From: Pocillopora damicornis
Taxonomy: Eukaryota
Direction: 5' to 3'
Assembly: GCF_003704095.1 (NCBI RefSeq)
Contig: NW_020847369.1
Span: forward strand, 1-64,000
Length of the DNA stretch: 64,000 bases
The number at the start of each line of letters is the position of its first letter. Within the stretch, counting starts at the first letter, position 1. The notes below the pieces were generated by a model. It saw only the letters and a program-made list of their open reading frames with translations, was not told the DNA's origin and searched no databases. Shown here piece by piece: positions 1 to 64,000 of this stretch. A program made the translations under genes and the position numbers.

Positions 1-386
1 TCAAATTCGACCTGATAGTCGATGAAATATTTTTGCTGTTTGAACGGGCGGATGATAGTTAATAAGTCAGCAGTTTTGCCAAAAACCGGCTCAAACCGAA
101 ATGGCAAATGGTAAAATGACTAAAGTAACCGTAAAAAATGTTGTAAAATATCTCGTAGTCCATTCACATCATCTCCTCTAGGCTTCAGTATCTTCAACTC
201 GCAACTTCTTTTTTTAAAATTTGAAATGCCACCGAACTTTGCTGACCTCAGCGCGCGCCATATTTGTTAACCGATTACGCGAACCCGATGCGTGATTTTC
301 GCAAACAAGATAGTCAATGATACTGAATGGAAGTTGAAACTATCGCAAATTATCATCAACTATCATGACCGTTTGAACAGGGCTTC
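1..386. repeat. Probable right part of a non-autonomous DNA-transposon-like repeat cut by the window edge
   Basis: Recurrent tgatagt/actatca and gtttgaac(a/g)gg motifs near 12-60 and 340-385, ending in ...tatcatgaccgtttgaacagggctt. The left end is not in the window. Confidence 0.3.
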
Positions 387-436
387 ATGATATATATCGC
401 TTGATTGTTAACACTTACACTTCTGATCAGACTACT

Positions 437-765
437 GGGCACGGTCTCAAAAGGACTAAATGCCAGGCAGTCAGAAATTTTCACAAAAATGCCACTGAAA
501 ACCTCATACAAACCTATTGAGTATATTCAATGTTTGTTTAGTAATGTTGGTTTTTCCGTAACATACTAAAACACATAAACATTCCAGAACGTTCAAGCTC
601 GGATAATTTTTCCACTAAAAACCAAATTAACTTTTGGAATCACTTGACATTTCTAAACAAATATCTGATTCTCTTTCTAGCTTTAGAAGATTCAAGGAAC
701 CATTTAGTGGCATTTTAGTAAACATTTCTTAATACCTGGCATTTAGTCTATTTGAGACCGTGCTC
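437..765. mobile_element. MITE with long terminal inverted repeats
   Basis: Left end gggcacggtctcaaaaggactaaatgccagg (437-467) is the near-perfect reverse complement of right end cctggcatttagtctatttgagaccgtgctc (735-765). The imperfect IR extends about 60 bp. No ORF. Confidence 0.8.
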
Positions 766-1029
766 GATGGCCTCGCGCGATTCAATGAGGGACATCTTGC
801 CAAATGCAACGGGTACCCAGGACTTTCCCTCTAACCCAGCGAAATAGCACATTGCTCCGATTCGTATCACAAGATTACCCCTGCAAAACAGGCAAGATCC
901 CACAGAAGCTTGGGAGTATCCCATAACTGGGCAAGGCGCACATAACCGGATAGGAAAGGCCGACCCAACAAAACGTCTATAACTAAGTTCTGCATTCGGA
1001 ATGATTGCTTTGATTTCCTCCAGGATCAG

Positions 1030-2355
1030 TTAGAAGGCAGGGATGAAGAACCTAGAAGAAAAGTGTGGTATGATGTCGACCCATTCTCTAGCTGTAGGCC
1101 TTCCCGTAACACGCACGTGATGTTTTTTCCCTTCATGCCAAATTCCTTCGGTGTTGTTTCTCAAAAATGCTGTAAGGGCTCTATGGAAGTAAGGAAACGA
1201 TTTTTTATGAGGTGGGAATTTTGCCACGTGAAGAAGCACCTCCATCAGCAATAAGAGGCAACGCTTTTGGAATTCAAGCCATGCAAACATGTCTAGCCAA
1301 TCATAGTTCTTGTACGAATATCGCACTTCCATATCTACGAGTGGTAACGTCGATAGGTCAAGATCAGTCGCGTCTGCGAGATAATCCAAATAAGCTTGTG
1401 TTCCTTCTCCATCTTTTGTGATAACGCAACAGTTGTGTGAAAAGAAGGTAGGTAATTCCAAGTAATTGCTCAAGAGATAACCAAGATCATCTAAAATACA
1501 TTTTGGGTCTATCCGACCGAGATCCGCAAAGGATGTTTTAAATTTCTGGACGTAAGCATGGTGTAAGCTGGCCATCTTTATCTGGTAAGAGTTCAAAATG
1601 TGATCGAGAAGCAAATATTTCAATGTTCTGTAACAAAGGCGATGGCATTCATCTAAGGATTTTATCAGACAAAGCTCGGCCTGAGCAAAGGACACGTGGG
1701 AACATTTTTGACAATCTGGTGAACAAGATGTTGGTACAAGGTAGCAAGGGTGTTCTTTAATCAAGTTGTAGAAATTTGACGGAAAGTTTTCGTTCTCAGC
1801 AAGTTCCACAATGAACTTCTCAGTACATGGAATTGCTGGCATGACATCAACTATAATGTTAAATTCGTTTTGGTTTGCGCCTTTCCACTACAATTGAAGA
1901 AAAAGCCTACCCGCCTTGATGAGCAGCGTACCTGATTCCCTAACTATTTCGTTTTCATCATCTGTCATTGTTTGTACCACTGCTGCAATCATTTCTGTCA
2001 ACATATCACTAAGATTTTTAAGCCATACTTGCCGGTTACTCTCAAACGTTACTCGAACGCGTCCTGGTCTACATCCCTCATTTAAGGTCAATTCTCCCAC
2101 GTTTAACTTGATGTTAAAGTAAAACTCATTAATAAGTCCTATTTTATTTTCCACGAAACTCCCGACGGGAAAAATTTCCTCCACCGAGAAAAGCTCGCCG
2201 TAATTTACAACTTGATCTTGTTTATCTTTGAGTTGCTGAACTTTCAACTTTTGACCCTTTTCAAGGATCACAGACAGTGCTTCGAAAACGGATGACGCTA
2301 CATCACTCACTTCTGAAGAAAATACTCTGAAGCTGCACCAGACGTTGTGGATCAC
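1030..2355 (-). pseudogene. cGAS-like receptor (Mab-21/cGLR nucleotidyltransferase), disrupted
   Basis: ORFs 1888-2355 and 1030-1842 are in the same frame, separated by one TAG (1888-1890) plus 15 open codons (WKGANQNEFNIIVDV). NTase signature GSFVENKIGLINEFYF, third-acid strand IIVDVMPAI, and Mab-21 helical motifs HVSFAQAELCLI, CYRTLKYLL, LNSYQIKMA, LPTFF. The second catalytic acid is Tyr (EFY instead of EFD), and there is no in-frame ATG at the 5' end. Confidence 0.75.
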
Positions 2356-2385
2356 AAAACCTCAAGTTCGACTTTTAACGCCAAC

Positions 2386-2544
2386 AAAGGGCTAAAGAAG
2401 GGCTGACGGTCGAAACGCAAAATTTTAAAACTCTTTGCGGTGGCCGATTTACGTCATTAACTCAGCTGATAATATCAAATTACCAGGTTCTACTCTCTCA
2501 TCAACGCAGCACCGCAATTTCTTTAGAAACCTACCTTCTTTATC
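2386..2544 (+). mobile_element. Degenerate Penelope-type short repeat inserted with a 9-bp target-site duplication
   Basis: Homologous to 47045-47200 (aagggct...gaaacg...aactct...ggtggcc...aactcag.tgat...tttctttagaaac.tacc). Flanked by direct repeat aacgccaac at 2377-2385 and 2545-2553. Confidence 0.65.
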
Positions 2545-3750
2545 AACGCCAACTCTCGAAATTACGTCAATCACTCGGCCTTTGTGGCAGAGGCTGCCAT
2601 AGAGCTATTTTTTGAGCTTATTTTCTATCGCTCTCTTCAACAAGGCATACTCGAGTTTGGATTCATGTTCGAGTTAATCTGCGGCGCAGCGGCGAAATAA
2701 GTATGAACCTCATCCTCAAGAAGACATTGGAAATGAAATTAAAGTTATTCATCAGCCCTTATATGAGGAAGTAGACTTCGAGCTTGGAGGTAAAGAAATC
2801 AATCAAAATTTATTTCATTGAAGAAAACTGCTGTGGAGAAATCAGGTAACTTATGCTCTGCCAACGTTACTACTTCGTCCGTTTCTTCAGGGTCGACGTC
2901 ATGTACTTCAGGTAGCTTTTAGTTAGGCAAATGGGAGCGATCTGGAAAGGAAATATTCAGCACGGGTCGCAGAGGGCAACAAGTCAAATAAGCTTAGTTA
3001 CCAGCTTCTAAAGAAACTGTTGTTGTGCTGGCAAGTAAGTGAAACTCTGAGTTGAAGATCATGTTAGAGGTTTCAAAAGGCAAATAAGCCTCCTCAGCGA
3101 ATTGTAAAAGACCCCAAAAGTGTTAGCTTTTCGAAGGAGTAAAATAAAGTGTTACCAGTTATGTGTATTGTGTGTTATATGAATTATGTTCATATTTAAT
3201 TGCAAAAACGTTGAATCCTTAAAAAAGCATGAACCTTGAACGACAAGATCTAACAGTTTCTAGGCAGTGCTCGTACCATTTTTCTCGTCAAACCTTTCGC
3301 ACACATACACAAAAACAATTGAAGCATTGAAAAAAATGAAGCAGAGGAATGTTTTCTTCCCTTTTTTGGCATCACATCAATTATACGGAACAGTCTAATT
3401 CACGTTTTGCTGTTTTAAGGTTCATTTTTTCAACTCAGCTACAGTGCCATCATGCATCCTCAAAATGGTTTGATGATCACACCCTTCGCCAAAACGTACT
3501 ATCTATTCTTCGCTACATTGAAGCGTTACTAAAAGTGATGAACGCATACCCAACATGGACTGACATACTGACACCGGCTTTTTTCCCTTTTTTTCGCTTA
3601 AAAGTTCTTTCGATAATTTCCTTTGGCGTTTCCACGGTTTCACATGCAAGAAATGTATTTTTCAAAGAGGAACTTCTTGAAAAATGAAACCTTCATTGTA
3701 TCCTTGGAATCAGGGTCAAATGGCGACGTCATCTCAAAACCAAGCTGAGT

Positions 3751-4151
3751 GGCGCACAGTCTGAAGAGCAGGAAACCTTCTCTAAGACTGACTCATTTCT
3801 CAAGACCCGGAATAATTTCCAACCATGTCAAGTTTATTCTTAGATCAATTGTCGATGGCCTTTTGGTGAAAATTTCTGACTGCCGGGCATTTAGTCCGTT
3901 TAAAACCGTGCCCGGTTGTCTGGTCAGAAGCGTAGAATTTCCAAGTGTCGACAACCAAGCGATACTGTAGTATGCATAGGCTTAGAGAATTTGTCTGCTA
4001 AAGAAAACCAACTTAATTTTCTTTTTGAATCACTTGACATTTCTCAACAAACATTTCATATTCTTAAGAAGTTTGAAAGACCCCTCAGAGGAAATTATGT
4101 GAAAATTTCTGACTGCCGGGCACTTTTTCTCTTCATTTTGAGACCGTGCCC
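3751..4151. mobile_element. Two adjacent deleted copies of the 437-765 MITE family
   Basis: Two right TIRs gtgaaaatttctgactgccgggca...accgtgccc ending at 3913 and 4151. Internal aaaacca...gaatcacttgacatttct matches 617-655. Degenerate left TIR near 3751. Confidence 0.7.
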
Positions 4152-4999
4152 TGCTGCGCCAAGTGAGTAACAGCGTTGCTAGAAAGCGCATTGTTCTTTT
4201 CGAATTCTATGTCCGCCACGAGAAGGATTGAACTATCCATCAATCCCTTAGATCTCGAGCAATCTGTTTTTGAACAAGTGAGTGAATCTCACGAAGTAAG
4301 ATTCAGCGTTGTTTTGTGCCCTTATGACGAAGAGAAACATGGAGAATTGCGTGACTGTGGTAACATTTCTGCACAGGCCCATGCTTCATTAAGCATACAG
4401 CTCAAGGAGAATCAAAACGATGGCGAAAACGATAGATTAGCTTTGGGACTACGGTTTTTTTCTGGATGTATGGGCTTGTATGGAAATCTTTCCGTGATCG
4501 ATATATTGTAGCAGGCCATCCTTTAAAACTAACGAGCCTTGAAGATTTTCAAACACACTTCGAGTCTCCGATCTTTACATCGAAGCCGCATTCATTATGA
4601 GCACTAGTCCATACTTATTGTCAGAAAAATTGACTCTCCAATAATTGTTAAAAACAAATTACGTCGAAAAATACCTGGTTCCATTGTGACGATGATTCAG
4701 TAAACAATAAGAAGAACACAGCTCAGTAAATCAAGAGCTCAGACAACATCTTCCTGTCCCGCGATTTACTTGCGCTAACTAGTTTTGTTAGGAATCAGAC
4801 ACCAATCTAAAGCTTTTTTTCCGGGAACCAATCAGAACACACATTTATGGCACCAGTTTACAATTGTTGACCAATCAACGTTGTTATTCCGTGACTTCGT
4901 AATCCTGCGAAAAATTAAACCAAAAGAGTGACATTGGCATAATCATTTATCTTACACCAGTGTGGGTTGCGTCTAAGGCGAAGCTGGGTGGTGTTAATT

Positions 5000-7900
5000 A
5001 TGGCTGAAACTCAATACAAACCGCCCGGACTGGAGGCATGGGACATTGTGATAGTTGTGCTGTATTTTATTGTCATACTTGGTGTTGGACTTTTCGTGAG
5101 TATTCCTCAATTCAGTGTGCTGTTTATCTTTTGAGTCAAGCTGAGCTTAGAGAAGCCTGTGTTCAGCTGTTTCTTTGGCTCAACACCCAGCTCGCCTGTG
5201 CTTTGTTCATTTCAAAGTCGGCTCGATTGGGTATGAATGTCACAGCTTCGAATTATTTTGTAGGTTTGAACAGCTAAAACTGCAATTTAGTGGCATTAAT
5301 ATCTCGGCAATTTCCACCTTTGTTGACGGGCTTTTAGCGTGTTCTCGGCCGGAAAGAACAATAATAATAACAGTAATTAACTTGTTTGGTTTTTATGATC
5401 TCGCTAAACATCGTACACCTTGCGCTTTCAGAGGTGACAACTATTTCTGAGTTTGCCTTACTGCAGACGGGTCTCTCAAATCTTAACGAAATTCCGACTA
5501 GATCACTGATACACTTTTAAACACAAGGAAATTGCAAACGCGTGGTCTCAAATGTTTACACATTTAACCAACGTAAGTTGAGAGCGAATTCCTTTCATCG
5601 GAGAGTTACAATATCGGTGGGTTAGACATAATCACATGAATTAAGAATGTTTGATTATTCATGTGATTACCTCTCTATTTCATATTTATTTGATAACAAA
5701 ATTTCCAAAGCACCTATTGGTTTTAGATATTCCTTAACTCTAATATTTATCGTACGATTCATCGATAATAAGTCGTAGTTAGCGAACAATGCTATTTCCG
5801 CTGTTGCGGCTGGTAACATTAATACTTGTGTATTATTTCCCTGTAATCTTTTGTTTTGTCGAGTGTGCTAATTAAAAACAAATATTAAGTTGCTGTTTGG
5901 GAAGAACTCAATAAAAAAAGAAAAAAGTTTATCACTTGGGTGAGGGCTCCACACGCAAATTTTGTGCATAAACTTTGACACAGAAAAAGCGTCTGACGTT
6001 AACGAATATGTTTGGTTCTTTAGAATAACGAGATATGAGGCGATTGCATGACAGTCGACAATCGTGTGAAATCTGCTACGTGAAAGGCATGTGAAAAAAT
6101 ATATGAAAATCATGTGAAAACATTTTAACACTTCGTGAAAATCAACCCATGATTTTCACACAGTTTTCCAATTAACACTGAACACTGGTTCTAATGTGGT
6201 TTACTGTAAAGCAAAACAGAAAACTAGATACATTCTTTTAGTAAAGCCTGGACACGAACCTGAACTGGTTGTTCATGAGTCTCTGTGAATTTTTTGTAAT
6301 TAATCCAGACAGTAATTACTCAAGCACATACTTGGAGGATGCCTGCGTTTGAAATTTGCATTTCAAGAACTAATGATGCAGATCCTTTGATCAATTATGT
6401 TATGCATAAGTTTCTCTCAGATTGATTTATTAAAACAAATAGACCTTCTTTATCAATTACATGGTTTCCTGGTAGTAACATACTCACATTGTGTTAATCA
6501 ATGACAGTCCAATACTAAAACATAAGTGATGGGGAACAATAAGCTCTAAGTATTCACTATTTTACCTTGTTGGTCAGTAAAGATGTTCTTGTTTGTCACT
6601 CATATAGGATAGCAACAAGTGCCCAACAAGGATCCTTAAAATTTCCTAGTCAAATGCTCTACCACTGTCCAAGCTACAGCCAATATACTATGTTGCCCTT
6701 CTAGGGTACTCTTATGTTTCCTCTCTCTCCCCTCCCTAACTGTGACAAAACATCTTTCTTTATTCAATTACCGGCTGAAATTTTACTACCTAGTTACGCT
6801 CATATTATGCATTACATATTGTTGATTTCAAAATTGTCTGAGATGCTTATCACATATTAACTTAGTATATACTATAGCCAAGCTTATGTAGATACCAGCT
6901 TTGTAGCTGAATGGGCCACCGTGAATAAATAAAGTTTATCTTATCTCTTATCTCATCCCTGGAGGACAGTGGTACTCGCTAGAGCATCAGACTGAGAAAT
7001 CAGAAGGGCAGAGGTTTGAATTTTTGCAGAGTGTCCTTTTTTTTCGTCCTATGCTTAAAACTAATGATAACATCCTTTTACTATGGATGCCTTCAGCTGA
7101 AATTTTATAACTTCTATTAAATCTATTTGTGAATGCCACTGTTCACAATGACCACAATAATTTGTATAATTTCCTTCAGGCTATGTTCAAGTCCAACCGT
7201 GGAACTGTCAGTGGCTATTTCTTGGCTGGACGATTTATGACCTGGCTTCCAGTATGTAATGTTATCTTGTTTCATTGTAAAGAAGGCTTTTATTGATAAA
7301 CCTTTCATTCCCAAGTTCTTGTTACTGTCACCATACAATCCTTATGATATTAGTTTGGAGAATTTGGTATTTGATAAACTAATCCCTGATTGATTTATTT
7401 CTTTATTCTTGTCACTTGTCTGTGTGATAATGTATTGAGATTGTAAGGAGAAATTCTGTCTTGGTCACTCTTGGGAGTTAAAGGGATAAAACCCTGTTCC
7501 ATGTTGTTATTGGGTTTCTCTGTCATTTTTTCTTGCATTCATTTGACTTGTAATAGGAATATATATTTTAACAAACATTTATGAATTATCTTAGTGGCAA
7601 CTAGTTCTCTTTTAGTATGACTTTTGGGGTTTAGCCCCTTTAAACTACTTTTGTTCTAAGTGAGTAAGTTGATCTCCCAGAAGGCCTCCTTTCTGGATTT
7701 GGTTAAATTTCACATTTTCTATAAATTTGTGTTATATCCTTGAAGCACCAATAAATTTTTTATGCAACGTGTGTGTGTGTATCTCACTTATCTGGATATT
7801 ATAAGAATTAAATAATTAAAATGTTATGGCTTACTTTTTGAAAACTGAATAGTCAGGTCCCCATATTATGCTACTTTTGCCAAAAATTCAATTTCCAATC

Positions 7901-10900
7901 CTTTTTTTCCGCTTGCCATGGCCACTAGAATAGTGGCAGCTTGGAAGGGTTGATAAAAAGACTAAATGTGGTGAACTGTAATAATTCTTTTATCAAATGG
8001 CAGTTGAGATTAACATCATGTTAATGGAAAATATGTTTTGAAAATAGGTTGGTGCATCACTTTTTGCAAGTAACATTGGCAGTGAACATTTTATTGGATT
8101 AGCAGGATCAGGAGCAGCTGGCGGAATTGGAGTTGGAGCATTTGAGTTCAATGTAAATAGTTTATCAAAAGTTAATTTGTTAATTTAAGCAGATGAGATT
8201 TGGATAGAGTTGTAATATCTGAATAACTGCTGGTGTTTCATTACCAATACCCAATGGAATTGGTTGGTACCTTGTAGGAATGGAAGTAAACTTGCACCAC
8301 AACAATACAAAACAAACAAACAAACAAACAAAAACCAAGAGTTTGTCAAGATTTTGTCATTTTTTTAAAAATTATATGCTGTTTAATTTTTTGGTTAGAA
8401 GCAAACTGTTAAAAAACCTCATGCAAAGATGGGAGTGGAGCATTTTGTTGATGTAAAAAATTAGTTTGTCAATTCAGCCTTTGAGTTGTGAGTTTTAGAG
8501 GGTTGCTTTGTGCAGAATTAAGATTAGAGACAATGTGATTGTCCTGGAAAATGCTGTGAATTAGCAAAAACCTCTGCTTGTACAGGACAAGGTGCAGCAG
8601 ATATTTTTGCATAATCTGATATAACTGCATGAGCTCTCCATGAAATGGCAGACACTTCAAAGATGAAAGTCTCTCACCTTTGACTCCAAAAAAGTTGGTA
8701 GATATAGTATCTGAAGGCTTGGAGTAGACTGAGTTGTTGAGACCAGTGATTCTGATTTTTGTTTGTTCTTTTATTAGGCAATAATTCTTCTACAGTTGCT
8801 TGGCTGGGTGTTTCTACCAGTTTATATTGCTGGTGGGGTAAGTTTTCATTAAACAATTTTGCTTAAGCAAACAACTATGTCAAGATGTATGGAGTTTTCC
8901 TCTTAAAAAGAAAAAGCTTTGACATCTTTAAATACCAATGATAGCTAATTATTTTTTCTGGCCATGTAACATGATATTTTGATAGAACTTGGCTTTCTTC
9001 CATTTTAACTGCATTCTTTGAAATGGCCTCTTATACAAACATAGTTGTTATTTTAGAAAATGTCCTGAATGAAATTGCTTTAGTAAACTAATTAGGTAAT
9101 GAATGTGTCATTTTCATTTTTCTTTTCAAAATTGCTTGATGCAGGCAACACAAGAGACAACAATTTCAGTACAAAAGGGGTAATGAATATCAACAAATTG
9201 AGATGCTGTGTATGACACTGGCAAATGACAAATTGTTAAAGCTGAACTAGTTACTATCAGCATTTAACTGTGAGATAAGATCTTCAAGTCAACAAAGAAC
9301 AAAATATTTCTTGCAGTTTTTCCTCAGTGTTTATTTAAGAATCAGAGGAAAATTGATCAAAATTTGAGTCTTTTTTTGTCATTTGCCATAAATGACATGC
9401 CTGAACTCACTAACTAGCATCAGTTAACCTGATGCATCAGTATCCATATTCTCCTTAGTGTTCTCCATAGGTTTCCTAAGGTGCTGTCAAGGAGAATTTG
9501 TTTGACAATCAAGAGCCTCTTAAGTTGGTGATCATTTCCTTTATTCTCACATCCTTAATGTGTGATTCAGGGGTGATATTGTAAGAGGAAATTAGGTGCT
9601 AAGTAACTCTGAGGGGTTAAAGGGTTAATTACTAACATCATGATGTTATCTTTTTTTCTTTGTTGTGTGCAGATCTGTACCCTTCCAGAATATATTTCCC
9701 GTCGCTATGGAGGAAGAAGACTCAGAATGTGGCTTTCAGTTTTATCTCTTCTTCTGTACATTTTCACAAAGATATCTGTAAGTTGGTGTCATTTTTGCCA
9801 TACTTCAATTAAATTTTCCATTTATAAATTAAGGTATTCATCTTAAAGGCAGGCTAGATGAAATGATGAGTCTAGAAATTTGCCTTGCACTAAATGAACA
9901 ATTCGAATAAGGCTATAAATGAAGAGGATAAAACTCTGCTGGGGTCATGATTCCTCAGCAAAAGCTGAATAAGCTAATGAAAAGGTTCTTCTCCAGAAGA
10001 CTCCAAGATTTCCAAATATGTTATGGTAATATAGTTGAGCCTGTATTAAGCTGTCACCTAGGGGAATGACAAGGTGACTGCTAAATTCAGGTTGACCACT
10101 AAGCACAGGTCCCATGGTAAAGAGGTATTATAAAAGGCAATTAAAAAAAATTCCATTTTATGCCATGATTGACCACTTAATGTACAAAAACTTTCTTAAA
10201 AATACTACTAGCGTTGTTATCAATGAACAAAAATCAACAAAATTTGAGAAACAATCTAGCCGTTGGTTATACATTTTCATGAAAGAAAAACAGTTAACTC
10301 AGCGAAATGCATGACAACAGCACCTGCACATGATGCATACAGCCCAATTCTACAGGCATAACTTGTACACTGTCAAATTACAAGCATGACAAAAACACTA
10401 TCATATTAGTACTGAAATTGGGCTGGTGTCATAGCCAATCATGTTCAAGAGCTTTTTAAAGTTTTGACATGATCTGAAAACTTCTCAGTCATCTGGTAAG
10501 AAAAGGATGTGAGCTGTGAGATAAAAGTCAGATGGATGTCTGGTATAAAAATACTTCACTTACTTTGATTTCAGGTTAATTTATTTTCTGGAGCCTTGTT
10601 TATCCGTTTGGCTCTTGGTTGGAACTTGTATTTGGCCATTTTGTTGATGCTGGGAATGACTTGTCTCTGTACTCTCACAGGTTAGTGGTTTTTTTTTTTT
10701 GCTCTTTTGTCCCAAGGGATGGGTAACCTGAAAGAGTTGAGTAATGGATCCACTCATCAGTGGCTGGGTATCCTGTGAAAAGACAGGAAGGCTTCAAGTG
10801 GCCATTAGGCTGTCAACCTTCTGAGTTTTTTCCCATGCTTTCCTGATTGGAAAAATCTGTAACTTACATTTAGGAGAAAAAACTTGTTTGCATTGGTAGA

Positions 10901-13900
10901 GGAGATTGTACATAACTTTGACAAAACTGTCTTTCGTTATGTTAACCCTTTCACCTCTAAATTCTAAATATCAATTCTTTGGGCTCCCTGAAATATTTTT
11001 ATATAGATTTAGTGCTGAGAAGTTAGTTTTATTTTCATATAATTTCCACAAGTGGGTATTTTTCTTGTTCCTCATGACCTTCTGCTTCAACAGTTATCAG
11101 AATTGTGAGGATAATTTCTTTCTGGTCACTTTTGGGAGTAAAAAAAAATAACATGGATAATTAGCATATATCAAGTAGGTGACTAAATAAATGCTTTTGC
11201 ATGTGGTAATTGGCTCATTTGGAAATGATTAGCAGGTATCACTCACCTTTAAGTGGCTGCAGAGAAAAAAATTGTGCATCAAGAGCTTAATTTCTGACCA
11301 TTTTTTGGTATATTGATAGAAAAAACGAATTTTGTGGTTTTTATGCGATACACACTTCAAAGTGGTGGATATTTACCTCTTCTGTTCACTGCTCAGTAGA
11401 TATCTACCACTACTCACTTCTGCTTTGGATTTAACCCTTAAACTCCCAGAGGTGATTAGCATGTAACTTCTCCCTGAAATATCAACACATTATCCAGCAA
11501 ACAGGTAGTGAGAGTACTCAGGTAGAAGTTGTTATCTTGATCTAACACCAAATTCTCACCACTAATTTACAAGGAAATGTGTGGTAGCTAGAGGAGAGAA
11601 TTAACAATCAGATCCTGGGAGTTGAAGGGTTAACCCACATTTAATGTACTGTATAGCTTGGTAGCTTAGATGGATGTAGGCACAACTAGTGTTCAAATTC
11701 TGTTGAAGTCTGGATTTTCTCAGGCTTTTTGTCTGCATTTGCTAGAATTGCAGCTCATCTGCAAGTATATTTGTTTTACTTGATGTTACAATGCAAATTA
11801 ACCCACTCAAATTATTCTCTGGTATTTTAACAGGTGGACTGACAGCAGTGATCTACACAGACACTCTCTGTACTTTCCTCATGGTTACTGGATCATTGAC
11901 AGTCATGGGACTTGGTAATTTGTTTTTGTTTGTGGCTGAAGAAGGCTAAGAAAACCATTTTTACTGTTATCAAGGATTAAAAATTTTGGCACCAAACAAT
12001 CTTTAACCCTAAATCTTCCCATTTTATAATCCCTCCCCACCAGAATCTTCTTACCCCTCAAAATCTCAAAAATACCATTCTATTGAGAATATAACTCCTT
12101 CATGGTCAATCCAGTCTTGAAAATGTGACCCCATTCAGGGGTACACCTATTATGAGGAAGTACCCCTCCTCCTCCCTGGAACCTCTGGTGTTTTAAATTG
12201 CTTAAAATTTTTTATATCTTAAACTTTTAACTTTTATTTTTAAAATTTGAGAGTTTTCTGTTCCTGGGGATTTTTCTCCAAGGATGGAAGAGTTTTGGAT
12301 CTAATATTTCAGCAGGATGCTCAGACAGCCTCCAAGTTGATTCAAAGTTAAAAGTCATTATTTAACTGCAGATGGTTGCTTTTGCTTCATCATCCATCAT
12401 ATTGAGTTTAACCCTATCACTCCCAAGATCTCATTAGTAATTCTCCTCACTCTCTGCCATACAATTTTATGTTGTTAGTCAGGAGAATTTGGTATTGGAT
12501 CAACTAGTAATCCCCTTGTTGATATCCTTCTTCATTCTTGTCACTAGTCTGCTTGACATTGTGTAAAAATTGTATGGTGAAATTCTGTCTTGGTAACTCA
12601 TGAGAGTAAGAGGGTTAATTTGATATCAGCACTAGTGAAACTGGCCAAGTAATCGGTTTGAAAGCCATTGCCTATACATCACTATGAATTCTAGAGAACC
12701 AATTTGTTAATTTGTGTTTTTTTTGTTTTTAGGATTTGCTGAAGTTGGTGGTTATGATGGTCTAAAGCAAAAATATATGATGGCAGTCTCAAATGATACT
12801 TTGTACTCAAACAGCAGCTGTGGCCGGCCAAGGGATGATGCTTTTGTCATGCTGCGAGATCCTGTCAACTCCGACATGCCTTGGGCGGGATTCATTTTTG
12901 GACAGACAATTGCTTCAATTTGGTATTGGTGTGCAGACCAGGTTTGTTTTGAGTGTCTTGAATAGAAGTGTAAATAATCTTAAGTACTGAGTAGAAGTTA
13001 TTTATGTTCAGGCAGGAAATGTTTAAGGCCAATAAATTAGTGTCTGATTCTATGCACTTTCTGAACACCTACTAGAGACTGAAGAGACTATTATGAATAT
13101 AGAACTTATTGATAGAAGGAGCATGGGTTTTGAACCTGTTCTGCTCTGTACAGGGCAAAATAAAAGTTGTTGACAAATATTGTGGAAGAAAACAAATCAA
13201 GTCCTAATACCTGTTATTAAAGGATTCTCTGGAAGTTTTCTGCAAATCATAGTTATTTTTGGCTTCCTCTTTTCTAAACAGGTTCAAGGTTCAGCCCTTA
13301 ATGGTGAATCTCTATAGCCACAAATTGGTCAGGATTGAGTCCCAGTCCTAACCTTTTGTGTTTAGAAATGCTGTTATCAGGGAGCTTTACCTAGATGGGG
13401 GGCCAAACCAGGTCTTGCCTACATCTCATGCATCATGTACTTTTTATAGTATGTTCTAGGCAGAAGAAGCAGAAGGTTTGGGTGGGGTCAAACCTCCCTA
13501 ATTTTTTGCCCTGCTGTTTCTATTGTGCTGTTTACCTTTTTGCATTGTTTCACCAACAGAATGCCTGCAACAGTTTAGAATTTTTAAAGGTTGTGCAAAT
13601 TTAAACAACAGCCTTTCGGCTTAGTATTTAGCTGTTTGTTTTCTATTATGCAAGGTCATTGTGCAAAGAGCTCTTGCTGCCAAAAGTTTGTCACATGCCC
13701 AGGGAGCCTGCCTGTTGGCTAGCTACATTAAGATTTTGCCTCTCTTCACCCTGGTTATGCCAGGAATGATTAGCAGGGTGTTGTCGCCAGGTAAGGGAGG
13801 GGGAGAGGTGTGAGAGAGGGTATAAGGAGAGAAGGTTTAAATGAACTTATCCATTCCTAATACTTTACACCATAAGATCAGTGTATATATTCTCCACACT

Positions 13901-16900
13901 GTTCTTGTTACATCTTCTGTGGGATTTACAAGGAGAATTTGATCCCCATAGGATTCATGCAAACAAAATAGCTATTGTTTGATGCGAAGAGCAGCAACCA
14001 TATAATGTGATACAAGCCAAAATGGCACCTTCAGGGAAATTGATCCAATATTCGGTGCTTGTATTTGTTTGCAGTTTTTGGTTCTTGTTTCCTAGTTTTT
14101 TAAAGGAATCTTTATAACATAAGACATTTTCTTCATTTTAACAGCAGCTTGTTCTGACATTTGAGGTTTCTTCAGACTATTTATTAATTTTTTTTTCATA
14201 TTGGCTGGTATGACATCAATTTATTTATCTAAGTCATTATTTCTTCAGCTTTTCTTACCAATTTGCTGCTTTGGTTGTATCTCTAGACCGTGTTGCATGT
14301 AGTGTCCCAGAAAAGTGCATGGAGATTTGTGGAAGTGAAGTTGGCTGCACCAACATTGCATACCCAGAGCTTGTTCTCAAGCTCTTGCCAACAGGTAAGC
14401 TGCAGGTGACTATCAATGCCCTTAGAGATGCTGTGGTTGGATTTTTTTTATCATTCTTTTTTAGAGGGGAATCTGAGCTAGCATCCCATTCAGAGGGAAT
14501 GACGATACTCCTTCTGCCTTTTGCTTGGGAAACTTGAGGATGAACTTCAGCAATGATAGATAGGTCTCTAGGGTATGCAGTACCTGTTGTGAAATGTATT
14601 TGAGAAATTTTCAGTGAGTGTTGGATGTTGGATTGCTTTGTTTTTGCTATTTCTTTATGTGATTGGTCCAGAAAACTCGTGCCCCTTTACTTTAAGTTCT
14701 TCTTGGCTCCTAGAGATGTTTCCCTTACTCTGATTGCCCTTGTAATTGCTTTAGTTTTGGTTTAAGGATTCTCAATCGAAAGGCGCTCCATAGTGAGTTT
14801 GGAGTAAGGAAAATAGGATTTGAAACGAAAATGAAACTGATTAAATATGAAATTTCCTGGCCACGTTTTTGCAAAACCCTATCCGTGTGTCATTGTCTTC
14901 CTTAAGTCATACTCCCTATCTCCTTAAAATTATTTTAAAAATGTTCTATGAAAATTTGAATTGTGTTCTCTTCATTTTAGGTCTCAAAGGATTGATGATG
15001 GCAGTAATGATGGCTGCTTTGATGAGTGACTTGACCTCAATCTTCAACAGCGCCAGTACGCTCTTCACCATTGATGTGTACGGCAGGTTTCGAAAAAAGG
15101 CCTCAGTTAGGGAGCTCATGATTGTGGGAAGGTAACAGTGGTTTCTTACGTGAAATAATTAACCAATTAATAATTAATCAATAATTATTAAAATTTTCCT
15201 TAAGACTCTGTATGACATTCTACCGCTGTTTAGCCTGCCAGCAGGCTCTCGTGTTGGGGTTAGGCACAGCGAGTTACTACACCATCGAAAGCCACTTCTG
15301 GAAAAGTTGCCGACACCGTTCTTGTTACCACATTTTGACATCTTCTGTGATCTATTGTCGAACAGACGCACAATGACGTGAAATCCATTTGTTTTTACAA
15401 TAAGGAAGCAGTATTGTTAATGATGACATCATCTGTGCGTCTGTCCTTGAATATTTCATAAGGAGGAACCAATCAAATTGCGTGTGTACGTTAGCGTGTT
15501 ATGAAATTGAAGTAGATACTTGATTTCCTCTCGGATTTTTGAACGTAGGTTAATCAGCTAATATCTCACCAGCATTTCCGATTCCAACCTCCGCAGCATA
15601 GTGGCACGTCAGTTACCATCAGCTGAGTTGTAAGGTTTCATGTTGGGAGAGAATCTAGCAAATTTTTGTGGGATTTTGCTCACCCGTCGAAAGCTACGCG
15701 ACGAAAAATAGCGTTTTCTACATGAAAAATAGCGTACTTTCGATAGAGTTGCGCGTTATAAAAAGGCTCAATTCTTTGTCATCTCGATTCCGATGGCTCC
15801 TAAACGGCAGTTTGAATAGGGCCGGCCATTTCTTTATTCGAAACATCTGTGTGATTTTATAGGATCATGGTCGCAATAATGACAGGAATAGGAATCTTGT
15901 GGATCCCTGTGGTTCAGAGTGTACAGGGAGGTCAGCTTTTCATCTACATCCAAGCTGTCAGTGCATATTTTTCCCCGCCAATAGCAGCCCTGTATTTGAT
16001 TTCCATCCTCTGGACGAAGGCAACGGAGAAGGTTTGTCATCGTACGTGCCTTTTTTTTTCATCACAAACACAACAAGATGGACCAAGTTAACCCTTTGAC
16101 CGTAAGAGTGACTGATTGTTAAACAAATTCTCCTTGTCAGCACCTTAGAATATGTGTAAAATATATGTATAACAGTATGGAGAATATGTATACTGATGTA
16201 GTGGTTTAAAGTGTTAACAAGGAAAGAAAGGTATTCTTTTTAAAATTTCTTACTTGTCGAGTTATACAGAGGTGATTAGTGGATAAATACTCTGAGTTAG
16301 TCTGAACATGAAAAAACAACTGTGTCACTTCACTCGTATGCGGAGCTTTTCTTTCGACCGAAGGAAGTAAACTGGAAGAATTTCCGTATATCCCCATACC
16401 ACTGTATTCTAAAACAAAGCATAAGTCCCAAAGGTAATCTACTGTTTTCGTAGTGGTTAAGTAATGGTGGTAGGGAAATTTTACTCGTAAATATTTGCAC
16501 CTGTTTTGCGGAATAGATTTACAAGGCAGCAGCGGCAGTGTTTAGCTTTCTACAAGAGATATTCCCTTCACTAATTTACTTGCTTATGTAATTTCTTCTT
16601 TTGGCGCACATCTCAGGGTGCATTCTGGGGTATGATCGTGGGCTTCATTGTGGGTGCAATACGAATGATCCTGGACTTCACTCACTTAGAGCCTCGTTGT
16701 GGTGAAGAGGACACTCGACCAGGCATCATAGCCAAGGTTCACTACATGTACTTTGCACTGATCCTCTTTTGGATCACAGTCTTCACTATTGTGGTGATCA
16801 GTTACTTCACTAAGCCGAGGCCTGAAGGAAATGTGAGTAGAACAATGTGTGTATGCATTTACTGAACTCAGCGGTCAAACGTGGGTCATGCGTAAATGGT

Positions 16901-18357
16901 CAGTTTTGTTCAGCCGCGCACTGAATTGCGCACCAATTTCGCGGCACTTGGTCTAAATGTTTTGCTCCAGACGCAAGAGAAATATTTGAGTGATAAGTAA
17001 TAATTTCCAACTAGCGCAAGGATATGCTCAAATTTTGAAGCTTTGCTCTCAGAAAACAGGGCCAGGGTCACAAGTTGAATAGCCCTTTGGCCATACAGCA
17101 CTACCCCCTTTGCATAAAGAGTTACTTTCTATTATATCCACGAAAAAAATAGTCGAGCATGCATGTTTTTGCGCCTTTTTTTTTTTTTATTAAGAGTGCT
17201 TTCCAGCCAACCGAAGCGAAGGAAAATAACTTATGGAGCCGATTAGAACTCAAAGAAATTAAAAAAAAAAATTCTCACAGCGCGGGAAAACGCAAGTGAC
17301 CAAGTCGCGATTGGTTGATTGTTTGAATCTGATTGGTTTAGAAAGTTGCACGCATTTTATGGACCAATCACAGAGCGAAGTAAAGCGTTGCTAACTTAAG
17401 TGTTACTGAACCTCAGACTGCTCGGTTGACCTGGTGGACATTACACGAGAAGCCATCGGACACAGACGTCATGGAGGAAGCCAGGGACGAGGAGATTGAA
17501 AAGCAAGAAATTCCTGAGGAGGATGACATAGAAATGGAAGAGATAGAGGCAGATGAAGACAAGGAGAAGGGAGCAACTGAGGAAACGCCGACCGTGACTT
17601 TGAGACCATCGAGTGAGTGAACACTTGAAGTTGTCAGTTACTATTGCTGTTGTTTTTGATGCTACACTTTCAATGTTTTGACTCAAAGCTTTGAATTAAC
17701 GACCTATAAATTTTATTTTTCCAAACGCGGTCCTGACATTGTCACTTATCGCCCTCGAGAACATAATTTTCCCACCAGTTTGTAAATTTGAACAAGCAAG
17801 AGCACTTTCTGTCGTACAACCAACGCCAATCTGATGAAAAAAAGGGAATATCAGGGGAGTTAACGTAAACTCAAAGCAATCTGCATGAAGAGAACAAACT
17901 GCCTGCAGCACGGATGAGAACATGGCCTTGACTTAGTTGTGATTACTATTAATTTTGCATCTGATTGGTTGAGAGAGTTGCATGAGTTTTCGGGACCAAT
18001 CATAGATTAGGAAAACTCTCTCGTGTCAATTTGTGCCAAGCACTCACCAACCATTACGCTATAGAAATCTCGAGCTCATTATCTAATTATTACCTAGTAT
18101 ACTGTTGTTACTGCCCTCACATTTCATCTTGCCTTTCAGGGCATCCACCAGAATCGAAAATAAAGCGTTTGTACTCGTGGTTCTGCGGCTACGAGGCTGG
18201 AACAGAAGAAGCAAAGAAAGCAGCTCATGAACAACACGAGCGGCTGGCCATGATCACATCGCTTGAACGAGATCCAAGAGCGGAAACGTTCCTCAACATA
18301 AATGTGGTCATCATTCTTGCAGTCGGGCTCTACCTCTACATTTTCTTTTCCATTTAA
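5000..18357 (+). CDS. SLC5A3: Sodium/myo-inositol cotransporter (SLC5 family, SMIT1-like), 15 exons, ~675 aa
   Basis: Exons 5000-5095, 7180-7251, 8048-8152, 8778-8837, 9673-9777, 10575-10680, 11834-11914, 12733-12941, 13655-13790, 14287-14394, 14981-15131, 15863-16031, 16617-16832, 17417-17612, 18140-18357; all GT-AG and frame-consistent (2028 nt). Motifs [50 protein letters not shown] and [23 protein letters not shown] fit SMIT1 best. SLC5 family is certain; exact orthologue less so. Confidence 0.9.
6960..7085 (+). mobile_element. Decayed tRNA-derived SINE remnant
   Basis: cagtggt...agagcatc...gaagg...gaggtttgaat resembles A/B-box SINE heads, followed by a T-rich tract. Intronic. Confidence 0.35.
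7297..7489. mobile_element. TTAA-flanked ~200 bp MITE (piggyBac-like ends)
   Basis: Shares core ggagaatttggtatt...gaaattctgtcttggtcactc..gggagttaaaggg with 12408-12618 and 30121-30336. Confidence 0.7.
9424..9628. mobile_element. TTAA-flanked MITE
   Basis: Core catattctcc...aaggagaatttgtttgacaatcaa...ggtgatcatt...ggggtgatattgtaa shared with 39051-39262. Ends in aagggttaa. Confidence 0.65.
11431..11633. mobile_element. TTAA-flanked MITE
   Basis: ttaaccctt...aagggttaa termini. Internal sequence is the same subfamily as 59728-59938. Confidence 0.8.
11655..11790 (+). mobile_element. Decayed tRNA-derived SINE remnant
   Basis: A-box-like tagcttagatgg and B-box-like gttcaaattc, followed by a ...ttttctcaggcttttt... 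body. CpG-free. Confidence 0.4.
12408..12618. mobile_element. TTAA-flanked MITE
   Basis: ttaaccct...agggttaa termini, with a full internal match to 30121-30336. Confidence 0.8.
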
Positions 18358-20137
18358 ATTTTTTTCAGTAGACAGAGTTGTCAATAAATTTCGGTAGCCG
18401 GTCAAAATCACTTGCTAGTTTGCCAAGAGTATCCGGCACCTTTAACCACATTTTATTACAAGCGCGGAAGAAAAATCGTACAATTGTTGAAATGCAATTA
18501 AAAAAAAATTTGCACAAAAGCCATTTTTCGGTTTTTTAGTAAAATTGAACGCATAATTTACCAGTAAAAGGTTTAGATGTGTGATAAGATTCCAAGTAGC
18601 TTGATAGTTCGTGCGAATTTCGTGGACAGCCTGACTAAGAGAGTTCCGCGTCTTGCGTATGGTTCTACTTTCAAACGTATTGACACCCTTCGTTGAACAT
18701 GTTTTAACTGGTGTGACCAGTTTCTCTTATCTTGTCGATCGGCTCGTTTTACGTCCTTTTTCGTTGAACACTAAACGATCTGAAGGTGCAGTGACAGTGT
18801 GTTACCTGGTTTGGTTTTGGTGACAGTAGTATTCGTTAGAGCTCATAGTTTCCGGTTACATTTCATGCGTTATCCAGATGTGATAGTGATGGCCATGTTG
18901 GGCAAAAATGCTTAACGAGGTTTAATTGAGAAAATAGTTTTTGAAATTTTTATATACAGTATGATAGATTACATGTCATTTTCTTAGATTTGTCCAGAAT
19001 TATATATTTATATCATGTAATTCCTAATACCCTTTAATACGCTATAGTAAAACGTATATGTTTGGTTTTTGGTAACTGAGTGAATAAAGTTTTTTGTGAG
19101 GTAGTTTGATCAGTAATTTGTGATAATTATGTAAGATAAATCACAAATCTAATTATTTAGAAATGAAGGGTGAACTCAGTATGTTTTTTGGTTGGATTGT
19201 CAAAAATACAGTCCATTGAAAAGGCAAAATTGAAGGAAAGAGCTTTGTCTTTTAAAACGGATGTTTTTGACTCGTGTTATTTAAGAAAACCTCCTCCCTT
19301 CCTTCTCCAGAAAAAAAGCGGGTTATAATCACCAGAAGGAATTTTACTTGCATTCGTTTTTTTAAGCTAAGACATTGTCGACCCTCCTCTCCCCACCCCT
19401 CACCCCTCCCCTCTCCATCCCTTGCCCCTCCCCTCTCCTGGTGTATTCCTTCATAAAGCCTACAACCATCCATCAATTCTGGTTTAAGCCGACAATTAAA
19501 AATTATAGAAACTACACACTTTTCATCTGTACCTTTAAAAAGTAAATATGAAATTAATGCACTGACCGCGTTTTGAGAGAAATTTTTATTGAAGATCCGA
19601 CTGATAAATCCGGTCTAATACCAATAACGTTAATGAGCGTAGCATTGCTACGCGCGTTCTGGTTCCCGCCATGAGTTGAATTATGGGACGTCATGCGGCC
19701 AACTGACCGAGTGACCGAGTCTTCAAATTGGCAGCGCCGATTGTTGAAGTTTTAGCACATTTGAAGACAATTTTCAGGCTGTTACGTTACTTCTTGGAAT
19801 ATCAAAAAGCGGTGAGTCGCAAATGTTTATTCATACTTTTTAATGGCGGAGATAAATTTGAATTTAGGTCTGTTATGGAATAATGTCATTCCCTCGGTCC
19901 GAAGGACTTACGTCAAGATCGATAACTTGAGTCAATTTGTTTGACGTGCAAAAAAGACTTTCAACTTGAATGAGACTTTAAAATATTGGTTTAGTAAGAT
20001 AGAAAAACACGAAAGAGGCAATAATAAAACAAGAACGAAGAAGGATGGCGGAGGATGGAGAGGATTGAAAATGATAAACTTGAAAAATCTTAAGCTTAAT
20101 TATTCAATATGCACAAATCGCTTCTTGTTCTTCAAAG

Positions 20138-20908
20138 TTAAAAAGGCTTTTCGGTTTGTTCGTTTATCTCCATTCCCATCTTTTCCATCGTTTCAGGATT
20201 TTTACCTCTTTGTTTTCTTCCCAACCGAGCCTTTAAATTCTTGAAAAATTCTTTGCACTCTTTACAATCCCGTGCCGAAACAAGTCCGTTGATTACATTC
20301 GACATGGCTGCCAAACCCAGGATGATGAAAATGATTCGAATTACTGTATTCCAGACTGGATGTTTTGACGGGCCACCTCCTGGGATCAAATCGCCAAATC
20401 CAACTGTTGTAAAAGTAATGAAGTAGGCATAGAAACCTTCAAAGAAAGTCCATTCCTGGACCTTTACCGCAGTTGCCGCCCCCACAAGTAAAATTATTAT
20501 CAACAACATCAAACCCAGAAAAGCGCACTTTTCATTCAAGTGTCTTGGCTTGCTCTCTCTCTTAAGGCAACGGGATTCGAATTTTGTGACGAGGAGTCGC
20601 TCACTGCGTAGCATTCGTTCTCCAACCACCTGCAGGAACAATATGTTGATCGGGATACCAAACAAGGCGAAGATTATACAAAAGGCTCGGCCGCCNNNNN
20701 NNNNNNNNNNNNNNNNNNNNNNNNNNNNNNNNNNNNNNNNNNNNNNNNNNNNNNNNNNNNNNNNNNNNNNNNNNNNNNNNNNNNNNNNNNNNNNNTCGGG
20801 TTTATCGTCGCGTTCAACAGCTCTGAATATAAACATGCCAACCATAAGATATATGAACCAGAGAAGAAATAAATACAGAAGCGCTCGGTTGTTTCCGCAC
20901 TCCGCCAT
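20138..20908 (-). CDS. Two-pore-domain K+ channel (K2P/KCNK, TASK-like) paralog A; cap, P1 and intron lost in an assembly gap
   Basis: M1 LYLFLLWFIYLMVGMFIFRAVE, M2 GGRAFCIIFALFGIP, P2 WTFFEGFYAYFITFTTVGFGDLIPG, M4 IILGLAAMSNVIN. The two parts are joined across 100 Ns. Confidence 0.85.
   Translation of the reverse strand: MAECGNNRALLYLFLLWFIYLMVGMFIFRAVERDDKPXXXXXXXXXXXXXXXXXXXXXXXXXXXXXXXXXXGGRAFCIIFALFGIPINILFLQVVGERMLRSERLLVTKFESRCLKRESKPRHLNEKCAFLGLMLLIIILLVGAATAVKVQEWTFFEGFYAYFITFTTVGFGDLIPGGGPSKHPVWNTVIRIIFIILGLAAMSNVINGLVSARDCKECKEFFKNLKARLGRKQRGKNPETMEKMGMEINEQTEKPF
20696..20795. other. Assembly gap (100 N, probably of unknown size)
   Basis: Run of exactly 100 N. Confidence 0.99.
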
Positions 20909-21385
20909 CTCTGAGAGTTTTTTTCTTTCAGTGGCGTTTTATTCCGTCGAGTTATTAGCTCGTTCACGCCGAATTTGAATCATTGAACACTTAGCAATTC
21001 TTATAATTGTGACAAATGACCTGAAAAGTTAATGCATTTTTATTAATATATCAAATATGATAAGCATCTGTTGTTGTGAGACGAATCTTCAATTTATTTT
21101 ACGTCACGGCACATAATAAGAAGGAATTTAGTTTTTGCTTTCAAGGAATGCTTTGAATAAGGCAAAAAATGTAGAGATACAAAAAGCACACCAAAAAGAA
21201 GAGGAACGTTTAAGATTCACACGAATTGAAAATTTCGAGCTTAAAAACTGTAGGTTAATTAAACCGTGACGCTAGGGCTGCCTCTAGTTACAGATGGTTC
21301 CAATATTTGCATGTACTCAACATGGTATTGTTTCACTTTACTTGCAAAAACGCCCTCAAATGAGATCTGTCATTTAGATTAGGTG

Positions 21386-22074
21386 NNNNNNNNNNNNNNN
21401 NNNNNNNNNNNNNNNNNNNNNNNNNNNNNNNNNNNNNNNNNNNNNNNNNNNNNNNNNNNNNNNNNNNNNNNNNNNNNNNNNNNNNNNNNNNNNNNNNNNN
21501 NNNNNNNNNNNNNNNNNNNNNNNNNNNNNNNNNNNNNNNNNNNNNNNNNNNNNNNNNNNNNNNNNNNNNNNNNNNNNNNNNNNNNNNNNNNNNNNNNNNN
21601 NNNNNNNNNNNNNNNNNNNNNNNNNNNNNNNNNNNNNNNNNNNNNNNNNNNNNNNNNNNNNNNNNNNNNNNNNNNNNNNNNNNNNNNNNNNNNNNNNNNN
21701 NNNNNNNNNNNNNNNNNNNNNNNNNNNNNNNNNNNNNNNNNNNNNNNNNNNNNNNNNNNNNNNNNNNNNNNNNNNNNNNNNNNNNNNNNNNNNNNNNNNN
21801 NNNNNNNNNNNNNNNNNNNNNNNNNNNNNNNNNNNNNNNNNNNNNNNNNNNNNNNNNNNNNNNNNNNNNNNNNNNNNNNNNNNNNNNNNNNNNNNNNNNN
21901 NNNNNNNNNNNNNNNNNNNNNNNNNNNNNNNNNNNNNNNNNNNNNNNNNNNNNNNNNNNNNNNNNNNNNNNNNNNNNNNNNNNNNNNNNNNNNNNNNNNN
22001 NNNNNNNNNNNNNNNNNNNNNNNNNNNNNNNNNNNNNNNNNNNNNNNNNNNNNNNNNNNNNNNNNNNNNNNNNN
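21386..22074. other. Assembly gap (689 N)
   Basis: Run of N. Confidence 0.99.
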
Positions 22075-22121
22075 GGGGGTTTTCACCCTGTAGTATTCAA
22101 ATGATCCTCTCTCAATACACT

Positions 22122-23633
22122 TCATATTGGCGCTGCAAGCTGCGAATCGTTGTTTTTCGGATCTTCGTTACGGTATTCAGTTAACTCTACTCCACCACCG
22201 CTCTCCTTTGTTTCAGGAATATCAACACTTTCCCCTCTTCTGCAAAAATTCATGTAAGTTTTCAAATATTGTAGACATTCAGTAGACTCCATAACCGCGA
22301 TCAGTACATTCGACATGGCCATTAAACCCAGGATGATGAACACGATACGAATTACTGTGTTCCTGACGCGATGTTCTGTTGAACTGTCTCCTGGTATCAT
22401 ATCCCCAAATCCAACTGTTGTAAACGTGATGAAATAGGCGTAAAAACCGTCCAAAAATGTCCATTCGTCAATCGTTTGTTGGACAGCCGCAGAAATAAGT
22501 AACAAAGTAACGAAGAGCACAACTGCACACAGAGAACATTTTTCATTTAGGAATTTCGGCTTTTCATTCCTCTTCAGGCAGCGTTTTTCGAATTTCGTGA
22601 TGAGAAATTTTTCGACTTCACGCAAGCCTTTACCAACGGACTGCAAAAACATAATGTTTATCGGGATTCCAAAGAAAGCGAAGATTATACAAAACACACG
22701 ACCGCCATTTGTCACTGGAGTAATGTTACCATAACCTCGAAGAAAAAAATGATAATAAATGAATAAAATTAAATGAAACGAAGGAAGATTTCTTGACTTC
22801 TCTTCTTTGGCTATGGCCGCTTGATCAGAAATTGAAAACAAATTAAAAATGCGTAGTAAACACGCCTATAATTTGCAGGATCTAAGGCCCCATCACAAAA
22901 TGGACACATTGAATAGAAGAAAGGTCGCGTGATTGCAAAAGATCGAATAAATTCAAGGTGCTCCACTGAGCCATGATAAGTTTTAATCAATTCTTAGAAA
23001 TTTATTTATTTCCTTTCGTTGAAACCGAAAATTTCAAACTACACTAATGTTTTCTGTGGGCACATAAAACTTCTAATAATAGTTCCCGGAAGTGGTTTTG
23101 GAGACAATTACGTCATCTCGAAACTGATAGGTTCATGAAGAAAATACCTGAACACAGACGCTGATTTTACAGAAGTCGATTCTTATCCGTATTTCAAAGA
23201 TTTATAACATTATTCATGCATCCTCAAGTACTTACGAACCAACAGGTGTTCACAATTTTACAACATCACGCAACATTGATCCACGCATAGCTTGATCTAC
23301 GGTATCTAAGGATATTTGAATTAGAAGATCTGTCATCTAATTACCTATTGTTGTCACAAGTTGAATCACGAAAGAAACAGAATCGAGATAGCTCCATTCT
23401 GGTACGCCATTCGAAGACGAAGCTGCCTCAATATGCTGCACAATATTGTAGAATTCTGCTTCGCTCATGTTGTACGCGGATGTTATTTTGTCTTTGGCTA
23501 TCTTTAGCCGTTGCTCTTTGGATTTCTCTTGCTTTCCTTCGCCATCGTGTTCCACAGCTCTAAAAATTAGCACTCCAATGGTGAGGTAAAAGAACCAGAG
23601 AAGAAATAAAATCAGTTGATTTCGAACATTCAT
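22122..23633 (-). CDS. K2P/KCNK channel paralog B, 2 exons, ~300 aa
   Basis: Exon 1 23633-23345 and exon 2 22735-22122. A phase-1 intron splits the P1 filter TTIG|YGN; P2 is TTVGFGD. Four TM segments. Confidence 0.9.
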
Positions 23634-24981
23634 CTTTTAAGATTTTCGCGTGACTCAATCAGACTCAATGATGCACAGCACGCTATCATCCCTCCTTGAG
23701 TTGTTCCGTGACAATGATTATCTCGCTGCGATCCTTTTGGTCAGCGTACGAGGAAGAAGCCAGCCGACGAGCTGTTAGAGCGGAAAGCGCAGCAACTAGG
23801 TTTTAGTTTATCGGTCACTTATGTGGAGTCAATCAGCTAATTTTTCAATAAAAAGGAATCTCACATTTTGCTCGATATTTTATTTGAAATGGTCGAGTTT
23901 CCTTTAATTTTACTTTGTTTTAAAGGGGCTTTTGCGTAGTTCCTAGCTTGCATAAATTTAACTCCTAACGAGCTCCAAAAAGCTTCTCGGGATGGCAGAA
24001 GATACATGCTTAAAAATTAAAAAATTAACACAGAGCAGAGACTACGCGTCTTCCGGCGAAGACCGAGACCAAACCACCGAGGCAAAGACAATTTTCTAAG
24101 AAAACCTTTCGACTCCAGACTTAACTGAACTTAGTTTTAACATTGATTTAACATCAAATAATTCCTGATTCACGATAAAACTTTTCATGAGAAAACCGAA
24201 AAAGAACATGAAGGGGGAGGAGAAAGAGACAAATTGTCACGTGAAATTAAAAAACTGAGATTTTCTACAAGAACGATGGTGATTTTTCTCATCACCATCT
24301 GCTATTTTGAGCACCCAAAACTCCGGCGCATTATGCTGTTATGATCCTCGCAGGAGCGTGAAAACCGGATGGTTCTGCACAAGGCTACCCCTCTTATTAC
24401 TTTAAGGAGAGGAATTCCCGATCAGCTCACTCACACATAGAAAGGAAAGTGGCCTACAAAATGATATTCCTTAATCCTTTGTAAATTTATTCGTTCAATG
24501 GATAAGAATGACAAGAAATTTTTATCGTCACTATTATAATCTATATGTAAAGAGTTTATCTCCATTATCAAAATCTTCACGAAAAGATTTATTTCCTGCC
24601 AAAAGATCTGTTACTTGCAGACTACTGAGGGTACCTTAAATGTTCAAAACTTGCCTTCGAATGTGGTGAAAATTCAACCAGGGACGCCGCAATTTTGAAA
24701 CAACTCAGTAACCAGGCCTCACGAGCAAAAATACAACGCACAAAGCACTTGCAGTTTAGTTGCTGCTTTGGTTGCTACGTAAAGAAATAACTTGACTCCA
24801 GAATTCCTTTTTGTGTTTTTTTTATGTATGACCTTACTACGTCACGTTTAAGCGGCCAGGCTGCCGAGCAAGATTCAAAATGGCGACGTTCGTTTTTTAA
24901 TTTGAAGACAATTTACGAAGAGTTACGTCACTTTTTCGGGAAACTAGAAAAGCGTCACTGTCATAATAGCGGAGATAAAAA

Positions 24982-26505
24982 TCAAATCGTTTCTGGAGCA
25001 TAGTTCTCATTTAACTCCATTTCATTAGTTTTTGGCGTCTCAGAAATATCCACACTTCTCTTTTTATCGCAGCGCGCGCCCAATCTCCGGAACAATTCCA
25101 TACTCTCGGTGCAATTCACAAGTCCATTGATCACATTCGACATGGCCGCCAAACCCATGAGGATAAAGAAGATGGCAAGCACATGCTTTGCCGTTGGAGA
25201 ACCACCAGCCATTGACCCTGGGATCAGATCACCAAAGCCTACTGTTGTAAAAGTTATAAAGTAAGCATAGAAACCTTCAAAAAATGTCCAGTTTTCCATC
25301 TCAATTTGACTCCCGGCGCCTGCAAATAATATAATCAGCAACAGAAGAATACCCACGAAAGAGCATTTTTCATTCATGAATTTTGGCGCTCCCTCTCGCT
25401 TCAGGCAGCCTTTTTCGAATTTCATGATGAGAAAATGCTCGCCGCGAAGCATTCTTTCTCCAAGTAACTGCAGGAATATGATGTTGATCGGGATACCAAT
25501 GAGGGCAAAGATTATGCAAAGCACTCGGCCACCTGTTGTCACTGGTGTGATGTTACCATAACCTTGAAAGAGAACAAAATATGAAATAACTGAAATGATA
25601 AACGGCAGTATTCGTTTTTGTATACCGGATATTATTAGAAATGATGCAGAGTCATATCTAAGGAAAACGCTGTTGAAGTGACGTCAACTCCCGTGCGCCT
25701 TGCTTGCAAGTATTATTATCACGCAACAACTCCCGCTAAGAAAAGCGTGACATCCCTGAGAACAGCTGGAATTGCGTGACTTGAAGGGTTTATGTGAAAT
25801 TATGAAGAGAAGAAAAGTTAAAGGAAATATCTTGTCTTAGATATTATTCTCTTTTTTCATTACTTCTTTGCTTGAAATGTATTGATCTTGAAAGGAGAAA
25901 TTCATTCTTTGTTGAAGGTAGTGAAGGGGATCGATGATTTCAAAGATTACTTTTCCAAACATTCCAAAATGACAAATGACGACACTCACGTATCACGATC
26001 AAACGATCTTGCTCTTACTGTGGCAAAAATGAAGATCGAGCAACACGACCGAGAGGAATGGAAGCGTTCGAGTTGTTTCAAACTGGTGAGAAACGTTTTA
26101 CTTGCTGTGACGATTGACCAGTTATCGTTCAGTTAAGTTTAGCTATGAAAACAAACAAAACAATCAAACGAAGTTTTCAGAATTGTCCTACTTACCAATT
26201 GTTGTCGCCAATTGAATCACAAAAGAAAGTGATTCGGTATAGCTCCATTCTGGTCCACCACTGGAATCCGATGAAGCTGTTTCAATCTGCTGTACAATGA
26301 TATCAAACTCTGCTTCACTCATGTTGTACTTAGTCGTCACATTGTCTTTAATTGCGTCCAAGGACTGCTTCTTGGCGTCCTCTTGTGGTTTGTTCTCATT
26401 CTCAGTACGTTCAATAGCTCTGAACACAAACATTCCAATAATCAGATAAATTACCCAGACGAGGAATAAAAACAGGAGTGTTTTTGCCTTTCCGCTTCCA
26501 GCCAT
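24982..26505 (-). CDS. K2P/KCNK channel paralog C, 2 exons, ~296 aa
   Basis: Exon 1 26505-26196 and exon 2 25562-24982. Same intron position in TTIG|YGN; P2 is TTVGFGDLIPG. Confidence 0.9.
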
Positions 26506-27419
26506 CTGAATTTCTTCTTGTTCAGAAATAGTCTGCTAACTCGATTATCATGCTAAGCGCGCAGCAGAGAAAGTATAATCAAGCAATTATCGTTGCCATG
26601 GTAGAGGGACGATTGTTTTATAATACTTCTTTTGTTTCGTCCAGAAGATATTCAAAGCCAATTGCTTAACTTGCTTGGGGAAAGAAAAAATTTAAAAGTA
26701 ATTTTGCAAAGAAACTTGCAATGTAAACATAAATTTGTCATTTCCGAGACTATTTACAGAGAGAAATAATATCCAAATTAGCTTATTTCTCTTGTTATTT
26801 TTAATCAAAGAACAGAGAATACAACAATATAAAGTCTTTTGTGATATTGTTTTATATTCTTGGACTAAAATTATCATAAACAGCAGAGTTTTTTTGAGAG
26901 CTAAAGCTGTTGATTCATTAAATCTATCTGTTCGAAAGTTAACGCGAACAACTCTCGCTCTGAACGTTAAGCTGTATTTACACGAGCAAACATTTATTTG
27001 ACAAGTTTCCTTTAGAAACTTTTTCTGACAATCGTAGAAGGAAAATATGCCTGAATTGTCAAAGAAAAACTCGTTAAGAACGAAATTTGCGACGGCAGAT
27101 GTTGTGAGAAAGTGGTTGAAAGGGGCTTCAGGAGGATTACATTCTATCAATTTTGTCCTTAACGCGATGATTTAATTTTTACTTTTATTTCTTCGCTAGA
27201 TTTTATTGTTTTTAAGTTTTTTTTTCAACGATTTAGGAAGAGCCACGAGATCAACTGGTGAAGAAGCGTCTACTTACCATCGAATTTTGTGAGTAAAATG
27301 TTAAAATTTTGGAGATGAACAGAAGAAAATTGAAAGGTGTCCTACTGTAAAATTTGCATATAAATAAAACTCCGCTTAGTATAACTTAACAAAAGTTATA
27401 CGTGGTTTTTATCTAGCAC

Positions 27420-27930
27420 ATTTATTATTTACAAGTAAGTTTTTCTCGGCATGCAGTCGTCGATACTTGACGGTTTTATTATTCACGCGCAAGTTCCTCT
27501 TGGCATTTTTTCTTCACAATCAAGTTGTCTTAGTCGTTGACGTACTTATTATACACGAGCGAGTTTTTCTTCGCAATTGCAGTCGTCAAAACCTGACGCA
27601 TTCATTTTTCACAAGCAAGTTTTTTTTTGCAATTATCCTTGTCAGAACCGAACGCATATATTTTTCCAGAAAGGTTTTCTTAGCAATTGCAGTTGTCATC
27701 ACTTGACGCATTTCTTTTTTCACGAGCAAGTTTTTCTTGGAAATTTCAGTCATCGATCCCTAAAGCTGTTATCATCCATGAGCTAGTTTTCTTGGAAACT
27801 TTACCTTTACCTTTTTATTACATGACGCATTCATCATGCACAAGCAAGTTTTTCTCAGCAGGCGCAGTCGTCAAGAACTGACGCTTTTCTAATTCACGAG
27901 GACGTCTTTTTGGCAATTGCACTTGTCAGA
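27420..27930. repeat. Degenerate minisatellite, ~60 bp unit, about 8 copies
   Basis: Recurrent ttcac(g/a)agcaagtttttc..ggcaattgcagtcgtca..acttgacgc units. Confidence 0.8.
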
Positions 27931-28627
27931 AAGGAAAGAGTTCGAAATCCAATTTGGCATAAAAAACATTTGTGCAACACTCACACTGACACTGCCATTT
28001 TGAAACTCGATGGGAAACCTGGCCCCTAACCTGTGATTACAGTGCCAAGGAAAACTACTGATGAACAAACTTGTAAATAGAGGCAGATTCTATGATAAGC
28101 TCAAATAATAATAAAAAATGTCTCGTTAAGTTTTACTAGACTCTTTCTAAGAAAAAATCACTTAGATGTTCTTGTAAGTGGATGTAATTAAACCTTTCAA
28201 ATGCTACTTTCAAGGCATTTCAAAAGAGCACCTGTAAAAATAGCAACTGGAAGGTTTTCCAACACAGAGCGCTTTGTAAATAGTTGCGTACATTGTTATC
28301 AATTGATCACTTTGCATATCAAAACAACTGTCGTTGTACAAAATTAACTAAAAATAGCAACCTGCTCTTTTATTGATTATTTTTTTCTTTTATTAAAAAA
28401 AAAAAACAAACAAAAAAACATACACAGGTCTTTGGATACAAGCAACATAGTGAGTTGTTCTGCTTTGAGATGGCTTACTAAAACTGCATTTTTAAGTACG
28501 TTTTAAGCCATTAAATGTCTCGGATAAAAACAATTAAAAAGACAACAAGATTGGAAATGCGCTCCTCCCTTAGACCAAGGTTGATATTTATACAGTCATA
28601 TCAACCACTCACAATTGAGTTTTCATA

Positions 28628-31453
28628 TTAAGATGAACTCACTGTTTTTCCACTTTCATGCACTTGACGCACATTCACATTGATACGAGTTTTCGAAAGA
28701 TAGATTTCAAACTCTCTCCATTCCTCTAGGGCAAGAGTTTCTGTAGATTTTGCCAAAAAATTAGGTTGGTCGCATCGACAACCTTCGTCGGTTTCGCTAT
28801 GCCCTCTCTCATCAATACCGACCTCTTCTAATCCTCTGATAATTTTATCATCACCGAATTTTTGGAACAAAGGTTTTTCTATTCGCTGTGTCCGATTTAA
28901 ACAAGAGGTTTTGGTTATGTCTTTATTTGTAGCACCCGGGATTACTGAGCTCTCATCCAGGACACCTGATTCATCCGGGTTTCTCGAAGTGACGTCCCTT
29001 GAAAAGAGGCCATCTTCCCATTTGAGGCAACATGGAGGTTCATTTTCCTTTCCCACTTTAATAATCCTCGGAACTGCATGGAAGGCAGTTCTTGATTTTC
29101 CTGACATGATGATAATATCCCCACTACGAACATATAAAGCTGCAAAAAAATTAACGATAATATAAAATTTTTGGTTGAATTGTTTTTTATAACTTTCTCA
29201 ACAGTCACACAACACTGTCTCTCACAATGCTGACACATCAATATGTCTCAAAATTATGATTAAAATTTTATCACAGTGAACAGGCCTGTGGAGAAAACCC
29301 ACATAGCATCAAGAGAAAATTCTCACAGTAAGTGATTCTTCTTAATAATTGTTCAACCCTTTAACTTCCATGATCAGATTGTTAATGCTCCCCTCTGGCT
29401 GAAACGCATTTCCTTGTATTTTAGTCACAAGAATTTGGCGTTAAATCAAGACAACAACTGACAAGGAGGATTTGTTTTAAAAGTCAAGAACTTCTTGAGT
29501 TTACCATCATTTCCTTTATTTTCATGAGCTTAATGCTTGATTTAGAGGTGATACTGTTGGTAGAAGAGCCTTCTCTAAAATGTTTAGGGGCTATCAGTTT
29601 TCTTTTCTCATACTATGACCATTAAACTATTAAAAATTACTTATAACTTATTCAAGATTTGGTCCATGAGGATCAACCCAGACTAAGCAGTTTATCTATT
29701 CCAATGACTCAAAACTAGTAAGATACAAACTCACCAACTGGTCGTACATCTCTGGTTGCTCCACCAATAAGAAAAATGGCTGTTTGTCCAAAACTCAATG
29801 AGATCAGAGGCCATGATAAATCAGACTCATAGTGATCTGTATGGCCCCCCATGGAGCCTCCCAGAGGATAGTAATTAACAATGCCAGCCTCAGGGGAGTA
29901 GTCTGGGTATCCAACTGCACTAGCAATGTGTTTTGTCAAGCCTGCTAGGTCTGATGGGAAGTTATGATACCGTTCAGGCTTGTAATTGACAACATTATAG
30001 TCAAAGTGATATCCTAGGTGGACCCAGCGGAGCTTGTCCATTAAGTTGTTGTTTTCATTATTCCTGAGGGATTAAGAAATTGCTGTTAAAACATGAAATC
30101 ATGCAATACATGTGATCCATTTAAATGCTTCACTCTCAAGATCTCATTGGTATAAATTCTCCTTACTGTCTGCCATACAAATCTTATGACATTAGTTTGG
30201 AGAATTTGATATTGGATCAACTAATCATACCCTAATTGATATCTTTTCTCGATTCTCATGGCTTGTCTACTTGATGTCACATTGATGCTGTCACGAGAAA
30301 TTCTGTTTTGGTCACTCATGGGAGTTAAAGGGTTAACCAACCATGAAATGACCAGAAAAATTGTTACTACTGCCTACATCAGATTTTAGTCTATCACAGG
30401 TCAAGTACCTTACCCTCCCTCGCCTTCCCACCCTCAGCATTTTGCCAGATGTCCCACAGTCCATTACGACCAAGCCACCGCCTGCATCACCTTCTTGGTG
30501 ACAGGAAGAAATGTACAAGTTGAGCATGTGCTCGTCAGAGAACACAGCACAATTACCCTGCAGGTTTAAAGCTTGGACTGCTAAATCCCAAGTTCATCAT
30601 GCACTTGTCTCCCACTTAAACTGGAGATTGCCAAAATTTTGCTGCTATATAATATGAAAATGCCAAGGTCCAAATACCAGTATTGACAAGTATTTGTGTT
30701 CAATGCTATAATCTAACAATTTTACACACCTTACACAGAACAAGGTGACTTTTGAACTTCACTCACTTACCCTTTGTGCTCAGTATAAGCAGAAGTGGAA
30801 AATTGAAAGAATCAGAAATTGTTTATTTAAGAGGTCATTATGGTGGCAATCCATGAGGGTGTTTGATTACTTCTACTACATCTCGGAAAATTTAATGAAG
30901 TAAAATTTTTTCCTTTTGTGATTATTATCCTAATCTCAAAATCTGAGCTTTATTATTTCTGAAGCAATTAAACTGTAATAAAAATGGATATCAGAAAGTT
31001 CACTGGTCTGGTCTCTCACCTCTGACTGAGTCTCCACACAGTTTCTCTCGTGTCTAAGGTCATATGCGCATCCAAGTTACAAACGTTTGGTTTGCGGGGA
31101 AAATCTTTAATACATCGTCTTGTCCAGTAACGTTGTGCTCCATGTAAAAACGGGTTTACTATAAAAATAAACCCTGAGCACGACTTAAGTTCGTACGTTT
31201 GCCATTCCTTTACACATCGAAGTCCGAAATTCGAATCACTTTTGTCGCATTTTCCTTGTGTTTGCAGTTGGAATTTTTCGATACGATCACGAAATGTCGA
31301 AGGATCTCGGAAATCGATTACTTCACTGAGGTCTGGTGGAGGTTTCTTTCGTTTATAACGTTTGTATTCCTCCCGAACATAATCAACACGGCCATTGGGT
31401 GACTTCTGATGGCACGATTCATCGCTAGTTATATCTGCCGGCGCGTCCGCCAT
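28628..31453 (-). CDS. ALKBH1: Nucleic acid dioxygenase ALKBH1, 3 exons, ~424 aa
   Basis: Exons 31453-31020, 30063-29735, 29139-28628. Motifs KLRWVHLGYHFDY, PEAGIVNYY, GGHTD (HxD), SLSFGQTAIFLIGG, RSGDIIIMSG..R..FHAVPRI and RINVNVRQV. Confidence 0.95.
30121..30336. mobile_element. TTAA-flanked MITE in ALKBH1 intron 1
   Basis: Matches 12408-12618; ends gggagttaaagggttaa. Confidence 0.8.
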
Positions 31454-32840
31454 ATTTGAAAACTGTAGAGCCTAGTGGTCAGCAGTATTTCATTGAAAAG
31501 GAAGATTTTAAAGAAAGGAGGGACGGGAGGGCAGGGGAGGGAAGCTATGTTCGTTATAAGCTGAGTAAACTGCTAAAGAAGGAGGGCGTATTGTTTTCCT
31601 TTCGTCTTCAGACATTGAAGACGTAATCATTCTCCAGTGGAAAAATATAATGAAGTAACAAAACCGCGAACCAGAAAACCAAAAACAACCTAAAAACAAC
31701 AAAAATAAAAACTTGAGCGAGGTAAATCCCTGCCGATATTTTCTGACATTATAAAGTCTATATAAGACTTCGTTGAGCTCCATGCAACATGTTGATATTG
31801 CTTTGAACAGGAATAGGACAACACGTGGGAATGATTTCTTCAAGCTTGAGTTGCACAGCCACTAAGAAAAATATTTAAAATTTGGTATGACTGATTACAT
31901 AAAGTGTGGAAGGGTGTCACTTTTGAGAAAAACTTTAAGGTATTCCGCTCTGAATGGAAGCGGAAGCTTCCAGAATTTGCTATATGAGCTTTTGAGTGAG
32001 TTGAGTGATGTATAACGGAATCATCAAGTCACGAAACTTGATACTGCACCGAATTAGTTTCATTGTTACCGCTCTCAACGAAAAAAAAAAAAGCATTCGC
32101 GAGGACTGAAGAATTAGGCAATGAACTGTAAAAATATGGTCTTAATGAAAATTATTACCCGTGGAGGAGAAGGTTTCTGCAGCCTCGTTCGAAACTCCAA
32201 ACTAAATACAGCTTTGTTTATTTTTGAAAAATCTTAGCTAACCATTTAGTCGTTTTCGATAAGAGGTATCATGGGAAAAGCCGGCGTTTTTGATCTTGTA
32301 CTTTTGTATATTTGTACCTCAGCTGTTGTTGTTTTTTTTTTATGGGAAATCTTTGAGGATTTTGTCATTAGCTTGTAATTGTCTGCTGCTAAATTAGATC
32401 ACATGCTACCGACAAATATAGCTTCTACCGACGAGACAGGAATATAGGCCCTTAAGCCACACCCACTCACGGATAATCGTAAATTACCCCACAAATATGA
32501 ATATTATGAAAAAAGGTATGGACGACATCTTTGTTAAAATGGAAATAGTACACTACCGTGTAGCTTGCTGGGGGCGTTTTAGTTTCTGCTTGTAAGAAGA
32601 TACTGTTTGAAAAGTTGGATTTTTAAGGGAAACATTTTTTACTTGAAGTCGTTGTTATTTGTGAGTTCCTAAATTTTCTCTGCGGTCCAGTATCTGTCGC
32701 CGGATATTCCAAAATATGCTTTCCTCCCTGACAGAAATATTCAGCCCTGTGCTCACGCGCGGAAATGAAATTGTCCTTTTGCGGCACGTTGAGTCAATTT
32801 GTTAACCAATATACCGTGAAGTTCGTGCTCGTGGAACGAA

Positions 32841-32915
32841 TCACGTGATTGGCTACGTCAACAATATTACGCCTTAAGGGGGCACGTTGACTTAAAACTT
32901 TTATCACTCAGTTCA
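32841..32915 (+). promoter_or_regulatory. Candidate proximal promoter of family member 1
   Basis: Adjacent CACGTG (32842-32847), ATTGG (32848-32852) and CRE-like TACGTCA (32854-32860), plus Inr-like TCAGTT (32908-32913) about 80 bp before the ATG. Confidence 0.45.
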
Positions 32916-32988
32916 ACAAGCCAGTGAAAGTTAAACCTCGAAGACGTCGAAACTTCTTCAGAGATTTAAGTTTACGCACATTGTTGCA

Positions 32989-33366
32989 ATGAAGAACGTG
33001 AAAGGACAAAAGTGTGAACTTGAGAAGCGAACGGATTTCGACAGTGCCATGAATCAAGCTTTCAGCGAAATCTTTGAAAATCTCAAAGGCTTGGAAGAGG
33101 ACACCAAAATACGAAGATTAAAAACAGAACAACTGCAGAGACGAAACAGCGCGCCGGCTTCAACTCTGAAGGAAAACTTTGGAACCAAGACGAATCAATT
33201 GAAACAACCACAGAAACAACTTGATAGAACAAAATCTGGCGAGCAAAAATCTTACACACTTCCAGCAGTTTCAGCTTTGTCAACAATGCACTGGGTTATG
33301 CAATGCTGTGAGGAGGAGGAGATTGACGTGATAGATTCAAGTTTTAGTTTTCTGGATAACTACTGA
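32989..33366 (+). CDS. Uncharacterised single-exon protein, RRxSAP family member 1 (125 aa)
   Basis: DFDSAMNQAFSEIFENLKGLEE helix, RRNSAPA, and C-terminal EEEEIDVIDSSFSFLDNY. These motifs are shared with other ORFs in the array. Confidence 0.75.
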   Translation: MKNVKGQKCELEKRTDFDSAMNQAFSEIFENLKGLEEDTKIRRLKTEQLQRRNSAPASTLKENFGTKTNQLKQPQKQLDRTKSGEQKSYTLPAVSALSTMHWVMQCCEEEEIDVIDSSFSFLDNY

Positions 33367-36300
33367 CAGAAAGTTTTTTGAAGGAGAAGAATTGTGGCAA
33401 ACAAATTTGGAACTATGTTGTTTGATCACAACACTATGAATATAGCGTGTCATGCACAATTCATTTTTATATCCAAGGATTATGAAAACGCAATGAACAG
33501 TAGACAAAGTCGTTCGTCCCGGATAATAGGAATTAAAACCAAGTGATTTACATAACTCTAAAATGGTATTAGAACTTCAGTGAGTATATAGAAAGAATTT
33601 TGAGCTTTCGATCTTGTAAAACGAAAAAACCATCTTTAAGTTTCATTTAAGGTTTTCTATGAAAATGGATGAATTTGAGCAAACAACACAGGCTGTATAC
33701 AGTCATACTCACGTACTGTTTTTACCGACTTACCCCGAGGGCAGTGTTTATCTTGTATTTCGCAAGCAATTAGAGACGTTGGAACAATATACTGAATGTA
33801 TACAAATAGAACAAAGTCATTTATTTTATTCAAGAGAAATTAAATATTTAATAGTAAAGAAAAATCACGAAACTATATTTCTTGACTCAAGGTGAACTCT
33901 GTGTTTCTTAAAAGAGTTAGCAAAAAGAAGGCTAATTGAGCGAACGAATTTCAATTAACTTCTGTTAACCACATGCAATGTTATTGGAGTCTATGTTCTG
34001 AATATTGAAATATCACTCTAGATCTATGATGATTGCTCTTGGAAACCAAATGTGAGCAGAAATTGGAAATACATTGATCATTTTCGAATGATGCGGTTAG
34101 GGTTGTCCAGGAATTTCATTCCCATGCATCAGAAAACAATTAAAAATTATTGAACCACCCAAGCCGGTTAATTAAAAGTCTTGTTAACGAAGATGACATA
34201 TGAGGTTAACCTTGTCGTGCATAGCGTTAGAAAATATTCCGGCAATTAAATAAATCAAGGGCCATTTCCGAAATTTCTCGACTCTTTCATTTATAAATTT
34301 CGTATATCTTTGGAACGCATTACTTCTTTTGCCAAACGAATCGCTATAGAGCGCTTAATTACAACATAGCTTCGGACAGTCTATATTTTTCATCAGTAAA
34401 AGTTCATCAATAACAACTCGAAAATTCTGCGCTATTCAATATCTTTGTGTCACACTTCAATTGTAGTTTTTTTTCACTTCAGTATCTACCCCTATCTGTT
34501 CGACAGATAGAGGTTCTTTTTCTTACAACAGGGAAAATCCTTCGTTCTTAACATTGATATTTCGTCTATCTATCGCGAAAAGAAATTTATGACCTATTTA
34601 GCAATGTTAAAGGGTCATCCACTTTTGTTTTCCGACTGACTTATCAACTCATATCTAATCTGGTCAATAGGCCAGAAGCACGTGACTGCGTGTAATGAAC
34701 CATAAACACGTGATTTTGTGGTAATAAGTTGTGTCAACATCACGATGAATTGGGAAGAAAATTTTACACAGCTGATGTTTGCGGAGAAAAGAGTCGTTAG
34801 ATAATATAATATGAGCAGGAATTGCAAAAAGAGTAAAGCATATGTGTTTTGATATTCCTCTCTAAGTAGTCTTACCGCAATTTCCCCAGAAATGAAACGT
34901 CCTTATATCTGCAGGATATGATATCAACTGCGCTTCCCGTGTCAAAAAACCTCCTTAAGATTCCATAAGTTCGCTGAAAGGAATGTTCGTTATCTTAGCT
35001 TTATCTTACGTGAAATTATTTCTAGAGAATCTCAAGAGTCGGCTTGAACGGTTAACGGTTGAAAATTTTGACAGTTCCGGTTCGCGGAATATGACTCTGT
35101 GGGACGAAAGCCAACGATTAGCCGTACCCTCCCCCGCAAGGTGGGACCTGACGCAAATGTCTTTGTTTTCGGTATTAGGATATAATCATCGTAACGGCAT
35201 AAGCCATAAGAAAAGACGCGTCAAAGTCAATGCTTATGACATTTTTAAAATGACACATCGTCAGATATGAAAAAAAGTTTGCTGATAACATTTTCTACGG
35301 CTAAAGGTAAAATTTTGTCAATTTTACGCCTAACAGCTGAAAATTTTAGCCATTTGGTAGTTAACGGTTAAACGCATTGAGACCGGCTCTTTGAATGGAT
35401 GATAAACTTTTATCATCAAAAGAACCAGTAATCTTCAAAGAAATTAGACATGTAATACAAAAACCTCTTTCATTGTCCTTCAGAGAATTTCAGGTATGAC
35501 TAAAACAACTTCGGCTTTTTTCATCGCTGAAGGATTTATCGTATATTGTCTGGAAACACTGAATTTCTATAAAACTTTTGTTCATATCTGGTGGTCTCCC
35601 TTTTTTTCATTGTTTTTTTTTTTTTCATTGAATTTTTCTTTGTTTGAAATTTCTATGACCATTCACTGCCTCATAGATTTTTATCTATCTCGCCGAACAT
35701 TGTTAAAAGACAAAATGGCCGCCAATCGGAAGTTTCTGTGTATGTCATTTTAATAACTTACTTGTTGCCTATCAATTTTAAAGTGTGAGTTGAAGAAAAA
35801 CGCTTATTATCATAGGCCTATCATACTCAGCAAGATGTAGAGGAATGCACTGATCGTCTCCTACAGTTGAGAAAATAGTTTTCAAAGATTATTTAACGCT
35901 GTCACTTGTTCAGTAAGTTTTAACCAAATTGTTGATTAGTTGTTTGAGTTTGCTATAACTTTTAAATAACATTTATGTGATATTTTCTGCCGGGAATTAA
36001 TCTCGTATTTAGTTTTTTTTTCTAACCTGTTTTCATTAGTATGTAGGAACATCAAAGTAATTGAAAAAGACACCAGACTACAAAGAGCTAAAGAAATTAA
36101 ATATTTGAAGGAGTGTACTGAAAACTCTCAAGATGGTATGCTCGGAGAAACCACACGAATACGCGATTTTACTGGTCAGTGGGTTCGAATGAACGTCAGA
36201 GTTGTAGGCTTAGCCTCGATTCTTGTTGTTGCAGAGTTACGAACAGCTTCGCAAATTTTTTTAAATGGGTATATTTGTAAATCTTTTCTCGTCGAACGGT

Positions 36301-37860
36301 AGATCGAGAAGAACATTTTGAAATAACCTAAGATATCCCAAAAGGTATGTAAATTTGAAGAAAACCTGGGGCTACGACTGAAGGCTCGGTGAAGCTATAC
36401 CTACCTCAAAATTATTTCGCGTAATCCAGTAACCATTGAACAGCCTGTGGACAAAAACTCCAGAGAGGAAAGCGTGCCAAACAGAAACTAGCTTTGCGAG
36501 TATTTAACAGAAATATGGCAGAGAAAGAAAGTGATTGACCAAAGCATAATTTAGTCTCAGGTCACAGCGGTTTATCTCGTCTATTTTTTGTCCTGGTGTG
36601 GCAGTCCGCTGACCAGCCAACGGTAACTGAATTGAATTACTGAATTGAAAAAAGCGAACTATTTGTGCGCATCAAATGAAAATACTTTGAACAAAGATGC
36701 TTTTGGAGTGCATTCTCTCAATTTCCCTGAATTTCCCTTGTCTTAAAACAGTACGCTCAGGCAATTTTCTCGGCATGTTGACGCTAAAAGGTGGAGCAAC
36801 TTTGTGATTAATATTTAGGAGATACATGAGTTTTGTTTATGCCTATCTGGTAAATAACATTCTTAGAGCGCGGCCATCTATCAAATTGGAATTCACTGAG
36901 GAAAGAGACTCTTACTAAGTCGATTCAAGTAATTTAAACGTTAAGAGGTCTTATAAAGACTCGTTTACCACGTAAAAACATGAAAATGGAACTTAAAAGC
37001 CAAAATCTCACAATTACAATACAATTACTGACATCTCTATATTATCAAAGATACTACGATTAGATGGTTCACGGCAAATGAATATTCTAATGTGATACAA
37101 GCTAAACTACTCTGACCAATCTCACTTCTTTGATCATTTGGTTTCACTGAGAGCCTTATTCACTTCAAGTTGCGTCACTTTTCAGTGGGGTCCAATTGTT
37201 GAGACATCAAGGAAACGTCGCTGCAAAGAAATGTAAACAAGAATGATGCATATCGGAAGCAGTTAATTAAGTTTTTTGTGACTTTGTTTCCACTACTTCG
37301 TTAACCAACGCTATTACGGTGTGAGTGACACGATCAGATAAATAATTTAACATAAGATTTATTCAAGATTTTTTTTTATGAATTACGTACAAATCTGAAG
37401 TGTCTATTACATTCTTCACATACTGCATGATCGTCTGTATGAATTCAGTTCAAAATACTCGACTCTTAAACACTCAAAAACTGCCCGCAGCTTGCCTGTC
37501 ACACTCACCGTGAGGCGCTGCTCCAACACTCAATGAAACACCATTTTTTATTACAGTGCACGGGATGAATGATTTTATATAAGAGCAGCATCTACAGCGT
37601 TGAAATTGCAACTGAAGGAAACTATTCCGAAGCAAAAGTGCAGAATGTCTCTCACAAAGTGTATTACAACTGTAAACAATCCTGCTTAAAAAGGAAGGTG
37701 TTATTTGAAGCAATTTAACTAAGAACAACTTTTGTGGATTTCATACCCAGATAAGTCTTTGGTGACTTTTAAAGATCTCATCAATCATTGAATTGTTCTC
37801 CTTTGTAAACACCAGCTCCCCGAGATTTCTAAGGCTTTCAAGCTTTCAGTTTCCACTCTC

Positions 37861-38211
37861 CTACATTTTCGGATAATGCAGACTTAAGCTAACCGATTCT
37901 AAGTCCTCCTTCTCGTAACAATATTGTAATTAAAAAAAATTCATAGCTGGTAAAGTTGGCTCCATGCCATCTGGCTTAGAAAATTTTCTCCCTCCAAATT
38001 CCTCATTCTATTGCCTGGAAACCTCTGTTGGTTGTCTACACGTCAAAGTCGGAGCACTCCTGAGTCTTCTTCATCTAAAGTCAACTTCCGTCTTATGTCT
38101 CCTGTAAAGTCAACTGAATCCAGTGATTTCAAGGGAAGATTAATTTTTGAAGCGTATAGTTTTTTAGCAACGAGAGTGTTTTTCAGGTATCTGTGATAAA
38201 TGGCCATTCAT
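37861..38211 (-). pseudogene. Decayed RRxSAP family member
   Basis: One frame from ATG 38211 reads ...TEVDFR*RRLRSAPTLT...GGRKFSK...PTLPAMNFF*LQYCYEKEDLESVSLSLHYPKM*, with several in-frame stops. Collinear with members 1-3. Confidence 0.6.
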
Positions 38212-39050
38212 AGAAAAGTAATCCATGGAAATTAAATCCTTTCCAGTGCCGACCATAAAGAAGCTATTGCAAATTGAAGTGGCGGTTTTGCTTTGCTCTG
38301 CAACGTGCGTTCTGATGCAGAACGTCACAAATTGTAAACTAACGCTAGTTAAGATTCAAGAAAAGAATTTCAGGCTATCGTTTTAAGAGGAATTCTTGTT
38401 GCTAAAATTCTTAATATATTAAGGAAGTCAAGGTTGACGTGTAAGACCGCACCAGCACATGGGAAACTATACTTCTTGCCGTCCGCTAAAGCTATTTTCT
38501 CTTCGGCTGAAAATATCTGCGGTACCTGTGAACAAAGAATTTTATTTGGTTCCTTGCATAACTGATTTGTGGATTAAAAAGTTGTAAAATAAGAGTTCAT
38601 TACAGCCGTTTGACGTTGTCATAAATGCCTGGCTGTAATTTATTGTTGGAGTTATCTGTCAATCCGGCGAACCATTCATCCTTAGGTCCAGTCCAGCATA
38701 TATTAAAACATAGCCGTTAGAGAGCTGGGTCTAGAACTATTTTTGTTCAAATTTTATTGTTAGTAGTAATTAATGATCATTTGTTGTCATGACAGCCTTA
38801 AACGAAGTTTACGTCATGAAATGATAGTCTGAGTCATTCTTAGCGTGAAAGTGAAATGACTTGAGTGTGATAAAACAATGGAATATCCGGTGTCTTTAGA
38901 GATTGGACCGAAAAAGACCGAACAAGTGTGATTTAAGACGGTGAAGATTAATAGAGAGAATGTAGATGGCAAACTTGAAATGTATCAAATTACGTTAGAG
39001 ATTTCAAGATTCAAAAATTTCAAGATTCAAAACCGAGAATTCCTTCATTG

Positions 39051-39262
39051 TCAACCCTTGACACCTTAGTGTCAGTATACATATTCTCCATACTGTTCTC
39101 CAAACATTTCCTTGGGTGCTAACAAGGAGAATTTGTTTGACAATCAACAGCTTCTTTAGGTGGTGATCATTCCATGTGTTCTTGTGTCCTTCATGTGCAA
39201 TTCGGGGGTGATATTGTAAAGAGAAATTGGATGCTGGTCACTTTTAGGGATCAACCAGTTAA
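39051..39262. mobile_element. TTAA-type MITE, degenerate ends
   Basis: Internal match to 9424-9628. Confidence 0.65.
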
Positions 39263-40487
39263 TTAAAGGAAAGAGAAGAATGTTTAGGAGGTAAAAATAT
39301 ACAAAACCAGAGTTAAGTTGTTGACGATTCGAAGCCTCGTCACTGTTCGTTAGATGCGTTGCAGAAAATCAACAGAAAAAAAGCAAACAAAACGAAAAAG
39401 TGATCTTAAATCTCTTCATGAAGAACGTTGTCGGATCAAAGTTAGGCACAGATCAAGACAGTTCATCTTAGGACTAATTGTTCAAATGGCAGATAACGCT
39501 ATTCAAAAGATAAATCACTATCAAGCGGGTAATTGTTAACAAAACGTACTGCGCTCTCCACCGGATAGAGATTTATGCAGTGGACTAATCTCTCAAGGGC
39601 CTCAAGCGATCATTTCCAAATGATCTCCTTATAACAGAAAACAAACAAACAAACAAACGATGCAGTATTACAAAATTCTATGACTCATTTCCATTGATTT
39701 TATTAGGTACTACTAAATGAAAAAGGCATTGCCGTGACTTAAACGCAGACTTGTTTTTCCCAAAGTTAATCATAAGTTATTGTTTTTGATATTGTGAGTT
39801 TAATCCTACATGCGATTTAACTAAGAAAAAAACCTCTTGATATTGTTACCGGCCAACTCTTTCAATATCAAAGATAATAAGTTTTATTCAACCAGTCAAT
39901 ATCGGCGATCAGAGTTTGATGTCTGCTGTACCATTCGGTCGTAAATTTAACGACTACGGCACGAGGAAAATTAAACCCACGTAATCCGTGCATATGACGT
40001 CACTGTTAAAGTAAAGAATATTTGATCCTAGCTAGTTCTTTACCAGATTTGCGCTCATAATACAACAACCGACTAGAATTTGAACCCTATAGAAAAATTT
40101 TGTTCTATGCTCTACTAAGAATTAATATCAGTTTTGTAAAACGAGTCGGAACTTCCAGCTTGGATTGTCACTTTGGCCTTCCAAAAGGATTTTATTATAT
40201 TAAGTCAAAATATTGGCTAATGTATAATACACCGAAAATTTTGCAGACGTAACCGACGCTCGTATATTATGATTTGTTCAGTGTATTACACTCGTGGACA
40301 ACATCTGAGGTGGTAGTAGTAAATTTACCAAAAAGAAATTAAAAAAATCCAAATGTCTCTCATCCACTCGACCACTGTTCCAATTTATTTTTTTTTTGCC
40401 ACGTACGTACAAATGATCTTTATCTTACGTAATCGATCAATGAAAGCGGTGTTATAAATCACCTTCCTTGCGCTGAAGAAGTTTCAA

Positions 40488-41096
40488 TTACCCCTTGATC
40501 AACTCCTCAAGGAAGTCTAAATTAAACTCAACTGGTTCAAAATCCGGCTCCGGTTCTTCATCAATCCAGTCCAACCAGGGCAGGGTTGAAAAAGTTGGAT
40601 CAGATCTCGTCCTTGACAATCTTCTTCCAATGTCTTTCCTGAGTTGCTTAAAAGTTGACATGTCTGCGGTTTCTGTCAATGTTTTGGCTGGAGCGCTGAC
40701 CCGGCGTCTTCTTGGGAGATTTTCATTCAGGTTTTGCTCCTTTTTATAAATTTCCGCGATTATTTCTTCTTTTAAAACTTCATTGTCTTCACTCTCCTCG
40801 CTTTCTTCTTCCACGCTTTGCAACTCGGGCCAAGCGATGATCAAAGATGGTTGAGTGTTCTTCCGTTTAGGGAAAATGAGTTCCACATCTTTTTCCGAAG
40901 CGTCTAGTCTTCCAAACGATGTGACCGGTGCACTGATTCTTCTTCTACGCTGAATATCAACTTTCTGCTTTTGCTTCACACCTTCCTCTTCGATTTCCTT
41001 TAGATTTTCTGAAATTTCACTGAACGCTTGTTTCATGAGTACTTCAAAACTCCCTCCATTTTTGCGCATCCTCTCTGAACCTTTTTCGGGCCTCAT
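40488..41096 (-). CDS. Uncharacterised single-exon protein, RRxSAP family member 2 (~202 aa from first ATG)
   Basis: SFEVLMKQAFSEISENLKEIEEE, RRRRISAP, second RRRRVSAPA, KQLRKDIGRRLSRTRSDP, LPWLDW...DFEPVEFNLDFLEE. First ATG at 41096; the track start at 41174 is GTG. Confidence 0.8.
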   Translation of the reverse strand: MRPEKGSERMRKNGGSFEVLMKQAFSEISENLKEIEEEGVKQKQKVDIQRRRRISAPVTSFGRLDASEKDVELIFPKRKNTQPSLIIAWPELQSVEEESEESEDNEVLKEEIIAEIYKKEQNLNENLPRRRRVSAPAKTLTETADMSTFKQLRKDIGRRLSRTRSDPTFSTLPWLDWIDEEPEPDFEPVEFNLDFLEELIKG

Positions 41097-43022
41097 CTCA
41101 AGGAATACTTGAAAAAAGAAAAAACCCAAATGGAATATTTCTAACCACGAAACCGTCTTAGCTAAACGGACCACCCGATTGGAGATAGTTAAGGAAACTG
41201 TCGTATTTTAACGATATGTATGAACTTTGTAGTTTGATTAATGATACGTTTGTCTTTCTTGTGCCTAAAATATCAATGTTTTCATGTAATTACGGCATTT
41301 AATGATCTGTTTAGGCCCCTCATACGCCAAATATCGTCCACCTGACCGGGTGTCGCGTGATCGATCCTTTCGAGTGATGGTGCTCAGATAAATATCAAAA
41401 TTCATCCCGCTGTCTTTTTTTTCGTTCCGTAAAGAACATAATCTCTTCCGTCATACACTTAATGTTGACAATGATATGATAAGATGGAAAATTTTCGTCT
41501 TCTTAAAATTTCGCTGGTTTCAATTTTTTTTTTTTGCGAATCACGCTTTCGTCATTCTTACCGGAGTGTGTAGCGACTATATATTAATGACACTTATTGC
41601 AAATAAGATAATTTTTAATGCAGAATAACTTATCAGTATGAGCAGTTATGAAACTTTCTTTTCAAAAAGCCCGTTTGTTTTAAAAGACGCGCGGTAGAGG
41701 TGGGAAAAAAGATGCGATTAGATACGTGTGTTCGTCGAGGATGACTCACGTTATACGTGTAGTCGCGTGAATCGTTGGTTGTTCATCATACGCCTGAAGA
41801 CTATCAACCCCTGCCCTCCCCCAAGAGTGCTTGCCACGCGACCAAAGTTTTCGATGAAAGCTATCTGACTTAAGTGGGCGGTAAATCGAATATCGATTGA
41901 TTCAATTCTCTGGAAGTTTATGGTGCAAATATTAATCAACAAGCGGTTTAGGAATTAATTACTAGAATTTTATTGAATTTATCAATAATGCAGTTTAACT
42001 AACATTAACATCATAAAACTCAAAGCCGATGACTCTCGATCGAGGATCATTGTGTTAATTATTTATATTTCAGATATTGTACACAAACAAATACAAAAGC
42101 ATGAAAACATAAGCAATATTTTAAAATACCCCTCCAAACTAGTCTAACAGGTTTTTCATTCCCATTTAACCCCTAGTGGTGAGGGTGTAATGCCTTCTCT
42201 CAAACCTTTAAGTCACTTCATATGAGTGCTAAGTTACAAATAATCTGTACTAAAACAGTAAATAATCTTGATATCTTCTTTGCAGCCTTTCGAAATTTTG
42301 TGACTCAGGGAACTCTTATGTTTTGGAATTGCGATGCAGCGTGAATCTAACATGACAACTCAAGTCGACCAAATAAGTGTACCAAACACTAAAAAATTAG
42401 TAGACTAAAAAACTCTGCCGCAAACAAATTTTTGCTATGAAAACAACTTTACTCGCTTGTCACGTGACACGAGTGAAAATGATTCATAATGGACGAAGCA
42501 AGAGTCGCGTGATTTCGTCACATGCTGCAAAAGTGTTACAGTGTAACTAATAATACTATTTTGTTCTCTGCGAAATGTATCTGAATTAAATGTAACTACT
42601 CTTATACCCAGCTCAGTACCTTATTAAATGTTACTCATTAAATATAAATTTAATTTTTAAAAAGGACCTGAACGCTGGCAGTGGAATCATGTACTTATTA
42701 ACTGCTTGGGAGGGTCCAGCAGACAGAAACCACAGAATTGGATTATTTCTGTCAACGTACCGAAAAATTGTCGCAAATTAAATTCTTGACGCGCAATTCT
42801 GTCTGTGCGGTTCCTCGGAAGTGAATATTGCTTACTAATGTATTCCTGAGAACTGGGCAATCGGCGCGCACGAAAAGTATAATATGTCCTGCCTTAAAAA
42901 AAACTGGAGCATGATCTCGTCATGGCCAAGAAGGACTCCACACCGATCTGGCTGCAGTCCTTCATGGGCATTTTGAATCATCAACAACAGCAACGAGTTT
43001 GTAATTAATTTTCATGTTACCC

Positions 43023-43676
43023 TTACATATAGTCATCCAAGAAGCCTAGATTGAATTCAACTGGAATGAAATCTCCCGAAGGCTCCTCCCAGTCACTACA
43101 ATCCATCCAAGGTATCAACGAGTATTTCGAGTCTGAACGTGCGCGAGAAAACTTCCTGGAAATCTCCTTTTTTAGTTGCTTTAAAGTTGTCGTCGTTTCT
43201 GCTGTAGTTCTTGGACTGAGTGCTTTGACGGAACCTCTGACTTGTTGTGTTTTCAAAAGCTTAATTGTCTCTGCTTTTTTGTTGTCCTTCATCATTTCTT
43301 CGATGTAGTCCCAACTCGTGTCAAGCGGGTCACCGTCGACATCCTCTCTATCAAAACTCTGCCATGATGGCGAGATTAACAAAGCTGACTGTGATAGCTT
43401 TTTTCCGCCTCCGTAAAACCCACGTTCCAATTTGTTCTTCAGCTTTTCTGAACCTCCGTACGGTTTGGCTGGTGCACTAACTCTTCTTCGCCGCTTGAAT
43501 TCCATTTTTTCTCGTATTTCAAAATTATTATTTAGGTCTGTTTCTGTCACACACAATGAGATTCCACCTTGATACATTGCCTCCTCTCCAATAGCCTTTT
43601 TTCCGTTCCTGAACTTAGGTAGGTATTGTTCGGCTATAGATAAGAGTAGTGAAATTCGTTGAAACTTTAAAACCAT
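43023..43676 (-). CDS. Uncharacterised single-exon protein, RRxSAP family member 3 (up to 217 aa)
   Basis: RRRRVSAPAK, KQLKKEISRKFSRARSDS, IPWMD...DFIPVEFNLGFLDDYM. Clear paralog of 40488-41096. Start codon uncertain (43676 or 43577). Confidence 0.8.
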   Translation of the reverse strand: MVLKFQRISLLLSIAEQYLPKFRNGKKAIGEEAMYQGGISLCVTETDLNNNFEIREKMEFKRRRRVSAPAKPYGGSEKLKNKLERGFYGGGKKLSQSALLISPSWQSFDREDVDGDPLDTSWDYIEEMMKDNKKAETIKLLKTQQVRGSVKALSPRTTAETTTTLKQLKKEISRKFSRARSDSKYSLIPWMDCSDWEEPSGDFIPVEFNLGFLDDYM

Positions 43677-46600
43677 ATGAACAACGACCCCTTAAATTGG
43701 CGCGCACGTAAAAATGACAAATGTATTACTTTACCTAAGCGACCGAAATACCAGTTGATTCAGTGATAGGGTCAGAAACTGGCATTGTGAAAATACAACG
43801 ATGCCTTACCTTTCCACTAAATTTATCCGCTGCTTCTTCCACTACAGGTTGTGACTCTCAAGCTTCTTAAAATTTTTACAACGATGATTGTAGTTACAAG
43901 CCGTACTATATGCGACTCACTTTGCTACACACGTGACCTACATACGGAGTGCACTTCACGCGATAAACAAGCTGTAATCACGCAATTTCGGCATTAGTCA
44001 CGTTATTCAAACGGCGGACTTATTTGACGGTTGAAGTATGTTATTTTCAAGCGCAAATCGACATCACGCTGTGATCTTTTTCATGAAACACTACTTCCCT
44101 TTTCGATTACTTCAAGGCAAATTACAACAATGATGCAATCGTTGCATAAAAAAAAAAGTTGAGCTGAGTGGATTCAAATAGCTGAAGAAGAGGACGTCGA
44201 GACTCGTCGATCACGAGAATAGTCACGAGGGGAAAAAAATCTTCGATCAAAATAACTTTACTGAGCTTTCTCTTCGGTATTTTGACCTTTTGCCAAGTTT
44301 TTGAGCAGAATTTTAAGAACAAGACTCGAGAAAAAATTTTGAGAAGGAAAAGAATATGCCAGACCTCTTGAATTGCATTCAATTTTAGACCAGAAGTTGA
44401 TAAGTTGTGAACTTTATATGACTAGGATTGCCGACAGGAGAGTAGAGTGAACCATGTGATTCAGCGTCAGTGAAAATAGGGTGTGACGACTGGTCACGGT
44501 AGAGAAATGATTGTGTGCACGATTTCACCGGTGAGCCGAGACAAGCCCACATCGATGTCGCCACAGACGTTGAGATCCCTGTAGGAATTGAAAAGAGCAA
44601 CCCAGTGTCCATTCTTTCGATTTTTCATCCGCTTTCGTCAAGAATAGTGGTGCCGGCTCGCTTATGCTCGCAAACAAAAAAATACTTGAAAGGAATTAAA
44701 CCTAAGCATATGCTATTTCCAACAGTTAAAGAACGATTCCATTGCGCCGGCTAACTTGCCATTTTTCGCTCGTCTTTACTTAGTAAGAGCCAGTGTAACA
44801 GGCTCTTAGGAAAGCTGTTTGTATCGACCATTACTAGTTTGGTGATCGTAAGAGCAAGAATAACTTCATTGATATGAAGAACAATTTGAAGCCTCTTCTT
44901 TGCTTTAGATCGACTGAATGTTCTTACTTTACGTGAAAGTGGTGAACAATGGGGTGTGAAAAGGCCGATGCCCTGACACGTAGCTAGAGACTGACCAGCT
45001 GATCCCAAAATGCTATAACTGGTAATTTGGCATTCTATACAAACTTATCCAGGATAAGTCCTAAAAAATTCTCACTTCTATTTTTATGCCTATAAAACTT
45101 CAAATACATGCAATTTTTCTTCAGTCCTTCGTCATCCATGCTTTGTCAATCATAGACACCACTTATGCTTGCTAGCATAACTTACTCTGCAGGGGATCAT
45201 CTTTAACAACTTCTGCTCATTTTCGATAAAAGAATAAGCTACTTTTGAAAATGTCATAACCTTTACTTTACTTGCTTCTGAAAAGGAGGGGGGGAGGGGC
45301 GCTTTTTCCCCCTTCCCCCCAAAAAAACCTGCCGGGGAGGGGTGTAAACACCAAGGATCGTGATCGGCCTTTAACATCCTTTTTTGCTGGTCCTTTTTTA
45401 CACCTGAGCACGAGCCCGCTTATTTTACCCCTGACCTCTCCTTTAAGAGAGGAGACCCCCACTAAGTAAGGTCTTCTGGAGCAGGGCTTGGTTTTAAATG
45501 CACAAAAACTCCATATTAACAGCGGCTGTTTGTATCTTCTCAGAAAGAACTTACAAAACAAAATACGCTACCAAACAAACCACTGCGAACAGAAAGACAT
45601 GTTATTGTACTTCAGTGTCTTGTACCTATTCATTTGATAACACTCTTGAAATGGACTAAGTCTCTAGACTCATCGCAAATTCTCTCTAAAACGGGCTTCA
45701 AAGTTGAAGATCCGGCGGTACACTCAGAACATATTCGAGCAGCCCCCGCCGGAATTTATTACCGACATGTATTGTGCCGACTCACTTACGGCTGACCTTA
45801 CTGTGGTGCGACCTTTCTTCTGCATACGTTACCACAACCATTAGTTAGCTCGCCTAACTGGTGGTTTGATTAATGTTCTTTATATTACATGCAGACTTCA
45901 AAATTCTCGAATCTGTGACAAATTTGTTCAGTAATTTGTGATCCACAACCCATCCCAGCTAGCTCCAGCTCCTTGTAGAGAGAAATCGTGCACACGAGTC
46001 TAAAAATAAACATCCTTGATGGCAGTTATAAGGCAATTGACGCCGAGAATCATAGCTCAACCCGCGGGCAGTTTATTACTTCATTTAAAAGAAACGAAGT
46101 GATCAACGTCAGTCGCCAGACAAGCTATACAAGAAACCTAGCGAAGAGGTATTCAAACCGATACAATCTGTTGAATGTTTCTAAATTTATCAACTTTTTT
46201 TAGCGCTTGGCCTGTTCTATGCCTCATTGCCCCCAAGAAGTAAACAACAAACCCACCACCTTTGTCTATGATTTTATCATTTTCTAAAAATACATTTTAA
46301 TTTCATCTGCTCTACATACATAAAGCGCCTTTGATCATATAAATGTTAAAGGGCGCTATAGAAGTAAATAAATTATTATCATTATTATTATTATTAGCAC
46401 GAACACCAATTTATCTATTATTGCACATAGTTTTTCACGGTTTCTACGATTTCGAATAACATTTTCATTATGTTACAAGTTTTATATCTTGTTCACAGAA
46501 ATTGTTCAGATTTCTCGGTATATTCTGACTAGAGTGTTCACAAATACATCTTCATCATCAGCCAACCATATCTACCTCTTCACCTGCCTACGAAAGTTAA

Positions 46601-46699
46601 ATCTAGTTGAATTTGTGCCGTAGGTTTCACTTTGTAGTTTTTCCTTCAATCTCGTACGCTCGATAATCATAACAATATTGACACTTGATTAAAGAAACG

Positions 46700-46906
46700 A
46701 ACTCTCTTCCCTAAAGAGCAGAGCACTCCTCACAGTTTCATCAAAGCTCTTCGTCAAAAGTTACTAGATATTCCTTTTAGCAAAACCTCCTAACGCCTTA
46801 CTAAAGAAAAAAACTCTCTGACTTACGGAGCAAAGCAATCCTCAAAGTTTCACTAAAGTTCTTCGTCAAAAGTAACTGGTAATTTCTTTTAGCAAAGCCT
46901 CCTAAC
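46700..46906. repeat. Two-copy ~110 bp tandem duplication
   Basis: agca.tcctca.agtttca..aaag.tcttcgtcaaaagt.act...ttttagcaaa.cctcctaac occurs twice. Confidence 0.75.
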
Positions 46907-47044
46907 ATAGGCTGGTTCTTAACTCATCGAATAAGCAAAACGATTGAAGATTAAGTTGTGTAACTTTGCCCTGTTAAAGCTCTCGAGTGCAAATGCAAAG
47001 TTTCATCTCAGATGGGAAAACAATGATCTCACTTATAGAGCTAC

Positions 47045-47200
47045 GTCCTTCGCTCTGACGAAGGGCTAAAACCCGAAACGTCTGCTTGAACTCTTAACAG
47101 TGGTCAATTTATATTTTCAACTCAGTTGATGAAGCTAAATTATGATGTAACACCCCACCAACGTCGCATCACACTTTCTTTAGAAACTTACCCCATTATT
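47045..47200 (+). mobile_element. Penelope-type short repeat carrying a minimal type I hammerhead ribozyme core
   Basis: CTGACGA (47055-47061), extra A, stem II GGG/CCC, GAAACGTC (47075-47082). The rest is homologous to 2386-2544. Confidence 0.6.
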
Positions 47201-47614
47201 ACTGCCCGTTATCAAATTGGAGAAAAACTTACAAAAATGTTACGATAGGATGTTTCAATACTAGAACCACAAATGAATCAAGCAAGGGCGAAATAATTTC
47301 AAGTTATTTATATTATGATGCAAGGTTGTTCATCAGTCTTCCATAGCCGTAAGCTAAAATTTCGCCGGTGGGTTAACTTTGAGTGAGGTAAGCCAAACTT
47401 TACTTTACATCGTTGAAAACTTAGCATTATTCTAACGGGAGATATCTCGCCAAAGATCTACGCCCTCTATAAAGATGGGCCCTGAAACCTCCAACTATCC
47501 TCGCAGTTCCAGGGTTTGTACAAGTCGATGGTCTTGATTCAATGGCGGCAGTGGTCTATTTTAAAACCCGCCCTGTCCTTCCGATTCATCACGGAAACCC
47601 TTTGAAAGGCTGAC

Positions 47615-47887
47615 TCAGTCGTGAAAAGGTGAAGACAATGACCTGTCAAATTCAACTTGTTTCTTTGGTTCTTGCAAAGATTCCGACGATCGTCTCATCA
47701 AAGCGGCAGGGGCACTACCTCTCCTTCTCTCGAGATCAATTATTTTCTCTCGTTGTTTTTTATTGTCTGCTTTGATCTCCTTGAGATTCTGAAATATTTC
47801 ACTGAATGCATCGCTCATGGCCTTTTCAAAACTTGTCCCATCGCTGGGGTTGATTTGTGTCTGTTTCTTGGCCTTGTCTTTGTTCAT
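47615..47887 (-). CDS. Uncharacterised single-exon protein, RRxSAP family member 4 (~90 aa)
   Basis: SFEKAMSDAFSEIFQNLKEIKAD, RRRGSAPA, FDRSLSSP. First ATG at 47887. Lacks the acidic C-terminal module. Confidence 0.7.
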   Translation of the reverse strand: MNKDKAKKQTQINPSDGTSFEKAMSDAFSEIFQNLKEIKADNKKQREKIIDLERRRGSAPAALMRRSSESLQEPKKQVEFDRSLSSPFHD

Positions 47888-50012
47888 GACAATGTAATCG
47901 AAAACTGAGCGAAAATCTTGTCGAGAGAACTGTAATCTGTCACTGCAAGTGTATTTCAAAGCAGCCAGCTTCACGCCTGAAAACTTTGAAATGGTTTGGC
48001 TTGTAAAACTGATCTTTAGCTTAATTTATTCTTTATGCCGACAATATTCACAGCCAATCGAATTCCACTTCGAGCATTTATCAAGTCATGGCTTGTGGCA
48101 TTTAGACATTTCAGATGCATGTCTTTATTTCACGCCTCCTTAAATTTGAATTCGTTCTTCTTCTAGAAAAACTGCCCCAGGCACAAGCAGTGAGTTTATT
48201 AATACAACTTATTGAATATGGAAAAGTTTCTGATCTTCTAATTAAAACACACTCAGCTAAATGCAACCTAATTAGATTGTTAAGGCATTTGAATCCGTGC
48301 AGAAACACGATATGACAAGTACACTTAAAAACCAATTAAACATCATTTTAGTCGAGTACGTACCGCATCAGAATCTTCTCGTGCATGGTTCAGTGTTTTT
48401 ACTATCTATGCATGGCTATGAACCCTACAATTCCACTATTTTGCTTCTCCCTAGAACGGCTTTTGTTCCTATACAACCAAGAAGACAACAGTCCCTACTT
48501 CACCTCCCGAACCCAATGTAGCCATTTTGTCTGCAGAATATTCCTCCCGTTGCCTTGGCTACCACACATGCATTGACAAAATTTATTTTGGGTTCGCTTG
48601 TGAAGGAGTACGTAACAACATTATGTAGCAACAACCGCACTATGTAGTTTTTGACGATGAAATTTAGTCACCTCCAAAGTTCGGCCGGACTTCTTAAAGA
48701 AAAAATATCCAAAGTGGGAGGAATAACAAACAGACTTTAAAAAGATATGCAAATATTTGTTCGGGAGCACAAAAGCGCGACTATACGTGGGTCATTTAAG
48801 ACTTGACTGACTTGACCGGTTACCTCCGCATATAAGACCTCTTACTGCCCTCTGTTTAGCCTGTGGAAAGGCTCCCGCGCTTAGCTCTGTCTTTACCGCC
48901 TATCACATCATCGTCGACCATCGTCGACAGCCGTGCATGGAAACAGTTATATAATTCCCTGCTTGATGGCCTGTCAGATAAAGTGATTGATATCACTTGT
49001 AAAGCATAGGGCTATCACGCAAAAACAACGCCGAAAAAATTAACTTGATACGGATGATAACTAATCGAATGGCGATCAGTTAGCCACAAATGTTATTTTT
49101 TAGAACGATAACGCGAAATATCGAGTCGCTTGTAAAGTTGAACACGTTTTCTAGTCTCAATTATTGTCCGATAATCGTTCATTCTGATAAATGGACTGAT
49201 GTTGTAAGAAGTAAGGACGTGCACTTTAGGCAGTAACTTTGAATCAGTCTACCATGCAAAAGAATACAACATATTAATTGAAAAAGGAAATGGAAAGTTA
49301 TATCAACGTTTAATTGCGATCCTCAGTGCTCTTTATGGAAACTGTTAAACGAAGATATTATGTTGCAAGTGATTATTCACGACACCCACACGGGTGCGGT
49401 TCAAGCCATTAACGCGTACAAGAGGTGGGTTTACAACCCGCCGGGAATGAATCTTAACTTATTATCAAGTAGCTACTTAGAAGTTTCAAACTACTCAAAC
49501 TCCGAACCTCCGCGCGACGAACGCGAGACTTGCACCCGAATATATTGTGGAGGAAGAAGAATGTTTTGTTATCGTTTCTGATTGGTGTATTCGGTTCCAT
49601 ACTCTTAAATACCATCAATATGCATAAGCTGAGATTATTGAAGTTATCACGTTCTTGAATTTCGAAATCATTTCAAGACATATGTCAGTATTTGAAAGTT
49701 CATCTTGACAAACTCGTTGCTTATTGATGGCAGCTTTATTATTTTTTTACAGAAAGACAACGGCATCGACTTTTTTAACTGGGAAGAGAGAGGCTCTGCA
49801 ATGGCGTGCATCAAGAATTTTGCACCATCGCACAGCGCCGTATAGACGTTAATTACACTTCACGTTTTGTAGAGTTTGAAGGACATTAATTTGTAACTAA
49901 TGGACCGAGGTGAAAGCTTAAGCCTAAAAACTGACAGGGTTGATATAAAAAGTGAATGCGGATCATAACAGCTTGAGGAAAGTTGGCTCACCTTAAACTT
50001 TGAATCTACGCC

Positions 50013-50267
50013 ATGATAGTTTGCAAGGCCATGAATGCAAGGAACAAAGCTGGCAATCAGGATAATGAAAAAATGAACTACGAAAAAGAAATGGAGAAAT
50101 GTTTGAACTCGATTTTTTGCAATTTACGTGCGTTAGAGGAAATTCGGCGTGTTCGTGTTCCACAGAGGTGTGAAGAGGTGAAAAAGGAACGAAATGCCGG
50201 CACGGAAACTTCAAAAAAAGCTACTTACGCAGCTAGTTCGCCTGGCACAAGTTACAACAGTTCATAA
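50013..50267 (+). CDS. Uncharacterised single-exon protein, family member 5 (84 aa, possibly truncated)
   Basis: NYEKEMEKCLNSIFCNLRALEE helix. TATAAAA at 49944-49950. Confidence 0.55.
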   Translation: MIVCKAMNARNKAGNQDNEKMNYEKEMEKCLNSIFCNLRALEEIRRVRVPQRCEEVKKERNAGTETSKKATYAASSPGTSYNSS

Positions 50268-51324
50268 GTCTTCTGCTGTAAAGAATGAACGAGATAAAAT
50301 TGGTCTACATGGAGCCTAAACTTTCTCCAGGAAGTACAACGTCCGCTAAAGAACTGTAAACAGACCCCTGGACGGTTTTTACAGTCGAACATTCGTTCCC
50401 GGACTGAATTGGAAGCGAAAACAAAACTCGTTAACTGTTCCAAACTAGCTGATGAGGAAATCTGTTTCGAAGTTAAAAGGTTTTCAATTTTTTTTTTTGA
50501 ACCGGCTTTAACAGCCACCTTGACAACCAAGAATGAGGTTTTGAAATAGTGCCCACAACAGATCACCGATTGAAACTAATCATGTTGATGGTATTTTAGC
50601 TCTTGGAATATGTTTTATTGCGTGTAATCTGTCATACGACACAACGTTTCTCTGACCTCCACACGAATTCATTGAACTAAGCGGTAAGTACAATGTAAAT
50701 AGCTTTTCGCTTACAGATTCCTTGAACGCGTGCCCGAAGGTACGCAACTGCCTAGTATAATTGCACAAGAAAAGCTTAAATGTAAAATTATTAGAGGCAT
50801 CATACACTGAACGGATAAGCTGTGACGTGAGTGTTTGTAGCTTCACGACTGTCCGACACGGAAACACGTAGTTAAACGTATTGATCTGTTTACCAACCGT
50901 ATCACAATTCGTAAACCCGAAGATGTACGAAGATCAGGAAATCCGATGGAATCCTTTTCTTGTGATTTTTATGCAGTTAAATACAGGTTTAAGGAACGTC
51001 TTCGTTTAAACAATGCTATACGAGTGGACGTGACCTGAACTGAACTGCCATGGCCGTCCTATTTTGCAACAATTTGGAGGACCGTGAAATACTTAAAAAC
51101 CACAGAAAAGTCGAGTGGCATCTAAAAATACCCTCATGAATAAATACATTAAATCATGAACCTGCAAATTTTTTTTTTTTTGACAAAAGTATTCCTCTGC
51201 TCATTTATAGTGAGGGGAAGTTCTCCTCATTTTTTAAAGCTATTTGATTGCATAAGGGGAACATGACATATTGCTTTTGTAGGTAAACAGAAAATTTGTG
51301 ATGGAACCTAAGAGATTATAAACT

Positions 51325-51445
51325 AAAGATTTTAGATATATGAAAATTCATATATTTGCACTGCGGTGGAGAGATGAAATTAAGAGATCCTCGCAGCTAA
51401 GAACACTACTGAAACGAGTAGTTGTAAATAGGACCTGAAAAAAAA
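51325..51445 (-). mobile_element. Truncated SINE/LINE-tail insertion with 12-bp target-site duplication
   Basis: Direct repeat agattataaact at 51313-51324 and 51446-51457. The body on the minus strand reads ttttttcagg...ctgcgaggatc...ccgcagtgcaaatatatga..ttcatata, typical of a SINE 3' part. Confidence 0.65.
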
Positions 51446-52440
51446 AGATTATAAACTGTTCATATTCTCTTGAGGAACCATATTAGAAAGAATTCGCCGT
51501 CCCCTCTATTGTCGTAATGGATAATGATAGGCTAATTATATCGGCCAATCCGGGAAAAAATATAGGAACATTACCAGGAGTTAGAAATGAGAGCCTGATG
51601 GATTTTTTGAAGATGGCCTCGAGCGCTGGAGACATGGAAGACCAAATGGGAATTGACCTCGAATCACAAGATCATAGGAAATTACATAGGTGTTTGGCAA
51701 GAATGCGGCTGCCTAGTGGGGCTCGCTCTCATTCATTTATTCAATTTGCTGAGTTTTTTTGTGTCGTTTTGTCTGCTTACAAGTTCCTGCCTCTCCCGTC
51801 CCCAACGATACAACTTAAGTCACCATGGAAACCCCCATTCCACTTCCACCAGCGGAAATCAAATTTAATTTGGAATGTTACTTACTCAAGACATACTTGA
51901 CACTTCAAAGATGTCATGCCGGGAACGTTAATGAAAACTTGGCTCTGAAAACCTGTTAATGTTGTGCTAAATCATCTAAGCGTAGCCGAACATTACAGTC
52001 ACACAATGAAACTCACGGCGTTATTTACTATGTCTTGTTTAACTATTTTTCTAGACAAAACAATATAGACTCCAATCCTTTGCTAAGCGAGAACTGAATG
52101 GTTTTACTGATGCATTCCAATGGTTCGCATGCATCCACGCACGATCGAGTAGCGCGCGTTTGGTGGGCGTGATGTTAACATAATCTGGCTTAATCGTGAC
52201 TGTCATGTTTAATTTGATATGGGAAATATTCAGTTATGGGAAGTATTCGTGTTCTTAAATGCTTTACAATATTTGAAAAGACTTTGTTATCACTGATTTA
52301 GCCTGAATTCAAAGACTGGCAAACAGAAGTTTTAAAGTTGACACGTGCTGACAAAAGGTTATAAAGAGTTAATTAGGATTCAAGTTTTGGTTACTAGTGA
52401 GAGATAAGGGTCAGGTGCTTCTTCAACAGTGCGTAACTTA

Positions 52441-52782
52441 ATGCAGAACTTTGAGACTATGGACGCAAAAGATCGAGTACGAAAGAAAAGCAGCTCTTCC
52501 TTTGATTATGAAAAGGAAATGGAAAAAGCTTTGGGCATGATTTTTCAAAATCTACGTGACATAGAAGAGAGTCGATTTCGGATGGCTTCTTATCAGTGCG
52601 ATGAACACCAGATGGCAAAGCCACTAAGTGTCTCTGAACAGCCTTGCTATATTGCAGACTTGCCGGCACAAAAGACAGATCGCGAATTTCAAGAAGTTCA
52701 CAAGGAACAGGTTACAAATGTTAAGTCCAGGAGAAAGTTACCATCTGTACCAGTTTCCAAAGGAAGGATTTTTCCCTCTTAA
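52441..52782 (+). CDS. Uncharacterised single-exon protein, family member 6 (~113 aa)
   Basis: RKKSSSSFDYEKEMEKALGMIFQNLRDIEES helix and C-terminal RRKLPSVP. Upstream CACGTG (52342) and TATAAA (52360). ATG at 52441 or 52459. Confidence 0.7.
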   Translation: MQNFETMDAKDRVRKKSSSSFDYEKEMEKALGMIFQNLRDIEESRFRMASYQCDEHQMAKPLSVSEQPCYIADLPAQKTDREFQEVHKEQVTNVKSRRKLPSVPVSKGRIFPS

Positions 52783-54113
52783 ATAAATATGGAATATGGA
52801 CTGTTTTTGATCGGGGACTGAAAGATGGCTTTGTTAGGGCAGACAGAAAATAAGACGTCAGGATACGGTGATATACATGCTCAGTGCTGCGAGGCCGGCG
52901 CACCGTAGTTTCGGCGATCGACTGTTCGCTGGCATCAGAGTTCTTGAGGAAAGCAGGAAGAACAAAGGCAAGTTAAGACGAAGGCAAGAAATGGAAAGTA
53001 ACATTTTTGTCAGTTTTTAAGGAATAAGAACAGCCGTCTTAATTACAGTACGGCCTTTATGTTTAATCTTACGTGATAGAATTTCTCAGTACAGAATTAC
53101 AATCGAAAACGCTGAAAAACCGACATTCCAATCTTTTAGTTCCTTAACTAGAAACTGGATGTCAAAAACTTTGTCGGGGGTAAATTAACGTTCAAATTAC
53201 ATATTGTAAGTTAATTGTTATAAACTTTACAGCAATACGTCTAAAGTAAACATTAATAACCTGAAAAATGCCACAATGTTTACGTACCATCAACGGATTA
53301 TACGCCTACATTTAGCAGCAAATAAACATGTAATAAGTTGGTGTAAATATTGTTGTAGATAGAGTAATTGTGTTTTTTTTCTGCCAAAACTAATTTGATG
53401 TCATTTCGTATTTATTATGTTTCATGATTTAGCTCCATAAAGTTACTAAATCAAGATAACATGGCTTACTTTTCAGTTCAAAGAGGTGGTAAAGTAAACA
53501 GATTGTAGAAAGCGTTAATTAATTACTGCCGGAAGAGATTTAAAGAAGAGTAGACTCGCTATGACGCTTAATCAAGTGGAAGAATTTTAGTTAAGCACAC
53601 CGATTAATTTGTCAAACTGTGTCATTGTTCAAGATATTAAAAATAATGATGTCAATAAGAGATTAAAACGAGACCTCCACGAATATACATTGATGATTTC
53701 CTGTTTTTGTAGTTTTCCCGGATCACGCAAACTGGAAGGCAATAACACTGGATCTAAAACAAAATTATCTGAACTAACATCATAAGAATTGTATAACACT
53801 GGACAGTAAGGAGTATTAGCAATGAGTTTAGCAGTGAAAGGGTTAAGTATAATAAGCTTCTTGGAATGGAGGAATACAAAGTAAGCAAGATTACTTCTTG
53901 CCTATTATAGAATTCCGTCATTATTTTTATTTTTAAATAAAGCCATCCATCCATCCATAATCAAAGCAGGAAAAAGTTTGACGGTTAAAAACTGCTAAAG
54001 CTGTCTCAACAGTCTATGAATGCATTTTAATAAACGGATTACCATGTCTCCACACAAATTTTTCATAAAAAAGTTTGTCACCAATGAAAAAAGAAAAAAA
54101 CGTCTGGAGTCTT

Positions 54114-57100
54114 TTATTCGTTTTTATTTCTGTGGAGTTTTTTCTTTTTGGGGTTTTCCCAGACTCGTTCATTTGGTTGTGGCTGACGTCTAGGAGGTAA
54201 TCTCCAGGAAGCTTCTTCGGCTGCCTTCCATTCTTTGTAAGCTTGCCTGTCAAGAAAAATAGCAACAAAAACATTAAACAAACTCAAAATATTTATTCAC
54301 AATCGCACACACCGTTCAAGGATCTAAAAGAAAAAATGAACGGGTTAGCATTTGAAGTTAGTGCCAGTAAGTGAATACAAGTCGATTTAAAAGCGCTCAT
54401 TTAAGTGATAGGCGAAAACCTTTGGACCGTCCATTGACTTAATATCTTAGCTAAGTGTTTTTCTTAATGTTTCGAATTTCTCTACTTACCATCTTCGCCA
54501 GATCGACTTTACAGGCCACGAAATCAGCATGTAAACGGTAACCACAACACAGTTCAGAACCAAGACGGTCGAGATCGTATAAGCGGTTTCACGCCAGGTC
54601 GAGAAAACGAGGTGGCTCTGAATCTTGATAACATGTTCTGATGACAAAAAACCAAAAATATAGTATGAATGTTATCGACGCGGAGCAATTTTCATAACGT
54701 ACCGATGAAACAACTAAAAGTGAGATAATATCTTGGGTCGTTATCACACAGGAATATTTTCAAGGTGTATTTTCAAGGGGGTAGTCCCACGAAATACCCT
54801 CAGAGGGTACTGCTCGGGGTATTTCTCATTGGTCTTTCTACTCACCGTGAACATATTCATTGTAAAACTGAGTGACAACTTCAATTGTTTCCCAAAGGTA
54901 TTCAAACACAGGTTCAATTGGTTTACAACTCCTTTCAATCACTTTCCAGATCCATTCCGCAGACCATTTTGCTTCCATCCAAGTCCACTCAGCTAACCAT
55001 CTAGATCCACTACATGTTTTCCCAGCTGACCATAAAGCAATTTTCTGTGAGATCTCGGCCAACCATATAATCTTTTCCTTTACCCATTCCGCCATCCCCA
55101 ACGTTCCATTCCAGATTAGATGTGGCAAATATACGATATTGTTCCAAATCGATTCAGCCAACCAGAAACTACCGCTGTACATCCCTTTGGCCAACCGTGT
55201 GATCCAAGAAACAATCCAGTCCACTAAACCTGTCAGTCCACTCCAAATTTCACAGACTTGATCCACCAACCCTAAGAGTCCATTCCAGATTTTACCGACC
55301 AAACCCAATAACCCTTTCAGTCCTCTCCACATTAAACCAGCCATAGTTCCAATTCCGTCAGAACTCTTTTCCCATGCTAGAGCCAGTTTTGTGACCGTAA
55401 AGCTCCATGTGTTTTTCATCATCATCATTGCCTGTGTGATCAGTCCTGGTGCTTTACGTTTGTAGACGTTGTACTTTGAACAAGTCATGTTCCGAGGATA
55501 TTCTGGAAGTTCCTTGCAATTAAGGATCTGAAAGTAAAAAAAGGGGGGGGGGGCAAGTGAGTTTTAACTTTCAAAGACCTCTCGAGTATATTTTAACCCG
55601 CATTTCAAGTTACCTATTTGTTTTTCATGAAACTCGGGGAGGGGGGAGGGGGGAAGGGTAGGGGTTCTTGGTAGGGATTCCCGCCCTGGCTTTTCAAGTT
55701 CAAGTCTGACTATTTAGTCAAGCCAAAGATAAATAATTCATTTCAAGAGTTGTAAGTGTAAAGTTTAGTGCTGTGTCCGCGTTGATCTCCGAGTACTTAA
55801 ATTTATCGGATGTAACGTGATCGCAATCATTTTTACAGGATGAAGAGCTAGTTTTTAAGGTTGCCGCAGTGAGTATCATTTCTCAAAACCCGTAGACTGC
55901 ATAAGGCATGCAGGCCTTAGATAAAAAAGCTTGATTGTTTTATTTGTGCAACGTTCAGTGTAACCTGTAACTCACAATTTCCCCCACCTGTATTTTAAAA
56001 CCGATACTGACTATATTACCACCTTTATTTGCATCATCATTATGCATAAAATATACTTACGAAGCAGACAATACAATACTAATACAATCTACAATAAAAC
56101 ACTTCAGTTAAGTCGCGTTGTTTATCACTAATTACTAATTACTCTTTTTGCGCTACTTTACATTACTAATGGAAGGTACTTGCTCTGATTCTTACATTAC
56201 TAAAAACCGTAGCGTAAAAAACAGCAACTACAGAAAAACAACAAGAAATAGAGAGGGAAAGAAAAGAAGTAAAAGTAACCAAAATATATCAATAGATTAT
56301 TAAATAAGCGCTGGTATATTTTGATTACCTCTCTTTCTCTATTATTCCTTTGAAGTTGACAGACAAATAATCACGATACGCTCTTGCAGTACACTTGAAA
56401 ACCTCACACGGCCAAGGACCTTTAAGAGGCTAGGTCACGATTTACGCATGCGCATTTAGACCTTAGGAAATAGTGGCGCTAACGGGCTTTTTATAGCCTT
56501 TGCCATCGAATTTCATACAATCTTTTCTGTCCTGGGATGTTAGCATCGTTAAAAGGTCTAAGGTATGACTCAAATCAAGGATACGTGTTGGGCGTTGTCA
56601 AGAGACAGTGAGTATGTTGAAGTAAGCATCTTATCGAGAGGCTATCCACATTTACCAGACTCAAAACGTTCCACTTTCTAAATAGTTTATAATTGCTTTA
56701 ATTTGCCTGTAACTGTTGGATACAAATAAAGTTGTTGCTTTTGTTGTTGTTGAAAAAATCTACCCTTTGGGACGGCAAATACTTACCGTTTCGTTACCGT
56801 TAGCTTACACAAGGGATCGATGAACTAAATACACTCTTTCCGGGCCATTCGTTGTTTTACGTTTAACATCAATTACAATTACCAATAGTTTGGTGATGGT
56901 GAGCTATGAAATTTTCATTTCGAATCTCCACCTATAAACTTGATGTCAACAAAATGAACACAGGAAACCGTAAACTAAACACGTTGTAAAATACCTCTCT
57001 CAGTTTAGGTAAATCCTTCCCATGGCCTTCAGCGCTTTGGTCTTCGGAGAAGACGAGTTTCATATCCAGATCCAGAGACGACATTTGAATCCTTATCGCA

Positions 57101-58495
57101 TATTCCTGTACCAAAGTCAAAGTTTCATGAAAAACAAATAGGTAACTTGAACTGCGGGTTAAAATATACTCGAGAGGTCTTTGACAGTTAAAACTCACTT
57201 GCCCCCCCCTTTCTTTTTTTACTTTCAGATCCTTAATTGCAAGGAACTTCCAGAATCAAATTGTAGTCAATTGTAGTCAAAAAGAAATAAACCCCTACCC
57301 TTCCCCCCTCCCCCCTCCCCGAGTTTCATGAAAAACAAATAGGTAACTTGAAATGCGGGTTAAAATATACTGGAGAGGTCTTTGACAGTTAAAACTCACT
57401 TCCCCCCCCCCCTTTTTTTTACTTTCAGATCCTTTATTGCAAGGAACTTCCAGAATCAAATTGTAGTCAAAAAGAAATAAACTAAATTTGCTCTTCAAGC
57501 TTTCAGATCTTAAATCAAATTTCACTCTAACCCCAAGTTCAATCTTAACCCAGCTTTGAACAACTCGGCCCAGACTGTTAAGTAAAATTCAAAATGGCGA
57601 AGTCTTAAGTCCAAAATTCGAAAACATTCTTTTTGTTGTTTTCTTTTCTTTTAACTCTCGTCAAATCCGGGAGGAATTTGTTCCTCTTTTTACTTAAAGT
57701 ATGCCTTATAAAAACAATTACATCATTCATCAGAGTTATTTTTCTGTAATTAATCAACCTTATCGTTCCAAGTTCCGACCACGGACGTTTCTTCTTTAAA
57801 ATCTTTGAGAGATAGCTCTCGCCATTCATTGACTTGAAAATTGTTTGAGAAGAGAAAAAAATAAAATATAGTTATCACCAGCAATATCATCAGCATAGCG
57901 TGTTGCTATTTTGCATTGCAAAATGTGGATGATATGAAATATAGCCGTTTTGAAAATATGAAATTTTTTCTTTGGTGATTTGCAACAAAACCCTTTGGGT
58001 CAAACAAAGTAAAAACAAAAAAAGAAGAAGTAAAACAGTGGATTATCTTAATGAGTAAGAGGTGACGGAGCGCGTGCTTCAAAAATAACTTAGAGCCGTT
58101 TAGTGCGCACGTGCTCTCGGCGCTGGCTGGCGCGTAATACCAGCTGAATTACTATGGCAACTGCAAACTCGTTTGTAACTTGCAAAAGGTTTTGAAAAGT
58201 CTGAAAAATTAACCGTTGGCAAAGCACCCCTTGAGTTTTTGTCAAGGCTGTTCTGAATATTCTCACTTGTAGGAAATGAACACCCGGTAAAACAGTTATT
58301 TCCTTGGGGAAAGAAAGAGGCTTAAAACTGTTTCATTAAAACGTGGCGGAAAAATTTTGGTGCGGGGAAAGTAGAAACCCTTGAAATCCTCTTTATAAGG
58401 GAATGAATCTTACCGTCTTGTTTCACAGATTGTGCAGCTTTCGTCAACGAAAGCAGTAATGCCGACGCAATGAGCAATTTCATTATTCTCTTCAT
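54114..58495 (-). CDS. Uncharacterised predicted type I membrane protein with Trp-rich 11-residue amphipathic repeats, 6 exons, ~409 aa
   Basis: Exons 58495-58414 (signal peptide MKRIMKLLIASALLLSLTKA), 57832-57759, 57105-56995, 55527-54846 (repeats), 54637-54490 (TM: TISTVLVLNCVVVTVYMLISWPV), 54246-54114 (basic tail, TAA). All GT-AG, phases compatible, 1230 nt open. Confidence 0.75.
57121..57456 (+). repeat. Two tandem, near-identical inverted copies of 55500-55666
   Basis: 57290-57456 and 57121-57256 are reverse complements of the intron 3/exon 4 junction (gaaatgcgggttaaaatatact.gagaggtctttga.agttaaaactcactt...ttttactttcagatcctt.attgcaaggaacttccagaat). Confidence 0.9.
57457..57573. mobile_element. 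Half of a MITE-like repeat abutting the inverted duplication
   Basis: Ends in ...cttaacccagctttgaacaactcggcccag, a TIR type related to the ggactaattgttcaaa start at 39471. Only one end is present. Confidence 0.45.
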
Positions 58496-58721
58496 GGTAA
58501 CGATGTTTTTTTTCCTCTCGCCAAAAAACAGCGCTCGGCTTGGTTCCGCGAAACAGACTAAAATATTGACGTCATAGTCGTGGCTTAACACGCTATATCT
58601 TGCGCGAGACAGCGCGAGACAACATCATATCAGTCGTCATTCAATATATATATCAATCGTCAAGTCTCGAGTCGCACTAAAAACGAGTAAGACTGGATCC
58701 CAAATAAACCCAACATCCAAT
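58496..58721. promoter_or_regulatory. Bidirectional promoter
   Basis: 226 bp between divergent ATGs, CpG-rich. Perfect CRE TGACGTCA (58567-58574), tandem gcgcgagac, and YY1-like aatatggcgg over the plus-strand ATG. Confidence 0.6.
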
Positions 58722-60098
58722 ATGGCGGATAGTCCAGAAGCAAAGTTGATGAGAGGACTGGAGTCACTAGATGTTAAAATTTCACAGACTCTATACGAGG
58801 TATTATCGCTCAACATTTCCGTCAGTTAAGGGTTCTGATGTTAAAATGTACCCTCTATGGTTGTAGATAAAAGAACTGGAAGTTACAAACCACGAACTCA
58901 GCTGTCTACAACCGAAAAAGGTTTGTAATTCAGCTGTATATTCGTCTACGACAGTGTTTCCCCTTTTTGCTATGTTGACAAGATATGTCTTATTCGTTTT
59001 ATTTAAAGAGAGTATTCACAAGGCAAGGACCTGGGAATGTGTTTTTTCTTTCTGATCGTGCACTCGTGGTTGGCCAGTTTAAAAGTAAGTATAAACGCGC
59101 GTAACTTGTTAAGATTCCTGTTAAGTTTTACAAAACTTAACAGGAATCAACCCTTCTACCTCTAAGATCTGATTAGTTGAAGAGTGCTTAGATCACCCAG
59201 TCACCTGATGGGTTTGTCAGCTCTCAACACACGTTGGAAGATTTGTTTTCTTAGCCCATAATTTCCTTCTTCAAGTTATTTCCTACTTAAGTAAGATCAA
59301 CAGAGAGTTATTGTACTTTTATACACAGAGAAATTTAATAATCCTTTTCAGTGATGTTGTTAATTAATTTAAGGTGAAATAAACTTCTTGTAGATTGAAA
59401 TTTGGGCGAGTTTATCATCACAATGACCATACATGGCTTCAATTAATGCCTATCATGATACAAGTAATCAAAACAATCATAGCATACTATATGCAAAGCT
59501 TCCTTTATTTACAGAATGGTTTCAACCTGAAAATGAATTTAAACAGAATTTGAAAGTACCTGAGCAATTATACTGTCTAATTATAAAGATAATGGAGTAG
59601 AATAGTCTCTTTGACTTCATCTTTATCAGGCTTAGATTTGTTGATATTCTAAGTAGAAGTTGCACATTAATCACATTTGAAAAATGAATTTTTGTCCTAT
59701 CTTTCTGTGAATGACTACCTCAGGTTGTTAACCCTTTAATTCCCAGAAGTGATTGGGAGGTAACCTCTCCCTATAATATCCATACACCGTTCAGCAAACA
59801 GGTAATGAGAATTTTAAAACTTATCATGTAGAAGATGTTATTATTGATCTAATACCAAATTCTCTAATTGATTGAAAAGGAAATGTATAGCAGCTAGAGA
59901 GGAGAATTAAAAATCAGATCTTGGGAGTTAAAGGGTTAGGGATTGAGAGAAGTTTGACTGCAAATAGAGACACAAAAGTGAGTTGAGCTTTGTTTGCAAA
60001 TGTATGAGTTGAAGTATTTTGTTTATATTCCAGAAAAGCTTGAAGATGCTAAGAAAGATTTAGAAGAGCTTAACAGGCAAAAGCAAGATGCTGTCTGA
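58722..60098 (+). CDS. ASDURF: ASDURF-like prefoldin-type microprotein, 4 exons, 90 aa
   Basis: Exons 58722-58799, 58867-58920, 59009-59084, 60034-60098 give MADSPEAKLMRGLESLDVKISQTLYEIKELEVTNHELSCLQPKKRVFTRQGPGNVFFLSDRALVVGQFKKKLEDAKKDLEELNRQKQDAV. Coil-hairpin-coil beta-prefoldin layout. ELS.L...R.V......N[VI]FFL.DR matches my recollection of vertebrate ASDURF. Confidence 0.75.
59728..59938. mobile_element. TTAA-flanked MITE in ASDURF intron 3
   Basis: ttaacccttta...ttaaagggtta termini. Same subfamily as 11431-11633. Confidence 0.8.
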
Positions 60099-61108
60099 TC
60101 TTAGCTAGAATTCTTGCTATCAGTCAGTGAACAATGAGATGCTACTTAACACGGAATTAATTTTCCCTATCAGTCAGTCTGATCAGTCGCTGGATCCCTT
60201 TAAATGAAAGTGTGCAGGAATTCTGATACTATCTCACAAGAGGGCGACAAAAGGGTTTAGATTTAGGTTTAAAGTGTTAGCCCATTAGTGAAGGCATTGA
60301 ACTAGTGAGATATCTAGTTGAAGAAGAGAAAAATTGAACCCAAGGAAAGTTTTCTTTATTGATGAATGAAAAAAAACTGGATCCACACATCCCTGAAACA
60401 AGTTGTAAAGTGTATTGGTAGTAAGGCTCAAGATAATAAATGTGTTGAATCATTACAAGAACAAACAATGGGGATAGCTCATATATATATGTAGCTCATA
60501 TAAATATGTTTTCTGGGTCTAAACAATTAATTCTTGCTCTGTTGCATGTGCAGTGAGTCAACTGTTTTGTTTTCTATCAGTCTGAAAGTAGTTAAGTTAT
60601 ATTAACTTTGAACTTTTCAAAAGGCAAGATTCTCAAGAATATTCTACAATGAAAAATATCTGCATCAAATTTGTACTTAACAGTTGCTTGTTTCCTACAT
60701 TTTTCATGATAATTATGTATTTTTTTCTTGTAGAGGTGTACTATTGAAATGTATTTGTTATTCTGTGAGAAATATTATTAAATTAAAAATGTACATTTGA
60801 GAGGAATATTTTGCCTTGCATTTTTGAATTTAAAGCAGAACTTTGTGTTATGGAGATTTGAATTTATTTTATTTTTGTATGAAACTTGTATTGAAACATG
60901 TAAGCAAGAGATAGAAAAAAGAAGGATTCATTATAGATCATTCTCTTTCTCTGATCTTTACTTATGTCAAGTTTTTTTTTGAAGATTCACTTTTTAAAGT
61001 CTTGATCTACCACGTTCTTTATGCTCTCCAACTAAAGCGAGCCGAAAAAAAAAAAAAAGGCCCCTACCTTCCCCTCCCTTACCATTTTAAAACAGCTTTC
61101 TACGATTT

Positions 61109-61123
61109 ACTTCCGGTCACGTG
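61109..61123 (+). promoter_or_regulatory. ETS + E-box composite site upstream of SLC35B1
   Basis: ACTTCCGG directly followed by TCACGTG, 66 bp before the ATG. Confidence 0.45.
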
Positions 61124-61188
61124 TTTTTTCGCTCTCCAATGAAAGGTAACCACGCTTCCTCGAAACCGGTAGTGAAAAAATCCTCCAG

Positions 61189-63945
61189 ATGGTTTCTGGC
61201 GATGTTGAAGCTGGAAACTCACTATCTTCTGAATCGAAAATGGCTCCGTATGTTACAGATAGAAAGAAATTAATAGTGTGTTTCTTGGGAATATTTATAT
61301 CGTACTTTTACTACGGAATTATACAAGAGAAAATGTGAGTATTGGTCACCTAACTATGAGATAACTTTCTTCGATCTTTCACACGCAAGTCTTCAACTAC
61401 TTTTGAAAAAAATTGATTAATTTCTAGGAATTTCATCGCCATTCACTCATCAAAGAACCAGTGCGGTATTCCTTCTTCTTAAATTTTCCCAATCGCACGA
61501 ACCAATGTCTGTATTTTTTAATCTCTTTACAATGATAGTTCGTAGTTTTATACCAATATTCAATGGTTGACTTCCTAATTGTGATTACTCTCGGGAATTG
61601 TGGTTTAAAGTTACGTAAGATATTTTTGTTGAACTGGGATCCAAGGCTTATGAGTTCTTTTGTGATCAAGCCTAGAATATTTCTCGAAGTCTGAGGATAG
61701 CCTGTTTAAGGTTTTGTCCTTTTATTTTCATGTCCTAATTCAATATACGTGTTATATTCTCGGACAGAACAAGAACATCTTATGGCGAAGACAAAGAGAA
61801 ATTTGTGTATGCTCTCTCATTGGTCTTTGTTCAGTGCATTGTGAATGCACTTTTTGCTAAAACAGGTAGGTTGACAGTGTTTCATGAAGTGAAAGATAGT
61901 TGCAGTGATTTTTGCCAAAGGAACGAATGTGTACTTCAAATATTTTTGCATCTGTGATCCATTAACCTTTCACTCTTGGGATCGAAAATCAATTCTTCAC
62001 TTTGTTAACAATATATTTATTTCAATTTTTGCCCGGAAAATGTGGTTTTAAGTAAAAAAAAATATATCTTCAAATGTTTATTTCTTATCACCTCGCTTGA
62101 AAATTTTTTAATACTCTCGAGGATAAATTCCTCTTTTTATCACTTTATTTATTAGAGAATTTCCACACAAGGTCAAAAATTTCTGATTAATAAGAAAACT
62201 CTCCTCATGGATTTATCAGTCTGACTCACCAGTTTAGAAAAATGCTAAACAACCAAAATAATCAGGAGGATGGTGAACTAATTATGCTGCTCTTGATCTG
62301 TTTTAGTTATCCAACTGACGTACAGAAATGAAGCTAAGGATACAACTCCATTCTGCTGGTATGGGATCTGTGCTACAACCTATATTGGTGCAATGCTGGC
62401 CAGTAATAAGGCTCTTCAGTGGGTGAACTATCCAACTCAGGTTAGTATAAATTCCTCTTGATCAATCCTTGCAATACGATCGCTTATTTTGTTTCAGTGA
62501 CTCAGTTTTCATAGGCTGAGAAAATATTCACTTTGATGCAAAAAATGTTGCTTGAAAAAGCCAGGTTGCAAGGGTCACCATATATTTCAAATTTAATCTG
62601 ATAAACTCTAATAATTCTTTTTACTATTTTCCATGAAGTGAAACTTAATCATAATTTTGTTTTGCTGGTAGGTCTTAGGGAAGTCATGTAAACCTATTCC
62701 AGGTGAGTGATAACATAGAGCAGGTATTGTCATTGATTAGGAATGAATTGATGTACATACTAACTTTAATTGCAGATAAAATATGACAGTTTAGAAAGAG
62801 GAGAATTTTGTTGTAGTTTAAATTGATCTGAGTCGAAACATTTTTTCATGGCTGTATTTGTGATAAATTGTCACAATTCTTAATCAAAGAAAGCTACAAA
62901 CTAACCTTATACCTACCAATCATGACTGAACTATGCCACTTGAGTCTGACAGCCAATAACATCACAGCAAAACTGACCAATCAATTCATACAAACTGGAC
63001 TAAGAACATAAGACTGAAAACAACTATTCAGTTGACACTGATGATGACTTCCACTCAGGTTGTCAAAATGTCAGTCACCACCACTGAAAACAGTCCTTCT
63101 TAGGACTACACTTGTCTGGATGATCAAACTACACTATTACAAAATTAATCTAGTTTTGTTTCTAATTTGAAGACTTCATTATTTGATGAATGACACAGGA
63201 ATACTCAAAAACATGTTTCTGAATGCTCCCAATTGGAGTCAGGCCAGTTAGTGGTTTGGATGCTCTACCAGGGAGCTTTAGGTATAATCATAGATCAGTA
63301 ATGAATTGAGTGAGCTGTAGGAGCGGGGTGGCAGGCTGTGCTGTCCATGTTGACAAACTTCCTGCATACTGCTAGGAAAGGAATGTTGATGTGTGTGCAT
63401 TGATGATGTTAGTGAATATTGTTAGATTTTAACCCTGGTTTTTTGGTTTAAGATGATGGTATTCAGGAAATGATGCGATTTGGGCATTCTTTTGAGTATA
63501 CCAGTGTTTTATTCACTGAATAACATTGTCTTTCACTAAAATCACCAGGCCTAAAATCAACCATTTTCATTCATATGTTTCTAATTGTCTTTCAGTTATG
63601 ATTCTGGGAGTTCTTCTAGCAAGGAAAAGATATCCCCTTCTGAAATACCTATGTGTTTTTCTTATTGTTTGTGGAGTAGCTCTGTTCATGTACAAAGAGG
63701 TGAGGTGATAAGCTGTAAATATAGAAAAATATTACAAACTTGTCACAAGAGTGGAATTTAAATATATCTGAGGATGCAAGCCTCAGACTTTTGGATATCT
63801 ATAACAACTATCTACAACATTTTTCTGACCAAGTTCAAAACTTACCAAAAGAAGACTAAATTTTCAAATTGGTGATTAATTGTAGAATAAGAAACAAGTA
63901 TCAAATGACAGTGGAAGCTGGATTGGATTTGGAGAACTCCTCTTG
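61189..63945 (+). CDS. SLC35B1: Solute carrier family 35 member B1 (UAA family ER transporter), 5' part; continues beyond window
   Basis: Exons 61189-61334, 61768-61865, 62307-62440, 62672-62702, 63596-63699, 63886-63945. Motifs [23 protein letters not shown]...[75 protein letters not shown]. Confidence 0.93.
62900..63141 (+). mobile_element. Penelope-type terminal-repeat remnant with decayed hammerhead core, intronic
   Basis: gaca-CTGATGA-t-gac...gtc-AAAATGTC-agtc at 63034-63076, followed by cagtccttct.aggactac...ggatgatca and preceded by ccaatca-rich sequence. Confidence 0.55.
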
Positions 63946-64000
63946 GTAAGTAGTGTCACACATGTAGGGCTTAGGGTGGGGTGGGAAGGGAGCTCAGAGG

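Follow-up and report, generated by a model that had tools for sequence, protein, structure and literature searches.

A length-variable gene family of stony corals encoding predicted membrane-anchored proteins with a tryptophan-rich 11-residue repeat

Perilipins, apolipoproteins and synucleins are soluble and lack a type I membrane anchor, and class A amphipathic helices carry interfacial lysines. The 3/11 helices of apolipoproteins and synuclein are reported to fold on lipid, and the binding of Plin4, whose helix contains 0.6% aromatic residues, is reported to rise with helix length (PMC5889406). Phage tape-measure proteins are described as carrying 11-residue repeats that are marked by tryptophan or phenylalanine and vary in copy number (PMC3271669, PMC5099701); these repeats have been interpreted as points along a ruler that anchor chaperones (PMC3271669), and the formation of channels in liposomes by tape-measure proteins has also been reported (PMC5099701). 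The tryptophans of the Plasmodium TRAgs, one of which is reported to bind lipid, are described as buried in a three-helix BAR-like bundle, the solved domain being 18% lysine (PMC10502043).

The gene described here lies in a window of 64,000 nucleotides (the whole stretch analysed, positions 1 to 64,000 of Pocillopora damicornis contig NW_020847369.1), on the minus strand, with its ATG at 58495 and its stop codon ending at 54114. Its six exons join into an open reading frame of 1230 nt encoding 409 aa with no internal stop, and all introns are GT-AG. The features are as follows.

58414..58495, minus strand: exon 1, with the start codon and a predicted signal peptide (about residues 1-22, 58495-58430)
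57759..57832, minus strand: exon 2, beginning of a predicted beta-meander head, its strands at pLDDT 50-60 only
57121..57456, plus strand: within intron 2, two tandem inverted copies of the sequence spanning the intron 3/exon 4 boundary (55500-55666)
56995..57105, minus strand: exon 3, which completes the predicted head and also encodes a variable linker
54846..55527, minus strand: exon 4, with a cysteine pair (C93, C105), a conserved N-x-T sequon (N102, 55491-55483) and then the entire repeat
54925..55407, minus strand: Trp-rich, predicted helical segment (residues 130-290, 161 aa, 19 Trp)
55245-54946, minus strand: strict 11-residue register within the Trp-rich segment
54490..54637, minus strand: exon 5, with a single predicted transmembrane helix (residues 334-357, 54587-54516) and a basic juxtamembrane stretch
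54114..54246, minus strand: exon 6, with a conserved basic tail (net +9) predicted to be cytosolic, a PKKKK cluster (54152-54138) and the stop codon

Splicing was judged from the RNA contigs of four runs, two of them recorded as RNA and two presumed to be RNA. Introns 3, 4 and 5 were spliced in three of the four runs, intron 2 in two and intron 1 in one, each of the five introns being supported by at least one run; in run X5, none of them was spliced. The gene is real, and the six-exon model proposed in an earlier note was borne out by these junctions and by the open 409-aa frame. A 409-aa Logan protein (P0007) aligned with the model without gaps and was identical at 398 of the 409 residues. 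The first three exons, and with them the predicted signal peptide, are missing from the P. damicornis database protein (P0002, 307 aa). Candidate extra exons, at 56825-56787 and as a 19-nt piece ending at 56329, were rejected, since the RNA links 55527 straight to 56995.

All eight repeats quoted in the earlier note were present in the translated model. Lag-11 autocorrelation over residues 126-316 gave a z value of 9.9, reached by none of 1000 shuffles, and the autocorrelation of exon 4 DNA was maximal at 33 nt. The 11-residue period was real, and the previous estimate of about 12 hendecads was refined to a segment of 161 aa (14.6 hendecad lengths), with nine hendecads in strict register (residues 184-282) preceded by two 14-residue steps. 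The hydrophobicity spectrum peaked at 3.62-3.67 residues in all six proteins analysed, fitting a 3/11 amphipathic helix; this peak, the few or zero prolines of the Trp-rich segment and its continuous helix in a low-confidence structure model suggest that the repeat is helical. The hydrophobic moment was high only at about residues 146-208 (0.49-0.65), a stretch that is strongly amphipathic and locally cationic, and at residues 281-316 (0.43-0.57), with values of 0.12-0.40 across the double-Trp part (residues 200-289). Overall, the repeat is near neutral in net charge. The coral unit reads W-N-G-[LV]-x-W-L-A-[ED]-x-I, with a polar stripe of three residues edged by two tryptophans. Across 116 units of the family, positions 0, 3, 5, 6, 9 and 10 were apolar (mean, 1.0-2.0) and only positions 1, 4 and 8 were polar, frequencies that are partly circular because units of the form W-[NSDT]-G served as the seed of the profile. 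Tryptophan makes up 9-17% of the helical segment among family members. The interface energy was mildly favourable, at -0.06 per residue here and -0.11 to -0.23 in three relatives, and overlapped that of tape-measure proteins (+0.11 to -0.14).

The signal-peptide candidate consists of a basic start and an uncharged core of 12 residues; in relatives, this N-terminal core spans 15-23 residues in seven of eight proteins and 12 in the other. All nine proteins compared contain one strongly hydrophobic segment, with a charge of +3 to +6 after it versus -1 to +1 before it, and on hydropathy and charge each is predicted to have a single transmembrane helix with a positive-inside tail. The N-x-T sequon ahead of the repeat is kept in 16 of the 17 proteins listed, and the long paralogue L020 also lacks it there. 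A second sequon (N229) falls within the repeat, and a glycan at N229 would require that face of the repeat to be solvent-exposed. Hydropathy, charge bias and the conserved sequon agree in predicting one anchor and a lumenal or extracellular repeat, the architecture put forward in the earlier note. Its alternative of membrane-embedded repeats is disfavoured, the summed insertion cost being at least +4.2 for every repeat window, versus -1.6 to +3.5 for the anchor, in all nine proteins; a multi-pass topology was rejected on this cost. The tail ends in a K-[KR]-x-[KR] cluster in all nine proteins, and the confidence of the full-length model was highest at residues 351-380 (pLDDT 76-87).

The gene belongs to an unannotated, length-variable multigene family in stony corals. 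The family is expanded, with 12 further genomic stretches beyond this gene, and named relatives were found only in Pocillopora, Stylophora and Oculina, the Stylophora proteins including XP_022787286, XP_022782617, XP_022799454 and XP_022795306. The six-exon plan is common to the paralogues, and the family includes broken copies. What had been a truncated 'uncharacterized' gene model becomes a defined, testable coral family, an orphan whose function is predicted from sequence. The helical segment is 90 aa long in the shortest member and 313 aa in the longest (about 8 and 28 hendecads), several of the length steps are multiples of 11 (111 and 144, 127 and 138, and 137 and 313 aa), and in four close relatives it measures exactly 165 residues. 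Such natural lengths would constitute a ready series for studying what these helices measure or coat.

Among close paralogues, the repeat was 40-43% identical, with a dN/dS of 0.55-0.61 and its pattern retained. The predicted cytosolic tail (77-88% identity; dN/dS, 0.14) was the most conserved part. In one subfamily, the dN/dS of the head was 0.26-0.36 versus 0.55-0.61 for the repeat, and in a second subfamily pair the values were 0.63 and 0.24, respectively, with dS saturated. No dN/dS above 1 was obtained for the repeat, and the family alignments showed no conserved cleavage site. Since removal of the repeat was imperfect and 4 of 19 rows were omitted, only the three broad clades of the tree were used. 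Both the multigene family and the tail as its most constrained part had been missed by the earlier note.

In agreement with the lack of a known family reported previously, no significant match was obtained in Pfam, NCBIfam, the PDB or the ESM Atlas. Pfam at its cut-off gave no match for exon 4, 20 family members, 11 head regions or three further proteins, and none of the 20 members passed the cut-off of the Perilipin, Apolipoprotein or Synuclein profiles (best, Synuclein at an E value of 0.32 in 1 of 20). NCBIfam yielded none in six proteins, the PDB sequence search yielded nothing significant (best E value, 1.1), and the Atlas, queried with two relatives, gave no feature match (TM of at most 0.34 by query). 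The full-length structure model (pLDDT, 51; pTM, 0.25) had no match at an E value of 0.001 in the PDB or BFVD. The low-confidence head model (pLDDT, 44) found nothing better than generic beta-meander, aligned across about 48 residues with a Z score of 4.4, and had no match in BFVD. Given the low confidence of these models, the missing fold matches do not indicate a new fold. A homotrimer prediction for residues 23-335, made without an alignment, scored 0.00 and is uninformative either way. The gene and protein identifiers were absent from the literature searched, though the genes may be listed in tables of single-cell markers or in the dark-orthogroup tables of PMC13044578. Topic searches, judged by their listings, returned no paper on this coral family.

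With the helices of perilipins, apolipoproteins and synucleins, the coral repeat shares an 11-residue period read as a 3/11 helix, great length and repetitiveness. The analogy drawn in the earlier note is loose, the Plin4 helix being nearly free of aromatic residues compared with the tryptophan content seen here. The predicted coral helix also differs in that its polar face occupies only 3 of 11 positions; its moment is high in only part of the segment, and interfacial lysines like those of class A helices are missing from the near-neutral repeat. The Plasmodium TRAgs resemble the coral family in being an expanded, Trp-rich, surface-type multigene family of helical proteins (predicted helical in the coral). 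However, the TRAg tryptophan/threonine-rich domain gave no Pfam or PDB sequence match in the coral family and no fold match with the low-confidence model.

The closest repeats were those of phage tape-measure proteins (PHROG 58, 305 and 5493; e.g., Lactobacillus phage JNU_P10, QHJ75132.1), and the likeness noted earlier was upheld by the shared 11-residue Trp repeat and by matches over it. Common to both are the period, the tryptophan marker, a W-N-G-[ILV] start, a variable copy number and occasional longer steps. Unlike tape-measure proteins, the coral protein is encoded by a eukaryotic six-exon gene and has a predicted signal peptide, one predicted anchor and a basic tail. Its units carry a second tryptophan and an acidic residue at position 8, both absent from the tape-measure units compared; they are more hydrophobic (mean of 0.74 in 116 coral units versus 0.56 in 74 tape-measure units), with a lower hydrophobic moment (0.29 for the coral family unit versus 0.49).

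We tentatively favour a predicted single-pass type I glycoprotein in which the Trp-edged repeat of about 160 residues would form one long 3/11 helix. Sunk halfway into a lipid surface at the lumenal or external side, this tethered helix would serve as a coat or scaffold, the head and repeat entering the secretory pathway by means of the predicted signal peptide. Positions 1, 4 and 8 of each 11-mer would form a narrow polar stripe, with the tryptophans at positions 0 and 5 on its edges, at the lipid-water boundary, and the remaining arc apolar. As repeat number differs among family members, those with more repeats would bind more strongly or coat a larger area, and the conserved basic tail might link the protein to acidic lipids or to a partner in the cytosol, or determine its localisation. 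The predicted topology and single anchor favour this reading, given the charge pattern in all nine proteins and the retention of the sequon. The repeat sequence drifts with its pattern kept, the tail is conserved and lengths vary partly in steps of 11, all in keeping with a helix on lipid, and a plain coiled coil would probably bury about 4 of 11 positions and leave both tryptophans exposed. The helix signature of the segment and the apolar arc of the unit also speak for it, as do the folding on lipid reported for other 3/11 helices and the length-dependent binding of Plin4 (PMC5889406). Against it stand the low hydrophobic moment, the weak interface energy with its overlap with tape-measure proteins, the near-neutral charge without class A interfacial lysines, the sequon at N229 inside the repeat, the low pLDDT values of both models and the partly circular unit profile. 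The ruler function described for tape-measure repeats (PMC3271669) and the burial of TRAg tryptophans reported in a bundle (PMC10502043) also count against it. If true, a tethered lumenal double-Trp 11-mer helix that binds lipid would be a new design; the 11-mer helices compared belong to soluble proteins and, in Plin4, are poor in aromatic residues. If lipid is handled in the secretory pathway, the family would bear on coral lipid packaging and transport. None of the results obtained here connected the gene with symbiosis, to which the earlier note considered a possible relevance.

As the main alternative, the repeat might be a hendecad coiled-coil stalk, a possibility we regard as doubtful, keeping the small predicted beta-meander head at a fixed distance from the membrane or spacing two membranes in a surface receptor, an adhesion molecule or a lumenal spacer. 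At a helix rise of 0.15 nm per residue, the segments would act as rulers of 13-45 nm. Hendecad cores follow a 3-1-3-4 spacing, which positions 3, 6, 7 and 10 supply, the four close relatives retain exactly 165 residues, and the nearest known repeats, those of tape-measure proteins, are rulers. Such a core would, however, leave two tryptophans and one more apolar position per unit exposed, and while the better-conserved head of one subfamily, with the tail lowest in dN/dS, is receptor-like, the second subfamily pair runs the other way (saturated dS). The repeat might also be membrane-disrupting or fusogenic: its oligomers would insert into a facing membrane, that of a microbe, a gamete or a vesicle, and line a pore with their polar stripes, or it would be cut into amphipathic defence peptides. 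The wide apolar arc and narrow polar stripe would suit a helix bundle in a bilayer, and the cationic amphipathic stretch at residues 146-208, the channels reported for tape-measure proteins in liposomes (PMC5099701) and an expanded family with broken copies would fit as well. This reading is rather unlikely, in view of the unfavourable insertion cost in every repeat window, a net charge of about zero, the lack of a conserved cleavage site in the alignments and a repeat dN/dS not above 1. The K-[KR]-x-[KR] cluster, which closes the most conserved part of the protein, resembles classical import signals. The tail might be a nuclear localisation signal, in a protein of the nuclear envelope or ER whose lumenal helix would shape the envelope or act as its spacer; but many surface proteins have basic tails, which bind acidic lipids as well, and we consider this assignment unlikely.

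As to origin, the alternative to convergence is that an ancestral coral captured a phage tape-measure gene from which the repeat exon descends, which appears very unlikely. The entire repeat does lie within one exon, and the coral unit and the tape-measure unit have in common W-N-G-[ILV] at positions 0-3, often Ala at 7 and Ile or Val at 10. The protein P0068 matches 180 phage records (E values down to 1e-11), the best of those listed being tape-measure or tail genes, and a 787-aa protein with weak tape-measure matches (P0040) has the same double-Trp unit as the coral family; its unit profile, in which units were counted twice, was left out. However, the similarity spans the repeat only: outside it no homology to tape-measure proteins was found, the best PHROG covering only residues 148-275 of P0007, and the P0068 matches are confined to residues 46-216 in the best 20 of the 180. 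P0007 matched no phage record at an E value of 0.1, and viral contigs held no relative of the coral head or of P0040. The observed profile score was reached by 23 of 14400 class-preserving permutations, a test biased by the choice of its four phage proteins for their likeness to the coral repeat. The units of these four proteins, moreover, lack the second tryptophan and the position-8 acid, the six-exon plan is common to paralogues, and there is no phage tail module context, the flanking genes resembling ordinary spliced host genes. An improbable extension combines both themes: Robust-clade corals would have evolved, possibly from a captured phage repeat, anchored 'tape measures' in which the hendecad number sets the size of the lipid compartment coated or spanned (lipid in eggs, secreted lipid bodies or the symbiont-containing vacuole, for example), with the conserved cytosolic tail as the readout.

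Finally, the inverted copies of the intron 3/exon 4 boundary within intron 2 measure 136 and 167 nt and show 96-97% identity; this sequence occurs at three places in G000, all within this gene.

The one long open reading frame on the minus strand of the region (55563-54838) was found to be exon 4 of a larger gene, minus strand 58495-54114, whose six exons sum to 1230 nt with GT-AG borders and phases 1, 0, 0, 1 and 2, and encode 409 aa. Introns were followed in RNA contigs from four sequencing runs of four studies, two recorded as RNA and two guessed to be RNA:

54246/54490, 54637/54846 and 55527/56995, minus strand: introns joined in three of the four runs
57105/57759, minus strand: intron joined in two runs
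57832/58414, minus strand: intron joined in one run

Run X5 contained no joints within the gene. The coordinates and the count of six exons given in the earlier note proved correct, and all eight repeats that it quoted occur in the protein. The 409-aa Logan protein P0007 differed from our model by 11 substitutions and no gaps. P0002 (pdam_00005747, Pocillopora damicornis) was 100% identical to the aligned stretch of exon 4; it begins at residue 103 and hence lacks the signal peptide.

Near intron 2, runs X9 and X14 contained a second, non-canonical joint (57107-57764) with three added letters, which is an allele, a paralogue or an alignment artefact. Intron 2 also contains (57121-57456) two tandem inverted copies, 96 to 97% identical, of the gene's own intron 3/exon 4 boundary (55500-55666), a boundary found nowhere in G000, the genome searched for paralogues, outside this gene. 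In the pre-mRNA these copies could pair with the exon 4 acceptor and mask it. A single RNA contig spans exon 3 to beyond 53000 (window 53000-54113) and extends into the probable 3' UTR of a plus-strand gene that converges on this one and has its ORF end near 52782; a contig does not prove a single transcript.

Residues 1 to 22, a basic start followed by a 12-residue uncharged core, look like a signal peptide, and longer cores of 15 to 23 residues were present in seven of eight relatives. A short beta-meander, predicted with low confidence at residues 29 to 72, is followed by a Cys pair marked by the Y-x-x-N-x-T-C motif; the N-x-T sequon of this motif is retained in 16 of the 17 proteins listed and missing at the same place in L020, a paralogous stretch. 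Beyond the Trp-rich helical segment (residues 130 to 290) lies one strong hydrophobic segment (334 to 357) with a net charge of +4 in the next 15 residues, and the tail (net +9) ends in a PKKKK cluster. One hydrophobic segment plus a positive tail was the pattern by hydropathy and charge in all nine full-length proteins. The summed insertion cost was at least +4.2 for repeat windows versus -1.6 to +3.5 for the anchor. Since there is one hydrophobic segment, the tail is positive and the repeat windows are costly to insert, the protein would have type I topology.

Lag-11 autocorrelation gave a z of 9.9 in the window protein and of 7.3 to 19.6 in five relatives, with none of 1000 shuffles as high in any of the six; their hydrophobicity spectra peaked at 3.62 to 3.67 residues. 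The family unit (116 units, 15 proteins) had the consensus W-N-G-[LV]-x-W-L-A-[ED]-x-I, which is partly circular since the profile was seeded with W-[NSDT]-G units. Plotted on a 3/11 wheel, the unit has a narrow polar stripe made up of positions 1, 4 and 8 and flanked by Trp 0 and Trp 5; the remaining positions are apolar or small, hence the modest hydrophobic moment (0.29). This layout recurs in the strict-register part of the window protein; in that protein as a whole, only about residues 146 to 208 and 281 to 316 are classically amphipathic.

No fitting family was found in Pfam, NCBIfam, PDB or Atlas, and phage tape-measure proteins were the only recurring matches (PHROG; E of 2e-4 for P0007 and 1e-6 for L020). 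P0068, a relative with a clean repeat, matched 180 phage records, and in the best 20 of these 180 the match covered nothing but the repeat; no phage record matched P0007. Coral units and those of four phage tape-measure proteins have W-N-G-[ILV] and positions 7 and 10 in common, whereas the second Trp is present in the coral unit and absent from the four phage ones. Their profile score was reached by 23 of 14400 class-preserving permutations, a figure biased by a phage set picked for likeness. In the parts of PMC3271669 and PMC5099701 considered here, the 11-residue Trp-marked tape-measure unit is a chaperone anchor on the ruler, and channel formation is reported. Sections of PMC5889406 define the lipid-binding 3/11 helix and describe that of Plin4 as nearly devoid of aromatics, and portions of PMC10502043 describe lipid binding by a multigene family of Trp-rich proteins whose tryptophans are buried. 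According to the outline and first half of the Results of PMC13044578, which do not mention this repeat family, corals commonly have dark, duplicated gene families. None of the papers searched contains the gene identifiers. The coral family is real, undescribed before within the searches named and unusual in repeat design; it belongs to none of the families tested, and most likely works like an 11-mer amphipathic-helix protein. P0040, a 787-aa ENA protein, has a double-Trp 11-mer near-identical to the Oculina-type coral unit and weak tape-measure matches, with no Pfam or NCBIfam family and no viral contig.

A phmmer search of 1.84 billion representatives gave 27 matches. The 18 looked up included members from Pocillopora damicornis, P. 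verrucosa, P. meandrina, Stylophora pistillata and Oculina patagonica, all of them robust-clade corals. No member was found in Acropora, Porites or anemones, which is weak evidence because the profile search gave 11 proteins and overlooked known members.

Searches of G000 yielded 12 and 32 exon-level matches, gathered as 12 further stretches. L011, L017 and L020 carry open six-exon models with the phases of the window gene, and L012 carries five exons, the sixth probably lying within an assembly gap. Exon 4 of L013 is frameshifted in this assembly and intact in its P. verrucosa relative P0086; L014, L018 and L019 contain stops. For its part, L020 encodes 555 aa, with four of five junctions spliced in run X1. 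This paralogue, at L020:2972-4129 (G000:C469), has about 20 near-perfect consecutive 11-mers within a helical segment of 313 aa, and is the best family member for biochemistry. L016 (G000:C1939:162000-171900) holds two convergent second-subfamily copies plus displaced exon pieces beside assembly gaps, possibly a local duplication or misassembly.

Helical segments ranged from 90 to 313 aa among the 17 rows scored (two further rows had no end motif); four close relatives had 165 aa, and several length differences were multiples of 11. Identity among close paralogues was 40 to 43% in the repeat, 64 to 74% in the head strands and 77 to 88% in the tail. The dN/dS values for head, repeat, anchor and tail were 0.26, 0.56, 0.26 and 0.14 between the window gene and L011, and 0.63, 0.24, 0.47 and 0.11 for the L017/L020 pair, whose dS is saturated. 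The tail is therefore the only consistent signal. A rough tree gave two clades, each with Pocillopora and Stylophora, and one Oculina clade.

We tentatively favor a helix of the 3/11 type, tethered by the anchor, that would lie, on the non-cytosolic side, in a lipid surface. The reasons are that 6 of 11 positions are strongly apolar, that the Trp pair falls at the expected position of the interface, and that both sequence and length vary freely while the pattern is retained. Interface energies per residue (-0.06 in the window protein and -0.11 to -0.23 in three relatives) overlap those of four tape-measure segments (+0.11 to -0.14) and therefore do not single out lipid binding. The main rival, a coiled-coil ruler that displays the head, agrees with the hendecad core spacing, with the likeness to tape measures and with the constant length of 165 residues in one subfamily; we consider it possible but rather doubtful. 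Less likely than either the lipid-surface helix or the ruler are a pore or fusion role, which appears improbable, and a nuclear-envelope role, slightly more so. The tape-measure likeness is more simply explained by convergence, and a phage origin of the repeat is very unlikely.

Other features of the window were as follows:

58722 onward, plus strand: spliced gene (joints 58797-58865 and 58916-59005), head-to-head with the window gene and 227 nt from its ATG
40488-48025 and 52408-52782: several ORFs with an R-R-x-S-A-P motif and an 'AFSEIFQNL'-like stretch in common
61240-63700, plus strand: exons resembling those of an SLC35B1-type nucleotide-sugar transporter

The head-to-head arrangement suggests a common promoter, and the R-R-x-S-A-P ORFs appear to make up a local, unannotated family of related genes.
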